Shown here: in pieces, positions 1 to 64,000 of the stretch
Layout: each line of letters opens with the position of its first letter
Position numbering within the stretch: position 1 is the stretch's first letter
Virus record (IMG/VR): IMGVR_UViG_651703101_000001
Location: 64,001 to 128,000 of that record
DNA length: 64,000 bases
Direction: 5' to 3' (one strand)
Origin: a virus
Lineage: Duplodnaviria; Caudoviricetes
Program-made: the position numbers and the translations under genes
The notes under the pieces: generated by a model
The model's input: the letters and a program-made list of their open reading frames with translations, nothing else
The model's database searches: none
Told to the model about the DNA's origin: nothing

Positions 1-311
1 ATGACGATGGGTTGTTGAGCCTCCTCCCCATCGAAGAAGAAACCGACCACCCAGCTGCCGGGTAGGAGACCATGCTTGCCCCCTGTCCCTCCTAACTGTG
101 GATGAGTCGTTGGCATGGCCACATGGGCCCATGGAAGGTCCTCAGTGGGTAGTGAGTCCTTTCCTGTCTTCTCCTTCGGGTGCCACCCGACGCATCTGAC
201 TCGGACCCGGCCGGATAGTTTGGGGTCGTTAACATCTTCGACTTGACCCATGAAGAAAGTCAATGCGTCCTTTCCGAAGAAATCTGCTCTAGGTGTTGTG
301 AATGAACTCAT
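1..311 (-). CDS. gp5: Baseplate hub/tail lysozyme gp5, N-terminal part (runs off window)
   Basis: Manual translation MSSFTTPRADFFGKD...GQVEDVNDPKLSGRVRVRCVGWH...LPTEDLPWA...GSWVVGFFFDGEEAQQP is the gp5 OB-fold signature; ATGA overlap with the upstream gene. Confidence 0.9.
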   Translation of the reverse strand, partial: MSSFTTPRADFFGKDALTFFMGQVEDVNDPKLSGRVRVRCVGWHPKEKTGKDSLPTEDLPWAHVAMPTTHPQLGGTGGKHGLLPGSWVVGFFFDGEEAQQPIV

Positions 312-1579
312 GATGCTGTTTTCTTACTTGTTACGTCGTCTTGTTGAATAGTTGAGCGAATGATACTTATTTTTGTGTGTGCCGTAGCATTTGGAGTCAT
401 TCTAAAATGATGACCTACTTGTTTGACAATATATCTACCTGAGTGTTTAGTATCATATCCTCTGCTTTCGGCTGTTGCAACTTTAGGTAGTTTTAATTCT
501 ACGGTGTCACCTGCATGAATTTGAAATTGAGGAGGTAGAGTTACATAACCACTCTCATTGTCAAATGTATTTTGACCCACAATGTTTTGACTCAGATAGT
601 TTTTAGATTGATCGAATGCATTTGCAATCGCCGGAGTACAGGAATTTTCATAGATTTCATTTGTAAATGCTCTGAATAAGTATCTAGTCGGTCCCTCTGC
701 TAACTCTTTTTGTTTATCGGTCAGCATCTTATCATCTGTGTAATTAAACTCTTTATAGACACCCTTATCCAAATCCATGTTTATAAACACGTTCTTAAAT
801 GCACCAACTCTAAGTTTGGATTGAACATCTCCGATTCTAGAAAAATTATAATCAATGATACCTTTCATGGTATCACTCAAAGATAGGTTTCTGTTTTGTA
901 ATTGTTCGGTAAAAGTTCCTCCATTCTGACCAGCCTTCCCAGAAAGAATGTCTGGAATAGACGCAAATCTATGACCCTTAAGGGTTTCCCAGCAAAGAAA
1001 TCCAGTGGTTCCTTTAACTTCACCCTCCTGTGTCTTGTCATTCTCTGTAACTTTAGAAGAATTTGTTACACCATGAGTCAGTACATAACGAATAATATCT
1101 GTAGGTCTTTTGCGACTTCCTAGGAAGTTCATGGGAAGTCCATCACTAACAAACTTGTCAATCTTTCCACCAATTCTTTTTACCATCTGTTCGACAATAT
1201 CTCTAGGTGATTCATTCTTGAATCTCTCAACGACAAAGTTTCCTTCGTTTTTTCTGAGAGGAACCGAATAGAAATCGAATGTATATGTGATCTTTTGGTT
1301 CTTTACGACTCTATCTCTAAGTCCATTCAGTAATCCTTTAAACGATAGAGTTTGTTGACTTGCATTCATGAACTCTATTTCAAAAGATTCTGATCCTTCA
1401 ATCTTGTTTTTCTCGATGAAATTTGTAGAGTCTACATCTAACATTGAGATAGAACCTGTGATGGTAGGACTGTAGATATTTTCAAAGATATCTACAGATA
1501 GTGTCAATCCAATCACATCGATGTTATCAATTTTGATTGTCAGTATTTTATACTGAGTAGGGAGAGCAAAACTTGACAT
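308..1579 (-). CDS. Putative baseplate hub protein (gp27-like)
   Basis: 423-aa ORF between tape-measure-like gene and gp5; IFENIYSPTITG N-terminus and SGRYIVKQVGH C-terminal motif typical of hub proteins. Confidence 0.6.
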   Translation of the reverse strand: MSSFALPTQYKILTIKIDNIDVIGLTLSVDIFENIYSPTITGSISMLDVDSTNFIEKNKIEGSESFEIEFMNASQQTLSFKGLLNGLRDRVVKNQKITYTFDFYSVPLRKNEGNFVVERFKNESPRDIVEQMVKRIGGKIDKFVSDGLPMNFLGSRKRPTDIIRYVLTHGVTNSSKVTENDKTQEGEVKGTTGFLCWETLKGHRFASIPDILSGKAGQNGGTFTEQLQNRNLSLSDTMKGIIDYNFSRIGDVQSKLRVGAFKNVFINMDLDKGVYKEFNYTDDKMLTDKQKELAEGPTRYLFRAFTNEIYENSCTPAIANAFDQSKNYLSQNIVGQNTFDNESGYVTLPPQFQIHAGDTVELKLPKVATAESRGYDTKHSGRYIVKQVGHHFRMTPNATAHTKISIIRSTIQQDDVTSKKTAS

Positions 1580-4173
1580 CAGATGACAGAACCCATATTG
1601 AGTCTATAGAAGTATTCCGCAGCTTGAATAGAAGATGGACCATCAGGCAAGCTTGGTGGAGCAGGTTGTGATGCTGGTGCCGGAATAACAGTTGGTGATT
1701 GTTGATTTCCTCCGGCCATTACGATGATAGGACCACCTGATTTTTCAGCAATCATTTGTGCAAACTCTTCTTGTGCCTGCTTGAATCTGGTTGTATTATT
1801 CGATTGAGTTGGAGACATATTTACTAAACCTCCAGTTTGAAGCATTGTTGCATTTTTAGAGAAGGCGACATTAGCTCTTTTACTTTTTCCTGTATCAATA
1901 ATATTAGCCTCGTCGTTTCTTCTCCAGGAATTTAATCCTCCATCATGTTTTGCGAGTGTACTTCTGAAGTACCCAGAAACTGGACCATATTCTTTGCTTT
2001 GTACTCCTTGTTTTACTAATTTTGAGAGTGGCCCACCTAGGCTACCATAGTTGAATGTTTTTGACTCCAGGGCTGCCTTAACATTATCTGGAACTTTACT
2101 ATATTCTGAACTGGAAATTTCTCTAAGTAATCTTCCTCTATGTTCTTTGATGTGTTGCTCTTTAATGAATTCTGCTTCGGTCTCAGTTATTTTTTGTCCC
2201 ATCTGAACTTTTCCAGATAGTCTAAAGCCTTTAGGATAATATGTTGCACCTATTCCAATAGTTGGAATTCCAACTGCATCTTTATAAGCACTTGTTCTTA
2301 GGCCTTCATAGTTCTTTAGAAGCTTTGCAAGATTTTTGTCAAACGGTCCACCGACGGCTACTGATCCCCCGCCCCCAGAATTGTTATTATTTTCTGTACT
2401 TGGTGATGGTGTTGATGAACCTGAAGATAGACCAAACATTGCATTAAACAATGGACCAGCATTTGGGCCCATTGCATTACCGAATCCAGCAAATACTGAA
2501 GTGATTGCTTTACCAACTTCACCCAACCCTGAAAATTCTCCAGCTATAGTTGACTGGGGATCTTGTGGTGTTCCATCACTCGGGGCTGAAGGATTGTTTT
2601 CTTTATTTCCTATTCCCCAAGTCCCTAGGTCAAGTCCAGTCCCCTTTGCAAAACCTAGATGCAAGTGTTCACCGTGGCCACCAATTGGGCCCCCTTTTTT
2701 AGATTCTCCAGCAAACCATGATCCCCATGGATCATGGATGATTTGCGTTAACTTAAGTCTCTCTCTATTTGAAAAGACTTCTTCGGCCAATTTTCTAGTT
2801 CTACCTCTCCAGTCTCCGTTCCGCCAGTCAGTGACATCGATTGCCCTACCGGAATAGTGTAAACTATTTGGGCTGTGTCCGCCGACTCTGCCTTTACCTT
2901 CTGGTGAGTATTTGCTAGGTGGTCCTTTTATAAAGTTTTTATGTTCACCGACAGTGAATCCTTTTTTGATGAGTTCTATTCCAGCGGCAACAACCGCTGG
3001 AAGTCCGCCACCAGAAGAGGCCTTATCTTTTCCTTTTGTTACTACTGTTTCTTTAGCAGTATTTTGTTTGGTAACTTCTCCACCAGTTTGAAATCTAGGA
3101 ATCATAGAGTTTAACATATGATGCATAGGACTCACATCCCCCGGCGCAAATACTTTTTCTCCGGGTTCTAGGAGAGTTGGAACCAATCCACCACTCTGTA
3201 ACATCGCCGATGCATTACGGTTCATAACGAATGAACCGGGAGGAAGCATCATGGGTATTTTATCACCTGATCCAGTCCCAGGAACAGTAATAGGTCCACC
3301 ACGTTGTTTCTTTTGAACTCCTAATTCTTGTAACAATCCTGGTCTGGATGATACAAGTCTATCGATTTTGTCTTCTTTCTCTTTTATTTCTTTTGTAAGT
3401 TCGTCTATTTTTTGCTGTTTACCTTCTTGTCTTGCGTCATATAGTAAATCGTTTAATCTCTTTCTATCTCTAATAGAATGAACTATTTCCGTAAGGGCAT
3501 CAATATCTTTTTGTGTATTTTCTTTTGCGATACCTTGCAAAGCAGGAACTCCCCACATTGGGTTTCCCATCATTGCAGATCTTTTTTCTTTGATTAATTT
3601 GGTTGCCTCTAGAGTTGAAACGTTTCTAGATTGTCCACCACCAGTCGCTTTGTCTGTAAATTTGTTGACTTTATTTCCTTGTCTTTCGAGCCATGGCTTT
3701 ACTTGTTTATCGATGATATTTTTATTCAGCCATTCTCCCAATTTCCAACCTACCAAGGCGGAGGCAACTACAGCAAAAATAGGACCACCTACCTTAAATA
3801 GTGCTCCCATTCCTTTTGTAATCACTGCACCTAGTGCACCACCAGCCGCGAGAAGACCAGCGAATGCTTTACCAATTACCGGTCCAGCCGCTGTAATTGC
3901 GGGCCCAATGTTTTTTAACAGACCGGCTAAGAAACTTTCTTTTTTCTCTTCTTTTTTCTTTCCTTTGAGTTCTTTGAGAATATCATCAAGAATATTTCTT
4001 TCTTTTTCTTTTGTTTTGTTTGCCTGCTCTGTTGCCTTCTTTTCTCGGATATCTCTTTTGTTCTTATCTATTTCTAACTTATAGATTTTCTCCAAAGTAG
4101 CATCAATCGATTGAATACTCTTCTTGGTATTCACATCTACTTTAAGAATTCCAGATAATACACTTGAAGCCAT
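1579..4173 (-). CDS. Tape-measure-like tail protein with M15-like peptidase and GH24 lysozyme domains
   Basis: 864 aa; coiled-coil and hydrophobic N-terminus, QxGG repeats, HSPNSLHYSGRAID...HGEHLH, YEGLRTSAYKDAVGIPTIGIG. Confidence 0.7.
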   Translation of the reverse strand: MASSVLSGILKVDVNTKKSIQSIDATLEKIYKLEIDKNKRDIREKKATEQANKTKEKERNILDDILKELKGKKKEEKKESFLAGLLKNIGPAITAAGPVIGKAFAGLLAAGGALGAVITKGMGALFKVGGPIFAVVASALVGWKLGEWLNKNIIDKQVKPWLERQGNKVNKFTDKATGGGQSRNVSTLEATKLIKEKRSAMMGNPMWGVPALQGIAKENTQKDIDALTEIVHSIRDRKRLNDLLYDARQEGKQQKIDELTKEIKEKEDKIDRLVSSRPGLLQELGVQKKQRGGPITVPGTGSGDKIPMMLPPGSFVMNRNASAMLQSGGLVPTLLEPGEKVFAPGDVSPMHHMLNSMIPRFQTGGEVTKQNTAKETVVTKGKDKASSGGGLPAVVAAGIELIKKGFTVGEHKNFIKGPPSKYSPEGKGRVGGHSPNSLHYSGRAIDVTDWRNGDWRGRTRKLAEEVFSNRERLKLTQIIHDPWGSWFAGESKKGGPIGGHGEHLHLGFAKGTGLDLGTWGIGNKENNPSAPSDGTPQDPQSTIAGEFSGLGEVGKAITSVFAGFGNAMGPNAGPLFNAMFGLSSGSSTPSPSTENNNNSGGGGSVAVGGPFDKNLAKLLKNYEGLRTSAYKDAVGIPTIGIGATYYPKGFRLSGKVQMGQKITETEAEFIKEQHIKEHRGRLLREISSSEYSKVPDNVKAALESKTFNYGSLGGPLSKLVKQGVQSKEYGPVSGYFRSTLAKHDGGLNSWRRNDEANIIDTGKSKRANVAFSKNATMLQTGGLVNMSPTQSNNTTRFKQAQEEFAQMIAEKSGGPIIVMAGGNQQSPTVIPAPASQPAPPSLPDGPSSIQAAEYFYRLNMGSVI

Positions 4174-4191
4174 GTAATTACTACTTTCTTT

Positions 4192-4199
4192 TATTTATA
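4192..4199 (-). promoter_or_regulatory. T4-type late promoter TATAAATA
   Basis: Exact consensus 18 nt upstream of the tape-measure start. Confidence 0.8.
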
Positions 4200-4204
4200 G
4201 GGTA

Positions 4205-4387
4205 TTACCCAGCCTTCTGTCTTCTTTGAAGTTCCAGAGTTTCAATATAGTTAGATATTAGTGAGCTCATGACATCTAATTCCCACGGAAATAGATCTTC
4301 TATTTCCGTGATTGTCCAGCCATGATATTGGCGAATAGAGAATATGCGTTCGTAATAGTTCATGATGTTGTTATGCATCATGGCCAT
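4205..4387 (-). CDS. gp51: Baseplate hub assembly catalyst gp51
   Basis: YY...QYHGWTITEIEDLFPWE motif; adjacent to gp26. Confidence 0.85.
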   Translation of the reverse strand: MAMMHNNIMNYYERIFSIRQYHGWTITEIEDLFPWELDVMSSLISNYIETLELQRRQKAG

Positions 4388-5091
4388 TAGAAAAAATCCT
4401 GCAACCCCTCCAGTACAACATTAAAACTTTCTTTTGTGTTTGGATTCTTCAGAGTGATTTTGTGTTTTAGAGCAGGCATGGTCTCAAAGAACTTGAGAAT
4501 TTTTGAAACATCTTCACTACTTAAATCACTTACCCACGTATCCAATTCGTCTTCACTTAAGTCTGCACGGTTGAATACTTCTTCTCCAATAATAATTTGA
4601 CTTACACAATCACGAATAGCATTAGAAGTATTGACAATTCCTTCTAGAGATAGACCTTCTGCAAAGTATTTGAGGCCGGGATAGTTTAGTTTGACAGCTG
4701 TATTTTCGTCTAATGTGATAAGAGCGGTATGATCTTTTGTTGTCTGTAGTTGAATTTTATCGATGTTGATCTCATGATCAACTGAGTATGTTGGATCTTT
4801 TGGATCGGTGATTCGTACTTTTACTTTTTCTCCTGCAGACTTTGCTCTACACTTTAGGAACAAAAGTTGCAGATCAAATAGAGGAAGTTCTTCGATCTTA
4901 ATGCCTGTAGGATGAGTAACACAATTGGTCAGAATATTAGCAATTGCGTTGGTGATTTCGTCTGTATCTTTTGTTTCGGCCGCCAGAACTAAAACTTTTT
5001 CTTCTCTGACAGTGAAGGGTACGAATTTGACTTTCTCTCCGCTACTTAATGTTGTTGTATATTCTGGACGGATCTTGCGTGGTAGTGTCAT
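4387..5091 (-). CDS. gp26: Baseplate hub subunit gp26
   Basis: LP..PEY..TLSSGEKVKFVPFTVREEKVL, FDLQLLFLKCRAKSAGE, LEGLQDFF. Confidence 0.9.
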   Translation of the reverse strand: MTLPRKIRPEYTTTLSSGEKVKFVPFTVREEKVLVLAAETKDTDEITNAIANILTNCVTHPTGIKIEELPLFDLQLLFLKCRAKSAGEKVKVRITDPKDPTYSVDHEINIDKIQLQTTKDHTALITLDENTAVKLNYPGLKYFAEGLSLEGIVNTSNAIRDCVSQIIIGEEVFNRADLSEDELDTWVSDLSSEDVSKILKFFETMPALKHKITLKNPNTKESFNVVLEGLQDFF

Positions 5092-5122
5092 AACAAATGT
5101 ATGATGTAGGTTATAAGACTAT

Positions 5123-5568
5123 TTATCTACCAAATATGTCATCCTCTGTCATGATACGGAAGTTCCATCCTTTTGTTGAACAGTATTTTCTAGCGGCTTC
5201 CCATTTAGCCTGATTCGTGATGTACGTTTTGACTCTAGTTGCCCAGCTCTTTGTTTTCTTTTTGGATTCTCCGGCGGCCCGTCCACTTCAGACTTTGGTT
5301 TTACCTCGATCATTTCTACTACAATTTCTCCCTTACTATTCTTGAATTTCACAACAAAGTCTGGAAAGTATCTTCTATTCTTTTTGGTGATTGGATCATA
5401 ATATACAACAAACTTTTCTTCGGATTGCCAACTCTGAACTTCTTCTCTTAGATCTAGATAGTTCATTACTGTCATTTCCCATGAAGAACGATAGATTATA
5501 TTGGAACTGTCTCCAATATACTTATGTGGATTTTTTGGTTTAAATTTTCCTTGGAGATGTTTAGACAC
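5123..5568 (-). CDS. gp4: Head completion nuclease gp4 (apparent frameshift at ~5254-5257)
   Basis: QGKFKPKNPHKY..IIYRSSWE..YFPDF..EVKP; adding one A restores the canonical NQAKWEAARKYC..GWNFRIMTEDD end with stop at 5123. Confidence 0.88.
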
Positions 5569-5570
5569 CT

Positions 5571-5598
5571 TATAAATAACTCAATAGGTGTATTTATC
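5571..5598. promoter_or_regulatory. Closely spaced opposing late promoters (TATAAATA on +, GATAAATA on -)
   Basis: tataaata at 5571-5578 and tatttatc at 5591-5598, between divergent structural genes. Confidence 0.7.
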
Positions 5599-5602
5599 AA
5601 GA

Positions 5603-6223
5603 ATGTCATACAATAGAGCTATAGCTTTAATGGAAAAAAGTGTCTCACGTCAGACACTTTATTCTGTGCGTATTGGTGGTGGTAAAGTAAGTGATGAAGT
5701 CAATAGTTATCTAGATTTCTTTTGTTCTACTACAGCAATTCCTAGTGTTTCTCTACAAACCTTGGCCGCAGTCGGTCAGGAACATCAGGGTATTGTTAGA
5801 GAGACACCGGGTGCACTGATATTCTCTAAACCTTTCAGTATGCAAATTATTGAGAACAGTGACTATCTGACATATACTGCACTTCGTAATTGGTTAAATG
5901 AAGTAAGTCCCAATGCAAATCAAGCACTTCGGCCGGGATCTGCTGGGAGAAGTATTCGTATGAATTACTACAATTCTATTATATCAAATATAGAATTGAC
6001 AAAACTTGAATTTCCAGATGAAGAAAATCAGACTTACCAAGGTGCTGATTTAAATAAGTATTACAAGACACCTCTAAAAATTAACCTGATCAACGCGTAT
6101 CCAATTGCAATTGGTGAGATTAATCTTCAATCATCTGCAGCAGATCAATTGGTATATTGGGATGCACAGTTTACATATGAAAGTTATACTATCGTTAACG
6201 GACTTGATTTACTTAGGCTATGA
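5603..6223 (+). CDS. Tail tube-like / baseplate-tail tube initiator (gp19/gp54-like)
   Basis: INLINAYPIAIGEINL...AQFTYE tube-fold motif; ATG at 5603 follows the late promoter. Confidence 0.65.
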   Translation: MSYNRAIALMEKSVSRQTLYSVRIGGGKVSDEVNSYLDFFCSTTAIPSVSLQTLAAVGQEHQGIVRETPGALIFSKPFSMQIIENSDYLTYTALRNWLNEVSPNANQALRPGSAGRSIRMNYYNSIISNIELTKLEFPDEENQTYQGADLNKYYKTPLKINLINAYPIAIGEINLQSSAADQLVYWDAQFTYESYTIVNGLDLLRL

Positions 6224-6561
6224 ACAGACTTGAAAAGCTTAAGCTTAAGATGGTCGGTAAATCTCCTGAATATTGTATGTCATTGTTATTGCCCAAACTC
6301 ACAGACATTACAATTGTACCAGAACCCGATAAATACTATGTGTTTGTTTATAAGGCAAAAACTCCAGGTATTCAATATGATCAACATCCTTTTATTGTCT
6401 GTACTTCTATATTTCCTTGGGGATTTATTGGCTTTAACTATCACTGGGAAGCATACAGACAATACACTTGGGGTGAAGTTCTCACCAATTTACATCAAGT
6501 GAAACAAGAAGAGGTCGAAACTGTAATGGGTTTTCCACTAGCGAGATTTAAAATATCATGA
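6220..6561 (+). CDS. gp2: DNA end protector gp2-like
   Basis: YYVFVYKAKTPGIQYDQHP...GFIGFNYHW..YTW motif. Confidence 0.7.
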   Translation: MNRLEKLKLKMVGKSPEYCMSLLLPKLTDITIVPEPDKYYVFVYKAKTPGIQYDQHPFIVCTSIFPWGFIGFNYHWEAYRQYTWGEVLTNLHQVKQEEVETVMGFPLARFKIS

Positions 6562-7406
6562 GTATACTTAAGTATCCACTTGAGCTCAATCAACAAGAAT
6601 CTGATTATGTTATTTTTCGTTCGTTTGAATATAGAACGAATTCGATTAATCTTGCGAATAATGGAAGTCAGGGTGGTGCATCAGGACCAGCAGTTGGGGA
6701 TACCATTACTCTTTTTATGCCTACATCAACACCGGCCATGACAAATGTTAATGGTTGGGCCCAAGATTCTGCAGTGGGTCCTTTGGGAGAGCTCTCCCGT
6801 AGTCTACAGGTTAGTGCTGCAAATGCGGTTATGGAGATTGGCGAATCTGGATTCTTAGAGAATACCGTTAGTGGAATCGTGGCCCAATTTGACAGTCTTA
6901 AAAGTAAAGGCCTCCCTGCCCTTCGTCAAGCCGGTATTAATAAAGTTGCTGGATTTACCGGAAGAAGCGCAAATCAACTTTTGGCCATGGGTAAGGGTAA
7001 GATATACAATCCTAATGTTGAACTCTTGTATGATGGTCCAGGCCTGAGAGCATTTGATTTTACTTTTATCTTCGCACCAAAGAGTAAGAAGGAAGCTGAT
7101 ATTGTCAACAAGATTATTCTAGAATTTAAGAAGTGGTCGTCTCCAAATCCTAAAGATGGTTTGTTTGAAGTTCCTGCAGTTTGGCAAATTGATTATATGG
7201 TAGGTAATTCTCGTAACAAAAATATGAATGCATTCAAGAGATCTGCTCTGACGAATGTTTCGACTCAGGACAATAGCACTTTGGATATGCACATGTCCTA
7301 TCCTGATGGTATGCCAATTACAACTACAATGACTCTATCGTTTAGTGAAGTCGATATCATCACTCGTAAGGATCATTTGGAATCTGGAACCAATAGAGGA
7401 TACTAA
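6558..7406 (+). CDS. gp48: Baseplate tail tube cap gp48
   Basis: LKYP.., NPNVELLYDGPGLRAFDFTFIFAPKSKKEA, LSFSEVDIITR. Confidence 0.9.
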   Translation: MSILKYPLELNQQESDYVIFRSFEYRTNSINLANNGSQGGASGPAVGDTITLFMPTSTPAMTNVNGWAQDSAVGPLGELSRSLQVSAANAVMEIGESGFLENTVSGIVAQFDSLKSKGLPALRQAGINKVAGFTGRSANQLLAMGKGKIYNPNVELLYDGPGLRAFDFTFIFAPKSKKEADIVNKIILEFKKWSSPNPKDGLFEVPAVWQIDYMVGNSRNKNMNAFKRSALTNVSTQDNSTLDMHMSYPDGMPITTTMTLSFSEVDIITRKDHLESGTNRGY

Positions 7407-8062
7407 TGTCATTTCCAAGATATTTTCAAGAGTTTAATAACATTAAGTATGCAGTCTCAACCAATAAGGCTGGCATACCTAGTTACATCAACATCAAAAA
7501 TTATTTTCATCTTGCTCGTTTGAGGGATGATATCTTTAAAGAGGATACTCTGTATACACAATACTATGTGCGAAATGGAGAAAGGCCAGAAAATATATCC
7601 TACGAATTGTACGGGGATGAGCAATATTATTGGATTCTTCTACAGATTAATGACATTGTAGACTACTACAATCAGTGGCCATTATCTTCTACAGAATTAG
7701 AAAAACATATTGTCAAGAAATATGGAAGTTGGACTGCTGCAGAACTTCCCCATCATTGGGAAACTGTAGAGACATTTGATGACAATGGAAATTTGGTGGT
7801 GCCGGGCGGAATCACAGTGAATCAAAATTTCGTATATGTGTATCCCAATACACCAGGCAGTGGTATTGATGTTGTTGAGAAAAGTTCATTTCCAAGATCT
7901 GTAAGTAATGCAGAATATGAACAGAGACTCAATGAGGAGAAAAGTAATATTGTTATTTTAAAAGAAGAATATATTATTGATTATGTTCGTGAGACTAATT
8001 TACTTTCTCGTAGAGTGGAAGCAAAGAGTAGTTCTGTAAGTATTTCAGATAATTTTAGATAA
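7406..8062 (+). CDS. gp53: Baseplate wedge subunit gp53
   Basis: YYVRNGERPENISYELYGDEQYYWILLQINDIVDYYNQWP motif. Confidence 0.9.
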   Translation: MSFPRYFQEFNNIKYAVSTNKAGIPSYINIKNYFHLARLRDDIFKEDTLYTQYYVRNGERPENISYELYGDEQYYWILLQINDIVDYYNQWPLSSTELEKHIVKKYGSWTAAELPHHWETVETFDDNGNLVVPGGITVNQNFVYVYPNTPGSGIDVVEKSSFPRSVSNAEYEQRLNEEKSNIVILKEEYIIDYVRETNLLSRRVEAKSSSVSISDNFR

Positions 8063-8063
8063 T

Positions 8064-8092
8064 AAAAAGGGGAGCTTAAAGCTCCCCACTTT
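8064..8092. terminator. Intrinsic terminator between convergent gp53 and gp32
   Basis: aaaaaggggagc-ttaaa-gctcccc hairpin with a U-tract on the minus strand. Confidence 0.8.
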
Positions 8093-8093
8093 G

Positions 8094-8999
8094 TCATTCA
8101 GCTGACAGTTTCTTGAAGTAGTCCATTACATCTTCTTCGTCACCATCCTCACCTTCGACATATTCTGGTTCCGGTTGACTTTCATCAACAGGATCAGGAA
8201 CGTTATTAAAGGTTGGTTTCTTGGCAACTACCTTTTCTGGTGTTGGGGTAGATGAACCTGTAGAAGTTGTACGGCCAAGAGCACGATCTAGTTGCTTCTT
8301 CAGTTCGTCGTAAGACTTGAACTGTTCGGGAGCAGTAAGAGGAAGTAGTGCATATTGACGTTTCCAAATAGACTCCAATTGAGCATCATCAAAACTACAA
8401 AGTACAGATGGTGCATCGAATGCACTAGAGTCATAGTTGGGGTATCCTTCGACTTTCTTCACACGAAGTTTGAAGTCGGCACCTTCCCAAAGGTCAAATG
8501 GGTTGAAACCAGCACGTTTCTCAAGTTCATCACCATTGACAGCATCCATGATCTTATCATAGATTTTCTTACCGTAACGGAAGAGGAACACTTTACCTTC
8601 ATTATCTGGATTGGCTGGATCTGAGATAATGTATACGTTGGAGTAGTAATTGAGTTTACGCTTTTGCTTACTTGCTTGTTTCTTGAGATCTTCGTCACCA
8701 CTATTCCACAGCTCACGATTGAGTTCTGCAATAGGGTCTTGTTGGCCAAGGGTGGTCAAACTGTTTTCGATATACCAACCACCAGGGCCCTGGAAGCCAT
8801 GAGTGTAAAGTTTATTGAAAGGTAGATCTTCTCCATCAGTAGGAGGAAGGAAACGAATGACTGCAAAGCCGTTACCTGCTTTGTCTCGTTCTGGTGCCCA
8901 GATCCGCTCATCCTTAGTACCGAAAGATGTTTCACTTTCAAGTTTCTTTTGGAGTTCTGCGAGAGTGGACTTTTTATTTTTAAGGTCTTTGAAATTCAT
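8094..8999 (-). CDS. gp32: Single-stranded DNA binding protein gp32
   Basis: DKAGNGFAVIRFLP, GPGGWYIENSLTT, PFDLWEGADFKL, acidic tail ending DYFKKL. Confidence 0.97.
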   Translation of the reverse strand: MNFKDLKNKKSTLAELQKKLESETSFGTKDERIWAPERDKAGNGFAVIRFLPPTDGEDLPFNKLYTHGFQGPGGWYIENSLTTLGQQDPIAELNRELWNSGDEDLKKQASKQKRKLNYYSNVYIISDPANPDNEGKVFLFRYGKKIYDKIMDAVNGDELEKRAGFNPFDLWEGADFKLRVKKVEGYPNYDSSAFDAPSVLCSFDDAQLESIWKRQYALLPLTAPEQFKSYDELKKQLDRALGRTTSTGSSTPTPEKVVAKKPTFNNVPDPVDESQPEPEYVEGEDGDEEDVMDYFKKLSAE

Positions 9000-9091
9000 T
9001 TTAGTATTCTGGATACGGAGTGTGTTGAGTGCAGTTTAATGTCTTGCTTAGGACACTACTATTTAGTAGTGTACAGAGCTCTGTACACTAT

Positions 9092-9247
9092 CTACCATCC
9101 CAAATCTTCGTTAACTTGATCACCAAATTGATACCAAAGTAGTGCCTCTTGTAGTTTAGTTCTTGTGATGCTTCTTTCCCTGGTGGATTCCAAAAGGGCG
9201 AGGGTTTCTAGTGCGGTCTCGATACCACAAATGACTGCGTCTTTCAT
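9092..9247 (-). CDS. 51-aa protein, Acb2/Tad1-hairpin-like (not in ORF track)
   Basis: MKDAVICGIETALETLALLESTRERSITRTKLQEALLWYQFGDQVNEDLGW; ATGA-coupled to the upstream ORF. Confidence 0.55.
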   Translation of the reverse strand: MKDAVICGIETALETLALLESTRERSITRTKLQEALLWYQFGDQVNEDLGW

Positions 9248-9429
9248 GAGTTATTCTGTAAATTTTTAATCTTTAATTCTGTTTGATACTTGATAAATTG
9301 CATATCACATATTTCTGGCTTAAGTTTACATTGTATCATTCCCTCGTCAAAAGAACGATTAGCGATAACACCTGCAATAGGAATTCCTATCACAAGCGTC
9401 ACAAATATACCAACTATAAAGCTTCCCAT
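9244..9429 (-). CDS. Small membrane protein
   Basis: N-terminal hydrophobic helix; packed in operon. Confidence 0.6.
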   Translation of the reverse strand: MGSFIVGIFVTLVIGIPIAGVIANRSFDEGMIQCKLKPEICDMQFIKYQTELKIKNLQNNS

Positions 9430-9430
9430 A

Positions 9431-9619
9431 TTAATTTTCCTTCTTAAGTTTTTCGATTTCTCTAACCCTTTCTAGAATCTCGACAACCTCTGGGTGTGTG
9501 GTTCCGTCTTCATTTGCAAATTTATTATCAATAAGGAACTGTCTCAGTTCCTCATCTTCCCACATAGGTTTCATTAATTCGTCGTGATATTCTGGTGTAA
9601 ACTTGGATTCTTCATTCAT
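9431..9619 (-). CDS. Hypothetical protein
   Basis: 62-aa ORF tightly packed in operon. Confidence 0.6.
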   Translation of the reverse strand: MNEESKFTPEYHDELMKPMWEDEELRQFLIDNKFANEDGTTHPEVVEILERVREIEKLKKEN

Positions 9620-9783
9620 AGGAATTTCTTAATGAGCTCTTGGACAATACGTTTGGTTCTATTTCTAGGGAGGTTTCCCTCGTCTACATAAAATACTTTT
9701 CTCTTTGAATTATCTCCATCCCCAAAGATATAAAGAGCTCCATTTGTTGGTAAGTCTATAGTTTCATCTGGAAGGCAAATCAT
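9616..9783 (-). CDS. 55-aa protein with portal (gp20)-like segment (not in ORF track)
   Basis: MICLPDETIDLPTNGALYIFGDGDNSKRKVFYVDEGNLPRNRTKRIVQELIKKFL; ATGA overlaps at both ends. Confidence 0.6.
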   Translation of the reverse strand: MICLPDETIDLPTNGALYIFGDGDNSKRKVFYVDEGNLPRNRTKRIVQELIKKFL

Positions 9784-10391
9784 AGGAATTTCTTCTGCAG
9801 TAGTTTTTTATAAGGTTCTTTGTTGATTGATAGAAATGGTCTATACTTTCGTATCTTAAAGGATACGGATTTCCATAACGCATCCTTCAAATCCCTGTCC
9901 CAGGATACCATAAATCCTAGGATCATGTCAAGGACGATGAGGGTTTCTACACAAATTTGTCGTTTGATGTAGAACTTGAGGAGTGCAGGATGTCCTCCCA
10001 CCGTTTTAAAAAGATGGTTAAAGGAATTCCCCGAGGTTGCCAAATAGTCAACCAGTCTGTCGAGATCTTGGCTAATAGTATATTGGAGACTCTGTTGGCG
10101 TTTTTGCCATACCAACCAATTAGCTTTTCCATTTCTCTGAATTTCCCCGATCCAGACCTTTGACGGATCCTCCGCGTTGGCAAAGGTCGCAAGCATGAAC
10201 TCTTCGGTCTCTTTCGGTGTGTGTTTTCTTGCAAGAGTTTCAAAGAACCAAAAGTCCGATCTGTCTTGGTATGTCGTTTCTTTTGCATTTACTTTTCCAT
10301 CATATTGAAAGTAATCAAATTTCTCATTACTGAAATGTTGCTTCATGGCCAGATATTTTTTATAGACCTGAAATCCATGTTCGACTTTCAT
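9780..10391 (-). CDS. gp59: Helicase loader gp59
   Basis: GFQVYKKYLAMKQHF..KFDYFQYDGK, ETLIVLDMILGF, KIRKYRPFL. Confidence 0.92.
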   Translation of the reverse strand: MKVEHGFQVYKKYLAMKQHFSNEKFDYFQYDGKVNAKETTYQDRSDFWFFETLARKHTPKETEEFMLATFANAEDPSKVWIGEIQRNGKANWLVWQKRQQSLQYTISQDLDRLVDYLATSGNSFNHLFKTVGGHPALLKFYIKRQICVETLIVLDMILGFMVSWDRDLKDALWKSVSFKIRKYRPFLSINKEPYKKLLQKKFL

Positions 10392-10645
10392 TAAAATTTA
10401 AGTTTAGGTTGTGCTGGTTGTTTTAGATAGTTGAGTTCTGTTGCATCATATCGTAATTTTTCTTTCAGAGGTTTTGAAATGAGTTTGGATACACTCTCAA
10501 TTTCAATACCATTCGTACTACAGTATTCTACAATTGCATCGATATAATTCAGTTTTGTGACCTGAACTAATTTTTCAATATCTTCTGTGAACTTTTCTTT
10601 ACTGATAAATTTACTTTCTAATTGTTTGTCAAATTCATTGGTCAT
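10391..10645 (-). CDS. gp33: Late transcription coactivator gp33
   Basis: YIDAIVEYC..NGIEIESVSKLISKPLKEKL..DATELNYLK. Confidence 0.92.
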   Translation of the reverse strand: MTNEFDKQLESKFISKEKFTEDIEKLVQVTKLNYIDAIVEYCSTNGIEIESVSKLISKPLKEKLRYDATELNYLKQPAQPKLKF

Positions 10646-11320
10646 AACTGTAGGTTTGGTTGAAAAGATTAACATAGTTTTGTAGTTTTTCTAGGTAGTA
10701 CATAATATTTCTACGTTCAACGATTTGAATTTCCATTTGTTCCGTCATCAAAAACACAACAAGCTTCTTCGGAACTATACCGGTCGTTTCGCTGAACATC
10801 GCCCAATAGCCAGCCAATTGAACAAAGTAATCTTCGATCCATTCTTCTGGCTTTTCTTTCATTGAACCTTTGTAATCGGCAACAGCCAACTCTTTATCTA
10901 CATCGCCGATGTAGTCTGTAGTTCCTGCTACTTTTAGTCGTCTCGATAACATTCGTCTTTCTTGACAAACGATGTTATCGAATCTCATGTCAAGAAAGAA
11001 CTTGGCCGACTTGAACATCCATTGTATCTTGACTTCCTGCCATTCGTCAAGTGATTGATAGTCACCATTTTGTAAGTAGACTTCAATGACTTTGTGTAGT
11101 TTATTTCCTCGATCAGTTGCACATCTTTTGATATAATCTGCTCTTTCTTTTCCTTTTTCCTTTCCCATTCTTTAAACTTGTCTGGATTAGCACCAGCAAT
11201 TACAGTGGTCATGGATGGCACCCAGAGTTTTTTATCCTCTGAATACCATCTCATTCCATTCTTATGATCCCGATGTATCGTCTTGAAGTGATGGTCGTAT
11301 TGTGTATTATGGGTGAACAC
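10635..11320 (-). CDS. PD-(D/E)xK exonuclease (split in ORF track by a frameshift at ~11154-11158)
   Basis: PSMTTVI..KFKEW joined to RGNKLH..AGTTD..ADYKGS..YFVQLAGY; one added A joins the two ORFs. Confidence 0.85.
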
Positions 11321-11321
11321 T

Positions 11322-12077
11322 TTAATTAAATCTTACGCCTAGTGCTGTCTTAGTTACAATGTAATTACGCAATAGACCTGAACGACAAATATCATCTACA
11401 CCCATTTCTACCATTGCAAAGTCATCTGGCATTCTCTCGATAATTCTCATGAATTCATAGATGCCATTCTTCTCTCTTTCCCTGATAAGGTCAGTCTGCA
11501 TAACATCACCACAGAAGATAATTCTGGTGTTCTCACCTACTCTTGTCACGATAGAGTCTAGTTCGTGACCAGACAGGTTCTGGAACTCGTCTACGATCAC
11601 CACGGAGTTATCCAGTGTGACCCCTCTGATGAACGATGTGGACCAGAATTTGATGGTCCCCTGACCCTTGAGGTTATCATAGAGCATGTCGAAGGCGTCA
11701 TCGTTCTGTAACTCAAACATATACTTCACCATATGTTTGTATGGGATTTGGTATACGTCTGCCTTGTCATCGGATGTACCTGGGAGGAATCCAATCTCAC
11801 GACTTGGAACTAGAGAACGAACAAGATAGATCTGATCGTAACTAGGAACATTACTCAGACATGCTTGTAGCGCCTTATACAGTGCCATGAATGTTTTACC
11901 AGTACCTGCACAACCGTAGATGAAAAGATGCTTACCTTCATCCCAAGCCTTAAAGACCTTCTCTTGATTTGCAGTCAAGGGAGTGATCTTGGTCATCAAA
12001 TCGTGATTGATAGGCTTACGGCGTTTTGCACCGCGGTTCATAATCACATTTCCGTTTGAAGTCTTTTTAGTTGCCAT
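11322..12077 (-). CDS. phoH: PhoH family ATPase
   Basis: GCAGTGKT, REIGFLPG, FIRGVTLDN..VDEFQN, GDVMQTDL. Confidence 0.95.
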   Translation of the reverse strand: MATKKTSNGNVIMNRGAKRRKPINHDLMTKITPLTANQEKVFKAWDEGKHLFIYGCAGTGKTFMALYKALQACLSNVPSYDQIYLVRSLVPSREIGFLPGTSDDKADVYQIPYKHMVKYMFELQNDDAFDMLYDNLKGQGTIKFWSTSFIRGVTLDNSVVIVDEFQNLSGHELDSIVTRVGENTRIIFCGDVMQTDLIREREKNGIYEFMRIIERMPDDFAMVEMGVDDICRSGLLRNYIVTKTALGVRFN

Positions 12078-12078
12078 G

Positions 12079-12324
12079 TCAGTAGAGATCCTTTGCGAGT
12101 GATCCAGGTGCTTGTTTTACTCTATCAAGTACGGTTTTCCAACCTGGGTTTTTGTTTGCTAGTTTAGTCTTCCATTCCCCTTCACTAGCGGGAGAAGCAC
12201 AACCCTGAGACCAATCTCGTTTCCACTCAGGATTGTTTTCATACCATTCCATAATATCATGAACACTAACGTCGATGACTTTAGTTTCTCCGGTTTCAAT
12301 ATGTTTTACTGGGTAAAGAGCCAT
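12079..12324 (-). CDS. Conserved cyanophage hypothetical protein
   Basis: YPVKHIETGETK...GWKTVLDRVKQAPGS, typical gene upstream of phoH. Confidence 0.75.
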   Translation of the reverse strand: MALYPVKHIETGETKVIDVSVHDIMEWYENNPEWKRDWSQGCASPASEGEWKTKLANKNPGWKTVLDRVKQAPGSLAKDLY

Positions 12325-12488
12325 AATTGTTTTGGTGTTTGTTGATATGTTGGTTTATGAAACCTACAATACTCATTGAATGTAATTTTCATTTCTTTGT
12401 TAGTTAGACCACAGTTCTTTGCAGCCTGTGGTACGTTCCACTTTGCGGAGAATAACATCTCCATCGATTGTCTAGTTGCTGGTCTCAT
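12306..12488 (-). CDS. Small HTH-like cyanophage protein
   Basis: WNVPQAAKNCGLTNKEMKITF pattern. Confidence 0.6.
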   Translation of the reverse strand: MRPATRQSMEMLFSAKWNVPQAAKNCGLTNKEMKITFNEYCRFHKPTYQQTPKQLWLFTQ

Positions 12489-13158
12489 TTAGTGCCTCAG
12501 CAACATCAGGGAATACATGTTTGAAGACATCATAACATCCTTGTGCAATTAATTGATGTTCTTTCTGTGTTCCGTTTCCACTTCTTAGACCGATATAGTG
12601 AATCCAAGAGCGACAAGAACCGGTCATATAAAGACGCGTATTACATTGTTCTGGAAGCACCTTCCGTGCACATTCTTTGGCGACACCTGAATCTAGAAGA
12701 TTGTTGTAGAGGAACATAGCATCATCATAGTGTTTTTGAATCTTCTTCTGATAGTCCTCAACCAAACCTGGGGGAAGATCATCGATAGAATTTTGACGAT
12801 TCTTGGTATCTTGTCTACGAAGTTCTGGAACTTGAATATCAGAGTTTAGAGTTCTGGTGTCCGCATATCGTTGTGAAAACTCCTGAAAACGGAACGAACT
12901 GTGTCTGATAATCTGATGTGAAATATCTCTTGTGGTATTGATTTCCACAGTCATTGAAGCAGTTTCAAAGATACTCCAATGTTTCTCTTTGATACAATAC
13001 CTAAGAAGTCCGGCTGCAGTATTGAACTTATCTTGATTACTTGGGTTACTAACTCTTGCAACATAGGTAATGACTTCTTGCGGAGACTTCCCTTGTAAGA
13101 CTCCCGCACCGGATGTTGTTGCAATAAGTTTAACCGGACTGTCATTATCTGACATCAT
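12472..13158 (-). CDS. thyX: Flavin-dependent thymidylate synthase
   Basis: HWSIFE, QIIRHSSFRFQEFSQRY, RSWIHYIGLR; start moved to the ATGA-coupled ATG at 13158. Confidence 0.95.
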   Translation of the reverse strand: MMSDNDSPVKLIATTSGAGVLQGKSPQEVITYVARVSNPSNQDKFNTAAGLLRYCIKEKHWSIFETASMTVEINTTRDISHQIIRHSSFRFQEFSQRYADTRTLNSDIQVPELRRQDTKNRQNSIDDLPPGLVEDYQKKIQKHYDDAMFLYNNLLDSGVAKECARKVLPEQCNTRLYMTGSCRSWIHYIGLRSGNGTQKEHQLIAQGCYDVFKHVFPDVAEALNETSN

Positions 13159-13409
13159 GACGCTTCTGTAGGCTTGTCGGAGTCCTTCTGCGACTTGTTC
13201 CATTGTTTGTGGTTCTGGTTTCCAGATTCCTTGCATGTTGGTGTAAATCCTTTGGTTGCTCGTGTGATTAGTTGTTTCTTCTTTCTGGCAATTTTCATCA
13301 ACTTAAGTTGAAGTTCCATGTATGCCAGCTCCGCAGTGGAGTACATGTTTCTCTTTTGTTCGTCTTTGACGATTCTACGGACAAGTTTTTCTGTTTTAGA
13401 TTTCTTCAT
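13155..13409 (-). CDS. Hypothetical protein
   Basis: YSTAELAYM..KGF pattern seen in cyanophage small proteins. Confidence 0.6.
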   Translation of the reverse strand: MKKSKTEKLVRRIVKDEQKRNMYSTAELAYMELQLKLMKIARKKKQLITRATKGFTPTCKESGNQNHKQWNKSQKDSDKPTEAS

Positions 13410-13915
13410 TCGGTCTCATCCTGTAGTCCAAGTTCAGGGAAGGCGTCGATCACATTCTGTTTAGTGATCTTATATTTACTGGTTAGTTTTTTGTCCTTAA
13501 CTAGATCCAAGAGTTCTGCCTCCGATGCATGAAGAACCTCTAAAAGTTGAACCCATAGTTGTTCTTTTTTGACCTGAGCAATTCTAGGTTCAGTTTTACC
13601 AGAACAACCAAAATAAGTTACTCCATTAACGGTCTTAGCGATGAAGTTCTCTAGGTGTCTATGCTCAACGAACAGAATTTGGTGTTCGATTCCTGCAGGA
13701 AGATTACAAGGAGTATATGGTGTTTCTCCACTGGGAAACACGTATCTAATATTCTTTGCAAAGTTACTGAGAAGAATCTTGGTCAACGCCTCGGATTTAT
13801 ACTCTTTGAGAATTGCAACCTTCTCGTCTTTTGTTTTTGCGTTAGAAACGCGCTGAAGAACTTCAGAGATAAGTGTTTTACTTACTGGAAGTTTTGGTGT
13901 TGCTGGTCTGGCCAT
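13406..13915 (-). CDS. Conserved T4-like cyanophage hypothetical protein
   Basis: LISEVLQRVSNAKTK..PSGETPY..QLLEVLHASEAELL..VKDK. Confidence 0.8.
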   Translation of the reverse strand: MARPATPKLPVSKTLISEVLQRVSNAKTKDEKVAILKEYKSEALTKILLSNFAKNIRYVFPSGETPYTPCNLPAGIEHQILFVEHRHLENFIAKTVNGVTYFGCSGKTEPRIAQVKKEQLWVQLLEVLHASEAELLDLVKDKKLTSKYKITKQNVIDAFPELGLQDETE

Positions 13916-13916
13916 A

Positions 13917-14759
13917 TTATGTGAATTCTGATAGAATGTCTGTTATGTTATGTTGTGAGAAATACTCCAATGAGATTCCAGTAGGAATCACAGCTTTATG
14001 ATATATCGTAAGAATACGATCACGGATTGCTTGTGGAATATATTGAAAGTCGATGAGTTGAGCATTTCTTTTCCAGTTGCGAATCCGAACAAAGTTATTG
14101 AAGTTTTTTGGATCCATAGTTGCAAGAGTTTGAATCTTTTCTGCACTCATTTTCTTTTGAGGTTTATGATTCACAATTGCATCATCACATGTCAGAATGT
14201 TAGGAATTCCATCAGATCTATCTCCACGAATGATATGTTCTTGTAGATAGAAAATAGGATATTCTTCTTTAATCCAACGATTACGAATTGGGTCGTATTG
14301 CTTTACGAAGTCGTATTTGTGAAGTTGAATGAAATCTTTATCAGCTGACAGAATTAATACTCGATCAGGTATTTCTCTGTGAGAATTATGCATACATAGA
14401 GTTGCAATAATATCGTCAGCTTCTGCCCCCTGAGCCTGAATTACTTTATATGGAAAGTTAATTCTTATCTCATCCCTGATCTTATTTAGTACGGAAAACA
14501 CATGATCCCAGTCAATGTTGGATTCTTCCCTTTCTTGTTTACGATTCTTTTTATAAAGAGGAAAGACTTCCTTTCTCCAATATTCCTTGTCATCATAACA
14601 AAGAACCATTTCTCCATACTCTCTACGATACTTATTGTGAATTCTTCCAAGTACACGAATTACTGATTTCCTTACAGTCTCTATATTAATTCCTTTCTCA
14701 ATTTTATTTCTTACCATTAGGTGACTAATGGAGATTTGATTTGCGTCAATGAGTATCAT
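13917..14759 (-). CDS. rnh: T4-type RNase H (5'-3' exonuclease)
   Basis: ILIDANQI, YWRKEVFPLYKKNR, EADDII, SADKDFIQL, GDRSDGIPN. Confidence 0.95.
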   Translation of the reverse strand: MILIDANQISISHLMVRNKIEKGINIETVRKSVIRVLGRIHNKYRREYGEMVLCYDDKEYWRKEVFPLYKKNRKQEREESNIDWDHVFSVLNKIRDEIRINFPYKVIQAQGAEADDIIATLCMHNSHREIPDRVLILSADKDFIQLHKYDFVKQYDPIRNRWIKEEYPIFYLQEHIIRGDRSDGIPNILTCDDAIVNHKPQKKMSAEKIQTLATMDPKNFNNFVRIRNWKRNAQLIDFQYIPQAIRDRILTIYHKAVIPTGISLEYFSQHNITDILSEFT

Positions 14760-14792
14760 GTGTTTAGGGTATTTCCCTCCTGGGTCTTACAT

Positions 14793-14850
14793 ATTCTAAC
14801 ACAAAAAGGGGACCCCTAGGGATCCCCTGTGCCAGTAGATTAACTGTCAA
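14793..14850 (-). promoter_or_regulatory. Palindrome + terminator hairpin + extended -10 promoter (rnh)
   Basis: GTGCCAGT-N6-ACTGTCAA at 14829-14850, 30 nt from TAGAAT at 14793-14798. Confidence 0.75.
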
Positions 14851-15094
14851 TCTCTACATCTTCATGGTCCCAATCTTCATCAGGATCATAACCCAATTCA
14901 AAGTTTACAGCAATATATTCTTCTTTGATGAGTTTTCCTTTCTTGTCGAAGATTTCTGGATGAGGATTTTCCTTGAAAATCTTATCAAACTCATGAACAT
15001 TCCACGCAACATATTCTCGGTATCTTTCGTTGACAATAATACCAAGTGTAATTCCAACAAGAAGGAAAAGAATAGAAAATAGTGCTGTGTACAT
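14840..15094 (-). CDS. Conserved small membrane protein
   Basis: TM helix followed by HPEIFDKKG motif. Confidence 0.7.
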   Translation of the reverse strand: MYTALFSILFLLVGITLGIIVNERYREYVAWNVHEFDKIFKENPHPEIFDKKGKLIKEEYIAVNFELGYDPDEDWDHEDVEIDS

Positions 15095-15095
15095 G

Positions 15096-15239
15096 TTACT
15101 CTTTTTGTTTAATTTTGAATGAGATTTCAATCTCTTTGTTTAGGAAGTTAAATATTACTTCCCAATTAACAATGTACTTTGGTTCCTTTTTAAGGAACTT
15201 GAAGGGTCTCGTTAACATTGCTTCGAAGCCCCTGTTCAT
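15096..15239 (-). CDS. 47-aa hypothetical protein (not in ORF track)
   Basis: MNRGFEAMLTRPFKFLKKEPKYIVNWEVIFNFLNKEIEISFKIKQKE fills the operon gap. Confidence 0.55.
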   Translation of the reverse strand: MNRGFEAMLTRPFKFLKKEPKYIVNWEVIFNFLNKEIEISFKIKQKE

Positions 15240-15249
15240 TCTATTTAGT

Positions 15250-15492
15250 TTATTTGACATAGTTGTGTTCAACCAGATACTTTATAGTATCTCTCATACC
15301 CCCAACACTTTCATGATTGACACATGTTTGTGGGAATGTAGATCCCTGTCCGAATTTATCTAAAAATTGATCTACTGTGAAGTCTTCTCCTAGAATGAAT
15401 TTGTTATAGCTGAATCCTTTCTTATCGAGAAATTCGGTAAGCTTGTCGCAGAATCCACATCCATTTTTGGAATAAACGTATAGTTGAGGCAT
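15250..15492 (-). CDS. nrdC: Glutaredoxin
   Basis: YSKNGCGFC, STFPQ, VGG. Confidence 0.92.
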   Translation of the reverse strand: MPQLYVYSKNGCGFCDKLTEFLDKKGFSYNKFILGEDFTVDQFLDKFGQGSTFPQTCVNHESVGGMRDTIKYLVEHNYVK

Positions 15493-15559
15493 AAAAAATG
15501 AGGTAGTGTAGACTACCTCTATTTAATCAGATTATTTTAGACTTGTCAAATCTACCAGT

Positions 15560-15751
15560 TCAGAAAATGCCTGGGAGAATCTGACCAGTGGTAGCGTACG
15601 CACCGAGGGCTGCTACGAATCCGATCATTGCAAGTCTTCCATTGAGAAGTTCTGCGAATCTAGTGAATCCTGCGGTTGGTTCTGACATAATAATTTGTGG
15701 CTCCTTGGCGAAAATGTTTTGTTGTCCTTTGTCGTTTGTTGTAACTGTCAT
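15560..15751 (-). CDS. hli: High-light inducible protein
   Basis: AELLNGRLAMIGF...TGQILPGIF. Confidence 0.96.
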   Translation of the reverse strand: MTVTTNDKGQQNIFAKEPQIIMSEPTAGFTRFAELLNGRLAMIGFVAALGAYATTGQILPGIF

Positions 15752-15768
15752 AATAAAGTTCCGACTGT

Positions 15769-15930
15769 TTATTTATTCTGTGTTGTGGTGTGTTGTGTTG
15801 GTGGACTTTTGTTGTAAATTTCTCCCATCACTGAAAGTAAAGGGACGAATATTGAAAGTAGTCCGATGCCGCCCCCGATGATTATAGAGTTTATATCTAT
15901 CGAGGGCGGCAGTTTAGGGCCTGGTGTCAT
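15769..15930 (-). CDS. 53-aa single-TM protein upstream of hli (not in ORF track)
   Basis: MTPGPKLPPSIDINSIIIGGGIGLLSIFVPLLSVMGEIYNKSPPTQHTTTQNK; ATGA-coupled. Confidence 0.5.
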   Translation of the reverse strand: MTPGPKLPPSIDINSIIIGGGIGLLSIFVPLLSVMGEIYNKSPPTQHTTTQNK

Positions 15931-16136
15931 TGTCTAGGGTTCCAAAAGTCAACGGATAGTAATATCTCATCGTGTGTCTTATCTATAGGATAATGTTCGA
16001 TGCACTTTTTTGCTGCATCTCTGATGAGTTTAGGAATTTTAGGTGTTACTTTTGGATCCGTCAGACAATGTAGAAGCTTGTAGGTTTCCTTCACTGAATA
16101 GTATTCCTGATCGGTTAGAATTTGCAATTCCTTCAT
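15927..16136 (-). CDS. Hypothetical protein
   Basis: DPKVTPKIPKLIRDAAKKCIEHYP motif common in T4-like phages. Confidence 0.65.
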   Translation of the reverse strand: MKELQILTDQEYYSVKETYKLLHCLTDPKVTPKIPKLIRDAAKKCIEHYPIDKTHDEILLSVDFWNPRQ

Positions 16137-16593
16137 ATCTAAGCATTTTACTATATTCTTTAATTAGTTCCTCAGCAATTAGTTTTTCAACTATTTTTCT
16201 TCTATAGTCCTCTGTGATTTCTCTAGATATCATTTTGCTAAGTTCTTTTAGAACAGTTTGTGAAGTCTGTGGATTTCTGAGATCGTCTATTTGATAACTT
16301 GAGATCATTAATGAAACATTAGATGACCAATTTCCAATAATATACTGGACACCTACATGCCAGATGCGATCAATATATGACGCATCTAATTCAAACTGTA
16401 ACTTTTTAATCTCAAATCCTTTTTGGGGTTCATACCAATATCGATTGGGCCCATGTGAAGTAATATAATCTGCATTAGTTAGTGTAGTTATTGCAGTAAC
16501 ATCTGATTGTATCAGATTAGTAAAATTATTATTTTTGAGTTCGGGTTCAACGTCACCCTGAACATATTTTTTATAAATTTCTTCGGCATTCAT
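16039..16593 (-). CDS. Hypothetical protein (MNAEEIY N-terminus)
   Basis: ATGA-coupled start at 16593. Confidence 0.6.
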   Translation of the reverse strand: MNAEEIYKKYVQGDVEPELKNNNFTNLIQSDVTAITTLTNADYITSHGPNRYWYEPQKGFEIKKLQFELDASYIDRIWHVGVQYIIGNWSSNVSLMISSYQIDDLRNPQTSQTVLKELSKMISREITEDYRRKIVEKLIAEELIKEYSKMLRYEGIANSNRSGILFSEGNLQASTLSDGSKSNT

Positions 16594-16865
16594 GATGTAA
16601 ATAAATTGCAATCAGTTGGTATTTCTTTTAGGAGAGTTTCCACTAACTCTCCTTTAGTTGCTTGAGATAAGAGTCTATTCTGAACTATTCGTTGATGCAT
16701 CATCTTTCCATTTCTACATGTAAATAATGGTGCATCTTGAGAAATAGACGTTGCTGCACATGCATCACTCATTCCCAAACTACAACTCGGCCTAGGAGGA
16801 CTTACAGCTATTATAATAGCTGCGGCCAGAATTCTACTTAATAGTATAAGAATGTTGGATAACAT
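16590..16865 (-). CDS. Small secreted/membrane protein
   Basis: Signal-like hydrophobic N-terminus, four Cys. Confidence 0.55.
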   Translation of the reverse strand: MLSNILILLSRILAAAIIIAVSPPRPSCSLGMSDACAATSISQDAPLFTCRNGKMMHQRIVQNRLLSQATKGELVETLLKEIPTDCNLFTS

Positions 16866-18118
16866 TAGATTAAAATTTGTCCTGGGATTCTCCTAGGCTG
16901 ATCTTCATCATCTTTTAGTGCAATCAAATTTGCAGTGACAACAGGAATATGATTATCTCTCCACCAATCACCATGGTAGTGAGTTTCTAATCGATTGACC
17001 ATGAATCTTATATCGGTATTCCGAATGAAGTCAGCTTGTTGTTTTTGTGTGTAATACCAAAAACTATTCTGATTCCAGAAAGAAACATGTGTCGGATCCT
17101 GCCATGCACCCCGGCCATCTGTTGATGGAACTTCGATGAATGCCCACCCACCGTGATGAAGAACACGATGAATTTCCCTCATAGATTTGATAGGATCCTT
17201 TAGATGTTCTAGAACGTGTGATGCATTCAGAACGCCTACAGAATTATCTTCCAGAGGTATACCATTATTTAGGTCACAAGTAATTTCTCCGTCCTCTTGA
17301 TCGATAGTAATGTACCCAGGTCGTGGGTTCATTCCACCGCCGATATCAACTTTGAGCTTTCCATTTAGTTCAGCGTCACGTTCTGCAAGTCTACGTGACC
17401 AGACATCCCGAAGCATTACTGTTTGTTTTTGAATATCCTTTGACTTTGCGAGCCAAGTATTATCACCTGTAATTCTATAGATATAGAGAACTTCATTCAA
17501 TTGAATGAACTTTGATCTTAGATATGTACGAATCATTAGGTCCTGATCATCTAAGACTTCCATTTCCTTATTGTGTCCCCCAATCTCACGGTAAACACTC
17601 GCTCTCCAGGCCCTCACGTGGTCTGGAGCGAACCAAATCAGACAGAGGGAATGGCTGGATGGCTGAAAGGTCAGTGGGGCCCATAGTTCCTTTCCGTCAA
17701 TAGTTACCTTTCGGTGTTGCCAACCAAAGGAAGAATCGTAGGGAATGAACTTGTCTGCATAATGAAGTTTTGCATTATCACTACCAACGAAACCAACTTC
17801 GGAATCCTGAAATTCTTCAGCCAATCTTGTTAGACAGTGTGGAAGTAGCAGATCATCATGATCTGCTTCCACTAGAATATCTCCGCGACCGCGGTGAAAG
17901 GCCATGTGTTTGTGATATCCGACTTTCTTACTATTGGTCCTATCTTCAAATACCCTAACTCTGGGATCCCTCGCCCATGAAACTTCATCCCTACCTACTC
18001 CATTATTCAACCATAGAACCCACTCCCAGTCTTGATGATACTGTTTAAGAATTGATTCATATAGTTCCTTAAGATGTTTAGTAACTTTATGAGTTGGTGT
18101 AATGATTGAAAATTTCAT
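16865..18118 (-). CDS. GT2 glycosyltransferase fused to class I SAM methyltransferase-like domain
   Basis: FSIITPTH, EADHDD, LDDQDLMIR; C-terminal VDIGGG, ASHVLEH, EIHRVL, QDPTH. Confidence 0.85.
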   Translation of the reverse strand: MKFSIITPTHKVTKHLKELYESILKQYHQDWEWVLWLNNGVGRDEVSWARDPRVRVFEDRTNSKKVGYHKHMAFHRGRGDILVEADHDDLLLPHCLTRLAEEFQDSEVGFVGSDNAKLHYADKFIPYDSSFGWQHRKVTIDGKELWAPLTFQPSSHSLCLIWFAPDHVRAWRASVYREIGGHNKEMEVLDDQDLMIRTYLRSKFIQLNEVLYIYRITGDNTWLAKSKDIQKQTVMLRDVWSRRLAERDAELNGKLKVDIGGGMNPRPGYITIDQEDGEITCDLNNGIPLEDNSVGVLNASHVLEHLKDPIKSMREIHRVLHHGGWAFIEVPSTDGRGAWQDPTHVSFWNQNSFWYYTQKQQADFIRNTDIRFMVNRLETHYHGDWWRDNHIPVVTANLIALKDDEDQPRRIPGQILI

Positions 18119-18124
18119 AGTGTG

Positions 18125-18355
18125 TTAGGATCCTTCGTTGGTTTCTTTATATCCGTCTAAGTATTCGTCTGGAAATTCTTTGATGTAGACATCATCAAGA
18201 TATTTGTAATACTCTTCCATGAATTTGTTCTTTTCTTTTTGTGGAAGTTGGGATAACAATTGTAGAGTAAGTTGTTTGATTTCCTCTTTGGAGTATTCTG
18301 GGTGGTATCTCTCAAAGAGATCTATATACTGGCCAATGTCTTCAATAGTTCTCAT
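18125..18355 (-). CDS. Hypothetical protein
   Basis: 76-aa ORF in operon. Confidence 0.6.
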   Translation of the reverse strand: MRTIEDIGQYIDLFERYHPEYSKEEIKQLTLQLLSQLPQKEKNKFMEEYYKYLDDVYIKEFPDEYLDGYKETNEGS

Positions 18356-18367
18356 AGTTTAACCCAT

Positions 18368-18886
18368 TCATTTATTTTCTTTTATTAAATCTTGAAACAC
18401 TGCTTCTGTTTCTTCTTCGATATCATCCTTGATCATTTGCATAACTATATCATTAATTTCATTCTCTACTTTCTTATCGAATTTTTGTTGTTCCAGTTGT
18501 AAGTTGTAATGTTTCTCATACTGATCGAGTTTCAACATTGTAGAGGGATCAACATAAAATCCGTCAAGTTCTTGGGTAGACGCAATATCTAACCATTTTT
18601 GATATAGAAAGTCAGACAAGTCCCCAGGAAAGACACATTCGACACTCTTAGCCTTCCCAATCCCAAGATAGTCTATTTGGGTTCTCTTACTATATGAACC
18701 CTTCGGTGGACAATATTCATAATACTCGGCGATGTCATCTTTCTTTCTACCGAATAGACCCCAGGCAAAGAATCCGCGTTTCACTTGTTGTTCTAGTTTA
18801 CGTTGGTTGCGCAAGTATACTTCCATTGCATCTGTTTGTTTTTTGAACTGAACCCAATCAATTTCGTTTGGAAAGTTTTTGGCCAT
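18368..18886 (-). CDS. Hypothetical protein
   Basis: 172-aa ORF directly downstream of a palindrome-type promoter. Confidence 0.65.
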   Translation of the reverse strand: MAKNFPNEIDWVQFKKQTDAMEVYLRNQRKLEQQVKRGFFAWGLFGRKKDDIAEYYEYCPPKGSYSKRTQIDYLGIGKAKSVECVFPGDLSDFLYQKWLDIASTQELDGFYVDPSTMLKLDQYEKHYNLQLEQQKFDKKVENEINDIVMQMIKDDIEEETEAVFQDLIKENK

Positions 18887-18907
18887 ATGGAAATTTTGTT
18901 CTCAAGA

Positions 18908-18965
18908 ATTCTAACACAAAAAAGGGAGGGCTACGCCTCCCTTGTGACAGTTGTTAAAGTGTCCT
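18908..18965 (-). promoter_or_regulatory. Palindrome + terminator hairpin + extended -10 promoter
   Basis: GTGACAGT-N6-AGTGTCC at 18944, 30 nt from TAGAAT at 18908-18913. Confidence 0.75.
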
Positions 18966-18966
18966 T

Positions 18967-19861
18967 TTAACTATTTCTAGCTGCATGATACACATTGTTC
19001 AATTGTTTTGATCTCTTTGTTTGTGCTTTCTGTCTGGGAGATCCGGGTTCTGATTTTTGTAAATCATCACTCTTTTTTAGAGCCTTCATTGCGGGAGATA
19101 GTCTACCCATACTGTCATTTGATCTTCCATGTGCGGGTGGTGTTTTGAACGGAGATACAAACTTTTCCAAGATACTTTCAATCCACTCATCGGACATGTG
19201 TTCAATAAAGACTTCTGCAGACACTTCGTTGTTGACAAAACCTTCATCAATTAGATAAGAAACAACATCAGAGTAATCATAGCTATCATGAATACCTTGA
19301 CCATCTTTTCTCATTAGACGATTTGAAAAATTATTATTTTTTCTTTCTCTTGTTGTGCGTATTTTCCTCTAGAAACTTGAGGTTTTCTTTTGCCAGATAA
19401 TGTATCATCAATTCTATTTGCCTTCGTATGATATCTAATAGATTTGGCACCATCTTTAGTGCTATTAGATTTTACTCTATGAGCAAACATTTGCCCCTTC
19501 ATTTTACCAACAGGAAGTTGCTTATAACCCTCAATGATACTTTCAATCCACTCGTCGGACATGTGTTCAATAAAGACTTCTGCAGACACTTCATCGTCAA
19601 CAAAACCTTCATCCATTAGATAGGAGATAACTTCTTCTTTAACTGTCTTATTTTTTTCTTTGGGTGATCTTTGAGAAATTTCTGAGCATTATCTGCCTTC
19701 TTTCGTTTTTGATATGGAAGTTCACCCGCCTTAGCCTTTCTTAGATGTTCGTCGCGAACTTCATCTTTTCTTTGACGATACTCATCGTAATCTGGTTGTG
19801 GTTTATAACCTTCGTAAACTTCTAGGTATGATTCTTGAAGACTGTACAGAAAATTACTCAT
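18967..19861 (-). CDS. Repeat-containing putative internal head protein (three ORFs joined by two A-run frameshifts)
   Basis: Late promoter at 19885-19892; MSNFLYSLQESYLEVYE start; duplicated SYLxDEGFVxxEVSAEVFIEHMSDEWIESI. Confidence 0.7.
19171..19622. repeat. ~87-nt near-identical direct repeat (19171-19257 and 19536-19622)
   Basis: gatactttcaatccactc...ttagata present twice. Confidence 0.9.
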
Positions 19862-19892
19862 TTTAATATAGTTTATTGTTCTTCTATTTATA

Positions 19893-19920
19893 AGAAAGGG
19901 AGCGTTATTAGCGCTCCCGA
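19893..19920 (-). terminator. psbA terminator
   Basis: GGGAGCG-CTAATAA-CGCTCCC-TTTCTT immediately after the psbA stop. Confidence 0.8.
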
Positions 19921-19923
19921 AAA

Positions 19924-21015
19924 TCAACCGATGGTAGGTGCAGTTAGTGCTACAGGAGTAACAGAAACTGACGCAAGATCCAACGGGAAGTTATGTGCGT
20001 TACGTTCGTGCATCACTTCCATACCAAGCCCGGCACGATTAAGTACATCGGCCCAGGTATTGACAACACGGTTTTGGCTATCGACAAGACTCTGATTGAA
20101 GTTAAATCCATTCAGATTAAATGCCATGGTGCTAACACCCAGAGCAGCAAACCAAATGCCAACCACTGGCCAAGCAGCCAAGAAAAAGTGGAGAGAACGA
20201 CTATTGTTGAAGGAAGCATACTGGAAGATAAGACGACCGAAGTAGCCGTGAGCAGCAACAATATTATAAGTTTCCTCTTCTTGACCGAACTTGTAACCAT
20301 AGTTTTGTGAGACATTTTCTGTAGTTTCTCGGATTAGAGAAGAAGTGACAAGTGAACCATGCATTGCAGAGAATAGAGCTCCACCGAATACACCAGCAAC
20401 TCCCAACATGTGAAAGGGATGCATAAGGATGTTATGTTCCGCCTGGAAGACAAGCATGTAGTTGAACGTTCCTGAGATACCAAGTGGCATGCCATCAGAG
20501 AAAGAACCTTGCCCGAAAGGATACACAAGGAATACAGCAGATGCCGCTGCAACTGGAGCAGAGTAAGCAACACAGATCCATGGACGCATACCGAGACGAT
20601 ATGAAAGTTCCCATTCACGACCCATGTAAGCAAATGCACCAATCAGGAAGTGAAAGACAACAAGTTGATAAGGTCCACCATTATATAGCCATTCGTCCAT
20701 ACTTGCTGCTTCCCAAATAGGATAGAAATGTAGACCAATAGCATTAGAGGATGGAACTACGGCACCAGAAATGATGTTGTTTCCGTACATGAGAGAACCA
20801 GCGACTGGCTCACGGATACCGTCAATATCAACTGGGGGTGCACCAACGAATGCAATGATGAAACAGACAGTGGCAGCAAGTAGAGTTGGAATCATAAGAG
20901 TTCCAAACCAACCAACATAGATACGGTTGTTAGTGGAGGTGACCCAATCACAGAAGTTCTGCCAAACTTCCGAAAGGGGATTTCTACGATTTAGTGTAGA
21001 TGAAATGTAAGACAT
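19924..21015 (-). CDS. psbA: Photosystem II D1 protein (E130, high-light type), no intron
   Basis: Full D1 sequence NRIYVGWFG...[13 protein letters not shown]...[13 protein letters not shown] plus C-terminal extension. Confidence 0.99.
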
Positions 21016-21039
21016 TTGGTTTCCATAAGAGAAGAGTGT

Positions 21040-21100
21040 GTAAGTATGATAAGACAAAGCCCAGCTAAGCCGGTAGAGGTCTTGGTGCCGGGGGCTTGTG
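21040..21100 (-). ncRNA. Structured psbA leader (PhotoRC-II-like)
   Basis: AAGCCC/GGGCTT and CCGG/CCGG stems; loop AAGAC complementary to downstream GTCTT; CTAAATA late-like promoter at 21103-21109. Confidence 0.6.
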
Positions 21101-21105
21101 TATAT

Positions 21106-21843
21106 TTAGTTACAAAACTTCATGGATTCATCCCATCCTGATATCTGAAACCACCGAGCTTGTATACATTCAAGGTACTTCTCACCGGTCATTGTCCCCC
21201 ATGGATAGAAACCAGTTCCCCACATATCGTTGACCTCAATCAGTATAGTTTTTTCGTCAGAGATACCAAGGTCCAGAGTATAGGAAATCGGTGCGTTGTT
21301 CTTGTAATCTTTAATCATATCAGACACAACACTGAAGTCTGGTTGAATATCATCACCTTCATTGTCGTCATATCTAGACCATCCAACTAACTCACCATTG
21401 AGAATATAAAGTCTCCATTCTTGATTGATAGAAATCGGTTCGGATATCCATACCATTTCTATTGTCAAGTCTCGTGTCTTCTCTACCTCAGACTTGACAT
21501 CACATGTGAATTCTTTAGTACCTCTTGGTTTAATATAGTCGGTGGGTTTTGCATTGAATGCATAATCTAATCTTACTTTTCTTCCTAGGTACTTCTCCAA
21601 CTGATAAGGATAGTCAATTGGTTCCGGTACTGGAATGTTCATATGACTCATGTAGTTTCCGATGAACTTCACGGATCCAATAGGAACAAACTGTCTAGAC
21701 AGTTTGATAACATTATCACTTATGAAATCTGGATGAATCTTTAGAATGTCAGTTCTGGGATTCTTGACACTTTGTTCCGCGATCCACTTTTCATAAGTGA
21801 GAACATCACCGATTTCAAATAGGAACTTCTTATCATTTATCAT
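21106..21843 (-). CDS. ATP-grasp domain protein (R2K-like)
   Basis: PIGSVKF, PIDYP, YIKP..KEFT, SEPI..EWRLYI..G, YTLDLG, LIEVND. Confidence 0.8.
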   Translation of the reverse strand: MINDKKFLFEIGDVLTYEKWIAEQSVKNPRTDILKIHPDFISDNVIKLSRQFVPIGSVKFIGNYMSHMNIPVPEPIDYPYQLEKYLGRKVRLDYAFNAKPTDYIKPRGTKEFTCDVKSEVEKTRDLTIEMVWISEPISINQEWRLYILNGELVGWSRYDDNEGDDIQPDFSVVSDMIKDYKNNAPISYTLDLGISDEKTILIEVNDMWGTGFYPWGTMTGEKYLECIQARWFQISGWDESMKFCN

Positions 21844-22211
21844 ATTTCCTCCTTATCAAAGGTAACACCGTCAACCAGTTCAGTTATTCTATCAACCCAT
21901 TCTTGAGTCATAGGGACAACACCATTTCTGGTCTTCCAGTCGTCCCATTCTTCTTCTGTCGTAATTTTGTCCAAGTCTTGAACAACAAAACGAAGATACG
22001 ACAATGCTTCATAGTCAATAATATCATCTTCCAGTGAATCCCAGAAGTCGAGTCTTACTGCCTGTTCTTTATCTTCTTGGGTGTAGTGTGGGAAACAGTC
22101 ATAGTTTTCATAGTTACTGGTCATCCAGTCTTTCCAAGCAGCCAGGGCCCACCCTACATTCTTCCAACCCTGAATAAGACAGTCGTGTAGATAATAATCA
22201 AATTTGTTCAT
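21840..22211 (-). CDS. Hypothetical protein
   Basis: Trp-rich ORF in operon. Confidence 0.6.
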   Translation of the reverse strand: MNKFDYYLHDCLIQGWKNVGWALAAWKDWMTSNYENYDCFPHYTQEDKEQAVRLDFWDSLEDDIIDYEALSYLRFVVQDLDKITTEEEWDDWKTRNGVVPMTQEWVDRITELVDGVTFDKEEI

Positions 22212-22446
22212 GGAATTCTTCAATGTTTTTAATGTTTCCAGATTGAACAGCAAGTGTTCCTTTCTCCACTAATTGCCACACGGCACGTGTAAGTTCGTGC
22301 ATATAATAACTGCGGCCGAGAAGATGAATGTCTGCAAGTGTGGTCGGATGGTCTTTGTCTCTGGTGGCCAAATAGACAAAGAGTTGAACATCATCATGTG
22401 ATGGTCTAGTCAGTTCAATCATAACAGTTTCCGTAGATTCCATCAA
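22198..22446 (-). CDS. Hypothetical protein (winged-helix-like)
   Basis: TRAVWQLVEKGTL pattern. Confidence 0.5.
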   Translation of the reverse strand: MMESTETVMIELTRPSHDDVQLFVYLATRDKDHPTTLADIHLLGRSYYMHELTRAVWQLVEKGTLAVQSGNIKNIEEFHEQI

Positions 22447-22633
22447 GTAGATTGGGGTCGTCTAGTTCATTACAGAGTTCTTCGATTTCTTCGATGAAGT
22501 CAAAGACTGCCGCGGGCTCATCGCCATTCAGAGTTTCCGCAATTGCCTGACGAATAGTACGTGCAAGTCTAGGTGCATTACCACCTTCGCCTTCAAAGAA
22601 GGCAAGATATACACGTTCAGCTCTCTTGGACAT
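22415..22633 (-). CDS. Hypothetical protein
   Basis: ORF in tightly packed operon. Confidence 0.55.
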   Translation of the reverse strand: MSKRAERVYLAFFEGEGGNAPRLARTIRQAIAETLNGDEPAAVFDFIEEIEELCNELDDPNLLDGIYGNCYD

Positions 22634-22777
22634 TGTTCAATACCTCGTTTGCTTTGTCTCTTAGAAGTTGTAGGAAGTCATCTTCCGTGTAATCGTTCAA
22701 CATAGATTCTACTGGATCACTTTCGTCCCATGAGATTTCTATTCTATGTTCCTCATCGAAGAATTCAACTTGAATAG

Positions 22778-22993
22778 TCATAGGTCATGATAAAATGTTC
22801 TAGTTTCATGGGCGATATATCTGTAATAATCATTCATGAGTTCTTTTTTTGAACTATATGGTGGCCATTCTGGCCACACATTTTGCCAACCCCACCATCT
22901 TTTTCTTTGTAGTCTGTAATAACTTTTTGGATTTAGATTTGGATCGTCGTAATTGATGTCAAAAGATTCTTCTATTCTATATTGTTTATGCAT
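22778..22993 (-). CDS. Hypothetical protein
   Basis: YRI..YRLQRKRWWGW pattern. Confidence 0.55.
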   Translation of the reverse strand: MHKQYRIEESFDINYDDPNLNPKSYYRLQRKRWWGWQNVWPEWPPYSSKKELMNDYYRYIAHETRTFYHDL

Positions 22994-23222
22994 TTTCCAT
23001 ATACTCTTCTAGATTTTCTTTGGCCAGAGTGATGAGTGTCTGTTTATCATCAAGATAAGACAGAAGATCTTCAACAGTTTCACCATACATATCACATAGT
23101 TTGACAAACTTTTCTGTACTAATATTGTGGTATGAGCTCAACCAAATATCCATTGCATGGAGAATTTGATATTTTTCTAAGTGAAATTTAATATTGTCAA
23201 TATCAGTTTGATATGAACTCAT
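22986..23222 (-). CDS. Hypothetical protein
   Basis: ATGA-coupled to nusG. Confidence 0.55.
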   Translation of the reverse strand: MSSYQTDIDNIKFHLEKYQILHAMDIWLSSYHNISTEKFVKLCDMYGETVEDLLSYLDDKQTLITLAKENLEEYMENA

Positions 23223-23800
23223 TTCAATAATTGCTCTTTACTAAATTCAACTGTCGTGATTCTACCAAACATATCAACTTCGGCAGTTACTTTGTCACCA
23301 CGAATAGAATCTACGATAATATTTTTACCCTCAAATGGTCCATTAATTACAGTAAGTTTGTCTCCTACTTTGTAATCAGCCAACAGATTAGTTTTGGTTT
23401 CTTTGTATGCATCATCCACTTGTGAGAAGATTGTACGAACTTCAGATGCCGGCATAACTCTGGGTTTCTTTTTATCTGGTCCAGCAAATCCTAACACATT
23501 GAATGTAGATCGAATAATGTCATGACTAGAGGCCGGAAAAACTTCTACGAATACTCCCTCTTCTTCGGTCTCGATTTTTTCTTTTTTCACTTGCACTAGA
23601 ATATAACCAGGAAGGATGTTAGTCTTTGTAGACTTTTTCTTTCCTTTATCATCAACTGTGACAACCGTATGTTGAGGGACTTCAACATCTTGAATAAAGA
23701 TGTCACCTAGAACACTCTTTCTCGCCTTGAGATCCGCCATGGCTTTCTTTTCACATCCTGCTGCAACTTGCACACAGTACCAGTCTTTATAGTTCATCAT
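23219..23800 (-). CDS. nusG: Transcription elongation factor NusG
   Basis: WYCVQVAAGCEKK, ILPGYILV, VLGFAG, KOW domain GDKLTVINGPFEG..VDMFGRITTVE. Confidence 0.92.
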   Translation of the reverse strand: MMNYKDWYCVQVAAGCEKKAMADLKARKSVLGDIFIQDVEVPQHTVVTVDDKGKKKSTKTNILPGYILVQVKKEKIETEEEGVFVEVFPASSHDIIRSTFNVLGFAGPDKKKPRVMPASEVRTIFSQVDDAYKETKTNLLADYKVGDKLTVINGPFEGKNIIVDSIRGDKVTAEVDMFGRITTVEFSKEQLLK

Positions 23801-24000
23801 ACGTTTGTTAGTAGATCGTCTCCTAGAAGATTAAGAATGATTTGATAATCTGTGTCAGCGTCACCAGTCATAATCAATCCTTGATTCTTATAGAATTTGC
23901 AAATTTTCTTGTAGAGTTGCTTGTTAGAACGAAGGTCTAGAGTTCCTTCGTATGCCTGTTGAATTGTTGGAATATCCTTTACGAATTTGTTGATAGTCAT
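23797..24000 (-). CDS. Conserved cyanophage hypothetical protein
   Basis: LYKKICKFYKNQG..TGD..DY motif. Confidence 0.65.
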   Translation of the reverse strand: MTINKFVKDIPTIQQAYEGTLDLRSNKQLYKKICKFYKNQGLIMTGDADTDYQIILNLLGDDLLTNV

Positions 24001-24082
24001 TGACTTGCAGACTTAATTACACATACCAGAAATAGAAAACCGACCAAGGCTGGCCAGTAGAAATGAATGAGTTGATCAGATG

Positions 24083-24316
24083 TCATTTAAGATAATGGTC
24101 CTCATATTTGAAAGGAAGTTCACCTTCGATAAGGAACATTACTGAGTTGAAAGATCCGGGTATACCTTCAAGTTTGAGTGAGGTAGACCAATTATTGACT
24201 CTACCACCGACAACTTTATAGCGTTGCCCTACGATTAGTTCTTCGTTAGCTTGTTCATTTTGAAATGGGTATCCATTCTTTCCTGTGAATGTTGCCCAAC
24301 AATTTGTTTCAGTCAT
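24083..24316 (-). CDS. Hypothetical protein
   Basis: LIVGQRYKV..FNSVMF; ATG at 24316 after the tmRNA terminator. Confidence 0.6.
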   Translation of the reverse strand: MTETNCWATFTGKNGYPFQNEQANEELIVGQRYKVVGGRVNNWSTSLKLEGIPGSFNSVMFLIEGELPFKYEDHYLK

Positions 24317-24329
24317 TGTTTTGTTATTT

Positions 24330-24541
24330 AAAAGGGGCCCGAAGACCCCATCGCTCAAAGTGCGGCAACCAGGGAGGTTACGGCAGTTCTGCGGAATTTA
24401 ACTACGTTGTTTGCAGTTGTTGTTTCGATCCGTCAACAATTATACACATATAGTTCAGTCGAAACCTTGGCATCCCCAAGAAGTGGAGATGTGGGGAGTC
24501 GAACCCCAGTCCTAAACAATAGAGGTGATAATCTCTTGATC
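24330..24541 (-). ncRNA. ssrA: Circularly permuted (two-piece) tmRNA
   Basis: Acceptor piece ...GACTGGGGTTCGACTCCCCACATCTCCA (ends 24484) precedes the coding piece GGGGATGCCAAGGTTTCGAC (starts 24477); G3-U70 pair; tag ANNVVKFRRTAVTSLVAAL at 24414-24355; terminator hairpin at 24330-24350. Confidence 0.92.
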
Positions 24542-24543
24542 AA

Positions 24544-24617
24544 TACCGGTGACAAGACTCGAACTTGCACTGGGCTGGGCTTAAATCAGCTGCCTCCTAC
24601 CATTGGGCTACACCGGC
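24544..24617 (-). tRNA. tRNA-Leu(TAA), short variable arm
   Basis: GCCGGTG/CACCGGT acceptor stem, loop TTTAAGC, GTTCGAGTC T-loop; no encoded CCA. Confidence 0.88.
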
Positions 24618-24642
24618 ATGTTATCCTTATTTATTAAGGATA

Positions 24643-24715
24643 TGCTCGTTGAGGGGATCGAACCCACCTGAGGCGAATTATGAGTTCGCTGCTTTCACCA
24701 GATAGCTAAACGAGC
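24643..24715 (-). tRNA. tRNA with CAT anticodon (elongator Met or Ile2)
   Basis: GCTCGTT/AACGAGC stem, GCGAA-CTCATAA-TTCGC arm, GTTCGATCC. Confidence 0.9.
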
Positions 24716-24738
24716 AGGTCGTTTCCCCGACCTCTAAA

Positions 24739-24999
24739 TCATAACACGTCCAGGTCCTGGTTGGCTGGCCCTGGTGCCACTGACCCAACTGGCACATTGA
24801 ATGTATCTTTATCAACGTTGATGGTCGATGGTCCAAGTAGATTCTGTTCAATTGCCCAGTTTGCTGCTTGCTTTTGACTGTAGTATAGATCTAACAACTC
24901 TAGGGCTGCCTTTCTGACATTTTCAATATTCTGAGCCTCTTTGATTTCTCTTGCAAGTTTTTCTTTTTCAAAGAGTTGATTGATGGGTAGATCTCTCAT
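24739..24999 (-). CDS. Hypothetical protein (weak NblA-like N-terminus)
   Basis: LPINQLFEKEKLAREIK...LLDLYYSQK helical pattern. Confidence 0.55.
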   Translation of the reverse strand: MRDLPINQLFEKEKLAREIKEAQNIENVRKAALELLDLYYSQKQAANWAIEQNLLGPSTINVDKDTFNVPVGSVAPGPANQDLDVL

Positions 25000-25048
25000 T
25001 TTAATTTATAAATGTGAAAGGGAGGTTTCCCTCCCGTGAATAGTTTAC

Positions 25049-25426
25049 TCAAACCTCAGAATAACACACCGGAGCGTGTCCTGATCTAATCATACCGATA
25101 CGAGCTGCAGCTTCTCTAGAAAGGTCTAGAGCTCTACCTCCAATGAATGGACCACGATCATTGATTCTTACAATGATAGATTTTCCATTGTGTCTGTTGG
25201 TGACTCTTACACGAGTACCAAACGGAAGATGTTTGTGAGCAGCAGTGAGAGAGTCTTGGTGAAATACCTCTCCATTTGCTGTTCGTCTACCATGAAATCC
25301 TGGGCCATACCAAGAGGCAGATGAACACTTCTCTTTAACCGTATGAACTGGTTTTGGTTGTTCTACCTTTGGACTAACACCAAAGACACCAAAAAGAGAT
25401 GAGGTTAGAAGTAAATTGGTTAGCAT
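25049..25426 (-). CDS. rlpA: RlpA-like double-psi beta-barrel (lytic transglycosylase)
   Basis: [40 protein letters not shown]. Confidence 0.93.
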
Positions 25427-25437
25427 TAAATTTGATT

Positions 25438-25503
25438 GAACTCGACATCCGGCTATTCAAAGCATAGGTTCCCTGTTTGAAAGGGCAGTGACTCCGGCTC
25501 TAT
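25438..25503 (-). ncRNA. Candidate pseudoknotted cis-regulatory leader of rlpA
   Basis: CCCT-TTCAAAC-AGGG hairpin whose loop pairs with downstream TTTGAA; enclosing CCGG/CCGG and GAGC/GTTC. Confidence 0.5.
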
Positions 25504-25537
25504 AGACAAAAAAGGACCAGTTGCCTGATCCTTCATT

Positions 25538-25595
25538 ATCATAACATATTTAGTTGTCCTGTTATCCGGTAGTGTTCCAGTTGTTGAACTGGCAC
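25538..25595 (-). promoter_or_regulatory. Palindrome-type promoter (rlpA)
   Basis: GTTCCAGT-N6-ACTGGCAC at 25574-25595, 30 nt from the TATGAT -10 (TG-extended). Confidence 0.7.
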
Positions 25596-25599
25596 TGAA

Positions 25600-25779
25600 T
25601 CACTTGAGAAGCTTTTCTCTGACTAGAGAAACGACCATATCATCGATATCATTTCCGGTTGTCTTTGCATACTTCTCAAGTAGAACAATAACGAACTCTT
25701 TAACAGCTCTGTCGTTAACAAGCTTCAAAAGAACGCTTTCAGCGAGAGGTAGGAGGAATTTTAGCATAGTTTTATTCAT
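25600..25779 (-). CDS. Small conserved protein in lysis cluster
   Basis: VKEFVIVLLEKYAKTTGNDIDD motif. Confidence 0.65.
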   Translation of the reverse strand: MNKTMLKFLLPLAESVLLKLVNDRAVKEFVIVLLEKYAKTTGNDIDDMVVSLVREKLLK

Positions 25780-25805
25780 ATGGTGGCCAATCTTATTTAG
25801 TAAAT

Positions 25806-26171
25806 TTACTCTTTTACCCATGGAGCTCGAAGTCTCATTTCACCACCCAATGCAGTGGGTCCTTCTTTTACTTCAGTAAAAATAGGTTTATCTACTCCAG
25901 ATTCGGGGAGATTTAGTTCTTCGATTGCAATCGAAACATCGGCCTTCACCTTTGCATCTAAGAGTTCTGGAGTTTTAATTATCTGTGCATTAAGTTCATC
26001 TTCAATCCAAGAAGGAATAGTCACCCACCCAGTTTTTTTAAGTTTAGCAATGAAAGTGAATACCCATTCTTTATCTACATCATACTTCTTACATAGTTTG
26101 AAGAAGATTTCTAGAATGAATACGGCTATTCCTTGTCGAATAGAAGACGAACCAAATAGATTTATCTTCAT
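25806..26171 (-). CDS. Hypothetical protein in lysis cluster
   Basis: ATGA-coupled to the endolysin; LGGEMRLRAPW C-terminus. Confidence 0.65.
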   Translation of the reverse strand: MKINLFGSSSIRQGIAVFILEIFFKLCKKYDVDKEWVFTFIAKLKKTGWVTIPSWIEDELNAQIIKTPELLDAKVKADVSIAIEELNLPESGVDKPIFTEVKEGPTALGGEMRLRAPWVKE

Positions 26172-27477
26172 CTTAGCTCTTGAAATACAGAGACAAATAC
26201 CTTTCCTACCTTTGTAAGTGGAAGCAACTTATCTCTTAGGTCAATGTTATGCATACGGATACAACCATGAGTCGGCAACAGTAATTGTTGCGGGACCCAT
26301 GCGCCCGGCCATCCTGCTCCAGTCCCCCCGCCATGAATCATGATACCAGCACGACCAATTCGACTTTCTTGACCTTCTAGATCTTCTAGATCGAAACTAT
26401 ACCACCCATAGGCACGACGGTCGGAGCTGAATTTGTTAGAGGGATCGATCTCATAATCTTTATAGATCGCACCGATCTTATAGATTCCAGGTGGTGTATC
26501 TGTTCTAGTTTCTCTCCATTCAAAATCGCTTCCTTGGCCTCGGCCGAGGGCAGGAACACTCCATAGACGATTTCCTTTTCCGTCAAAGGCTGTAATATTT
26601 TCTGTGCGATCATTCATCACAAGATGAAAGTCTTTTTCTGTGAATCCTACTTGTGCTGGTGTTTTCTTGGGACCTACCATTCCCGGAATGGTAATCAAAG
26701 TAGAACCAGGAAGACTTGCAGGTGTTTGATCGGTTGAAGGAATTGATGGTTTGGGAGGATTGATGGATAAAAGTGGTCGAATGTCGGATATTTTCTGAAT
26801 CTTTTTGGTTGCAAGCTCACATGCAACTTTTGCAGACTCACCATTCCAAACTAGACCTTCAGCATATCTTCTGCGTGCCAATCCCAACTCTACGTTTGAT
26901 CCTGGATTGCGATATAACATTAGAGCTGAGGGGACATAGTTCCATCTTTTTCTTTTAGAACAGTAGTAATAGTGGAGAATCCATTTGCTGCGTAGAAACC
27001 TTCTCCTAGATTATAGGAGAAACTAATCAGAGCAGCACGTTGTCTATCTGTCATTTCATTCCAATGTGGAATGGTTCTTGCGAGTGTAGGAATGACACGA
27101 TCTACTGTATATTTGATGAATAGAGATTCTGCTCTCTCTTGAGTAATCTTATCTCCCTGTTTTACCGGACTTCCATCCTCATAACGTGTTGTGCCCCACC
27201 CAATAGTCCATGGAACGCCACCACTTAGAGGATCTGGATATGCAGTTAGATTACAACCTTCATAAAACTTTTTGATGTAGATTGCATCTTCTGGAACATT
27301 GTTGTTCTTTTTCGGGCTGAATGCAGCGGCCCATTCTGAATCTTCATTCAGAATTTCTTCTGGTTTATCACCTCTATCAATTTGTTTGTAGAGTGTCCAA
27401 ATACCAGTAGATTGTTGTGGTTCTTTCTTATAAGCATTCCATCGAGCTTGGAATCTTTCGGGGGTCATTTTGGTCAT
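26168..27477 (-). CDS. Endolysin: GH24 lysozyme fused to YkuD L,D-transpeptidase domain (split by a frameshift at ~26947-26951)
   Basis: FYEGCNLTAYPDP..WTIGWG..ALISFSYNLG; one added A gives KEKRWNYVPSALMLYRNPGSNVELGLARRR; then DTPPG..IHGG..THGCIRM. Confidence 0.85.
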
Positions 27478-27500
27478 AATATTACCTATAGAACTTTTCT

Positions 27501-27848
27501 CTATTTATCCCCGATCATTCTCAAGAATTCATCTAGACTCATAATCACTAGGGGTTCTTTCCTACTTTGTTTAGTGATTAGGAGTGGAATATGTTTACCT
27601 GCATTTGCTTTTGCTTGTTCCCACCATGCCCTTAGACTAACTTTCTCTTGAGCCTTGGCTTCGATTGCATAAGGAATTAATTTTCTTGCTGCAGGGGAAA
27701 GTTTGATATCCTCACCGGACTCTCCCATAATTGCAGTTTTGATATCATCTTCTTCCAGAATAGGGAAAATTTCTAAGAGTTTGTCTCTAATCTCTTTCTG
27801 GAACTTTGCTCCTTTACTCTTTCTACTTCTTGGGGTATTTGCTGTCAT
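27501..27848 (-). CDS. PD-(D/E)xK nuclease, Holliday junction resolvase-like
   Basis: SRKSKGAKFQ..MGESGEDI..AIEAKAQE..WWEQA. Confidence 0.8.
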   Translation of the reverse strand: MTANTPRSRKSKGAKFQKEIRDKLLEIFPILEEDDIKTAIMGESGEDIKLSPAARKLIPYAIEAKAQEKVSLRAWWEQAKANAGKHIPLLITKQSRKEPLVIMSLDEFLRMIGDK

Positions 27849-27872
27849 AACAATATGAATTCATACTGTTAT

Positions 27873-28049
27873 TTATTTCATAATTTTGTAAAGCATTTTC
27901 TTTAAATGCTTACTCATTGTTCTGATAGGATAGTAAGAAACACCACGATACACATGAGGAATCATGGAAACTTTGCGCTTCCAATCCAGAAACTCTTTTT
28001 TGTGAGTTTCTGAATCGTATTCGATTCCTCGGTATCGTGGTTTGTTCAT
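27873..28049 (-). CDS. 58-aa DUF4278-like protein (twin YRG motif; not in ORF track)
   Basis: MNKPRYRGIEYD...HVYRGVSY; ATGA-coupled to nrdB. Confidence 0.55.
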   Translation of the reverse strand: MNKPRYRGIEYDSETHKKEFLDWKRKVSMIPHVYRGVSYYPIRTMSKHLKKMLYKIMK

Positions 28050-29191
28050 AGTTTGAAACCAGAAAATGAATTCTTTTTAATGTCTTGATTAATTCCACCG
28101 ACAATATAAGACTCAATCTCTGTTTCCTGTGGTGCATTTTGAACACCTTTGGACTTTAACCAGTGATCCATCCATGGGAGAGGATTACTATTCGCAGGAA
28201 TTTCATAAATTGGTTTGATTCCAATTGCTTTCATACGACGATTAGCAATCCATTCAACGTAGTTGCACAGAAGTTTTTCAGATAGACCGATCATAGATCC
28301 AGTTTTGAACAAATATTGGGCCCATGCTTTTTCCTGATCGACTGCCGCCTCGAACAATGAAGTAGTGTGATCTATTTCTTCATTGTATATCTTCTTCATT
28401 TCTGGATCATCATTGTTTCTCCAGTTGTTGATAATATTTTGAGTTAGGAATAGGTGTTGATTTTCGTCCCTCGCAATCAAAGAAATAATCTTGGCAGAAC
28501 CCTCCATTACTTTTAGTTCACCGAAAGCAAAAGAGCAAGCGAAAGAAACATAGAAACGAATACCTTCCAGAATATTAACAGTCATGACTGCACGGAAAAG
28601 TTTTCTCTTTAGTTCATATCTTTCTGCTTGACTAGCAGGAACACCTTCTTTTGCAAACTTCCATCCGTTTCCGTTGTCATAATGATGTGCTGCATTAATG
28701 AAAGAATCATAAGATTCGGTAACACTTTTCGCTCTTTCCATAATCTTTGAGTCGGAAAGAATTGTGCTGAATACTTCTTCTGGTTGAGGGTATAGATTCT
28801 TAATGATGTGAGTATAGGAACGTGAGTGAATCATTTCCATGAATCCCCACACTTCCATACAAGATTCTAACTCAGGTAGAGAACAATAGGGAAGAAAGGC
28901 AAGTGATGGTCCTCTACCTTGAACACTGTCCAACATCACCTGATACTTTAGATTAGATGTAAAGATGTGTTTTTGTTCTGGGCGGAGATTTTGATAATCT
29001 GATCTATCTTTTTGAAGAGATACCTCTTCTGGACGCCAGAAGAAACCTAGTTGAGTTTGTGTAAGTTTTTCAAAGAGAGGGTATTTATAGTCTAGGTATT
29101 GCTGAATACCTAGAGGTTGACCAAAGAACATTGGTTGTTGTTTTAGATCAACTGTCTGATCGTTGAATACTGTCATTCCTTCAATTGTCAT
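28046..29191 (-). CDS. nrdB: Ribonucleotide reductase class Ia beta subunit
   Basis: FFWRPEEV, DSVQGR, EMIHSRSY, LEGIRFYVSFA, RDENQH, APQETE. Confidence 0.98.
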   Translation of the reverse strand: MTIEGMTVFNDQTVDLKQQPMFFGQPLGIQQYLDYKYPLFEKLTQTQLGFFWRPEEVSLQKDRSDYQNLRPEQKHIFTSNLKYQVMLDSVQGRGPSLAFLPYCSLPELESCMEVWGFMEMIHSRSYTHIIKNLYPQPEEVFSTILSDSKIMERAKSVTESYDSFINAAHHYDNGNGWKFAKEGVPASQAERYELKRKLFRAVMTVNILEGIRFYVSFACSFAFGELKVMEGSAKIISLIARDENQHLFLTQNIINNWRNNDDPEMKKIYNEEIDHTTSLFEAAVDQEKAWAQYLFKTGSMIGLSEKLLCNYVEWIANRRMKAIGIKPIYEIPANSNPLPWMDHWLKSKGVQNAPQETEIESYIVGGINQDIKKNSFSGFKL

Positions 29192-29332
29192 CTTTGTTTT
29201 GTTCTATTTCGTAGGTAAAGTCATCACATCTATCTTTATTTGCGTCTACATTTCGTCTAACACCAATGTCTTTAAGACAATACTGAAATCCACCACATCT
29301 TTTTTCTAGGTGTTTACAGTCCCAACAATCGT

Positions 29333-29728
29333 TCATCTGACCTCTATAGTTCTTGTTTCGTAATAAATTATTTTACCGTGTTTGAATAGTGCAGAGGCCT
29401 CCGGCCAGAGATCCAGCTCTAGACTTTTCTCCGGATAAAGAATCACAAAACCCGTATGATAGACGGGCGTGAGTTTTTTATTTTTACCGGTAGGGACCCA
29501 CTCAAAAGGTAAACCCCTATAGGTTGGTTTTGTACCGTTTCTCATAACAATACGTGGCTTGTCAACCATTTTCATTGAGTTCGCCCAGTCAAATTTGAAT
29601 AACTCCCCGGCCGGAGAGATCCAAAAGCTTGACAATCCACATTCTAAACTTTTAGTTTGAAGAGCAACCCCAATGAAATCTTCTCCTAGTGGTTTATAGT
29701 GGCAATAAACTGTATCAAATAGTCCCAT
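29333..29728 (-). CDS. Hypothetical protein
   Basis: MGLFDTV..QTKSLEC motif of a widespread phage family. Confidence 0.7.
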   Translation of the reverse strand: MGLFDTVYCHYKPLGEDFIGVALQTKSLECGLSSFWISPAGELFKFDWANSMKMVDKPRIVMRNGTKPTYRGLPFEWVPTGKNKKLTPVYHTGFVILYPEKSLELDLWPEASALFKHGKIIYYETRTIEVR

Positions 29729-29737
29729 AATAAGTTC

Positions 29738-32041
29738 TCAAATAGCACAAGAATCACAAGTTTCGTCACACTCCAATAGGGCAAGTACGTCCTCGTCGAG
29801 AACTTTATTTTCTACTAGAGTTTCTTCTTCTCCCTTACTATCGTAAGTATTGTGATAATAGAGAGTTTTGATTCCTAGTTTGTAAGCTTGGAGCAAATCC
29901 ATAATCAAAATAGAAGCAGGAACTTCGTTGTTCGGATAGTTCTTTGGATTATATGACGTATTGGCTGAGATGGATTGATCCATAAACTTTTGCATAACAG
30001 CAACAATGTTTAGATATCCTTCCATACTTTCCATATCCCATAGAAGGGTATAGTCATTTTTCAAGGTTCCATAACTAGGAACGATCTGTTTCAGTGTTCC
30101 TTTCTTAGACTTCTTCACAGAAAGATAATCTCTAGGTGGCTCAATACCATTGGTGGTATTACACACGACCGAAGATGATTCAGATGGCATCTGTGCAGAC
30201 AGAGTAGAATTTCGTAGACCGAATACCTTAATCTTCTCACGTAGAACTTCCCAGTCTAGTTTGTAGTTAGGAGGACAGATACCATCCACATCTTTCTTGT
30301 AGTGATCGATAGGAAGTAGACCATCAGAATATTTAGTCTCGTTGAACTTAGAACAAGCTCCCTTCTCTTTGGCCAAGTTATTAGAAGCTTCCAGTAGATA
30401 GTATTGTAGAGCCTCTGTCAGTTCGTGCATGTAGACCAACGCCTGTTTGTCTCCATACTTGACTTTCTTTTTAGCTAAATACTGTGCAACACCGATAAAA
30501 CCAACACCCAAAGAACGACGAGACTTGGTTGATATCTCTGCCGCGACAAGAGGATATTCTTGATAGTCAATTAGTTCATCCAGTGCACGAACGGCAAGAT
30601 CACACAGATGTTGCATGTCATGAAGATGACGAATCTTACCGACATTGATTGCCGCGAGAATACATAGAGCAATCTCCCCATAAATATCGTGAATATCAAA
30701 CAAAGGTCTCGTCGGAAGTGTAATTTCCTGACACAGGTTTGACATAAACACCGACACCAAGAAAGAAGAGTGGGTATTGCAGTGATCCATATTCATGATA
30801 TAGATTCTACCAGTCTCTGCCCTTTCTTTGATGAGTTCCATGAACAACTGACGAGCAGGAATTCTTACTTGAGGAATATCGGAATTGGCTTCATATTCTC
30901 GGTAGAGCTCATCAAACTCTTCGGTCGCAAACGCGTCATATAGACCAGGGACATCATTCGGGGAGAATAATGTAATGTAAGAATCGTCAATAAATCTCTG
31001 ATAGAACAGGGAACTCAACTGAATGGAGTAGTCGAGTTTACGAACCCGGTTATCTTCTGTACCTTTGTTGTTCTTCAGTACCAGAATGTCTTGGATTTCT
31101 TTGTGCCAGATCGGGAAGTGCGCCGTCGCTCCACCACCACGAAGACCATTTTGAGTGGTACACTTCGCGGCAGTCTCAAAGTGTTTGAGGTAAGGAATGA
31201 CCCCTGTGTGGGAGATTTCACCATTACGGACCTTATCACCCAACGCACGAATTCGGCCGGGGTTGAGACCGATACCGGCCCTCTGAGAGGTGTATAGACC
31301 GACTGCAGTCGCAGAGGTGAAGATACTTCTCAGGTCATCATCGGTTTCGATGAGAACACAAGAGGCATACTGTCTTGTCTTGGTTCTAACACCTGCAATA
31401 TTAGGCGTTGGAAGATTCAGATAATGTTTTGAAATCGCGTCGTAGTATGCCTTGACATAGTTGAGTCTGGTTGCCTTGGGATACTTATGGAATGTAGTCG
31501 CAGCGTTAAGCATATAACAGAACTGTGGTGTTTCATACACCTTTCCAGTTGAACGATCCTGAACAAGATATTTATCATACACCTGACGCATAGCAGCATA
31601 AGTGAAAAGGAAATCTCTGTCATGATCAATGTAATTGTTGAGGATTTCAAACTCTTCATCGGTATAGTAAGTCAGGATTGCTGGATCATAAACATTATTA
31701 TCGATACCGTAGGCGATCTGATCTTGCAGGGACCAAGAATCCCACATCTTGTGATAGATGGACTTACGAAGTGAGAACAAAAGAAGTCTCGCTGCGGCAT
31801 ACTGATAGTTAGGATTCTCTAGGGATATCAAATCCGCCGCGGAACGAATTAGAGTTGCCTGAATATCTTCAGTAGTAATACCGTCATAGAATTGAAGTTG
31901 GGATTGAATCTCAATCTGAGACGGTGAAACTCTAGATAGACCGTCGCATGCTGCCTCGACCATTGTATGAATCTTGTCTAGATCTAGAGGTTCAGTTCCT
32001 CTTCCGTTTCTTTTTTTGACGTAGATTTCTTTTGTTGTCAT
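29738..32041 (-). CDS. nrdA: Ribonucleotide reductase class Ia alpha subunit
   Basis: ATP-cone VKKRNG, YETPQ, PTP, SCVLI, SNLCQEI, GIKTLYY, C-terminal CDSC. Confidence 0.98.
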   Translation of the reverse strand: MTTKEIYVKKRNGRGTEPLDLDKIHTMVEAACDGLSRVSPSQIEIQSQLQFYDGITTEDIQATLIRSAADLISLENPNYQYAAARLLLFSLRKSIYHKMWDSWSLQDQIAYGIDNNVYDPAILTYYTDEEFEILNNYIDHDRDFLFTYAAMRQVYDKYLVQDRSTGKVYETPQFCYMLNAATTFHKYPKATRLNYVKAYYDAISKHYLNLPTPNIAGVRTKTRQYASCVLIETDDDLRSIFTSATAVGLYTSQRAGIGLNPGRIRALGDKVRNGEISHTGVIPYLKHFETAAKCTTQNGLRGGGATAHFPIWHKEIQDILVLKNNKGTEDNRVRKLDYSIQLSSLFYQRFIDDSYITLFSPNDVPGLYDAFATEEFDELYREYEANSDIPQVRIPARQLFMELIKERAETGRIYIMNMDHCNTHSSFLVSVFMSNLCQEITLPTRPLFDIHDIYGEIALCILAAINVGKIRHLHDMQHLCDLAVRALDELIDYQEYPLVAAEISTKSRRSLGVGFIGVAQYLAKKKVKYGDKQALVYMHELTEALQYYLLEASNNLAKEKGACSKFNETKYSDGLLPIDHYKKDVDGICPPNYKLDWEVLREKIKVFGLRNSTLSAQMPSESSSVVCNTTNGIEPPRDYLSVKKSKKGTLKQIVPSYGTLKNDYTLLWDMESMEGYLNIVAVMQKFMDQSISANTSYNPKNYPNNEVPASILIMDLLQAYKLGIKTLYYHNTYDSKGEEETLVENKVLDEDVLALLECDETCDSCAI

Positions 32042-33054
32042 TTCTTCCATTGATTGAGTAGTAGAGTTGCTGTTAATCCAGAATGGGTACTGTTTTTTAC
32101 TAGACTTTTGACATCATATCCAGCTAGATACATGTCATTAATATCTTTATAGTTTTCTGACACAAGTGGTGGCCATATCACAACCGAGTTACCTTCTGCA
32201 ATGAGTTTGGACATTCTATCGGTAATTGCTCGATTTCTAGGTTCATTGTCATAAACATAAACACACCTCCTATCATGGAGCTCGACACAATCAGAGATAT
32301 CACTGCCTGCCATAGCAATAGCGTTATCAATGAGGAGCGAGTCAAATGGACCTTCTGTAATGTAGATAATTTCATTGAAGTTGACTCTGTTGAGTCCAAA
32401 TATTTTTGGTTTTGTGTCATCTAATAGTATAGTGATGTAACGAAGTTCTGTAGTTGAAGACAAAGATCTACCTTGATAGCCGAAGGTTTGTCCTTTAGTA
32501 TCAATGAGAGGTATGATGATTCTTGGTTCGTCTACGGAAGTGTCTTCAAAGGTTTCTGGTTTTACAGTGTTGGTCCATTCCTTAAATTGATCTGTATAAT
32601 ACAGATCTTCTGTGGGTAACTTCCGGTTGAGCAAATACTCTTTAGCCGGGTGATTGTTATTTAGTTTATCGATTGGGATGAGTTTGTCAAGTACCTCGAC
32701 ATCGAATGTGGGTTTCTGAGAGACGATTTTCTTGACTTTCTTTTCACTTATAGTGACCTTGGGTGTATTGTTTTCTGAGAACTTCTCAAATAGATATTCT
32801 TTGTACAACTGAGTGTCTAACTTTTCTATCAGATGTGGCAGAGTCATTGACGATCCACAATTATGACACTTATAGACTAGACCAGATCCTCCACCAGATC
32901 TCTTCATAGGAAAGACAAATCCCCTGGCCTTGTTCTTATTTGTTTGGGAGTCTCCACAAATAGGACAACGAAAGTTCCACAGATATTCTTTCTTTCTCTT
33001 GAACTTTTCAAGTCTACTTGATAGAAGATTCAGATACTTTATTTCTGTATACAT
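32038..33054 (-). CDS. gp61: DNA primase gp61
   Basis: NFRCPICGDS, KCHNCG, PRIIIP, TEGPFDS, YDNEPRN, KDINDM. Confidence 0.96.
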   Translation of the reverse strand: MYTEIKYLNLLSSRLEKFKRKKEYLWNFRCPICGDSQTNKNKARGFVFPMKRSGGGSGLVYKCHNCGSSMTLPHLIEKLDTQLYKEYLFEKFSENNTPKVTISEKKVKKIVSQKPTFDVEVLDKLIPIDKLNNNHPAKEYLLNRKLPTEDLYYTDQFKEWTNTVKPETFEDTSVDEPRIIIPLIDTKGQTFGYQGRSLSSTTELRYITILLDDTKPKIFGLNRVNFNEIIYITEGPFDSLLIDNAIAMAGSDISDCVELHDRRCVYVYDNEPRNRAITDRMSKLIAEGNSVVIWPPLVSENYKDINDMYLAGYDVKSLVKNSTHSGLTATLLLNQWKK

Positions 33055-33075
33055 AGAATTCTTCCTAGGTCTAAT

Positions 33076-33128
33076 ATCTTAACACAAAAAAGGGAGGACT
33101 ACGCCTCCCATGTGCCAGTTATTTGTCC
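33076..33128 (-). promoter_or_regulatory. Palindrome half-site + terminator hairpin + extended -10 promoter (primase-nrd operon)
   Basis: GTGCCAGT at 33112, 30 nt from TAAGAT at 33076-33081. Confidence 0.7.
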
Positions 33129-33131
33129 GGT

Positions 33132-33326
33132 CTATGATCTCTTTTTCTTCAACTTCTTCAGTGCCTTACCCAAGATAGGATCAAAGCCTGCAGTTGGACC
33201 CTTTGCATCCGAGGATCCTTGGAACCCATCGGCTCCCACTTTCATTGCCCCGCCACCAGCTGCACATGCAGCACATTCTTCTATTAGCCTTTCTTTTCTT
33301 TCTTGTAGTGATAAACCTTTAGCCAT
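33132..33326 (-). CDS. Conserved small cyanophage protein
   Basis: GFQGSSDAKGPTAGFDP motif. Confidence 0.7.
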   Translation of the reverse strand: MAKGLSLQERKERLIEECAACAAGGGAMKVGADGFQGSSDAKGPTAGFDPILGKALKKLKKKRS

Positions 33327-33330
33327 TAAA

Positions 33331-33702
33331 TTAGAAACCCTTTAGCTTGTTACTTATATTTATATCTGTAGGAATATCATGTAGTTGTGTATGTGGATAT
33401 TCTGGTATACGATTTAGATATTCTAAAAAGGTCTTAAGATAGGACCAATAGTCTTGATCGATTTTATAAAATAACATTGGAATTGACGCGTCATTCCAAC
33501 AGTTGAATATGATAATAATATGATTTAATAAAAGATGGCCATTCATATCACCTGTTTCGTGATATTTTTTGAGCCATCGTTTTACATATTTAAATCTCTT
33601 AAGATCTTCCTCAAATTCCTCTCTCGTTGAAGAGAGAGGATTTTCATAATGCTTAATCGCAAACATCAAGAAATTATCTTTATTCAGTTCATCAAATTTC
33701 AT
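33331..33702 (-). CDS. Conserved T4-like hypothetical protein
   Basis: FDELNKDNFLMFAIKHYENP..EFEEDLKRFKYVKR..LLLNHII. Confidence 0.85.
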   Translation of the reverse strand: MKFDELNKDNFLMFAIKHYENPLSSTREEFEEDLKRFKYVKRWLKKYHETGDMNGHLLLNHIIIIFNCWNDASIPMLFYKIDQDYWSYLKTFLEYLNRIPEYPHTQLHDIPTDINISNKLKGF

Positions 33703-33720
33703 TATCTAAATTGGACTAAA

Positions 33721-34326
33721 TTAAGCGTCGTCGTTAGTGATTGTACCTGTAGCAGAATTAGGTGTTCCGATTGTATATGCCCCGTTAGGAACGATGGTTA
33801 AAATTACAGTCTCGTTTGGTTCAACGCCCGCATCAGCGATTGGATTAACAACAACAGTAGCCGTAGCTGCACCCTCTGCAAAAGTCACGCTGTTTCCGAT
33901 AGTCTCATAATCTACACCGTTAGTAGCAGTTCCAGTAATATTGTAATTTACAGTCAGAACATTTCTAGAAGATGTGTTTCTACTGAATGTGAACACTAGA
34001 TTAGGAGCACCATCCTCAGCAACAGATCCAGGAGCCACCGCTACAGTTACTTGTCCCCCGAGAACAGGATTATACACTGGATATTGAGGACCAGTGCCTC
34101 CAAGAGGTGCCGTTGCATCGGTGTATACAGATGGTGGAGTCTGGACCTCAAAAGGAACTAATAGTTCATCCCAGAATCTAGTACCTGCTTTGTCTTTCCA
34201 TCTACGGATTGCGATACCAACTGACGAAACATATAGATCGTCTGAATCAGCTACTGGATTGGTTGTTGATAGGGATCCAACATATGGTGCAAAGGCAGCA
34301 CTATTTGGATCAATTGGATATGCCAT
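33721..34326 (-). CDS. Calx-beta domain virion protein
   Basis: TVNYNITGTATNGVDY..VTFAEG..PIADAGVEPNETVILT..ATGTITNDD. Confidence 0.8.
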   Translation of the reverse strand: MAYPIDPNSAAFAPYVGSLSTTNPVADSDDLYVSSVGIAIRRWKDKAGTRFWDELLVPFEVQTPPSVYTDATAPLGGTGPQYPVYNPVLGGQVTVAVAPGSVAEDGAPNLVFTFSRNTSSRNVLTVNYNITGTATNGVDYETIGNSVTFAEGAATATVVVNPIADAGVEPNETVILTIVPNGAYTIGTPNSATGTITNDDA

Positions 34327-34357
34327 AAGTATTTGTTAATTTCTTTTATTTAGTGAA

Positions 34358-34687
34358 TTATGGTGTTGGTGGAGCCGGTACTAGATTGGCGTCCAATTTA
34401 GGAATAACGAAGGTTCTATTTGCTTCAGCCTCTGTATCATCTGTAGGATCATAGACTACACACTTTACATTATACGTTCCTGGGCTAAATGTTCCAGGTG
34501 CAAATACAACAGTTCGGGCCCCCCTCCCACCACGAAATCCAGCTGGAATCGTTGACGTAACTACAGTCCAGTAAATATGAACAGGTCGTCTTGGGTCCGC
34601 AGGGGCCCCAACTGTAGCGTCTAGTGTTACTGTTCTGTTATCTTCTGATCCCACAACAGGAACCGCCAATGATACTGATGCTGCCAT
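34358..34687 (-). CDS. Small Ig-like putative virion protein
   Basis: PGTYNVKCVV beta-rich pattern; late promoter at 34706-34713. Confidence 0.6.
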   Translation of the reverse strand: MAASVSLAVPVVGSEDNRTVTLDATVGAPADPRRPVHIYWTVVTSTIPAGFRGGRGARTVVFAPGTFSPGTYNVKCVVYDPTDDTEAEANRTFVIPKLDANLVPAPPTP

Positions 34688-34708
34688 ATGTTTTGTGCTT
34701 TCTTTTAT

Positions 34709-35437
34709 TTATAGAGAAAGGGATTTATCGTGAATATCTAGAATATACTTATTCATTCTATCCAATACTCCTCTATTTCTAAGTTCTTTGAATGCCAAAT
34801 TTTCTAGTGACATTTCTCCACCTTTCTGAATTCCTGATGCTCTCATTGCACGGATTCTATTTTTTAGTTTATTGAATGATTCAATATCATCCGATTTTGA
34901 TGCAATCAGTGAATCAATTTCTTTAGTTATTGCTTTTACTTTAGCTTTAACAGTAGTATCATTACGATCTATTCTAACTTTTGTAGGTTTTTGTAACCAC
35001 TTGTGAGAGTTGATAGAATACACTCCTTGACCTTGCTTGAAGGAATCATTTTTATCTTGTGCATATAATTCAACAGGATGTCCCTTGATTGTGATGTTGT
35101 GGGTTTTGGCCCAGAGCTCTTTCTTTGATTGTAGGAAGTCATCTAACAAACCCTCACATTTGATTTTAGACTTATCAACAATAATATGTAGATCTATATC
35201 AGATTGATCTGTATAGTTATAGTTAGCATTACCACCTATAACAATTACATCGACAATAGCAACATGTGGTATCTTTGCAAAGGCAGACCATGCCTTACCA
35301 ATACGATTTAGGTGCAACCAAACATCAGGAAGAAGTTTTTCGTCTTTCCACAATTTAGGATTCAATTGATCATGAGTTTGAAGTGTTAACTTCAATTCTG
35401 ATATCAAATGTTTTGTTCTCGATTCAAGATGCCTCAT
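34709..35437 (-). CDS. Pol-beta superfamily nucleotidyltransferase
   Basis: GGNANYNYTDQSDIDLH...VELYAQD; ENLAFKELR. Confidence 0.8.
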   Translation of the reverse strand: MRHLESRTKHLISELKLTLQTHDQLNPKLWKDEKLLPDVWLHLNRIGKAWSAFAKIPHVAIVDVIVIGGNANYNYTDQSDIDLHIIVDKSKIKCEGLLDDFLQSKKELWAKTHNITIKGHPVELYAQDKNDSFKQGQGVYSINSHKWLQKPTKVRIDRNDTTVKAKVKAITKEIDSLIASKSDDIESFNKLKNRIRAMRASGIQKGGEMSLENLAFKELRNRGVLDRMNKYILDIHDKSLSL

Positions 35438-35825
35438 TTATATTCTTCTTTCTCTTTTGTAGTTTTCTAGTGTCGGATTCTGTCTCTCCACCTGGCATAA
35501 CATCTACATAAGGATGATCTTTACTATTCTTTTTATCAGGTTCTAGTTCTAGTTCTTCTCTCCAATTTACGCGATTAGCTTCTCTCATGTGAATTAACTG
35601 TTTCTTAAGAAGAAGATCACTAATGTCAAATGAGTTGTATACTATTTCAGACTGGGCGGGAAGTGTCTTTTTAGCTCTATGATATGCTTGTGCATTCTTT
35701 TTGGCAGGACCCTCTACCTGTTTGTTATTATCACCAGAAGCCTTAGCAGAATCACTAGCCATTTGTGCGACTTCGGTAGAATCTTCTTTGATATATTTTG
35801 TTAACTTAAGTTTGCTAAAATTCAT
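35424..35825 (-). CDS. Hypothetical, putative internal head protein
   Basis: NWREELE, HPYVDVMP motifs. Confidence 0.6.
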   Translation of the reverse strand: MNFSKLKLTKYIKEDSTEVAQMASDSAKASGDNNKQVEGPAKKNAQAYHRAKKTLPAQSEIVYNSFDISDLLLKKQLIHMREANRVNWREELELEPDKKNSKDHPYVDVMPGGETESDTRKLQKRKKNINEAS

Positions 35826-35846
35826 GTCAATATGATTTTTTACTAT

Positions 35847-36704
35847 TTAGAGTAGAACCAAATCGTTAATGAATGATTTAAACATCAGACCATCTTCGGT
35901 TACACATATGACATGATTGGTTCCACATCTTTTTATACTACCAGATAGTCCAGTTGTAAGAGACTCAACATAATCTCCCTCTTCAAACAACTCCCCATTC
36001 AAATACATCTCACGAATATATTCGTGAGATGTATAATGCTCAACCTCCCACGATTCAGCAATACCCATAGAGGCACGAAGAAGATTATAAAGTTCCATTG
36101 CGTCTTGTTTGGTATAACCTTTTCCTTTCACTGCGATTGGAAGGCCCTTAATGAAGTCTTCAAAGTTACCTTCAGATGCATGTTTTCTCATCTTAGAAGC
36201 AGAAAGTGAAGAGATAGGATCGTCTGGGTCTTCTTCGGTTCTATCACCAGCCGAATGGGCATAGATGTTTTTGAAATCATAGAGATTTCCATTGTACTTT
36301 CTCAAGAGATTTTCCATCTCTTGTTGACGATCACCACCACCAACGAAGTGATAGTTTTTATATCCTTGTCTGTGTGCCTTTTTTGCTGTATCTAATACGG
36401 TCTTAATTTCTGGATCTGGATCCCACTTGTCTGCATACTTTGGGAACATTCTTTTGAGGTGATCCAACTTTGCTTCGTATGGAAGGGGATTCTTTTTTGG
36501 ATCCTGCGTACGAGAAGTATAAAGACCTAAATCACCAGGGGCTTTATCACCAATACTAGATGCAATCTTGTCTGCATGATCTAGAGTCTTAAGGTGACCT
36601 AAGTGACCTGGGTTATGCCTACCGAACACTCTTACAGCATCATCCGATATTCTTTTTGGTTGAATGATTTCTGCTTCTTTGAAGAATTGATTGAATAGTT
36701 TCAT
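35847..36704 (-). CDS. Cytidylyltransferase-like (HIGH) protein
   Basis: FGRHNPGHLGH, QDPKKNPL, VGGGDR, SAGDR, SASKMR. Confidence 0.85.
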   Translation of the reverse strand: MKLFNQFFKEAEIIQPKRISDDAVRVFGRHNPGHLGHLKTLDHADKIASSIGDKAPGDLGLYTSRTQDPKKNPLPYEAKLDHLKRMFPKYADKWDPDPEIKTVLDTAKKAHRQGYKNYHFVGGGDRQQEMENLLRKYNGNLYDFKNIYAHSAGDRTEEDPDDPISSLSASKMRKHASEGNFEDFIKGLPIAVKGKGYTKQDAMELYNLLRASMGIAESWEVEHYTSHEYIREMYLNGELFEEGDYVESLTTGLSGSIKRCGTNHVICVTEDGLMFKSFINDLVLL

Positions 36705-37252
36705 TGGTCCTCACATAATTGACTTTCTAGAAACTTAATAATTGCTTCTTGAAATGGTTGTGTTGCAATTTGTTGTTGCTTTTCCTTGGCCATCTGTTCC
36801 TTTTTCTTTTGCATGAATGATGCAAAACCTTGGGGTTCTGTTGCCGGAGTTGGTTCTGGAATCGATTTGATATCTTTTTCAGACTGTGGTTTTGCTGGAG
36901 GAACCACAATCATTCCATTATCAGGATCGATCCATGATGGAGAACTTTGAGTTAATTGTGCACCACCGGAACCATCAGAAACTGCACCACCTGAAGCCTT
37001 GGAATTGTCATAGAAGACCAGTTCGCCGTTCACTGTCCGGGCCACTACTTGACCTGTAGCAGGATCCAAGTAGGACCCATGACCGTCACTCTGCAGACCC
37101 AACTGTGCGGCCCTCTCAGCAGGACTGATCGCACCAGTTCCTGATGGATTTCCGGTATCGGTTGGTAGGGGTGCTGCCTCTTTAATAAAACTGTCAAGTG
37201 ACAGTTTCACTTCTGTTCCTCTACTCCATTTAGCCCAACGTGATTGTCTCAT
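36701..37252 (-). CDS. Hypothetical, putative internal head protein
   Basis: SFIKEA; AAQLGLQSDGHG..VARTVNGELVF domain. Confidence 0.7.
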   Translation of the reverse strand: MRQSRWAKWSRGTEVKLSLDSFIKEAAPLPTDTGNPSGTGAISPAERAAQLGLQSDGHGSYLDPATGQVVARTVNGELVFYDNSKASGGAVSDGSGGAQLTQSSPSWIDPDNGMIVVPPAKPQSEKDIKSIPEPTPATEPQGFASFMQKKKEQMAKEKQQQIATQPFQEAIIKFLESQLCEDQ

Positions 37253-37485
37253 AGGTAAGCAGCAGCCATAATTGCGTTATCGGATACATCACCATCATCG
37301 ACAAGTTTCTCTGCCTTTTCACGAATCTTGTTTGCCTCTTTCCCATCCTTTCGTCTCTTTTGCTTATACTCTTGCATAAGCTTAAGGTAGGCTTCATCAT
37401 CTGCACCAGATTCAGAAGAGATAGGTTTTGGTGTAGCCTTCTTTTGTTCTTCTTTTTCTGTTAAGAATTGATCTAGTTTTTTCAT
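37249..37485 (-). CDS. Putative internal head protein
   Basis: MKKLDQFLTE capsid-targeting-like N-terminus. Confidence 0.65.
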   Translation of the reverse strand: MKKLDQFLTEKEEQKKATPKPISSESGADDEAYLKLMQEYKQKRRKDGKEANKIREKAEKLVDDGDVSDNAIMAAAYL

Positions 37486-37507
37486 AATGTTTTATTAGTA
37501 TTTAGGT

Positions 37508-39973
37508 TTAGTCATCAATTGTCCATGGATCAAAAGATAAATCTAGATTCTTTTTAGGAACGACATTTCTAGGATATGAAATTGGTGGTCTTCCCTTTTC
37601 TTTACGAATGTGATTTGCATTTGCAATAACATTTGTGTCTGCAGATCGTTTATCGTATGCGGTGCTCATTCTCTGTTCAAGTTCACTCTGTTCTTTTGGA
37701 GTTAGACCATCGTAGATTTGAGAAATGTAATCGATAATTTCTTCATCTTTAAGATCATAATTATTTCTTAGTTCTTTAAGATCTTCGTCTGTTAAACGAA
37801 TTCCACCTCTACCGATCTTAGATTCAAAATCATCATTTGCATCCCAATCATCGGGGTCGATTCCCAGTCTTTGTTTAAGACTACTTTTGACCTTTTTAAT
37901 GTTTGTAGCTAAGATATCTTGTATTTCGACAGGAAGATCATCGAATTGAGCACCACCAGCCAATTGATAATCTTCACCCGTATATCCAGCAAGAGCTTCT
38001 TCTAAAGCACTCCATGGATCATCGTTGGCGAGTCCCAAATCTAGAATTGTAGGATTTCCATCGTCATCCATAAACACATTAGATCCATGCATATCATTGT
38101 GTGATATACCAGCCTGGTGGAGAGCTGCTCTTGCTCTCCAAATATTTGCTGCTCTTTCACTAGCAGTAGAAGGATCTAAGTCACGATATGCTCTACTCCA
38201 TGGTCTTCCTTTTGCTTTTGTCATTGCATAGGTTCCCTCGGCGGTGGGCCCTAAACCAAATGGATCAGTAGCATTTGGATAATTTTCTTCACCTGGAGCT
38301 CTTGCAAATCTAGTCTCTGCATTTGGGTTATTTCTTTCACTTGATTGGTGAGAGAATGGACTCTTGAATATGGCGTTAACTAGAGTAGGAAAATAAGGTG
38401 AATCTTTTAGTTTGTGTAAAACTTTGAGTTCTTTAGGTCCAATATGTCCATCTTTAATAACATGATCCCCAGTCTTTGATAGATACGCAGAACCGAAAGC
38501 TCCAGCCCCCAATTGATTTAGGCCCTTTAGGTCACTAATATCAAAGTCGGGATCAGCGAGAAGTTCACGCAATTCTGCGTTCATTTTTTCAACTCTTTCC
38601 TGATCTTTTTTCTTTTGAGGAATAGTGGGAAGTTCTTTGAGTTTATTCCTAAAATCACGCGCATCCCATACTGGACCATCACGGCCAACTTGTAAAGCTT
38701 GATTTTCGATAGAGGCCATTGCATTCTCTCTATCAGTTGTTCCCATCTTGTCAAGGGCAGCAGCTGCAGCCTTTTCTGTTCTTCCGCCAGTTTTATTTTT
38801 AAGATTATTTAATTGTGTATCTACACCAGTGTAACCCTTATCTACCTTAGGCTGCATGAGGGTTGCAAGATCTTTCATGATGCGATCATGATCATCTTCT
38901 TCGTCTGTAAATCCACCACCTAGGACTTTATTCATATCACCTAGCCCTTTTCTTGGTGGTGCACCAATTTCTCTACGATGATTACTGTCAGATCGATCTT
39001 GTTGAATATCTCTATTACGTTTTGCCTGCTTTCTTGCATCGGTAGTACCTACCCCACCTTCTCTATGCCATTCTGTAGCACCAGCATCTAATGGACCACT
39101 ATAATTTTTCGCGTGTTGTTCTCTTCTATTTCTAGCCAGTAGTTGTGCACCGTGAGTATTCAATCCAGAGTTGAGTTCCTTTGCACCTTGAGTTCTTTGG
39201 GATCTACGAACTTCGGTAATATACTCCAACGCCTCATCGACTAACTTATCGAAGGACATATTTTTAAAGTTAGAACCATCTGGTCCTGCAGCCCAGCTGA
39301 AATTGTTATTAGAACCGACGTAAGTATCAGGAGGAATTTCATCTTCCTCTGACTTCTCTTGATCGTTGATCATATTATTTCCATCAGGTCCACCATCCCA
39401 GCCCATTTCATTGGGCATGTTAGCATCTTCTGGTGGTCTTTCCTTTCCAGGTTCAGGTGCACCAAGAATATTACTTCCCGGTGGTGCAGCAACTTGTTGC
39501 TCTGAATCTTTCTGAGCTAGTGGATCTCCCATTGCAATTTCAGAGTCTTCATTATCGAGTTCTGCTTGTTTTTCCGCATTAATCGGAACTAGCTGATCAC
39601 CTTCTGTTTTGTATTCGGTCTTTCCTGTTTGTGGATTTTGCCAATAACCAAATCCACGATATTTCAAGCCCAATTCTTGGGCTTTCTTCTGAGCAGGAGT
39701 TAACTCTTTTTCAGATAAAATTGACTCAAGTTTAAGAGACTTGTTGATATCTTTAACCTGTTTCTTAACAGCAGATGCACCAAACTTAAGAAGATCTCTT
39801 GGATCTTTTACGTGAATAACTGGAGCTTTAGGATCATTAGCATTAAATTCTCCATATCCAGTTTTGGCTGTAGATAATGATTGTTTGAAAACTTTCTTCT
39901 TAAGTTTCTTAATAGATTTAGAATCTAAACGTTCTGACTTCTTTTCTGAAAGAAATTGATCAAATGATATCAT
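37508..39973 (-). CDS. Large protein with C-terminal protein-kinase-like domain
   Basis: LGAGAFGSAY, HVIK, HNDMHGSNV, ILDLG; N-terminus MISFDQFLSE. Confidence 0.8.
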   Translation of the reverse strand: MISFDQFLSEKKSERLDSKSIKKLKKKVFKQSLSTAKTGYGEFNANDPKAPVIHVKDPRDLLKFGASAVKKQVKDINKSLKLESILSEKELTPAQKKAQELGLKYRGFGYWQNPQTGKTEYKTEGDQLVPINAEKQAELDNEDSEIAMGDPLAQKDSEQQVAAPPGSNILGAPEPGKERPPEDANMPNEMGWDGGPDGNNMINDQEKSEEDEIPPDTYVGSNNNFSWAAGPDGSNFKNMSFDKLVDEALEYITEVRRSQRTQGAKELNSGLNTHGAQLLARNRREQHAKNYSGPLDAGATEWHREGGVGTTDARKQAKRNRDIQQDRSDSNHRREIGAPPRKGLGDMNKVLGGGFTDEEDDHDRIMKDLATLMQPKVDKGYTGVDTQLNNLKNKTGGRTEKAAAAALDKMGTTDRENAMASIENQALQVGRDGPVWDARDFRNKLKELPTIPQKKKDQERVEKMNAELRELLADPDFDISDLKGLNQLGAGAFGSAYLSKTGDHVIKDGHIGPKELKVLHKLKDSPYFPTLVNAIFKSPFSHQSSERNNPNAETRFARAPGEENYPNATDPFGLGPTAEGTYAMTKAKGRPWSRAYRDLDPSTASERAANIWRARAALHQAGISHNDMHGSNVFMDDDGNPTILDLGLANDDPWSALEEALAGYTGEDYQLAGGAQFDDLPVEIQDILATNIKKVKSSLKQRLGIDPDDWDANDDFESKIGRGGIRLTDEDLKELRNNYDLKDEEIIDYISQIYDGLTPKEQSELEQRMSTAYDKRSADTNVIANANHIRKEKGRPPISYPRNVVPKKNLDLSFDPWTIDD

Positions 39974-40425
39974 TTTTTATCCCTCTTTGGTAGAGCCTGA
40001 GCAAGAACCCACTCCCCACTAGCTTTATCAAATCTTTTATACTGACCTTTCATGAGCTGTTCTTTTGGAGGTTGTCCGGTCTTACCGTACATCATTCTAT
40101 CTTTTTCTTTCTTAAGTCTTTTTTCGTTCTTTTCGTCTTCTTCTTTTGAAGTGTGTGCCATACGTCCTACTGAATAAACTGCTTCCTTAAGTCTTTCTCC
40201 ATCCTCTAAAGCATACCCACCATCCATTCCATTTGATCCGATGACATTGTAACCTTCGATATCAGGTGGAGTTTCGTCTACTTTAGTATCTTTAGTTTTA
40301 GATCCGATTGGAATACAACCTCCAATATTTTTATCCCATCGATATCCTTTTTTGCACTTTGGAGTTTTACCTTCAATTTGGTAGTTGGGATATTCGATTG
40401 CCTCAAGAAACTCAGAGAAATTCAT
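39970..40425 (-). CDS. Putative internal head protein
   Basis: MNFSEFLEA; KCKKGYRWD..CIP. Confidence 0.65.
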   Translation of the reverse strand: MNFSEFLEAIEYPNYQIEGKTPKCKKGYRWDKNIGGCIPIGSKTKDTKVDETPPDIEGYNVIGSNGMDGGYALEDGERLKEAVYSVGRMAHTSKEEDEKNEKRLKKEKDRMMYGKTGQPPKEQLMKGQYKRFDKASGEWVLAQALPKRDKK

Positions 40426-40460
40426 GTGTTAAACATTTTATTCTATTTAGTTTCTATACA

Positions 40461-41654
40461 TTACCACTTCTTTTCAAGTGTGAAGTTAAGTCTTGCAAAC
40501 TCTAGACGATCTACAAGTTTACATGCTTTGTCGTTGACAATACCAACAAATCCTTCGGGCGAAGTTGCTTTGTAGTCACCATTTCCCATGTCTGCAAACA
40601 GTTTTAGTTTAGAAACCTTTTTCATTTTGTTCACTAGAATATTTTTACAGTATTGAATATTCATGTAAGAAGCAATAACCATCTTAAGACCTTGATGATT
40701 TTTCTCAATGAACTCGATCATGTTCATGAAATCAGTTACTTTCTTAGATTGAGCTGAAGAAGTAGTTAGTTTTTCGGTAGCTTGACCAAACTTTAAAGCC
40801 ATGTGGCGGAGGAAATCACTGTATGCTTTTTCGACAGAAGGAATTGCTTGACCCTCGCGAACATACTTGTTAAAGAAGATCTTGAATTCGGTATCAATGG
40901 CGAGTGTCTTTTTACCAGTTTGAATTAGATCTAGTGTTCTATTCGCTTGCTTTAGTGAACCCTCTGCACGACGGAGAGCAGCTTCATATTTTCTCTTTTC
41001 GTTTGGATTGAGTTGAGCAATTCCACTGATATCAGTAAACTCAGCTTTCTCCACCCATACTTCAGTTGACTTAGAGAAATCAGAATCGGAAATAGAGAAG
41101 GAAGATTGCATCGACTCAAAATCACTCCCTGTATATTTGGTATGAAATACAATACCTAGATTTGCCCCGTCGATTTCACGACCAAGGGGAGTATGAGGTT
41201 CTACTGCATATGTAATGGTGTTGGGTCTGAAAGTAATATACTCTTTTCCATCAATTCTCTCTTTCTTTTTATCGTTGGTGAACATAAGATCACCCTGTAG
41301 AACACCAGACTTGACAACGTTAGGGAGATACTTAAGCGCTGCAGTCATTTTCTCATTCAGACCACCACTATACAGTTGATTAACTTCTGTTTGAGTCTTG
41401 GCCAGTTTGGGAGTTTTTGCAAAGACACCTTTGGTTCCTACAAAGAACTTACCATCACGGGGATCAATACCACAAATAACAGCTGGGGCTCCGTCCCATT
41501 TAGTTGTGACTTTGACTCCAGGTGCACCGGTACCAGAAAGAAACTGACCCATATACTTCAGAACTTCAATTACTTTCCGGCCGCCATCTTTTCCTAGATT
41601 GATAATATCATCTTCAAGATGTTCAAGGTGAACGTTCTTACCGTCTTTGGCCAT
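40461..41654 (-). CDS. Conserved phage protein (DUF6267-like) with ligase/capping nucleotidyltransferase motifs
   Basis: HLEHLED, TTKWDGAP (KxDG), QGDLMF, PEGFV, KLVDRLEF. Confidence 0.75.
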   Translation of the reverse strand: MAKDGKNVHLEHLEDDIINLGKDGGRKVIEVLKYMGQFLSGTGAPGVKVTTKWDGAPAVICGIDPRDGKFFVGTKGVFAKTPKLAKTQTEVNQLYSGGLNEKMTAALKYLPNVVKSGVLQGDLMFTNDKKKERIDGKEYITFRPNTITYAVEPHTPLGREIDGANLGIVFHTKYTGSDFESMQSSFSISDSDFSKSTEVWVEKAEFTDISGIAQLNPNEKRKYEAALRRAEGSLKQANRTLDLIQTGKKTLAIDTEFKIFFNKYVREGQAIPSVEKAYSDFLRHMALKFGQATEKLTTSSAQSKKVTDFMNMIEFIEKNHQGLKMVIASYMNIQYCKNILVNKMKKVSKLKLFADMGNGDYKATSPEGFVGIVNDKACKLVDRLEFARLNFTLEKKW

Positions 41655-41675
41655 ACAATGCCTTTTTCTGTATTT

Positions 41676-41733
41676 ATTCTAACACAAAAAAGGGGAGCTT
41701 AAAGCTCCCCCGTGACAGTTCTAGAACTGTCCT
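41676..41733 (-). promoter_or_regulatory. Palindrome + terminator hairpin + extended -10 promoter
   Basis: GTGACAGT-N6-ACTGTCC at 41712, 30 nt from TAGAAT; late-like ATAAATA overlaps. Confidence 0.75.
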
Positions 41734-41936
41734 TCTCTGTGGGTTCGTTCTAGTTCTTCACTGAGACATTCAAGGAAGTAGGCATTCATTTCTTTTGTGA
41801 ATCGTTTCTTGTCTTTCTCAGACATTTGGGAGACGATTCTCATCACATCAACACCATCTAGGTCTTTGGGTAGTTCAGTCACTTCTGATCCTCTAGTTTC
41901 TTCTGGTTTGGGAAAGATGCATTCAAATATTTCCAT
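41721..41936 (-). CDS. Hypothetical protein
   Basis: ORF in packed operon. Confidence 0.55.
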   Translation of the reverse strand: MEIFECIFPKPEETRGSEVTELPKDLDGVDVMRIVSQMSEKDKKRFTKEMNAYFLECLSEELERTHREGQF

Positions 41937-41937
41937 C

Positions 41938-42168
41938 TTACTCGTACCTCTTTTTGTGTAATAGATCAGTGATAGAAGTTTCTACACTATCCAACGTATC
42001 TACTCTACATTTGTCTAACGCAGCCTCTATCATTGAGTACAGAAACATCGCATGTTGAAAGTCATTCATTTCAACATAGACCTCATCATTGTTATAGGTG
42101 AAAGTGGCAGTGCCCCATTGTTCATCCTGTTCTGCCTTCCATTGAAATTTAATGTAATTTTGTTTCAT
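41938..42168 (-). CDS. Hypothetical protein
   Basis: ATGA-coupled ORF. Confidence 0.55.
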   Translation of the reverse strand: MKQNYIKFQWKAEQDEQWGTATFTYNNDEVYVEMNDFQHAMFLYSMIEAALDKCRVDTLDSVETSITDLLHKKRYE

Positions 42169-42464
42169 AGATAACCGTTTTCCTGTAGATAATCTTTATC
42201 AAAGTCTCTCAAATAAGGATCAAATGGATCCGTATTGTAAGTATTTGCAAATAACTTGTTATTCATTTTATACCAACTCACATTTAACATATACCAGAAC
42301 GATGCATTATGACCATCGTACCAACATAGGCCTTCTGAATCATGATTACCAAATATATTAGTGGATGGCCAATCGTCCTGAGAGTTTTGGTTACAAATAA
42401 TACTTTCTACTGGACATACCATATGATATTTCCAGTAATCGAATATCATTTTAGTTAGGTTCAC
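42165..42464 (-). CDS. Hypothetical protein
   Basis: Trp/Asn-rich coupled ORF. Confidence 0.55.
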   Translation of the reverse strand: MNLTKMIFDYWKYHMVCPVESIICNQNSQDDWPSTNIFGNHDSEGLCWYDGHNASFWYMLNVSWYKMNNKLFANTYNTDPFDPYLRDFDKDYLQENGYL

Positions 42465-42871
42465 AGATCACCCTCTTCGCGATTCTCGGAATAGTATGGA
42501 TCAAATTCTCCACCTGGGTATCTCTTTTGTAATTTATCGATGTTACCATCTACAGCTTCTTCAAAAGAAATATCAAGTGCAATCAAACACTGAGCAACAT
42601 ACCAAAGTACATCACCCAATTCTCTCTTCAAATGGAACTTGGTTTCATCATTCCAGGGTTTACCTTGAAAGATGAGTTTCTTAACAATTTCTAGTGCCTC
42701 TCCACCTTCTGCACAGATTCCTACAGCACCCGTGAGTAACCTTTCGATGTTTGCACCCTTGGAATCTAGGGCAACCAGTCGGTCAGATAGTGAAATGAAA
42801 TCTTTCGATTCATCTGATGTAACAGCATCAACGAACTGTTGATACTTTGCAAAGTCAATTTTCTTAGTCAT
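42461..42871 (-). CDS. mazG: MazG nucleotide pyrophosphohydrolase
   Basis: RLLTGAVGICAEGGE..VKKLIFQGK..RELGDVLWY..KLQKRYP. Confidence 0.93.
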   Translation of the reverse strand: MTKKIDFAKYQQFVDAVTSDESKDFISLSDRLVALDSKGANIERLLTGAVGICAEGGEALEIVKKLIFQGKPWNDETKFHLKRELGDVLWYVAQCLIALDISFEEAVDGNIDKLQKRYPGGEFDPYYSENREEGDL

Positions 42872-42878
42872 GATTAAT

Positions 42879-43199
42879 TTAATTAGTAGAGAATATGTAA
42901 CCCTGAGGGCCAGAAGGTTGTTCAGAAACTTCGATCCAGCAGGAACCATTATAACACCAAGTCTTCATGTTCTTAGTGTCATAATATTTGTGCCCTCTTC
43001 TTACATTCATCGGGAATGGCCCATGATCGACTTCCTTGGACCTCACCGTAGTTGGTGGAAGTCCATAAGGATCCATCAACAACTCTGCGTTAGAATCGAT
43101 ACCGAAGACTTCTAGATCTTCCGGCCGGGACAGTTCCAGATAACGTAGAAATTCCCATGTTGATAGGTCTTTTACCCTGATGGGTTTTTGTTCAGTCAT
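42879..43199 (-). CDS. Hypothetical protein
   Basis: ORF between gp41 and mazG. Confidence 0.55.
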   Translation of the reverse strand: MTEQKPIRVKDLSTWEFLRYLELSRPEDLEVFGIDSNAELLMDPYGLPPTTVRSKEVDHGPFPMNVRRGHKYYDTKNMKTWCYNGSCWIEVSEQPSGPQGYIFSTN

Positions 43200-44568
43200 A
43201 ATCGAAGTCTGTGAACTTGGATGAACCAAAGGTCTTGGTAGGAACTACATCATCAATGATGTCTTCCTGGGCTGACTGTTCAACATCATAGAGCCTCATC
43301 TTAGAATAGTCAACCCCCACAACAAATCTTTTCAGAGTTTGTTTGGTTGCAAAACGATTCTTAAGTTGTTTGACCATCAATTGACCTAGTTGTTCCAGTT
43401 GTTCATCTGTAGTCATAGAGAACATAAAGTCAGCAGTCGCTGGTAGACCGAAAGATTCTGAAGTATTTTCTAGGCCGGGGTCGGATGATGTGAATCCTGT
43501 TCTGTTTGTTTGTGTTGCTGACACAATAGGAACTTTATGCTTTACAGCAAGTCCACGAATTTCTTCAGCAATGCTTTTGACCATAGTATAGCTATTGACA
43601 TTGGCACCAGCACGGTAACGAACACTTGAACATATATTGAGATAATCAATAAAAATAATATCTGGCTTGAAGCTCTTCTTAATTGATAGTTCTTTAAGAA
43701 GTGATTCAAAGTGACCAACGTGAGCAGACGCTGTAGGATATTCTTTGATGAAAAGTTTTCCACAAGTTTTTTGTTTAATCAATTTAATCTTATTTACAAA
43801 GTTTGATTTTGGAACTCCACCAATGTCATCCAATGAGATGTTAATTAGATTGGCGTCAATTCTTTCTGCAATTTTTTCTTCTGCCATTTCCAATGTGATG
43901 TACAGAACGTTATAACCATTCTCTAACATCGATCCAGCAACAGAACACATAAACAAAGACTTACCAACGTTTGTACCAGCCATACAAACTGTTAATGTTT
44001 TCTTTGGAAGTCCACCTTTTGTAATTTTGTCAAAGTAAGTGAGTCCCATAGGGACTCTTTCTTCTGTTGTATGGTAGAACTCATAACGTTGCTCGTAGTC
44101 TTCAAGATAATCATGACCAACATGATCATCGAATCCCACAGATAATGCCTCAGAAAGAAGATCAGGAATCGATTCCGGTCCTTTATCTTTTACATTACCG
44201 TCATGAATTGAGATTGCTTCTAGAAGCGCCAGATAGACTGCTCGTTCTTTGCACCATCGTTCTGTTTCGTCAATAAGCCAGTCTGTGGAATACTCCACAG
44301 AGGACTTGGTAGTAATGGAGGAACATACATCACATATAGCAGAAAATTCTGGTTTTGAATATCCCTTGAGTTGCTCAACTTCAATAGCAAGGACCTCGGC
44401 TGTTGGTAGTTGATCATACTGGCTAAAGTGCTGCTTACAGATATCAAATACTTTGCGTCCTTCGGACGACGTAAAGTAAACGTCCTCAATATATGGTAAT
44501 ACTTTCCTGGTGTAAGTTTCATCATTTAATAGTCCTTTTAGGATGGTAATTTCAAGCTGGGATGTCAT
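43192..44568 (-). CDS. gp41: Replicative DNA helicase gp41
   Basis: AGTNVGKS, ITLEMAEE, IKEYPT, IDYLNI, ATQTNR, SESFGLPATAD. Confidence 0.97.
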   Translation of the reverse strand: MTSQLEITILKGLLNDETYTRKVLPYIEDVYFTSSEGRKVFDICKQHFSQYDQLPTAEVLAIEVEQLKGYSKPEFSAICDVCSSITTKSSVEYSTDWLIDETERWCKERAVYLALLEAISIHDGNVKDKGPESIPDLLSEALSVGFDDHVGHDYLEDYEQRYEFYHTTEERVPMGLTYFDKITKGGLPKKTLTVCMAGTNVGKSLFMCSVAGSMLENGYNVLYITLEMAEEKIAERIDANLINISLDDIGGVPKSNFVNKIKLIKQKTCGKLFIKEYPTASAHVGHFESLLKELSIKKSFKPDIIFIDYLNICSSVRYRAGANVNSYTMVKSIAEEIRGLAVKHKVPIVSATQTNRTGFTSSDPGLENTSESFGLPATADFMFSMTTDEQLEQLGQLMVKQLKNRFATKQTLKRFVVGVDYSKMRLYDVEQSAQEDIIDDVVPTKTFGSSKFTDFDYD

Positions 44569-44978
44569 ACTTCCGGTGCAAATTTACATAGTCGTGTATC
44601 AATATTACTGGTGTCATATTCTGCCAGATGATATCTAAAGGTTACGTCTAACACTTTGTCGAACTGCAGTTTGTCAAACTCCAACTCATAAATGCTGTGA
44701 TCAAATGCAACCATTTCTCCATTCAATGCACGTTTCCCATGGTAGAAATGGTTATTGCAATAATTGTGTAGACTCATTATGTGTAGTTCATGAATCCCTA
44801 AGTTATGTGCCATTCTAGTGGTAGACTGCCATATGCATGCGGTAGGAACGACATAAATTGAACCCGGTGGTAATGATACTAGGGCCTGGGTTGTCCTTCC
44901 TGTTCTTCTGAGATTAACCGGTTTAGGTTCGGGTTCGGGTTTCAGAATATACTTTCTATAGATTTCTTCTGCGTTCAT
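44565..44978 (-). CDS. Hypothetical protein with degenerate P-loop (RRTGRT)
   Basis: MNAEEIYRKY N-terminus; RRTGRTT..YVVP. Confidence 0.55.
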   Translation of the reverse strand: MNAEEIYRKYILKPEPEPKPVNLRRTGRTTQALVSLPPGSIYVVPTACIWQSTTRMAHNLGIHELHIMSLHNYCNNHFYHGKRALNGEMVAFDHSIYELEFDKLQFDKVLDVTFRYHLAEYDTSNIDTRLCKFAPEV

Positions 44979-45553
44979 GTGTAATTCAAGTAGGTGGACA
45001 TAATATACTTGGCACCTGAAAGTACAGGACGCCCCCTATGAGGGAACATCCACATAGGGGGGAAGATTAAGACAGATCCTGTTTTTGGTCTGATATCGTA
45101 GATGTCAATGTAGGTGTCAGATGGTTGATCATATTGGACAAAGGTAGTCTCCCCACCATCAAAATCATCATTCAGATAGAAAAGTAAAGACAAGTATCGT
45201 TTGCAAGATGTTAGATCACCAACATCTACGTGAACATCATATCGATCTTCAGATTGTCCCACATAACGTTTGATTCTGAATTCTTCCATTCCCGTTGATT
45301 CTGGAAACCAATGTTGACAGAATGGTTGATCCATATGATATTTAAGAAGACCATAATGGGCAAATTTAACTAGATCAGCAACCAAGGAAGGACAACTTTG
45401 ATTTAGATTCAATTGAGTAAAATTTGGTCTTCCATTATTGGAAACAATTTGTTTATCTGAATCAAATTGCATGAAATTTACAAGATGTTTACAGACATAC
45501 TGGGGAAGTATATTTTCGTAAACTCTAACAAACTCAAGTGGAGGGGTAGCCAT
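44975..45553 (-). CDS. 2OG-Fe(II) oxygenase
   Basis: HVD, LFYLNDDFDGGET, FPP.W.FPHRG, KYI. Confidence 0.9.
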   Translation of the reverse strand: MATPPLEFVRVYENILPQYVCKHLVNFMQFDSDKQIVSNNGRPNFTQLNLNQSCPSLVADLVKFAHYGLLKYHMDQPFCQHWFPESTGMEEFRIKRYVGQSEDRYDVHVDVGDLTSCKRYLSLLFYLNDDFDGGETTFVQYDQPSDTYIDIYDIRPKTGSVLIFPPMWMFPHRGRPVLSGAKYIMSTYLNYT

Positions 45554-46547
45554 AAGAAAATATCACTTTTGCTGCTTCATCAAGTTCTTGCATCACTTCA
45601 TCAGTGAAGTAATTTTCTGGATTTTTATAGATTTCTTTCTCATAAATCTTTTTACCATTCACTTCAATACGGCCGGCGGTCTTGGTCCAGATCCCCGCCT
45701 CGATCGCCAGATCTACAAGACCATAATATTTGTCTAGTCCTCTTTCATCATAGAACAAACGAATCGTTACCTCTTGATTTTCTTTACTCAACCTAGACTT
45801 TGCCGTTTTAGCCTTGATCAGGTTGCCGATGACTTCAGTTCCATCCTTCTCTTTCTTCTTAGAGAGATAGATAATGGTAGATGCAGCGTACTTAAGTCCA
45901 CTACCACCACCCATTTCTTTGGTTGGAACATAAGAACCAATCACATCATAGGTATGATTGGTTACAATCATAGGAATGTTTGCCTTACCCAAAGCCAAAG
46001 TGAGCACACGAAATGCACCTTTGGTTAATTGTGCCTTAGTCATATCGCGGACCTGTTTGTCGTCAAGGATATCTGTTACTTCCTTAGTGGTAGATAACAT
46101 ACCAAGACTATCTAAAACAAACAAAAGGGGAGTTCTTTCACTTTCTGGTTTCTTGGTGTGAATATCACATGCCTTAAGAGCAATATTGCGGAACTCTTCG
46201 ATTGTCGCGACATTTACTATTGCAACCCTAGAAGTATCGATATTTCTATCTTCTAGGAGTGACTTCGTAATGGCAGATTCAGTATCAAAATAAACAATAG
46301 ATCCGTTAGGATGAGTATCCAAAAAGTTTTGCACGACAGCAAGCGCGAAAAAGGTTTTTCCAGTAGAAGACTCCCCAGCGATAGCGGTAATCTTATTCCC
46401 AGATACACCACCAAAGATACTACCAGAAACCAATGCATTGAAAATGTAACTACCTGTGTCAACAAATGTTGAACTGTCTTGTATATTTGATGCAATTGAT
46501 GCATATTCTCCACCAACTTGTTGAACAATTTCATTTAGGATACTCAT
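45534..46547 (-). CDS. uvsX: RecA-like recombinase UvsX
   Basis: DTGSYIFNAL, AGESSTGKT, LDSLGML, MGGGSGLKYAAS. Confidence 0.96.
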   Translation of the reverse strand: MSILNEIVQQVGGEYASIASNIQDSSTFVDTGSYIFNALVSGSIFGGVSGNKITAIAGESSTGKTFFALAVVQNFLDTHPNGSIVYFDTESAITKSLLEDRNIDTSRVAIVNVATIEEFRNIALKACDIHTKKPESERTPLLFVLDSLGMLSTTKEVTDILDDKQVRDMTKAQLTKGAFRVLTLALGKANIPMIVTNHTYDVIGSYVPTKEMGGGSGLKYAASTIIYLSKKKEKDGTEVIGNLIKAKTAKSRLSKENQEVTIRLFYDERGLDKYYGLVDLAIEAGIWTKTAGRIEVNGKKIYEKEIYKNPENYFTDEVMQELDEAAKVIFSYGYPST

Positions 46548-46553
46548 AATAGT

Positions 46554-49067
46554 TTAGGCAAAAAATGATTCTAGGGTTACTTGTTTTTCGGTATGCCATC
46601 CGACGGCATCCATAATGGTCTGCAATGGGTCGATAAATCCCTTCTGATACATCATATCATAGTCAAGATACCGTGTCAACCCCAATTCTGTCGGTAGATC
46701 CTTAGGAAAGGCTATGATATTTTCGTGAGTCGGGTTTGGAATCTTAAGAAAGACAAACTTAACTTTATCACCGTCACGGATATTTGAATAACGGTTTGTA
46801 AGATTCTTCTCTTTGATGAGTTTATTGAATGAAATACTACCCCTTACGTGATACGGAGTAGATTTCTTGTAACCTATAGGTCCACCACAAATGAATTGGC
46901 TGATGTTATTTGCAGTTCTAGGAAATGCAATATCTTCAACCGGAAGGGATTTGAACTCTTTTCTCTTTTCATTAATGTAAGCAATGAGTTGATCTTCAGT
47001 TCCGTTCATGAAGATCTTCAGACAATCTGTAATATACTCACGACAGGGAACCGGAGTAGAGGATTTTACAGCCTCGATTCCCATCATTTTGAGTTTTGCC
47101 TCTTTATACCGAACACCTTCATTGTCCCATACATTCAGAATATAACGTTTCTTGGCACTCCAAATTCCCTTTTCTGCAATCGCTTCTCTCTTCATGACCA
47201 TGGTATTATCATAGGCATTTAGGTACTCTGCCAATTCATCATAAGATGAATCAATAAAGGGAATGAGTTTTGCTTCCGTAAAGGAATCCAACATTTCAAC
47301 AATTTTGTTAGTTGGAAGTGCACTACTATTCGGAATAGACTCGACTAAAGGACCAAGATTTAAGTATACAGAGTCTGTATCAACATAGGCAACATAGTCG
47401 AAACCAGTTGTTTTGAGAACTTTGTTAAGATACTCATTCAACTTTCTCTCGATCCAACGAATTGCAACTTGTCCAGTCACAGTAATTGCCTCAGCATTAT
47501 CCACACGATAATGACGGAAATACTGATTACCGATCGCCCCATAAAGAGAGTTCAATTGAATCTTACGAGCCATTTGGAAGTTACTCCACTTAGCAATCTC
47601 TTTACTTAATTGTTTGGTGGGATTTTGTTCATACTTTCTCTTGGCATCAAGCATGTTATTCTTGTACTGTACACGTTCATCATAGATCTTCTTCACAAGT
47701 TCAGGCATGAACCCGAGAATATCTTTACGGTACATACAACCATTCGCGGCGATGGTTAGGTCCGATGAGGCTGCCTGTAATTTATCTTTCTTCTGAATCA
47801 AGTCTTCCTTATTTACATGAATCTTGGAGTACAAAGTTTCTGGAGAAATATTCAGGAACCGAATCAAAGAAGGATATAGAGAGTTAAGGTCAAAGTTCAC
47901 AATCCAGTTATATGCACCTGGAATGGGTTCTTTAACATATGCACCCTCATACTGATCATTCTTTTCAGATCTTACAACCGGAGAAAGAACAATATTCTTT
48001 TCTTTCAAAAAGTTGTAGATGATGACATCCCAAAGTCTAACTTGACGGAAAGTATCTTCGTAGTTGCAATGAGAATCGTATGAAATCAACATGATCAATT
48101 CGATCAGTTTCATCTTTTCTTCTAACTTGTCAACAAGATTAACATCACGAATATTATACTCTGTGAACTTTTGCCAGTTTTTGGTGTAGAACTCTTGGAA
48201 TGTATCGTACTCGGAGTGATCTAGTTTCTTTTCACCAAGTTCAATTTCGGCGATTGCGTCCAGTTTATAGGAGGCTCTGTTGATAAATGCGAATTTCTTA
48301 TAGGCGGCAAGATAGTCTAGGACAGAAACACCAACAACATCAAATCGTTGTTCTTTTCTGTTATTAACCTCTACTTCTTTCTCCAATACAAACTTCCATG
48401 GAGATAGACTTTTTGCGTCAGTTTCTCCAAGAATTAGATTGATTCTGTTGTAGAGATAAGGAATATCAAAACCTTCAATATTCCATCCAGTTATAACTTC
48501 TGGCTCTTCTTTTCTCCACCAAGTAAGAAATTCATGTAATAGATGTTTTTCATTATTACACTTCAGGTAGTGAATTTTGGAATTATTAGTAATAAATTCA
48601 CCACAACCAAATGTATAGACATCTTTGGTTTGGAAATTCTTAAGAGAAATTAGAAGAATCTCCTGATCCGCAACACGAATATTCGGGAATCCATTTTCTG
48701 CAGTAGTCTCAATATCTAAAGACCAAAGTTTAATCTTTTCAGGTTCGTAATTTACGTCACCACGAAACTCTTCGGATAGAAACTGATACAGAATCTTTTC
48801 CATTCCGTATACAGTTACACCCTCAACATCTTTGTAACGTTGAAGAAAGTCTTTACAATCACGAATAGATCCTGGCTGAACTGGAGCCACAGGAATTCCA
48901 TCTAGAGTTCGATATTCTGTTGGTTTGTCTGTTTTTAGATAGAACGTTGGTTTGAAAGGATACTTGTTGTTGAAGTATCCTTCGGATTCGCTCCAGCCTC
49001 TACAGAGAACGTTGTTTCCATATAGAGTTGCGTAGGTGTAATGTCTCTTCAAAGTTGTCAGTTGCAA
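46554..49067 (-). CDS. gp43: DNA polymerase (family B) gp43
   Basis: DIET exonuclease motif, FDLNSLYPS, KIQLNSLYG, YVDTDS, KKRY. Confidence 0.98.
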   Translation of the reverse strand: MQLTTLKRHYTYATLYGNNVLCRGWSESEGYFNNKYPFKPTFYLKTDKPTEYRTLDGIPVAPVQPGSIRDCKDFLQRYKDVEGVTVYGMEKILYQFLSEEFRGDVNYEPEKIKLWSLDIETTAENGFPNIRVADQEILLISLKNFQTKDVYTFGCGEFITNNSKIHYLKCNNEKHLLHEFLTWWRKEEPEVITGWNIEGFDIPYLYNRINLILGETDAKSLSPWKFVLEKEVEVNNRKEQRFDVVGVSVLDYLAAYKKFAFINRASYKLDAIAEIELGEKKLDHSEYDTFQEFYTKNWQKFTEYNIRDVNLVDKLEEKMKLIELIMLISYDSHCNYEDTFRQVRLWDVIIYNFLKEKNIVLSPVVRSEKNDQYEGAYVKEPIPGAYNWIVNFDLNSLYPSLIRFLNISPETLYSKIHVNKEDLIQKKDKLQAASSDLTIAANGCMYRKDILGFMPELVKKIYDERVQYKNNMLDAKRKYEQNPTKQLSKEIAKWSNFQMARKIQLNSLYGAIGNQYFRHYRVDNAEAITVTGQVAIRWIERKLNEYLNKVLKTTGFDYVAYVDTDSVYLNLGPLVESIPNSSALPTNKIVEMLDSFTEAKLIPFIDSSYDELAEYLNAYDNTMVMKREAIAEKGIWSAKKRYILNVWDNEGVRYKEAKLKMMGIEAVKSSTPVPCREYITDCLKIFMNGTEDQLIAYINEKRKEFKSLPVEDIAFPRTANNISQFICGGPIGYKKSTPYHVRGSISFNKLIKEKNLTNRYSNIRDGDKVKFVFLKIPNPTHENIIAFPKDLPTELGLTRYLDYDMMYQKGFIDPLQTIMDAVGWHTEKQVTLESFFA

Positions 49068-49075
49068 ATGGTAAA

Positions 49076-49462
49076 TTACTCTTCAATATACATCACTTCG
49101 TCGTTTTCATCGACATAGTGATCTCGCTCCTCATAGTCATCAAGGTCTTCGGTAAGAAGTTGTTGAGGGGGATTCAGTTCTTCTAATGTTTTTCCGATTG
49201 TTTCTAGATATTTTGTCAGAACATTTTGACTCGGATCACACATAGTCTTGATATCCCTACTATAAAGTAGAATATCTTCTTCGTCGGTATACCTTGGCCA
49301 CTTCTTAAGAGAGAAAGAAAATGGACTTATTTTTAGTTCTAATTTTTCTAGTTCCTTAATCTCATATGGTTCTCTCAAATGACAACTAGGTTCAATACCT
49401 AGTTGTTCTACTTGAGAAATCAAGTATTCTCCACTATTCAGGAGAATTAACGACACTATCAT
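49076..49462 (-). CDS. Conserved hypothetical protein (Sm-like)
   Basis: LILLNSGEYLIS..CHLREPY..KWP. Confidence 0.7.
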   Translation of the reverse strand: MIVSLILLNSGEYLISQVEQLGIEPSCHLREPYEIKELEKLELKISPFSFSLKKWPRYTDEEDILLYSRDIKTMCDPSQNVLTKYLETIGKTLEELNPPQQLLTEDLDDYEERDHYVDENDEVMYIEE

Positions 49463-49784
49463 GATCTTCTATTTCAATTGTTGGTGGGTTCAAGGTATTT
49501 AGATACGACTCTCTGACCCCATCTGTTGGGGTATGTGCAGAGACAATCCAATTGCAATTAAGTGAAAATTCATTATCATCTGTTAGACAACAATATTTCA
49601 TGAAAGATGCCTCAACACCAGGAGGTGAATACACACCACCATGCACGGAGTCATGTATTGGGTGATAATGTACCATCATAGGATCCCTCACCCGCATAAA
49701 ATCAGGATGATCATCTTCTTTTACATGTGCAACAATATGGTGGCCATTTGCAGTCACTAGGACTTTGATTTCGTATTCATTCAT
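49434..49784 (-). CDS. Conserved hypothetical protein (Sm-like)
   Basis: IKVLVTANGHHIVAHVKE..NWIVS..P. Confidence 0.7.
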   Translation of the reverse strand: MNEYEIKVLVTANGHHIVAHVKEDDHPDFMRVRDPMMVHYHPIHDSVHGGVYSPPGVEASFMKYCCLTDDNEFSLNCNWIVSAHTPTDGVRESYLNTLNPPTIEIEDHDSVVNSPE

Positions 49785-49815
49785 AATAAAAGACCCCCGA
49801 AGGGGTCGGTAGTGT

Positions 49816-50223
49816 TTACTTAATTGGAAGAATCTTTTTCTTTTGATCTTCTGGTACTTCTCTACGAAGATATACCCTTAACATTCCATTATCATGTGTG
49901 ACACAATCTACCTTTACATCATCACCCAGATTCCAGGATTTTGTAAATGATCTTTGTGCAATTCCTTTATATGTATACTCTCTAATATCTTCTTCATTTT
50001 TTCCGCTAACTGTAAGAGTATGTTTTTCGACAGAAACTTCTAGATCATTTTTACGATATCCTGCAAGGGCAATTTCAATAAAATGATTATTTTCGTCTTG
50101 TTTTACAATGTTGTATGGCGGGAAGTTGGATCTGGTGTCATGCATATGGTCTAATCTACGAAAGAAATCTTCTAGTCCAATTCCATATGGAGTATAGGTT
50201 TCCCATTTAGCTAGATTTGTCAT
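49816..50223 (-). CDS. hsp20: Small heat shock protein
   Basis: NFPPYNIV, EIALAGY, KGIAQRSF, NGML..VPE; late promoter at 50277-50284. Confidence 0.95.
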   Translation of the reverse strand: MTNLAKWETYTPYGIGLEDFFRRLDHMHDTRSNFPPYNIVKQDENNHFIEIALAGYRKNDLEVSVEKHTLTVSGKNEEDIREYTYKGIAQRSFTKSWNLGDDVKVDCVTHDNGMLRVYLRREVPEDQKKKILPIK

Positions 50224-50314
50224 AGTTCTCCTATTAAAGCAAGTAATGAATAGTGGTCCCCGAAGGCAACCACTCATATTTATAGGACATAATCCTGGAT
50301 TTGTCAAGGGCGGT

Positions 50315-50719
50315 TTACCCTACAATTTTCTTTGATCCGATTTGATACTTGGGCTCAAGAATCCAATCTTTCTTCTCTTTAAAAGGAATGATTTTAATTT
50401 GTGAGACTGGTACCATTTCTTCAATTTTAGTTGAGTCTACGACTTGAACCAGACCCCAATCACTGAGGAGCTTAGTAATTCTATTTCTTCTCTGAATATC
50501 ATTTTCAGAAAGATCTGATGCCTTACCATCTAACAGGAATAGTTCCTTAAAAGAAACAATGTAATACTTTCCCTGTTTATGAAGAATGTGACAGGACTGA
50601 TAAAGTTTATTTTCAGTTCTTGATGCTACTCCAATTCTGGTTAGTGTTTCTCTAACCTTAAGAAAGTCATCGGGTTGATTTAATCTGACCTCAACTAGAT
50701 CATTGGCTGTCCATTCCAT
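50315..50719 (-). CDS. regA: Translational repressor RegA
   Basis: PDDFLKVRETLTRIGVASR..LYQSCHILHKQG. Confidence 0.97.
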   Translation of the reverse strand: MEWTANDLVEVRLNQPDDFLKVRETLTRIGVASRTENKLYQSCHILHKQGKYYIVSFKELFLLDGKASDLSENDIQRRNRITKLLSDWGLVQVVDSTKIEEMVPVSQIKIIPFKEKKDWILEPKYQIGSKKIVG

Positions 50720-50753
50720 AATAATAAGAATAATGTTTATTCTTATTTAGGTT

Positions 50754-51083
50754 TTAGTCAACTAACAGTTCATTCAAATCACCATTCCAAAATGGAATAA
50801 ACCACAATGTATTCATATACGCATGTTTACCAGCTAGAGCCATTCTATTCCATGCGGAATTTGGAATAGAATTTGCCTTATGTAGCTTTTCATGCAAGAT
50901 ATTAAGCTCTTGCTTTGTAATAACCGACACAAGTTGTCCATTATAGAAGTCAAGAACTTCTTTCTTTAGTTTTTCACCTTCATAGGTTAGTTCAATTTCA
51001 GGTTTAATATTAGATTCAATTGGTGCACGAGATTCTACCCAAGTCCGTTTAAGACTCTCTAGAACTTTGACAAAATAATTCAT
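50754..51083 (-). CDS. Hypothetical protein coupled to the MTase
   Basis: ATGA overlap with the MTase stop. Confidence 0.6.
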   Translation of the reverse strand: MNYFVKVLESLKRTWVESRAPIESNIKPEIELTYEGEKLKKEVLDFYNGQLVSVITKQELNILHEKLHKANSIPNSAWNRMALAGKHAYMNTLWFIPFWNGDLNELLVD

Positions 51084-52225
51084 TTGAGTTTAGATAATAC
51101 GTTTTTATAGACGGATGAGGCAATTTCTTTCATCATTAATGGAGGAACCATTCTTCCGATTCTTTCTGCCCTCTGTTTCCAGGATCCAGTCAAAACAAAG
51201 TCTTCAGGAAGTGATTGAATTCTCATCATTTCTGGAATGGTGATCTTTCGATTTTCTAAAGGATGAATCACACCACCAAATGTAACATTGGCACAACCCA
51301 TGGCTGTCAGTGTGGGAGAAGGTTGGAACATTGACGCCCTCTTCATGTTGAACGCGTGACCTTTAGGGTGAAAGTCGCATCCATTCAAAACTTTCGGTGG
51401 GTTGTCTGGCATCTTGGACGCAACATTGAGATATAGATTAGACTTCAGCCACTTTTCATTCATTTCTTTGATTTCTAGTGGATCATTGACCAATCCAACC
51501 ATACCCTCACCAAAAGTCATTTTAGTGCCAGATTCTGGTGGAAATAGACTAGAAATATTCAGGAATGTCATTCCTACTTTCTCCGCGATATCTTGACGTA
51601 CCGCAATGAAGATAACTCTTTGTCTATTTTGCGGAACACCATGACGACAGGCATTCATGACTTTAGAGGCAACATAGTATCCGATATTCTCAAATTCCTT
51701 GAGAATACGGTTGTAATAACTGACAGCCTCACCGATTGTAAGACCTTTGACATTCTCACCTACAATGACTTTTGGTTGAATTTCCTCAGCAACCCTTAGG
51801 AATTCAAAGAAAAGATCTTCAATATTGGTCTGTTTGATTCCATCTGAATAGTGCTTGGTCTTTCCCCATCCATCAGAGTGTGTTGCTCCCGCAGAGCGAC
51901 ACATGGAACCTGCTACAGAGAATGCTGAGCACGGTGGGGAACCATCAAGTAAGTCTAACTCACCCGGCTTGAGACCAACTTTATCTAGAAAGTCCTTACC
52001 AGTTAATTGACGAATATCATCAGGAAGAATGATAGTTTCGGGATAATTTTGATGATATGTAATTCTTGCTTCTTCAACAAACTCATTAATTGCAAGAAGT
52101 TTACCACCGGCAAGTCGATAACCGGTCGAAGATCCACCACCCCCAGCAAATGTAGAAATGACTGTAAATAGTGCACGGTCTGATGAATCGTGCACGTCCT
52201 TCATTGTGTATGGTGTGTAAGTCAT
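51080..52225 (-). CDS. C5-cytosine DNA methyltransferase-family enzyme, likely carboxymethyltransferase
   Basis: Motif I FAGGGG, IV GSPPC, VI ENV, VIII QNRQR; motif X reads IGRMVPP instead of IGNAVPP. Confidence 0.92.
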   Translation of the reverse strand: MTYTPYTMKDVHDSSDRALFTVISTFAGGGGSSTGYRLAGGKLLAINEFVEEARITYHQNYPETIILPDDIRQLTGKDFLDKVGLKPGELDLLDGSPPCSAFSVAGSMCRSAGATHSDGWGKTKHYSDGIKQTNIEDLFFEFLRVAEEIQPKVIVGENVKGLTIGEAVSYYNRILKEFENIGYYVASKVMNACRHGVPQNRQRVIFIAVRQDIAEKVGMTFLNISSLFPPESGTKMTFGEGMVGLVNDPLEIKEMNEKWLKSNLYLNVASKMPDNPPKVLNGCDFHPKGHAFNMKRASMFQPSPTLTAMGCANVTFGGVIHPLENRKITIPEMMRIQSLPEDFVLTGSWKQRAERIGRMVPPLMMKEIASSVYKNVLSKLK

Positions 52226-52917
52226 TTTAACGCAATCACACCTACGAACTGATGATTTCTCCAGAAGATTTGTGTTGCGTGAAATCCTGCAGAAAGAACC
52301 ATACGATTTAGTTCACCCCAAGTATTGGGTTTCAACATATCACGAAGTTGCTTTTCTTTATTCATGATTTCTTCTGGAGTGAATGACTTACGTTTGAAGT
52401 CATAATAGTTGAAGGTCAAGAGTTCTTGAAAGAAAGCATCTTCACACATTAGTTTCTCGGCGAAGATAAATGCCCCACCTTCGTTGAGGCCTCCGTAAAT
52501 CCTGTTGATCACTTCCTGTCTGTCAGTCTTGGGCATGAACTGTAGAGTGAAGATAGAGGTGACTAGAGAACAGTTCTTGAAGTCATAATTACGAATATCA
52601 CCACGAACAAACTCAAGAATCGCAGAAGGATGATCTTTACGAACTTCTTTGTATCGATTGTCCATATCGTCATAGAAACTACCTGCAAGTTCCACACCAA
52701 CATACTGTGCGTACTGTCGATTGGGATTCTCCGCAATAATCATTTTGGTGAGTTTACCTGTAGAACAACCAATGTCTACTACTTTGGTATGATCCTCTAC
52801 AAAATAACGGGAGAAGGCAACTGTGTCTTCTAGAAGATTGGAATAACCACGAATAGAGTGGTCGATGTGATTGTCAAACCCTTCCTGAGATTGGGCGAAT
52901 GTGAAATCGTAAGTCAT
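52222..52917 (-). CDS. cmoA: CmoA-like carboxy-S-adenosylmethionine synthase
   Basis: FDNHIDHSIRGY, VDIGCSTG, GDIR, FTLQF, GLNEGGAFIFAEK, YDFKR, AGF..FW..F.GVIALK are collinear with E. coli CmoA. Confidence 0.88.
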   Translation of the reverse strand: MTYDFTFAQSQEGFDNHIDHSIRGYSNLLEDTVAFSRYFVEDHTKVVDIGCSTGKLTKMIIAENPNRQYAQYVGVELAGSFYDDMDNRYKEVRKDHPSAILEFVRGDIRNYDFKNCSLVTSIFTLQFMPKTDRQEVINRIYGGLNEGGAFIFAEKLMCEDAFFQELLTFNYYDFKRKSFTPEEIMNKEKQLRDMLKPNTWGELNRMVLSAGFHATQIFWRNHQFVGVIALK

Positions 52918-53159
52918 AATGCATCCTTAATAATACTTTTTGTCATTGGTGTCAGACGACTTATCGCTTCATAAAGGTCTTCTGCAGAAGCATAGTTAAG
53001 ATCGTCTACCAAACTATTTAGCCGACTTTCACAGTCCTCACATTCATATTCAGCCTCTACTATCCCTAATACTACTGGACAATCGTCATCATAGTATTTA
53101 CATCCACACCTTTTGCAACAGTGTGTTGCATGCACACCTATCTTGTCTACTTCTATCAT
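52914..53159 (-). CDS. Cys-rich (Zn-binding?) small protein
   Basis: HATHCCKRCGCKY..CPV..ECEDC; ATGA-coupled to cmoA. Confidence 0.6.
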   Translation of the reverse strand: MIEVDKIGVHATHCCKRCGCKYYDDDCPVVLGIVEAEYECEDCESRLNSLVDDLNYASAEDLYEAISRLTPMTKSIIKDAL

Positions 53160-53380
53160 CCTCTTGGTCCTCCCATGTAGGGATAAAGATGTTTCCATGA
53201 CTCATAGGCACCAGCAGTCCATGGGTGAGAATAGGGATTATTCTCCCAGGATTGGATTTGTTCTTTTGTTCCTTTCCATAGAAGGGGATGTTCTTGTTCA
53301 CTCAACATATGTTGACCTCTGTTGGATATCACCCACTCTTCAAATCTTTCTCTCATTCTAATAGTCATTAGATCCACCAT
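53156..53380 (-). CDS. Hypothetical protein
   Basis: RERFEEW..Y..W pattern. Confidence 0.55.
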   Translation of the reverse strand: MVDLMTIRMRERFEEWVISNRGQHMLSEQEHPLLWKGTKEQIQSWENNPYSHPWTAGAYESWKHLYPYMGGPRG

Positions 53381-53496
53381 TTAGCATCCCAAAAAGTTAT
53401 AACTAGGCAAAGGCCAAGGATGGCCAAAAGACCGACAACGACAATCCCTAATGCCTGTACAAGAGTGATTACCCAAACTGGTATTACGATAGTCAT
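53368..53496 (-). CDS. 42-aa TM micropeptide (not in ORF track)
   Basis: MTIVIPVWVITLVQALGIVVVGLLAILGLCLVITFWDAKWWI; ATGA-coupled to gp62. Confidence 0.5.
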   Translation of the reverse strand: MTIVIPVWVITLVQALGIVVVGLLAILGLCLVITFWDAKWWI

Positions 53497-53864
53497 TTTC
53501 CACCTTTCTCCATATGTTTACGGATCCATTCTAACTGATCATCGGTCAGGATGTCAAGTGCCTGCTGGGCCTTACGGTCACTGAAACCATAATGATCTTT
53601 TAACATTGCAATGTTTTCTAGTGTATCATTTTTACTCTTTTTCAACCATTTTTCAAATCGGTTTCCCTTCTTTACAGAATGATAATAGAAGTCGAATTGC
53701 ATATCCTTGGGAAGCTCAGGATAACGGTTCAATTCATTGGCCAACAATACAGTGTCAGGAAATGCGGAAAATGAGTGATTAGTGAGATAGGGCACATAAC
53801 CACTCATGTCTTCTACATCAGTTTTCTTTTGGATTGCTTTGATGTAGTCAAATGCGTCAGCCAT
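53493..53864 (-). CDS. gp62: Clamp loader small subunit gp62
   Basis: FDYIKAI..YVPYLTN..DTVLLANELN..MQFDF..YGFS..KAQQAL.IL. Confidence 0.92.
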   Translation of the reverse strand: MADAFDYIKAIQKKTDVEDMSGYVPYLTNHSFSAFPDTVLLANELNRYPELPKDMQFDFYYHSVKKGNRFEKWLKKSKNDTLENIAMLKDHYGFSDRKAQQALDILTDDQLEWIRKHMEKGGK

Positions 53865-54018
53865 TCTTTACATAAGAGATATTGAACTTTGTTCCGTCAG
53901 AAAGTTGAATAGAACCGGTTTGTTCTTTACTCAACATGAACTCATATAGTTGATTGCGCGCAGGTTCGTCTGCGAGGACCTTTTTCATGTTTTCTGAAAC
54001 TGGAATGTGGTTATACAT
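53857..54018 (-). CDS. Hypothetical protein
   Basis: ATG at 54018 (MYNHIPVSE...). Confidence 0.5.
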   Translation of the reverse strand: MYNHIPVSENMKKVLADEPARNQLYEFMLSKEQTGSIQLSDGTKFNISYVKNG

Positions 54019-54022
54019 TGAA

Positions 54023-54133
54023 TTAGGGTGTGATAATAAACAAAATAAGAGCAATAATCCAGGCAGTAAGTGCTAAATCTGATGGATATAAAATATCCAC
54101 TATTGCTGTAAAGATAAGAAGAAATGCCTTCAT
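54023..54133 (-). CDS. 36-aa hydrophobic micropeptide B
   Basis: MKAFLLIFTAIVDILYPSDLALTAWIIALILFIITP. Confidence 0.55.
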   Translation of the reverse strand: MKAFLLIFTAIVDILYPSDLALTAWIIALILFIITP

Positions 54134-54265
54134 TTAACTAATAGAAAAAATACACCAAATGAAAAGAGCAACAAACATTATAGTTAGTGTCAATTCAGAC
54201 GGATACAGAATATTTGTAAACGCAGTAAGCAATACAATTAGTCCTGTAAAATTGAAATAACTCAT
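54134..54265 (-). CDS. 43-aa hydrophobic micropeptide A
   Basis: MSYFNFTGLIVLLTAFTNILYPSELTLTIMFVALFIWCIFSIS; ATGA-coupled to gp44. Confidence 0.55.
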   Translation of the reverse strand: MSYFNFTGLIVLLTAFTNILYPSELTLTIMFVALFIWCIFSIS

Positions 54266-55194
54266 TTGTAATCAAGTAACATGAGCTCTACCATCATTGC
54301 CAGAGTGTTGACTTCTTGATCCACAACGAATGCAGACTTGTAAGAATACTCTGCAAATGTAAGAATTGCCTGGGGAATAGAAGCTGGTTGAAGGTTTGAG
54401 GGAAGTTCATCATAAAGGGACCTGACCAAAGATGTAAAATCCTGATCAAGATTTTCAACTACCCATGTTCTAACCTCTTTGAACTTCTTGTTTTTCAGAG
54501 ATTCAATAACTTCCTTGACAGAAACTGTGCAAACTTCAGTAAGAATACCGGTGTCGATAGTCCCACCCTGAGAATAACGTTGAATTTCATTCAACGCACG
54601 GCGGAAGTCTGGAAAGTGTTTATTAACAAATGCGGCGACAACTTTCTGATCATATGTTACTAGATTTTCATCCAGAATATTACACAATCTTTTGAAGAAT
54701 TGACTCGCAAGTGCCGGTTTCTCTTTTGACGGAATCACAAAATCAATCACCGCACATCGAGAATGTAGGGCAGGAATGAGTTTGTTCTTGTAATTACAAG
54801 TCAAAACGAAAGAACAATTGTTCTGTAGTTCTTCCATCGCAGCACGAAGAGCCTTTTGGGCATCTCCTGTTAGATTATCTGCTTCGTCAAGTAAAAGGAC
54901 TTTACGATCCCCAGTTAGAGAAGTTGTAGAACCGAAAGAAAACATCTTATTTCTGACATCATCAATGCCCCGCTCTGAGGAGGCATTCATGAACATCAAA
55001 TCTGCGTTAATTTCATTACACAGAGCTTTCACGGAGGATGTTTTTCCGATACCTGCTCCACCGGAGAGGATAAGATTTGAGACCTTTCCTGTTTTGACAA
55101 ATTCTTGAAAGGTAGTCTTAATTGTCTTCGGGAGAATACAATCATCAATCGTCTGTGGAGCGTAGCGCTCCACCCACAAAAATTGGTCACTCAT
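54262..55194 (-). CDS. gp44: Clamp loader large subunit gp44
   Basis: FLWVERYAP, GGAGIGKT, LDEAD, LHSRC, FPDFRR. Confidence 0.97.
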   Translation of the reverse strand: MSDQFLWVERYAPQTIDDCILPKTIKTTFQEFVKTGKVSNLILSGGAGIGKTSSVKALCNEINADLMFMNASSERGIDDVRNKMFSFGSTTSLTGDRKVLLLDEADNLTGDAQKALRAAMEELQNNCSFVLTCNYKNKLIPALHSRCAVIDFVIPSKEKPALASQFFKRLCNILDENLVTYDQKVVAAFVNKHFPDFRRALNEIQRYSQGGTIDTGILTEVCTVSVKEVIESLKNKKFKEVRTWVVENLDQDFTSLVRSLYDELPSNLQPASIPQAILTFAEYSYKSAFVVDQEVNTLAMMVELMLLDYK

Positions 55195-55862
55195 CAGGAG
55201 TTATAGAAAGAATTGGACGGATCGATAGCAATATAATATTTGATATTACTACTTTGGTGAGTAAAGCGAGAGAGCATTGAGGAAGAAATCACAACATCAT
55301 AATCCCCAGAAATGATTTTAAGACTCTCAACCTTGAAGACGAATTCAAACTCAGTATCACACTGTCCAACTTCAATTTGATAACTGTTAGATCCTGAATT
55401 CTTCTTGTCAGAAACGACGATCTTAATAGTCTCACCATCACCTTTCAGAGAAACATCAGGAATTTGAAGAACTGCAGCTGCCTTCTTGACAGTCTCTAGG
55501 TCTTCTTGTTTAAGAACGAAACAAACATCTTCACTAGGAAGAGAGAGTTCTTTATCTGGAGGAGTCTGAATAACAGATGGCTCGGCATATCGATAATTGA
55601 TAGAATTTGAACCATCAGTAATTTGAATATAATCTTCTAGAAGATTGACTTCTGCACCTGGAATTAGGGACAAACAGTTAAGAAACTGAGAAAGATCATA
55701 AATTGGAACATCCCGTTCAAACGTTTCAGTGACAACTGCTTCCCCGAGCAGATCTTTCATTGAAGAAAGAGTACGCAAAGAAGAACCAGCTTTGATCAAA
55801 AGATTTTGATTAATGGTTGCAAAGTTTTTGAGAATTGAATGAGTCTCTTGTGAGATAAACAT
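55194..55862 (-). CDS. gp45: Sliding clamp gp45
   Basis: ILKNFATINQ, IYDLSQFL, YYIAID. Confidence 0.95.
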   Translation of the reverse strand: MFISQETHSILKNFATINQNLLIKAGSSLRTLSSMKDLLGEAVVTETFERDVPIYDLSQFLNCLSLIPGAEVNLLEDYIQITDGSNSINYRYAEPSVIQTPPDKELSLPSEDVCFVLKQEDLETVKKAAAVLQIPDVSLKGDGETIKIVVSDKKNSGSNSYQIEVGQCDTEFEFVFKVESLKIISGDYDVVISSSMLSRFTHQSSNIKYYIAIDPSNSFYNS

Positions 55863-55908
55863 AATAAAAAGTAAGGCGGTTGTAGTTTAGTCGAAGTTGG
55901 TCGGGTTG

Positions 55909-56772
55909 TCAAGGGCCACCACAGCTACAGGATTTTGGAAATCTACAGCACTTAGGATCATACCCACCATTTGTACAGTCAGGCCAATTGGCAATGCATT
56001 CTGGATCACGGGGATCACGATGTTCTTCCCATGGATCTTCTAAGGGTTCGGATGGTTTGGGGAATTCAATTCCGTATTGTTTGAGTTTGTATGTTAGAAG
56101 CTTCTCCCATGCCTTAAGAGTCTCTTTATTTTCTCTATCTTGTTCTGGAGTGGTTTCGATCCCGTTATGTTCCAGAAGTTGTTCCAACGAATCGAACCCT
56201 ACATTATTTTTTATTTGACTTCTGCCAACACCTTCACCGGAACAGATAATATTCATCTGGCCAGGCCGAGAACCGACAACACTTGGACCATTATTGATCA
56301 GTGGAGTAGACGGAATTCCGTCTACTCTACATTCATCGGGAGTGAGAGGGCGCCGGTGACCGGCGCGGTATAACGAAAACCATTCCTCTGACGGGGTGTT
56401 TTCGCCGGGTTTATTTTCATAGTCCCATGCATCATCGATAGATCTGGGCCTTTCGCCATAGTCACGGATCACACGTTTGGCAGTTTCAAAATTGACCTCG
56501 TTCTGACGTTCAAGTGCAATGATCAGAAGGATGAAATAACCTGCGAGATCCGGCACCACATCTTCATCAGATGCCAGTAGACCTGCTCCTTTGGAGATTC
56601 GATTGAGTTTGTCGTCAATCCGAACAAGAATTTGTTCAACTGGATTAGCTTTACTCATGATTCGAGCAGGATTTAATGCTGCATCCCCGTACTTTTCATT
56701 CTTAGAAAGAAGAAGTTCTTTAATTCTATCACAAGTTTCTATTATATCTTGTCTAGTTTGGTTGTTACTCAT
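55909..56772 (-). CDS. Nucleotide-modification-associated domain 1 (DUF1599-like) protein with Cys-rich tail
   Basis: LLLSKNEKYGD..ILVRIDDKLNRI..DLAGYFIL; tail CIANWPDC..YDPKCCRFPKSCSC. Confidence 0.75.
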   Translation of the reverse strand: MSNNQTRQDIIETCDRIKELLLSKNEKYGDAALNPARIMSKANPVEQILVRIDDKLNRISKGAGLLASDEDVVPDLAGYFILLIIALERQNEVNFETAKRVIRDYGERPRSIDDAWDYENKPGENTPSEEWFSLYRAGHRRPLTPDECRVDGIPSTPLINNGPSVVGSRPGQMNIICSGEGVGRSQIKNNVGFDSLEQLLEHNGIETTPEQDRENKETLKAWEKLLTYKLKQYGIEFPKPSEPLEDPWEEHRDPRDPECIANWPDCTNGGYDPKCCRFPKSCSCGGP

Positions 56773-57209
56773 AGAGGTAGTTTAGATGTAGTGGTTGCCT
56801 TAGGAGTTCTTGGTTTCCTAGGAGTAGTGGTTTTAACTTTGGTTGCCGTAGTCTTTTTGGTAGTTGTTTTCTTTGCTGTTTGGGACTTACGTGCAGTTCC
56901 GGTAGATTTTGTTCTTGCTGCAGGAAGATCAACATCAGAAACAACCTGAGTCTCAGGTTTACTTTTATCATTTTTCATTTCATCGATAGAAATGATTTTG
57001 ACTTTGGATGTCCAACCTGTACTGGACACCATTTCATTAAAGTATTTCTTTGTTGCAACAACTGCGCGATTAAGAGTATTTGTTTCTACCCAATGATAGA
57101 ACCAACTTGTATATGCTGGGGTTTCTTTGTCATGTTTATACTCATACGTCACTTCCATAGAAAAGATTCTTTTCTCTGGTTTTACAGGAGTTACAACTTC
57201 AGTTTCCAT
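56769..57209 (-). CDS. Hypothetical protein with histone-like K/T-rich tail
   Basis: TAKKTTTKKTTATKVKTTTPRKPRTPKA. Confidence 0.65.
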   Translation of the reverse strand: METEVVTPVKPEKRIFSMEVTYEYKHDKETPAYTSWFYHWVETNTLNRAVVATKKYFNEMVSSTGWTSKVKIISIDEMKNDKSKPETQVVSDVDLPAARTKSTGTARKSQTAKKTTTKKTTATKVKTTTPRKPRTPKATTTSKLPL

Positions 57210-57398
57210 TTTGTAAATTCAATTGACGAACAATATCTTCACGAAGATATATGAATTGTTGAATGTAATCATCGAGTTTACCATTCACATTAGATTCTTC
57301 TGTTTTGATAATATATGTCTCTATACAGAAAATTACATCTTCTATTTGTTCATCTGTTAAGTTAATAAACTTGCTCATAATCAGAATTCAATCACATC

Positions 57399-57456
57399 AG
57401 AATAACGGATATCCAATATCCTGTCAATAGAATTGTGACAGTCCATGGACTGTCAC
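57399..57456 (-). promoter_or_regulatory. Sigma70-type promoter with perfect palindrome
   Basis: TTGACA(57422-27)-17-TATTCT; GTGACAGT-CCATGG-ACTGTCAC at 57435-57456. Confidence 0.8.
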
Positions 57457-58124
57457 AATAGTCCACTACTTCTGAGTTTATGTTGCCAGACTTGATAACC
57501 AAGGGAATTTAGATGAATCCCATCGTAGGTATACATCAATTTCAATCCATTTCGATCTGAAAGAACTGTATTTACATCCAGATAATCTTCCTTTGGAATT
57601 CTATCCCTTAGGAGTCTGTTTAATTCATTTACTTTATTGAGTGAATCGGATCCACAGAGAGAACGTGTACAAGCAATTGTAGACTGTACTACGACTCTTG
57701 CTCCTGTAGTAACCCTCAGATAGTCACGAATCATTACAATTCTATCACGAATCCCCTGTGGGTCAAATTTCCACCAGAGAATATCGTTAATACCAACCAT
57801 TAAAATATAAGTTTTTGCTCCCGTACTCTGTACTGTAGTTACTCTTGCTGCGACATGATATGTCGTATCACCAGGGACTCCCTGATTTATGGTGATTCTC
57901 TCTGGGAAGGCTGCCTGCCAATTATTAAAAGCAGTGAGAGAATCACCAACAAAAGTAATTGGATCATTTGCTCTTTGTAGAGGCCAACATCCAGGTGGTG
58001 CGACTGCACGAAGTTCGGCAATTAGTTCTGTTTTTTCCCTCTGTGGAACCAAAACACTCCTTTGGATATTTGCTGAAATACTATCTACTTGTGCACAAGT
58101 TAGAAATGGAAATACCGGTAACAT
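57453..58124 (-). CDS. SGNH/GDSL hydrolase
   Basis: FVGDSLT, NQGVPGDT, VGIND, DGIH. Confidence 0.9.
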   Translation of the reverse strand: MLPVFPFLTCAQVDSISANIQRSVLVPQREKTELIAELRAVAPPGCWPLQRANDPITFVGDSLTAFNNWQAAFPERITINQGVPGDTTYHVAARVTTVQSTGAKTYILMVGINDILWWKFDPQGIRDRIVMIRDYLRVTTGARVVVQSTIACTRSLCGSDSLNKVNELNRLLRDRIPKEDYLDVNTVLSDRNGLKLMYTYDGIHLNSLGYQVWQHKLRSSGLL

Positions 58125-58128
58125 TTAT

Positions 58129-58356
58129 TTACTCTGCTGATGGTGAAATGAATTCTGAAGCTTCATCATTCCACCAGGCCTCGAACTCTGAACGAAGATA
58201 TTCTGCGTCAATCTTAAAATGTTCATCGCCTGTTTTTTTATAGTCGGCCATGAGTTGTTGCATTTGAAGATTTAAATCGTGAGCTGTAATGTCCATGACA
58301 AGTTTCTTAATGGTAAAGTTTGGATCGTCTAGCCGACTGAAATTAGTATCATTCAA
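58129..58356 (-). CDS. Hypothetical protein
   Basis: Packed ORF. Confidence 0.55.
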   Translation of the reverse strand: MNDTNFSRLDDPNFTIKKLVMDITAHDLNLQMQQLMADYKKTGDEHFKIDAEYLRSEFEAWWNDEASEFISPSAE

Positions 58357-58537
58357 AACATCTATTGTTGTAGAGTTCCATGAGACGAATTTCTTCTTTT
58401 AGAGCCTCTTCATCTTTTTGGGCTTCCCTCCAAGCTTGGGTAGGAAAGTGTGTAGGTGGTCCTACTACATAAACTTCTTCCATTTCTTCACTCAAGAATT
58501 CATCATTATTTAGGAACATATATTTGGTAGGTGTCAT
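58349..58537 (-). CDS. Hypothetical protein
   Basis: Packed ORF. Confidence 0.55.
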   Translation of the reverse strand: MTPTKYMFLNNDEFLSEEMEEVYVVGPPTHFPTQAWREAQKDEEALKEEIRLMELYNNRCFE

Positions 58538-58773
58538 TGTTTGTTCTTTTTGAGTTTGTTAGATTGGTCTTCTAAATCTTTAATCAATTTATCAAGTTCA
58601 TCAACATAGATAATACGAGTTCCGTAATCATCTACTGTTACACAGGCATGGATGGCCCCTGCCAGCGCAGAAATTTGCATATCTTCATAGGTCATCCAAC
58701 TTCCATGTGGATAGGATGAGGCCTCCATATTCATATAGGAATTATAGATATCAATTGGGAGTAAGTTAGTCAT
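58534..58773 (-). CDS. Hypothetical protein
   Basis: First gene after the TTGACA(58803-08) promoter. Confidence 0.55.
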   Translation of the reverse strand: MTNLLPIDIYNSYMNMEASSYPHGSWMTYEDMQISALAGAIHACVTVDDYGTRIIYVDELDKLIKDLEDQSNKLKKNKQ

Positions 58774-58843
58774 GAATGGACAGTAACATAGGGACGAATT
58801 CCTGTCAAGTCTGTGTTGAAATTACAACAGACTGTAAAGGGCC

Positions 58844-58983
58844 TTGACAAGATGCTCCAAATTAATTAGGATGCCGAGTGTTGAGGTGAAAGGGGCTTTA
58901 GATAGCTTAAGTTTTATAGCTACCTAAAGAACTTATATTAGACTGGTGTTAACACAAAGGGGAGCTTTAAGCTCCCCTTTGTC
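58844..58983 (+). ncRNA. Candidate ~105-nt sRNA with its own promoter and terminator
   Basis: TTGACA(58844)-17-TAGGAT; hairpin CTTTAGATAGCT/AGCTACCTAAAG; terminator GGGGAGC-TTTAA-GCTCCCC-TTTGT. Confidence 0.45.
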
Positions 58984-58984
58984 C

Positions 58985-59152
58985 TTAGAAGTAACAGGAA
59001 AACGTTTCGTTTTCCAGTAGATCTTCTAGTTCGTCATCAACATTGATGCCATAGTATTGTTCGTAGAACACATCAAACTCACTATTCTCAATACCTAGAT
59101 AGCGAGATGCAAAAAGTTCTAGATCGGAAACAGGAAGAAATGGAGTTTTCAT
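58985..59152 (-). CDS. 55-aa acidic protein (not in ORF track)
   Basis: MKTPFLPVSDLELFASRYLGIENSEFDVFYEQYYG...; CTAAATA late-like promoter upstream. Confidence 0.5.
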   Translation of the reverse strand: MKTPFLPVSDLELFASRYLGIENSEFDVFYEQYYGINVDDELEDLLENETFSCYF

Positions 59153-59200
59153 GATAATGACCGAAGTGGGTGAGTTTATTTAGTTGAGTTTACGGAAAAC

Positions 59201-59515
59201 TCATTCAATTGTACCGGTTACATCCTCTAAACATCTGAGGGCCGAATTCAAATTCGCATAATCATATGTCCAAATATAAGTATCGGGAGCCTCCATTTCC
59301 CTTTTCATGTCTACTACACGTTTATGATAAGAAACGAGAGAACCAATAAGATATCTTGCAAGATGAAGGTTTAGGTCTGGTTCGTTTACCCGGTTCACCT
59401 CTTTTGCAATCACCTTTGCCCGTTCTTGTGCCGTTAGTTTCTCTAACGGTTTAGGTTGGGGAGGGGGCGTGGAATTCCATTTTAATAGATCGTCAACGGT
59501 GTTAAACTCTTGCAT
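59201..59515 (-). CDS. Hypothetical protein
   Basis: ATG at 59515 downstream of a TATAAT promoter. Confidence 0.6.
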   Translation of the reverse strand: MQEFNTVDDLLKWNSTPPPQPKPLEKLTAQERAKVIAKEVNRVNEPDLNLHLARYLIGSLVSYHKRVVDMKREMEAPDTYIWTYDYANLNSALRCLEDVTGTIE

Positions 59516-59537
59516 TGGTTTCCTCGTGCGTCTGCAT

Positions 59538-59697
59538 ATTATAACGCAGTAAGAGTTCAAAACGTGTGGTGTTGTGCCAGTTTGATGATTGGTACCAACC
59601 GGATACCTTAAGCTAGCGCGCGAGAGGCCCCATTTTTGATAAGCCAATTAAAGGACTGTCTACTGGACAACCTATGGATTTGTCCTTCTGGTATGAT
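59538..59697. promoter_or_regulatory. Divergent palindrome-type promoters at the strand switch
   Basis: Minus: TATAAT at 59538-43 with GTGCCAGT-N6-ATTGGTAC at 59574; plus: degenerate AAGCCAAT-N6-ACTGTCTA, then TATGAT at 59692. Confidence 0.65.
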
Positions 59698-59719
59698 ATA
59701 TGCATACGAAATAAAACCT

Positions 59720-61861
59720 ATGGCCTTTCTAGAAACTAAAGGAATGCTTGCCCGTCTGTTGGCGACTGAAAACCTTGTCGTCGAACATGATCCCAAGGCA
59801 AAGACTGCGAGCTTCAATGTACAAACTCGCGTCATGACTCTTCCTGTGTGGGAAGTTGAAAGTGAAGAGATTTATAACCTTTTTGTTTCTCACGAAGTTG
59901 GCCATGCCCTTTGGACTCCTACCAACTTTCCTGAAATTCTAGAGAAAGCTGGGGTCAATGCATCTCTTGTGAATATTCTAGAGGATATTCGTATTGAGAA
60001 GATGATCCAAGAGAAATTCCCCGGTCTTCGTCGTGATTATTCGATTGGGTATAAAAAACTATACGAATCTAATATTTTCGGTACTAAAGATAAAGATATC
60101 AAACAATTTGGTTTTGTTGACAGAATTAATCTTCATCATAAGGTTGGTGCGAGCCTTTTGGTTCCGTTCTCCGAACGGGAACTCGATATGGTTCAATACA
60201 TCGAAAAGTGCGATTCATATGAAGATATTGTTGAACTTTCTGAAAAGATCCAAACCTATGTAAAAATGAAGGGAGAAGTGGATCCTTCTTTCTTCGGTGA
60301 TCTTTCAGCTGATACTGTCGTTATTGTTGAAGGTGGCCACCTCCCAAATGCAAAACCCGGTGAAGAATACTCCGGCGCCCTGGGGCAGGGTGCTGGGTTT
60401 GGTTCTATCGATATCAGTGATGAAGAAGTTGAATCGGGCATGCATGAAGACTCTCAAGAATCCGAAGACTCTCAAGAATCCGAAGACTCTCAAGAATCCG
60501 AAGAAATTTCTTCAGAAGATCAACCAGATATCGGTGAGCTTGAGTCCGAAACTCAAGAGTCCCTTGAGCAAGCAATGCTTCGTATGTTGACTGGGGATAC
60601 ACGTAATTATATTTACGTTTATCCTCCCACTGTGGATCCTGATGATTATATCTGGCCTATTTCTGAGCTCAGACGAAACGCTGATGTACTCGGTATCCAA
60701 ATGCTTGAGAGTGAATTTCCGGTAAAGTCTGAATACGAAAAGTTCATGTTGCAAATCCGTCGTGATGTGAATCACATGGTGCAGCAATTTGAAATGAGAA
60801 AGTCCGCCGAACTCTATTCCCGCATCAAAGTCAATAAGACTGGTATGCTGGATACGAGTCGCCTTCATAACTATAGGCTTACTGAGGATATTTTCCTAAC
60901 ACAGGAAACTCGTCCTGATGGTAAGTCTCACGGTATGGTAATGCTTTTGGATTGGTCAGGTTCTATGGATCGAATTGCGTTCGATACGATCAAACAAATC
61001 ATCGTTCTTGTGCAGTTCTGTCGTAAAGTTCAGATTCCTTTTCAGGTTCTGTTGTTTACCACCGGGCGGAATTACAAAGATCTAAACTATAGACAATTTG
61101 TCGGTCAAGCCTATGGCCGTGCTCAAGTTGTTGAGGTCCTAACATCTGCTGTCAATAAGAATCAACTAGATAATGATCTATATCATTTCTATATGATTGG
61201 TTACTCTAAGAGTAAGTCTACCTATGGTAAGGGCTATAGTGTTAATGGCTTGGTTGCAATGGGAGGTACCCCACTGAATAACGTCATGATGGTGGCACCT
61301 AGTTTTCTTGCAAGATTTAAAGAAAGAAATCGAATTGACAAGATTTCTTTTGTGGTCGTCACTGACGGGGATTCTAGTAATTTGGAATATGTTTCACCTA
61401 ATGGTGAATTCAATTCCATTTACTATGGGAATGGAATGATTCGTGGAAGAAATGGCCACGTCTGGCCACTTCCTCTGACCGCATCTAAGGTTCCTGGGTC
61501 TATTGCAAAATGGATTACTCATCAACTTCCTTATGTCAAGTGCACAAATATTTTTCTCGGTAATTACTCCATGAGTAACTGTTACTTTGGAAGACTTACA
61601 AATGAGGATATTGATAGTTCGATTTATCAGTCTATTCCTCGTACAACCTTTAACAAAGAGAAAGGGTATCACTTCACAACTCCTAACAACTGGGAACTTG
61701 TAGCACTAATGAATCCTTCTGCATTTAGTGAAACTGCAGAAGAAATTGAAGTTGGCGATGATGCATCCATGACTCAAGTTAAGAATGCATTCAAGAAATT
61801 TCTAAACAAGAAATCTTGTAGTAAGAAAGTTCTCACTGCCCTAATTGACAGTTTCGCCTAG
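59720..61861 (+). CDS. CobT-like protein: N-terminal HEXXH metallopeptidase-like domain and C-terminal vWA
   Basis: LARLLATENL, HEVGHAL, NILEDIRIE, LLDWSGSM (MIDAS), GGTPL, VTDG. Confidence 0.85.
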   Translation: MAFLETKGMLARLLATENLVVEHDPKAKTASFNVQTRVMTLPVWEVESEEIYNLFVSHEVGHALWTPTNFPEILEKAGVNASLVNILEDIRIEKMIQEKFPGLRRDYSIGYKKLYESNIFGTKDKDIKQFGFVDRINLHHKVGASLLVPFSERELDMVQYIEKCDSYEDIVELSEKIQTYVKMKGEVDPSFFGDLSADTVVIVEGGHLPNAKPGEEYSGALGQGAGFGSIDISDEEVESGMHEDSQESEDSQESEDSQESEEISSEDQPDIGELESETQESLEQAMLRMLTGDTRNYIYVYPPTVDPDDYIWPISELRRNADVLGIQMLESEFPVKSEYEKFMLQIRRDVNHMVQQFEMRKSAELYSRIKVNKTGMLDTSRLHNYRLTEDIFLTQETRPDGKSHGMVMLLDWSGSMDRIAFDTIKQIIVLVQFCRKVQIPFQVLLFTTGRNYKDLNYRQFVGQAYGRAQVVEVLTSAVNKNQLDNDLYHFYMIGYSKSKSTYGKGYSVNGLVAMGGTPLNNVMMVAPSFLARFKERNRIDKISFVVVTDGDSSNLEYVSPNGEFNSIYYGNGMIRGRNGHVWPLPLTASKVPGSIAKWITHQLPYVKCTNIFLGNYSMSNCYFGRLTNEDIDSSIYQSIPRTTFNKEKGYHFTTPNNWELVALMNPSAFSETAEEIEVGDDASMTQVKNAFKKFLNKKSCSKKVLTALIDSFA
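60446..60504 (+). repeat. 18-nt tandem repeat x3.3 (EDSQES)
   Basis: gaagactctcaagaatcc repeated in the acidic linker. Confidence 0.95.
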
Positions 61862-61865
61862 GGAG

Positions 61866-61923
61866 GTGCCAGTCAAAAAACTGGCACCTTCTTTTCCCAC
61901 AACCCACCAAAATCTGTTAATCT
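61866..61923 (+). promoter_or_regulatory. Palindrome-type promoter (cobS-like)
   Basis: GTGCCAGT-CAAAAA-ACTGGCAC, 30 nt to a TG-extended TAATCT. Confidence 0.75.
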
Positions 61924-61945
61924 GACTTAAGTAAATTACACAATT

Positions 61946-63211
61946 ATGAAAATTCCTACCACTGACGAACTTCGTCAAACTATTTCTGATGAGTTTGGTA
62001 CTGATGTAACTACCAGGCAAATTCGTCTTTGGGCTGAAGCCAATGATCACACTCCTTCTTCGATTCTGAATCGTCTGAAAGACTATAAATCTGGTCATGG
62101 TAAGTATGACCTCTCAGTGAAAGAGGTGTTGGAACATAGTTTTGATCGACCAGCTGTCAATCCGGTTGGTGAAGTCGCGACTATTGTTCGTGATTATGAT
62201 TCTCTGGTCCCTGAAGCCGATCCGATGTTTGTTCCTTTCGGGAACTACTCTGATCTGGTCAAGATCATTCGTTCCAAAATCTTTTATCCCATTTTCATCA
62301 CTGGTCTTTCCGGCAATGGTAAGACTCACTCCATCTATCAGGCGTGTAATAAACTCAAACGTGATCTGATTCATTGTAGTATCACAATCGAAACTGACCA
62401 AGATGATCTTCTTGGTGGTTTCCGTCTTGTGGATGGTGAAACTGCATGGCATGACGGTCCTGTGATCGAGGCAATGAAACGTGGCGCCGTTCTTCTTCTT
62501 GACGAACTTGACCTTGCATCTAACAAGATTCTCTGTCTGCAATCTGTTCTTGAGGGTCGTGGAGTTTATCTGAAAAAGATTAACAAATGGGTGAATCCAG
62601 CCCCAGGATTCAATGTTATCGCGACTGCGAATACTAAGGGTAAAGGATCCGATAGTGGTAGGTTCATTGGTACTAATATTCTCAACGAAGCGTTTCTGGA
62701 ACGTTTCCCTGTAACTTTCGAGCAAGAATATCCTGCTATAGCCGTCGAGAAAAAGATTCTCACTCGCAATTTTGAGGCACTTAACTATACAAAGGATACC
62801 ACTAAGCTCGTAGAGAATCTGGTCAACTGGGCCGATGTGATTCGTAAAACCTACAATGATGGGGGCGTGGATGATCTTATCTCCACTCGTCGTCTGGTTA
62901 ATATCGTCAGGGCCTATGTGATTTGGGAAAATCCTCTTAAGGCGATTCAGTTCTGTACCAATCGTTTTGATGAAGATACTTCTAAGGTGTTTCGTGATCT
63001 TTATGAGAAAATTTCAGGTGACATTGTTTCTGTTGAAGATGCATCAGAAAGTTCATCTGAACTTTCTGAGGAAGGATATCCAAAGAGCCCCAATTATGGC
63101 GACATTTGGGAGAAAGTAAATGCTGATGGAGATAAGCAACTCTATATCTACTCACCTGCCTCTCCAGAACATAACCGTCCTGCCGATAGTTGGGTTCCCA
63201 TTAACAAATAA
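61946..63211 (+). CDS. cobS: CobS/MoxR-like AAA+ ATPase
   Basis: FVPFGN, GLSGNGKT, LLLDELD, ATANTKGKG, NEAFLERF, ISTRRL. Confidence 0.9.
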   Translation: MKIPTTDELRQTISDEFGTDVTTRQIRLWAEANDHTPSSILNRLKDYKSGHGKYDLSVKEVLEHSFDRPAVNPVGEVATIVRDYDSLVPEADPMFVPFGNYSDLVKIIRSKIFYPIFITGLSGNGKTHSIYQACNKLKRDLIHCSITIETDQDDLLGGFRLVDGETAWHDGPVIEAMKRGAVLLLDELDLASNKILCLQSVLEGRGVYLKKINKWVNPAPGFNVIATANTKGKGSDSGRFIGTNILNEAFLERFPVTFEQEYPAIAVEKKILTRNFEALNYTKDTTKLVENLVNWADVIRKTYNDGGVDDLISTRRLVNIVRAYVIWENPLKAIQFCTNRFDEDTSKVFRDLYEKISGDIVSVEDASESSSELSEEGYPKSPNYGDIWEKVNADGDKQLYIYSPASPEHNRPADSWVPINK

Positions 63212-63263
63212 ATAGTTGACAACCAAAGATCCCTGTGCACAGGGATCTATTATCTCAACTATT

Positions 63264-63440
63264 ATGAATGCACCTAATTTTTATACCACAGAAGAAGATT
63301 TAAAAGAAATCACAGAACTTATTGAAGACACGGTTGAGCACCTTTGTGACGCAAATACTCTTTCGGGGGAATTCGTTTGGGGAGTTGTTGAGTGTTTGGC
63401 AGCTGCCAAACTAGCACAAATTCAAGGTCTTATCGATTGA
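63264..63440 (+). CDS. Conserved small cyanophage protein
   Basis: ELIEDTVEHLCD..LSGE..W.VVECLA.AK. Confidence 0.65.
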   Translation: MNAPNFYTTEEDLKEITELIEDTVEHLCDANTLSGEFVWGVVECLAAAKLAQIQGLID

Positions 63441-63441
63441 T

Positions 63442-63499
63442 GTGCCAGTTGAAAGACTGGCACAAGCCCCTTGACTTCCTCGGTAAGATCGGTTATGCT
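63442..63499 (+). promoter_or_regulatory. Palindrome-type sigma70 promoter for tRNA operon
   Basis: GTGCCAGT-N6-ACTGGCAC, TTGACT(63471)-17-TATGCT. Confidence 0.8.
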
Positions 63500-63546
63500 A
63501 GCTAAGTTCAAGAAATCAATATTTCATGACTAAATAAAAGAGACAT

Positions 63547-63618
63547 GCGATCGTAGTTCAGCGGTAGAACGCTATCCTTCCAAGTTAGATGTCGCTGGTT
63601 CAAATCCAGTCGGTCGCT
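63547..63618 (+). tRNA. tRNA-Gly(TCC)
   Basis: GCGATCG/CGGTCGC stem, loop CTTCCAA, GTTCAAATC. Confidence 0.93.
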
Positions 63619-63622
63619 CTTT

Positions 63623-63697
63623 GCCCTCGTAGTTCAGCCCGGATAGAACACCGCACTTCTAATGCGTTTGTCGTAGGTTCAAATCCTACCGAGGGTG
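63623..63697 (+). tRNA. tRNA-Arg(TCT)
   Basis: GCCCTCG/CGAGGGT stem, loop CTTCTAA, GTTCAAATC. Confidence 0.93.
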
Positions 63698-63716
63698 CTT
63701 AAATTCTTTATTTGTT

Positions 63717-63977
63717 ATGGATTTTCCTTCAGCCAAGTCTCTTAAAGATCATTTTAATAAGTCGGATTATAACAATAATCCTGACGAAGTAATGAAGGTC
63801 CTTCTGGAAAAGATTCAATCAGCCATAAAAGCTGGCCCAACGTATAACATCACTACGGCATATGCTCCTTTACCAACAAATCGAGAAACTATCCGATCTG
63901 TTAGACTTAAATTACAAGATCTAGGGTATAGGGTCTGGATCGATCACGATGTCAGGCACATTAGTGTTTCTTGGTGA
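63717..63977 (+). CDS. Hypothetical protein
   Basis: FPSAK..LQDLGYRV..VSW, a widespread phage pattern. Confidence 0.65.
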   Translation: MDFPSAKSLKDHFNKSDYNNNPDEVMKVLLEKIQSAIKAGPTYNITTAYAPLPTNRETIRSVRLKLQDLGYRVWIDHDVRHISVSW

Positions 63978-64000
63978 CGAAAAGTTACTAAATAAAACAG

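Follow-up and report, generated by a model that had tools for sequence, protein, structure and literature searches.

The locus described here raises the question of whether a cyanophage makes its own carboxy-SAM (Cx-SAM) and uses it to carboxymethylate cytosines in its DNA, and, if so, in which form the modified base is left in the virion. In the window (the whole stretch of 64,000 nucleotides that was analyzed), a sequence-only reading had found a CmoA-like gene overlapping a gene for a C5-cytosine methyltransferase (MTase), and had proposed that the phage supplies its own Cx-SAM and writes 5-carboxymethylcytosine (5cxmC) as a protection against restriction, while suspecting that a similar system had recently been reported in a Synechococcus phage. 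This suspicion was right, and with it the novelty is gone: Yang et al. (Nat Commun, December 2025; PMC12783734) described the CmoA/CmoX/CmoY system of Synechococcus phage S-B43, and that article already covers the chemistry, structure, and distribution of the CmoA/CmoX system. Since these were published in December 2025, the present locus carries little weight beyond annotation. As judged from sequence comparisons, the window very probably holds a two-gene CmoA/CmoX DNA-carboxymethylation system, the product of which is probably left as 5cxmC.

In S-B43, according to PMC12783734, the Cx-SAM made by CmoA is used by CmoX to write 5cxmC at GC, to which CmoY then attaches glycine. In a survey including IMG/VR, the same article lists 5,615 candidate CmoX proteins, 4,257 CmoA proteins, and 2,251 ligases.

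Cassette and its genomic site

The genome record comprises 178,563 bases (178.5 kb) with a CheckV completeness of 100%, and the genome-wide searches covered this whole record. Its class is "linear" and no terminal repeats were found, so that there is a small chance of a missing end. The phage is a T4-like cyanophage (Kyanoviridae-like); the closest DNA matches were Synechococcus phages, and the genes flanking the cassette were all T4-like replication genes. Both genes of interest are on the minus strand: cmoA (52222..52917) encodes a Cx-SAM synthase homologue of 231 amino acids, and cmoX (51080..52225) encodes a homologue of DNA cytosine C5-carboxymethyltransferase of 381 amino acids. Inspection of the ORFs and sequence confirmed the ATGA overlap between them (52222..52225), in which the cmoA stop codon TGA (52224-52222) overlaps the cmoX start codon ATG (52225-52223), an arrangement consistent with translational coupling.

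The cassette is placed between genes for a gp62-like clamp-loader small subunit (53493..53864, minus strand; phrog_225, E = 3.3e-38), which bounds the inserted block upstream, and the translational repressor RegA (50315..50719, minus strand; PF01818, E = 7.6e-43), which bounds it downstream. In syn9 and S-CAM9, the gp62-like gene directly adjoins regA. On the other hand, the site in S-B43 and in RN05-S (PV261924.1), a cultured Synechococcus phage, has a MazG-like pyrophosphatase on one side and glutaredoxin/gp55 on the other. Because the sites differ among T4-like cyanophages, it is suggested that the cassette moves as a unit among these phages. In the genome analyzed here, cmoA and cmoX would form a translationally coupled string, and, since this string is located within the early replication module, we propose that it is expressed as DNA synthesis starts. 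A promoter and terminator scan of positions 49000-56000 revealed no excess of promoter-like sites (17, vs. 20.9 in shuffled sequences). One good promoter-like match (53557-53528; 11/12) lies ahead of the inserted block, which alone is no evidence.

Two small ORFs on the minus strand adjoin the cassette, again by ATGA overlaps: orf109 (50754..51083), which overlaps the cmoX stop codon and is not a demonstrated part of the system, and a Cys-rich ORF (52914..53198; listed as 94 amino acids, probably 81 amino acids from the ATG at 53159), which overlaps the cmoA start codon. Neither matched a Pfam or PHROG family, neither had a tblastn match in any of 12 other cmoA/cmoX loci, and neither had a counterpart beside cmoA or cmoX of S-B43; furthermore, a near-length search of 5.8 billion proteins with orf109 found only orf109 itself. 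Since they belonged to no family and did not recur at other loci, both ORFs were rejected as conserved components and are regarded here as context.

Similarity of CmoA and CmoX to the S-B43 enzymes

The best-matching families for CmoA were, by far, TIGR00740 (E = 2.4e-34; 119.1 bits) and NF011995 (E = 3.7e-30; 105.2 bits) of NCBIfam, despite scores under the curated cut-off of the former (193.3) and the cut-off of the latter (285). Together with matches to the E. coli CmoA structures 4GEK and 4IWN (E-values of about 1e-28; 8.8e-29 for 4GEK), these results bore out the CmoA-like identity assigned at first sight. SpCmoA of S-B43, an active Cx-SAM synthase with a kcat of 2.33 per s according to PMC12783734, showed 82% identity to the window protein over 231 of 231 residues without a gap. 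In E. coli CmoA, Arg199 forms a salt bridge to the carboxylate of Cx-SAM (PMC3663124). The sequence-only reading had cautioned that this residue is replaced by Glu, and two independent alignments (phmmer and MAFFT L-INS-i) agreed with it: Glu188 (in NKEKQLR) was aligned with Arg199. The same column contained Glu in the active SpCmoA and in 13 of 13 phage CmoAs, and an invariant Arg (Arg192) is located four residues past Glu188. Among the residues of E. coli CmoA that bind the SAM moiety, as listed in PMC3663124, Y39, D62, G64, S66, and F137 were identical in the 13 phage sequences (MAFFT); in all 13, Glu took the place of D89, and a hydrophobic residue (Ile, Leu, or Val) that of N90 and N132. 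The columns of A70, D117, and I118 were variable. Both oddities of the window protein, the sub-cut-off NCBIfam score and Glu at the Arg199 position, are found in the active SpCmoA. The exchange of the "hallmark" Arg199 for Glu in the phage CmoA clade may confer looser product binding, and could explain why the reported turnover of SpCmoA is ten-fold higher.

CmoX gave a full-length match to PF00145 (E = 2.5e-50; positions 1-323 of the 324 in the profile), scored above the cut-off of TIGR00675, and was the only PF00145 match in the whole genome. It contains the motifs FAGGGGSSTGY, GSPPC, ENVKGL, and QNRQRV. As the sequence-only reading had stated, these are normal C5-MTase motifs, and the exception is motif X, which reads ERIGRMVPP: in a phmmer alignment with M.HaeIII (1DCT), Arg358 (AGA codon; 51152..51154, minus strand) was opposite the Asn of IGNAVP. 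The closest solved structure was that of SpCmoX (8YF3; E = 1.7e-158, residues 4-380), with 65% identity. In this crystal structure, according to PMC12783734, Arg350 (corresponding to Arg358) contacts the carboxyl group of Cx-SAM, and F25, E47, F48, and D69 contact its adenine and ribose. All nine residues compared (F25, E47, F48, D69, S95-P96-P97-C98, and R350) were kept in the window protein, as F26, E48, F49, D70, S96-C99, and R358, respectively. By this residue mapping, Cys99 of the SPPC motif (TGC codon; 51929..51931, minus strand) corresponds to Cys98 of SpCmoX and is the predicted catalytic nucleophile. The SPPC motif and Arg at the R350 position are the two features by which CmoX candidates were searched for in PMC12783734, and both are present here. 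The same article states that SpCmoX forms 5cxmdC, that its sole cofactor is Cx-SAM and not SAM, that the R350N mutant is inactive, and that modification requires a GC motif and blocks HhaI.

Close homology to the S-B43 orthologues and the conservation of active-site residues support the prediction that CmoA and CmoX have the same activities in this phage, and, with it, the earlier proposal of a phage-made Cx-SAM and of 5cxmC written against restriction. The assignment of the target is less firm. Residues 216-325 of CmoX form the variable part that separates motifs VIII and IX and is presumed to recognize the target; they showed 48% identity to SpCmoX with a 7-residue insertion, and GpC specificity is not assured because of this divergence. 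The dinucleotides GpC (0.72) and CpG (0.67) were both depleted, giving no pointer to the target.

Fate of the carboxymethyl group

No CmoY was found in the genome by a protein search (E ≤ 10), PF00733 (E ≤ 10), or tblastn, nor by an HMM of five CmoY homologues against 1814 six-frame genome segments; the positive controls in these searches matched S-B43. ATP-grasp_4, RimK, and AMP-binding also had no match in the whole genome, and the same was true, apart from cmoX itself, of ParB_N, a second C5-MTase, and Dam-type and N6/N4-type MTases. The idea that 5cxmC is a handle for further modification was, therefore, left without support: neither CmoY nor another ligase was found in the genome. With no CmoY and no other recognizable ligase encoded in the complete genome, the end product may be bare 5cxmC, and not 5-glycylcarboxymethylcytosine (5gcxmC). 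For the more specific claim that unamidated 5cxmC is the final virion base in this phage, as well as in RN05-S and some uncultivated relatives, we consider the chances to be about even.

RN05-S, for which a literature search found no paper, is a parallel in gene content, with cmoA beside cmoX and no cmoY in the whole record. Its CmoX and CmoA showed 66% and 82% identity, respectively, to the window proteins; it differs in that cmoA and cmoX are 25 bases apart and do not overlap, and in the genomic site described above.

A different fate, to which we assign a low probability, is that 5cxmC is an intermediate, the carboxymethyl group of which is altered further by an unrecognized enzyme (to an amide or ester, by decarboxylation to 5mC, or in a similar manner); the candidates would be orf109, the Cys-rich ORF, a further gene of the phage, or an enzyme of the host. 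S-B43 virions themselves give a precedent, since, according to PMC12783734, their DNA contained 5gcxmdC (the glycine amide) only and free 5cxmdC was not found; this article also reports several ligase clusters and expects further amide chemistries. In the present genome, the ATGA overlaps couple orf109 to cmoX and the Cys-rich ORF to cmoA. Furthermore, in L004, a related locus, a gene for a RimK-like ATP-grasp protein is situated 2.7 kb upstream of cmoX, and non-CmoY ligases may, therefore, exist. On the other hand, neither of the two small flanking ORFs matched an enzyme family or was present at any of the 12 other loci, and orf109 had no relative among the 5.8 billion proteins. The amide-forming families searched for genome-wide (PF00733, ATP-grasp_4, RimK, and AMP-binding) were unmatched, and the cultured RN05-S likewise lacks CmoY in its whole record, which indicates that two-gene systems recur.

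The remaining alternative concerns the first step of the pathway, and bears on the co-occurrence survey that the sequence-only reading had called for. In this small survey, all 12 other loci with Arg at the motif-X position had cmoA next to the MTase (the loci are interrelated, and this count does not represent independent events), and cmoA was absent, in the DNA examined, from all four loci with Met or Asn at this position. The pairing of cmoA with an Arg-type MTase is not due to chance. No CmoB (PF08003) was found at E ≤ 1 in the window, as had been noted before, or in the 178,563-base record; in the control for this search, 13 of 14 genomes gave matches. That the MTase is an ordinary SAM-dependent 5mC enzyme, with CmoA serving for tRNA cmo5U via a host CmoB or as a SAM drain in counter-defence, is very improbable in spite of the presence of every canonical C5-MTase motif save the motif-X Asn, and in spite of the open question of SAM depletion by CmoA raised in PMC12783734 (a drain could be an added role, compatible with DNA carboxymethylation), since wild-type SpCmoX, with the same Arg and 65% identity, used Cx-SAM only according to that article, the genome has no CmoB, cmoA overlaps cmoX and adjoins an Arg-type MTase at all of the other 12 loci, and the four Met/Asn loci had no cmoA in the DNA examined.

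Comparison with known systems and predicted pathway

The S-B43 system resembles the two-gene DNA-carboxymethylation system proposed here in its orthologous cmoA and cmoX, in the SPPC motif, Cx-SAM contacts, and Arg350 of CmoX, in the absence of CmoB, and in its T4-like cyanophage background. It differs in the presence of cmoY between cmoA and cmoX, which overlap without cmoY in the window, and in its product, 5gcxmC, whereas 5cxmC is expected for the window phage. The precedent invoked by the sequence-only reading, an Asn-to-Lys change in M.MpeI, was confirmed as N374K in the Discussion of PMC12783734: a basic residue in place of the motif-X Asn enables this variant to use Cx-SAM and form 5cxmC. 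In contrast to CmoX, it is engineered, has Lys in place of Arg, and targets CpG. The M.MpeI structures 4DKJ and 8C56 matched the window CmoX weakly (E-values of about 2e-8; residues 145-232). The CmoA/CmoB pair of E. coli (b1870/b1871) in the tRNA cmo5U pathway has the CmoA fold and Cx-SAM as the product of CmoA in common with the phage system, but the acceptor is tRNA ho5U in place of DNA cytosine, CmoB is absent from the phage, and Arg199 of the E. coli enzyme stands against Glu in the phage CmoAs.

In the pathway proposed for this phage, CmoA would convert host SAM and prephenate to Cx-SAM, the carboxylate of which would be bound by Arg358 of CmoX in place of the motif-X Asn. Cys99 would then attack C6 of cytosine in the replicated phage DNA, and C5 of the same base would receive the carboxymethyl group. 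By analogy with the S-B43 enzyme, the target would most likely be GpC, and the modified DNA would block cleavage by restriction enzymes.

The dinucleotide GpC holds 14% of the cytosines of the genome (about 1 in 7). As a complete genome, the present phage provides a clean example of a system with neither CmoY nor another ligase, and the prediction for its virion DNA is bare 5cxmC, unlike the observation in S-B43. If this is true, about one in seven cytosines of this natural genome would bear a free carboxylate.

The cmoA-cmoX pair and its relation to the S-B43 enzymes

Two overlapping minus-strand genes were confirmed, one encoding a CmoA-like protein (cmoA, 52222-52917; 231 aa) and the other a C5-MTase (cmoX, 51080-52225; 381 aa): the end of cmoA (...TTA AAA TGA) shares ATGA with the cmoX ATG (52225-52223). 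The top families of CmoA were the NCBIfam equivalog models TIGR00740 (E 2.4e-34) and NF011995 (E 3.7e-30), both with scores below their curated cut-offs, and matches to 4GEK and 4IWN, structures of E. coli CmoA, had E about 1e-28. PF00145 covered the MTase end to end (E 2.5e-50), and the Arg in its motif X (ERIGRMVPP; codon AGA, 51154-51152, minus strand) lay opposite the Asn of M.HaeIII IGNAVP in a HMMER alignment, confirming the replacement of Asn by Arg. The factual points of the sequence-only reading all proved correct.

The recent Synechococcus phage report mentioned in the sequence-only reading is that of Yang et al. (Nat Commun 2025, PMC12783734) on phage S-B43, in which the system was already characterised experimentally and structurally; it is therefore not novel. 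According to that paper, SpCmoA converts SAM and prephenate to carboxy-SAM (Cx-SAM; kcat 2.33 per s, compared with 0.23 per s for E. coli CmoA), and SpCmoX, a C5-MTase homologue, yields 5-carboxymethyl-dC in vitro and, in E. coli, only when cmoA is present; modification requires a GC motif and blocks HhaI. In the 1.9 A structure (8YF3), Arg350, replacing Asn304 of M.HhaI, touches the carboxymethyl group of Cx-SAM. Wild-type SpCmoX uses only Cx-SAM as the cofactor, and R350N uses neither Cx-SAM nor SAM (PMC12783734). The Discussion of the paper also draws the parallel with engineered M.MpeI N374K, bearing out the Asn-to-Lys precedent previously invoked.

8YF3 was the best solved relative of the window MTase (E 1.7e-158, residues 4-380; next best, 5.7e-20). 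CmoX was 65% identical to SpCmoX and retained 9/9 of the residues named in the paper: F26, E48, F49, D70, S96-C99, and R358, corresponding to SpCmoX F25, E47, F48, D69, S95, P96, P97, C98, and R350. CmoA aligned gap-free with SpCmoA along its entire 231 residues (82% identity). We conclude that the window genes are, as judged by these alignments, orthologues of cmoA and cmoX. This close homology supports the proposal of phage-made Cx-SAM and a 5-carboxymethylcytosine (5cxmC)-writing MTase: CmoA would very probably supply Cx-SAM and CmoX would carboxymethylate cytosine C5 in phage DNA, conferring restriction resistance. GpC specificity is likely but not assured, because residues 216-325, which form the variable part of CmoX, diverge from their SpCmoX counterparts (48% identity with a 7-residue insertion, vs 72% and 66% in the N- and C-terminal parts, respectively). 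If GpC is the target, the genome has 5096 such sites, containing 14.4% of its cytosines.

Signature residues in phage CmoX and CmoA

The co-occurrence of Arg-type MTases with cmoA, a check proposed with the original reading, was surveyed in 15 IMG/VR loci found with the window MTase, together with S-B43 and RN05-S (a cultured Synechococcus phage). cmoA was adjacent in all 12 motif-X Gly-Arg homologues and absent from the examined locus DNA of the Gly-Met and Gly-Asn types (0/4; L014-L016 and L017, respectively); in L018, the match stopped short of motif X. The Met-type MTases (L014:6001-6954, L015:5926-6975, and L016:2346-3299) hardly differed from one another and shared 32% identity with the query, with IGMSVPP at motif X and SPPC kept. 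The L015 gene is preceded by a ParB_N-domain gene and followed by a terminase gene. Since the loci are related, this co-occurrence is supportive, not statistical proof; a large-scale version of the survey is found in PMC12783734.

According to Byrne et al. (PMC3663124), the cofactor carboxylate forms a salt bridge with Arg199 in E. coli CmoA, a residue conserved across the bacterial CmoA family. When E. coli CmoA (K-12 record) was aligned with 13 phage CmoAs (window, S-B43, RN05-S, and ten IMG/VR loci), this column was Glu in 13/13, and the Glu noted at this position in the window was verified as Glu188 of NKEKQLR (residues 185-193, 52339-52365; same column in L001, L002, and L004-L013). The preceding Lys and the Arg four residues after (window Arg192) were invariant in all 13. 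The same proteins also carried Glu for D89 and hydrophobic residues for N90 and N132. Glu at the Arg199 position is a clade signature of these phage CmoAs. It is no argument against Cx-SAM synthesis, because SpCmoA, which is more active than E. coli CmoA, carries this Glu too; a possible explanation would be that the product is held less tightly, which would speed up turnover. The main text of PMC12783734 (searched for Arg199, R199, and Arg-199) does not mention the substitution.

Gene order and insertion site

In syn9 and S-CAM9, gp62 and regA abut directly, whereas in the window they (53493-53864 and 50315-50719, respectively) border a block containing a 42-aa hydrophobic ORF, orf74, a Cys-rich ORF, cmoA, cmoX, and orf109. 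In contrast, the cassettes of S-B43 and RN05-S lie between a MazG-like gene and the glutaredoxin/gp55 region. The order also differed: cmoA-cmoY-cmoX in S-B43, cmoA overlapping cmoX in the window, and (cmoY-)cmoX-cmoA in the IMG/VR loci. These differing sites and orders suggest that, among T4-like cyanophages, the cassette travels as a single unit. The IMG/VR locus L006 has a 236-aa ORF (2083-2793, plus strand) between cmoX and cmoA whose HNH-endonuclease hits are weak and miss the cut-off (E about 6e-4), consistent with homing-endonuclease traffic in the cassette.

Start/stop overlaps form an unbroken minus-strand chain from gp62 to orf109 (51080-53496): ATGA between the gp62 stop and the 42-aa ORF (53368-53496; read by eye), TAATG (53366-53370) between this ORF and orf74, provided that orf74 begins at its fifth codon, ATGA (53156-53159) between orf74 and the Cys-rich ORF, and ATGA at each of the Cys-rich ORF/cmoA, cmoA/cmoX, and cmoX/orf109 junctions. 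The Cys-rich small protein (HATHCCKRCGCKYYDDDCP...CEDCE; 52914-53198, minus strand), directly upstream of cmoA, matched no Pfam or PHROG family and was not found in the other cmoA/cmoX loci. A promoter-like TTGACA-18-TAGAAT (11 of 12; 53528-53557, minus strand) lies within the gp62 3' end, just upstream of the block; such sites were no commoner across the region than in shuffles.

Absence of CmoY and the final base

The Asn-synthase-like ligase CmoY turns 5cxmC into its glycine amide, 5gcxmC, and S-B43 virion DNA contains 5gcxmdC, with 5cxmdC undetectable (PMC12783734). In the window's genome (178,563 bases; CheckV 100% complete, although classed linear), no match was obtained with SpCmoY as a protein query (E<=10), PF00733 (E<=10; control positive in 14/14 genomes), tblastn, or an HMM of five CmoY homologues against 1814 six-frame segments; the same tools picked up CmoY in S-B43. 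The genome also contained no ATP-grasp_4, RimK, or AMP-binding ligase, ParB_N, second C5-MTase, or Dam-type or N6/N4-type MTase, and CmoB, noted as not visible in the window, was absent from the whole record.

CmoY-less systems recur. In RN05-S, cmoA adjoins cmoX, and CmoY is absent throughout the record. CmoY adjoined cmoX in seven of the 12 further Arg-type loci (L001, L005, L007-L010, and L013) and was not seen in the examined locus DNA of five (L002, L004, L006, L011, and L012), its absence from L006 and L011 meaning little because <1 kb was covered on its usual side. The counts in PMC12783734 (2,251 ligases for 5,615 CmoX) imply the same recurrence.

L004, whose CmoX is the closest uncultivated relative (64% identity), carries a 364-aa RimK-like ATP-grasp gene (2154-3248, plus strand; PF08443, E 2.8e-34) located 2.7 kb upstream of cmoX-cmoA, with regA and the DNA polymerase gene on either side. 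It could be a candidate ADP-forming ligase acting on 5cxmC, outside the "AMP-forming ligase" search of PMC12783734; no such gene was found in the window's genome.

That 5cxmC is the final base appears about evenly balanced. Extension by an unrecognised enzyme, with the coupled orphan ORFs as the sole local candidates, is unlikely: these ORFs recur in no other locus, and orf109 (50754-51083, minus strand) had no relative in a near-length search. An ordinary 5mC enzyme, with CmoA in another role, is highly improbable, since wild-type SpCmoX is inactive with SAM and the genome lacks CmoB. The window system, with its predicted Cx-SAM synthase and carboxymethyltransferase, is a new uncultivated CmoY-less example of the published CmoA/CmoX system, and may already be among the candidates of PMC12783734.
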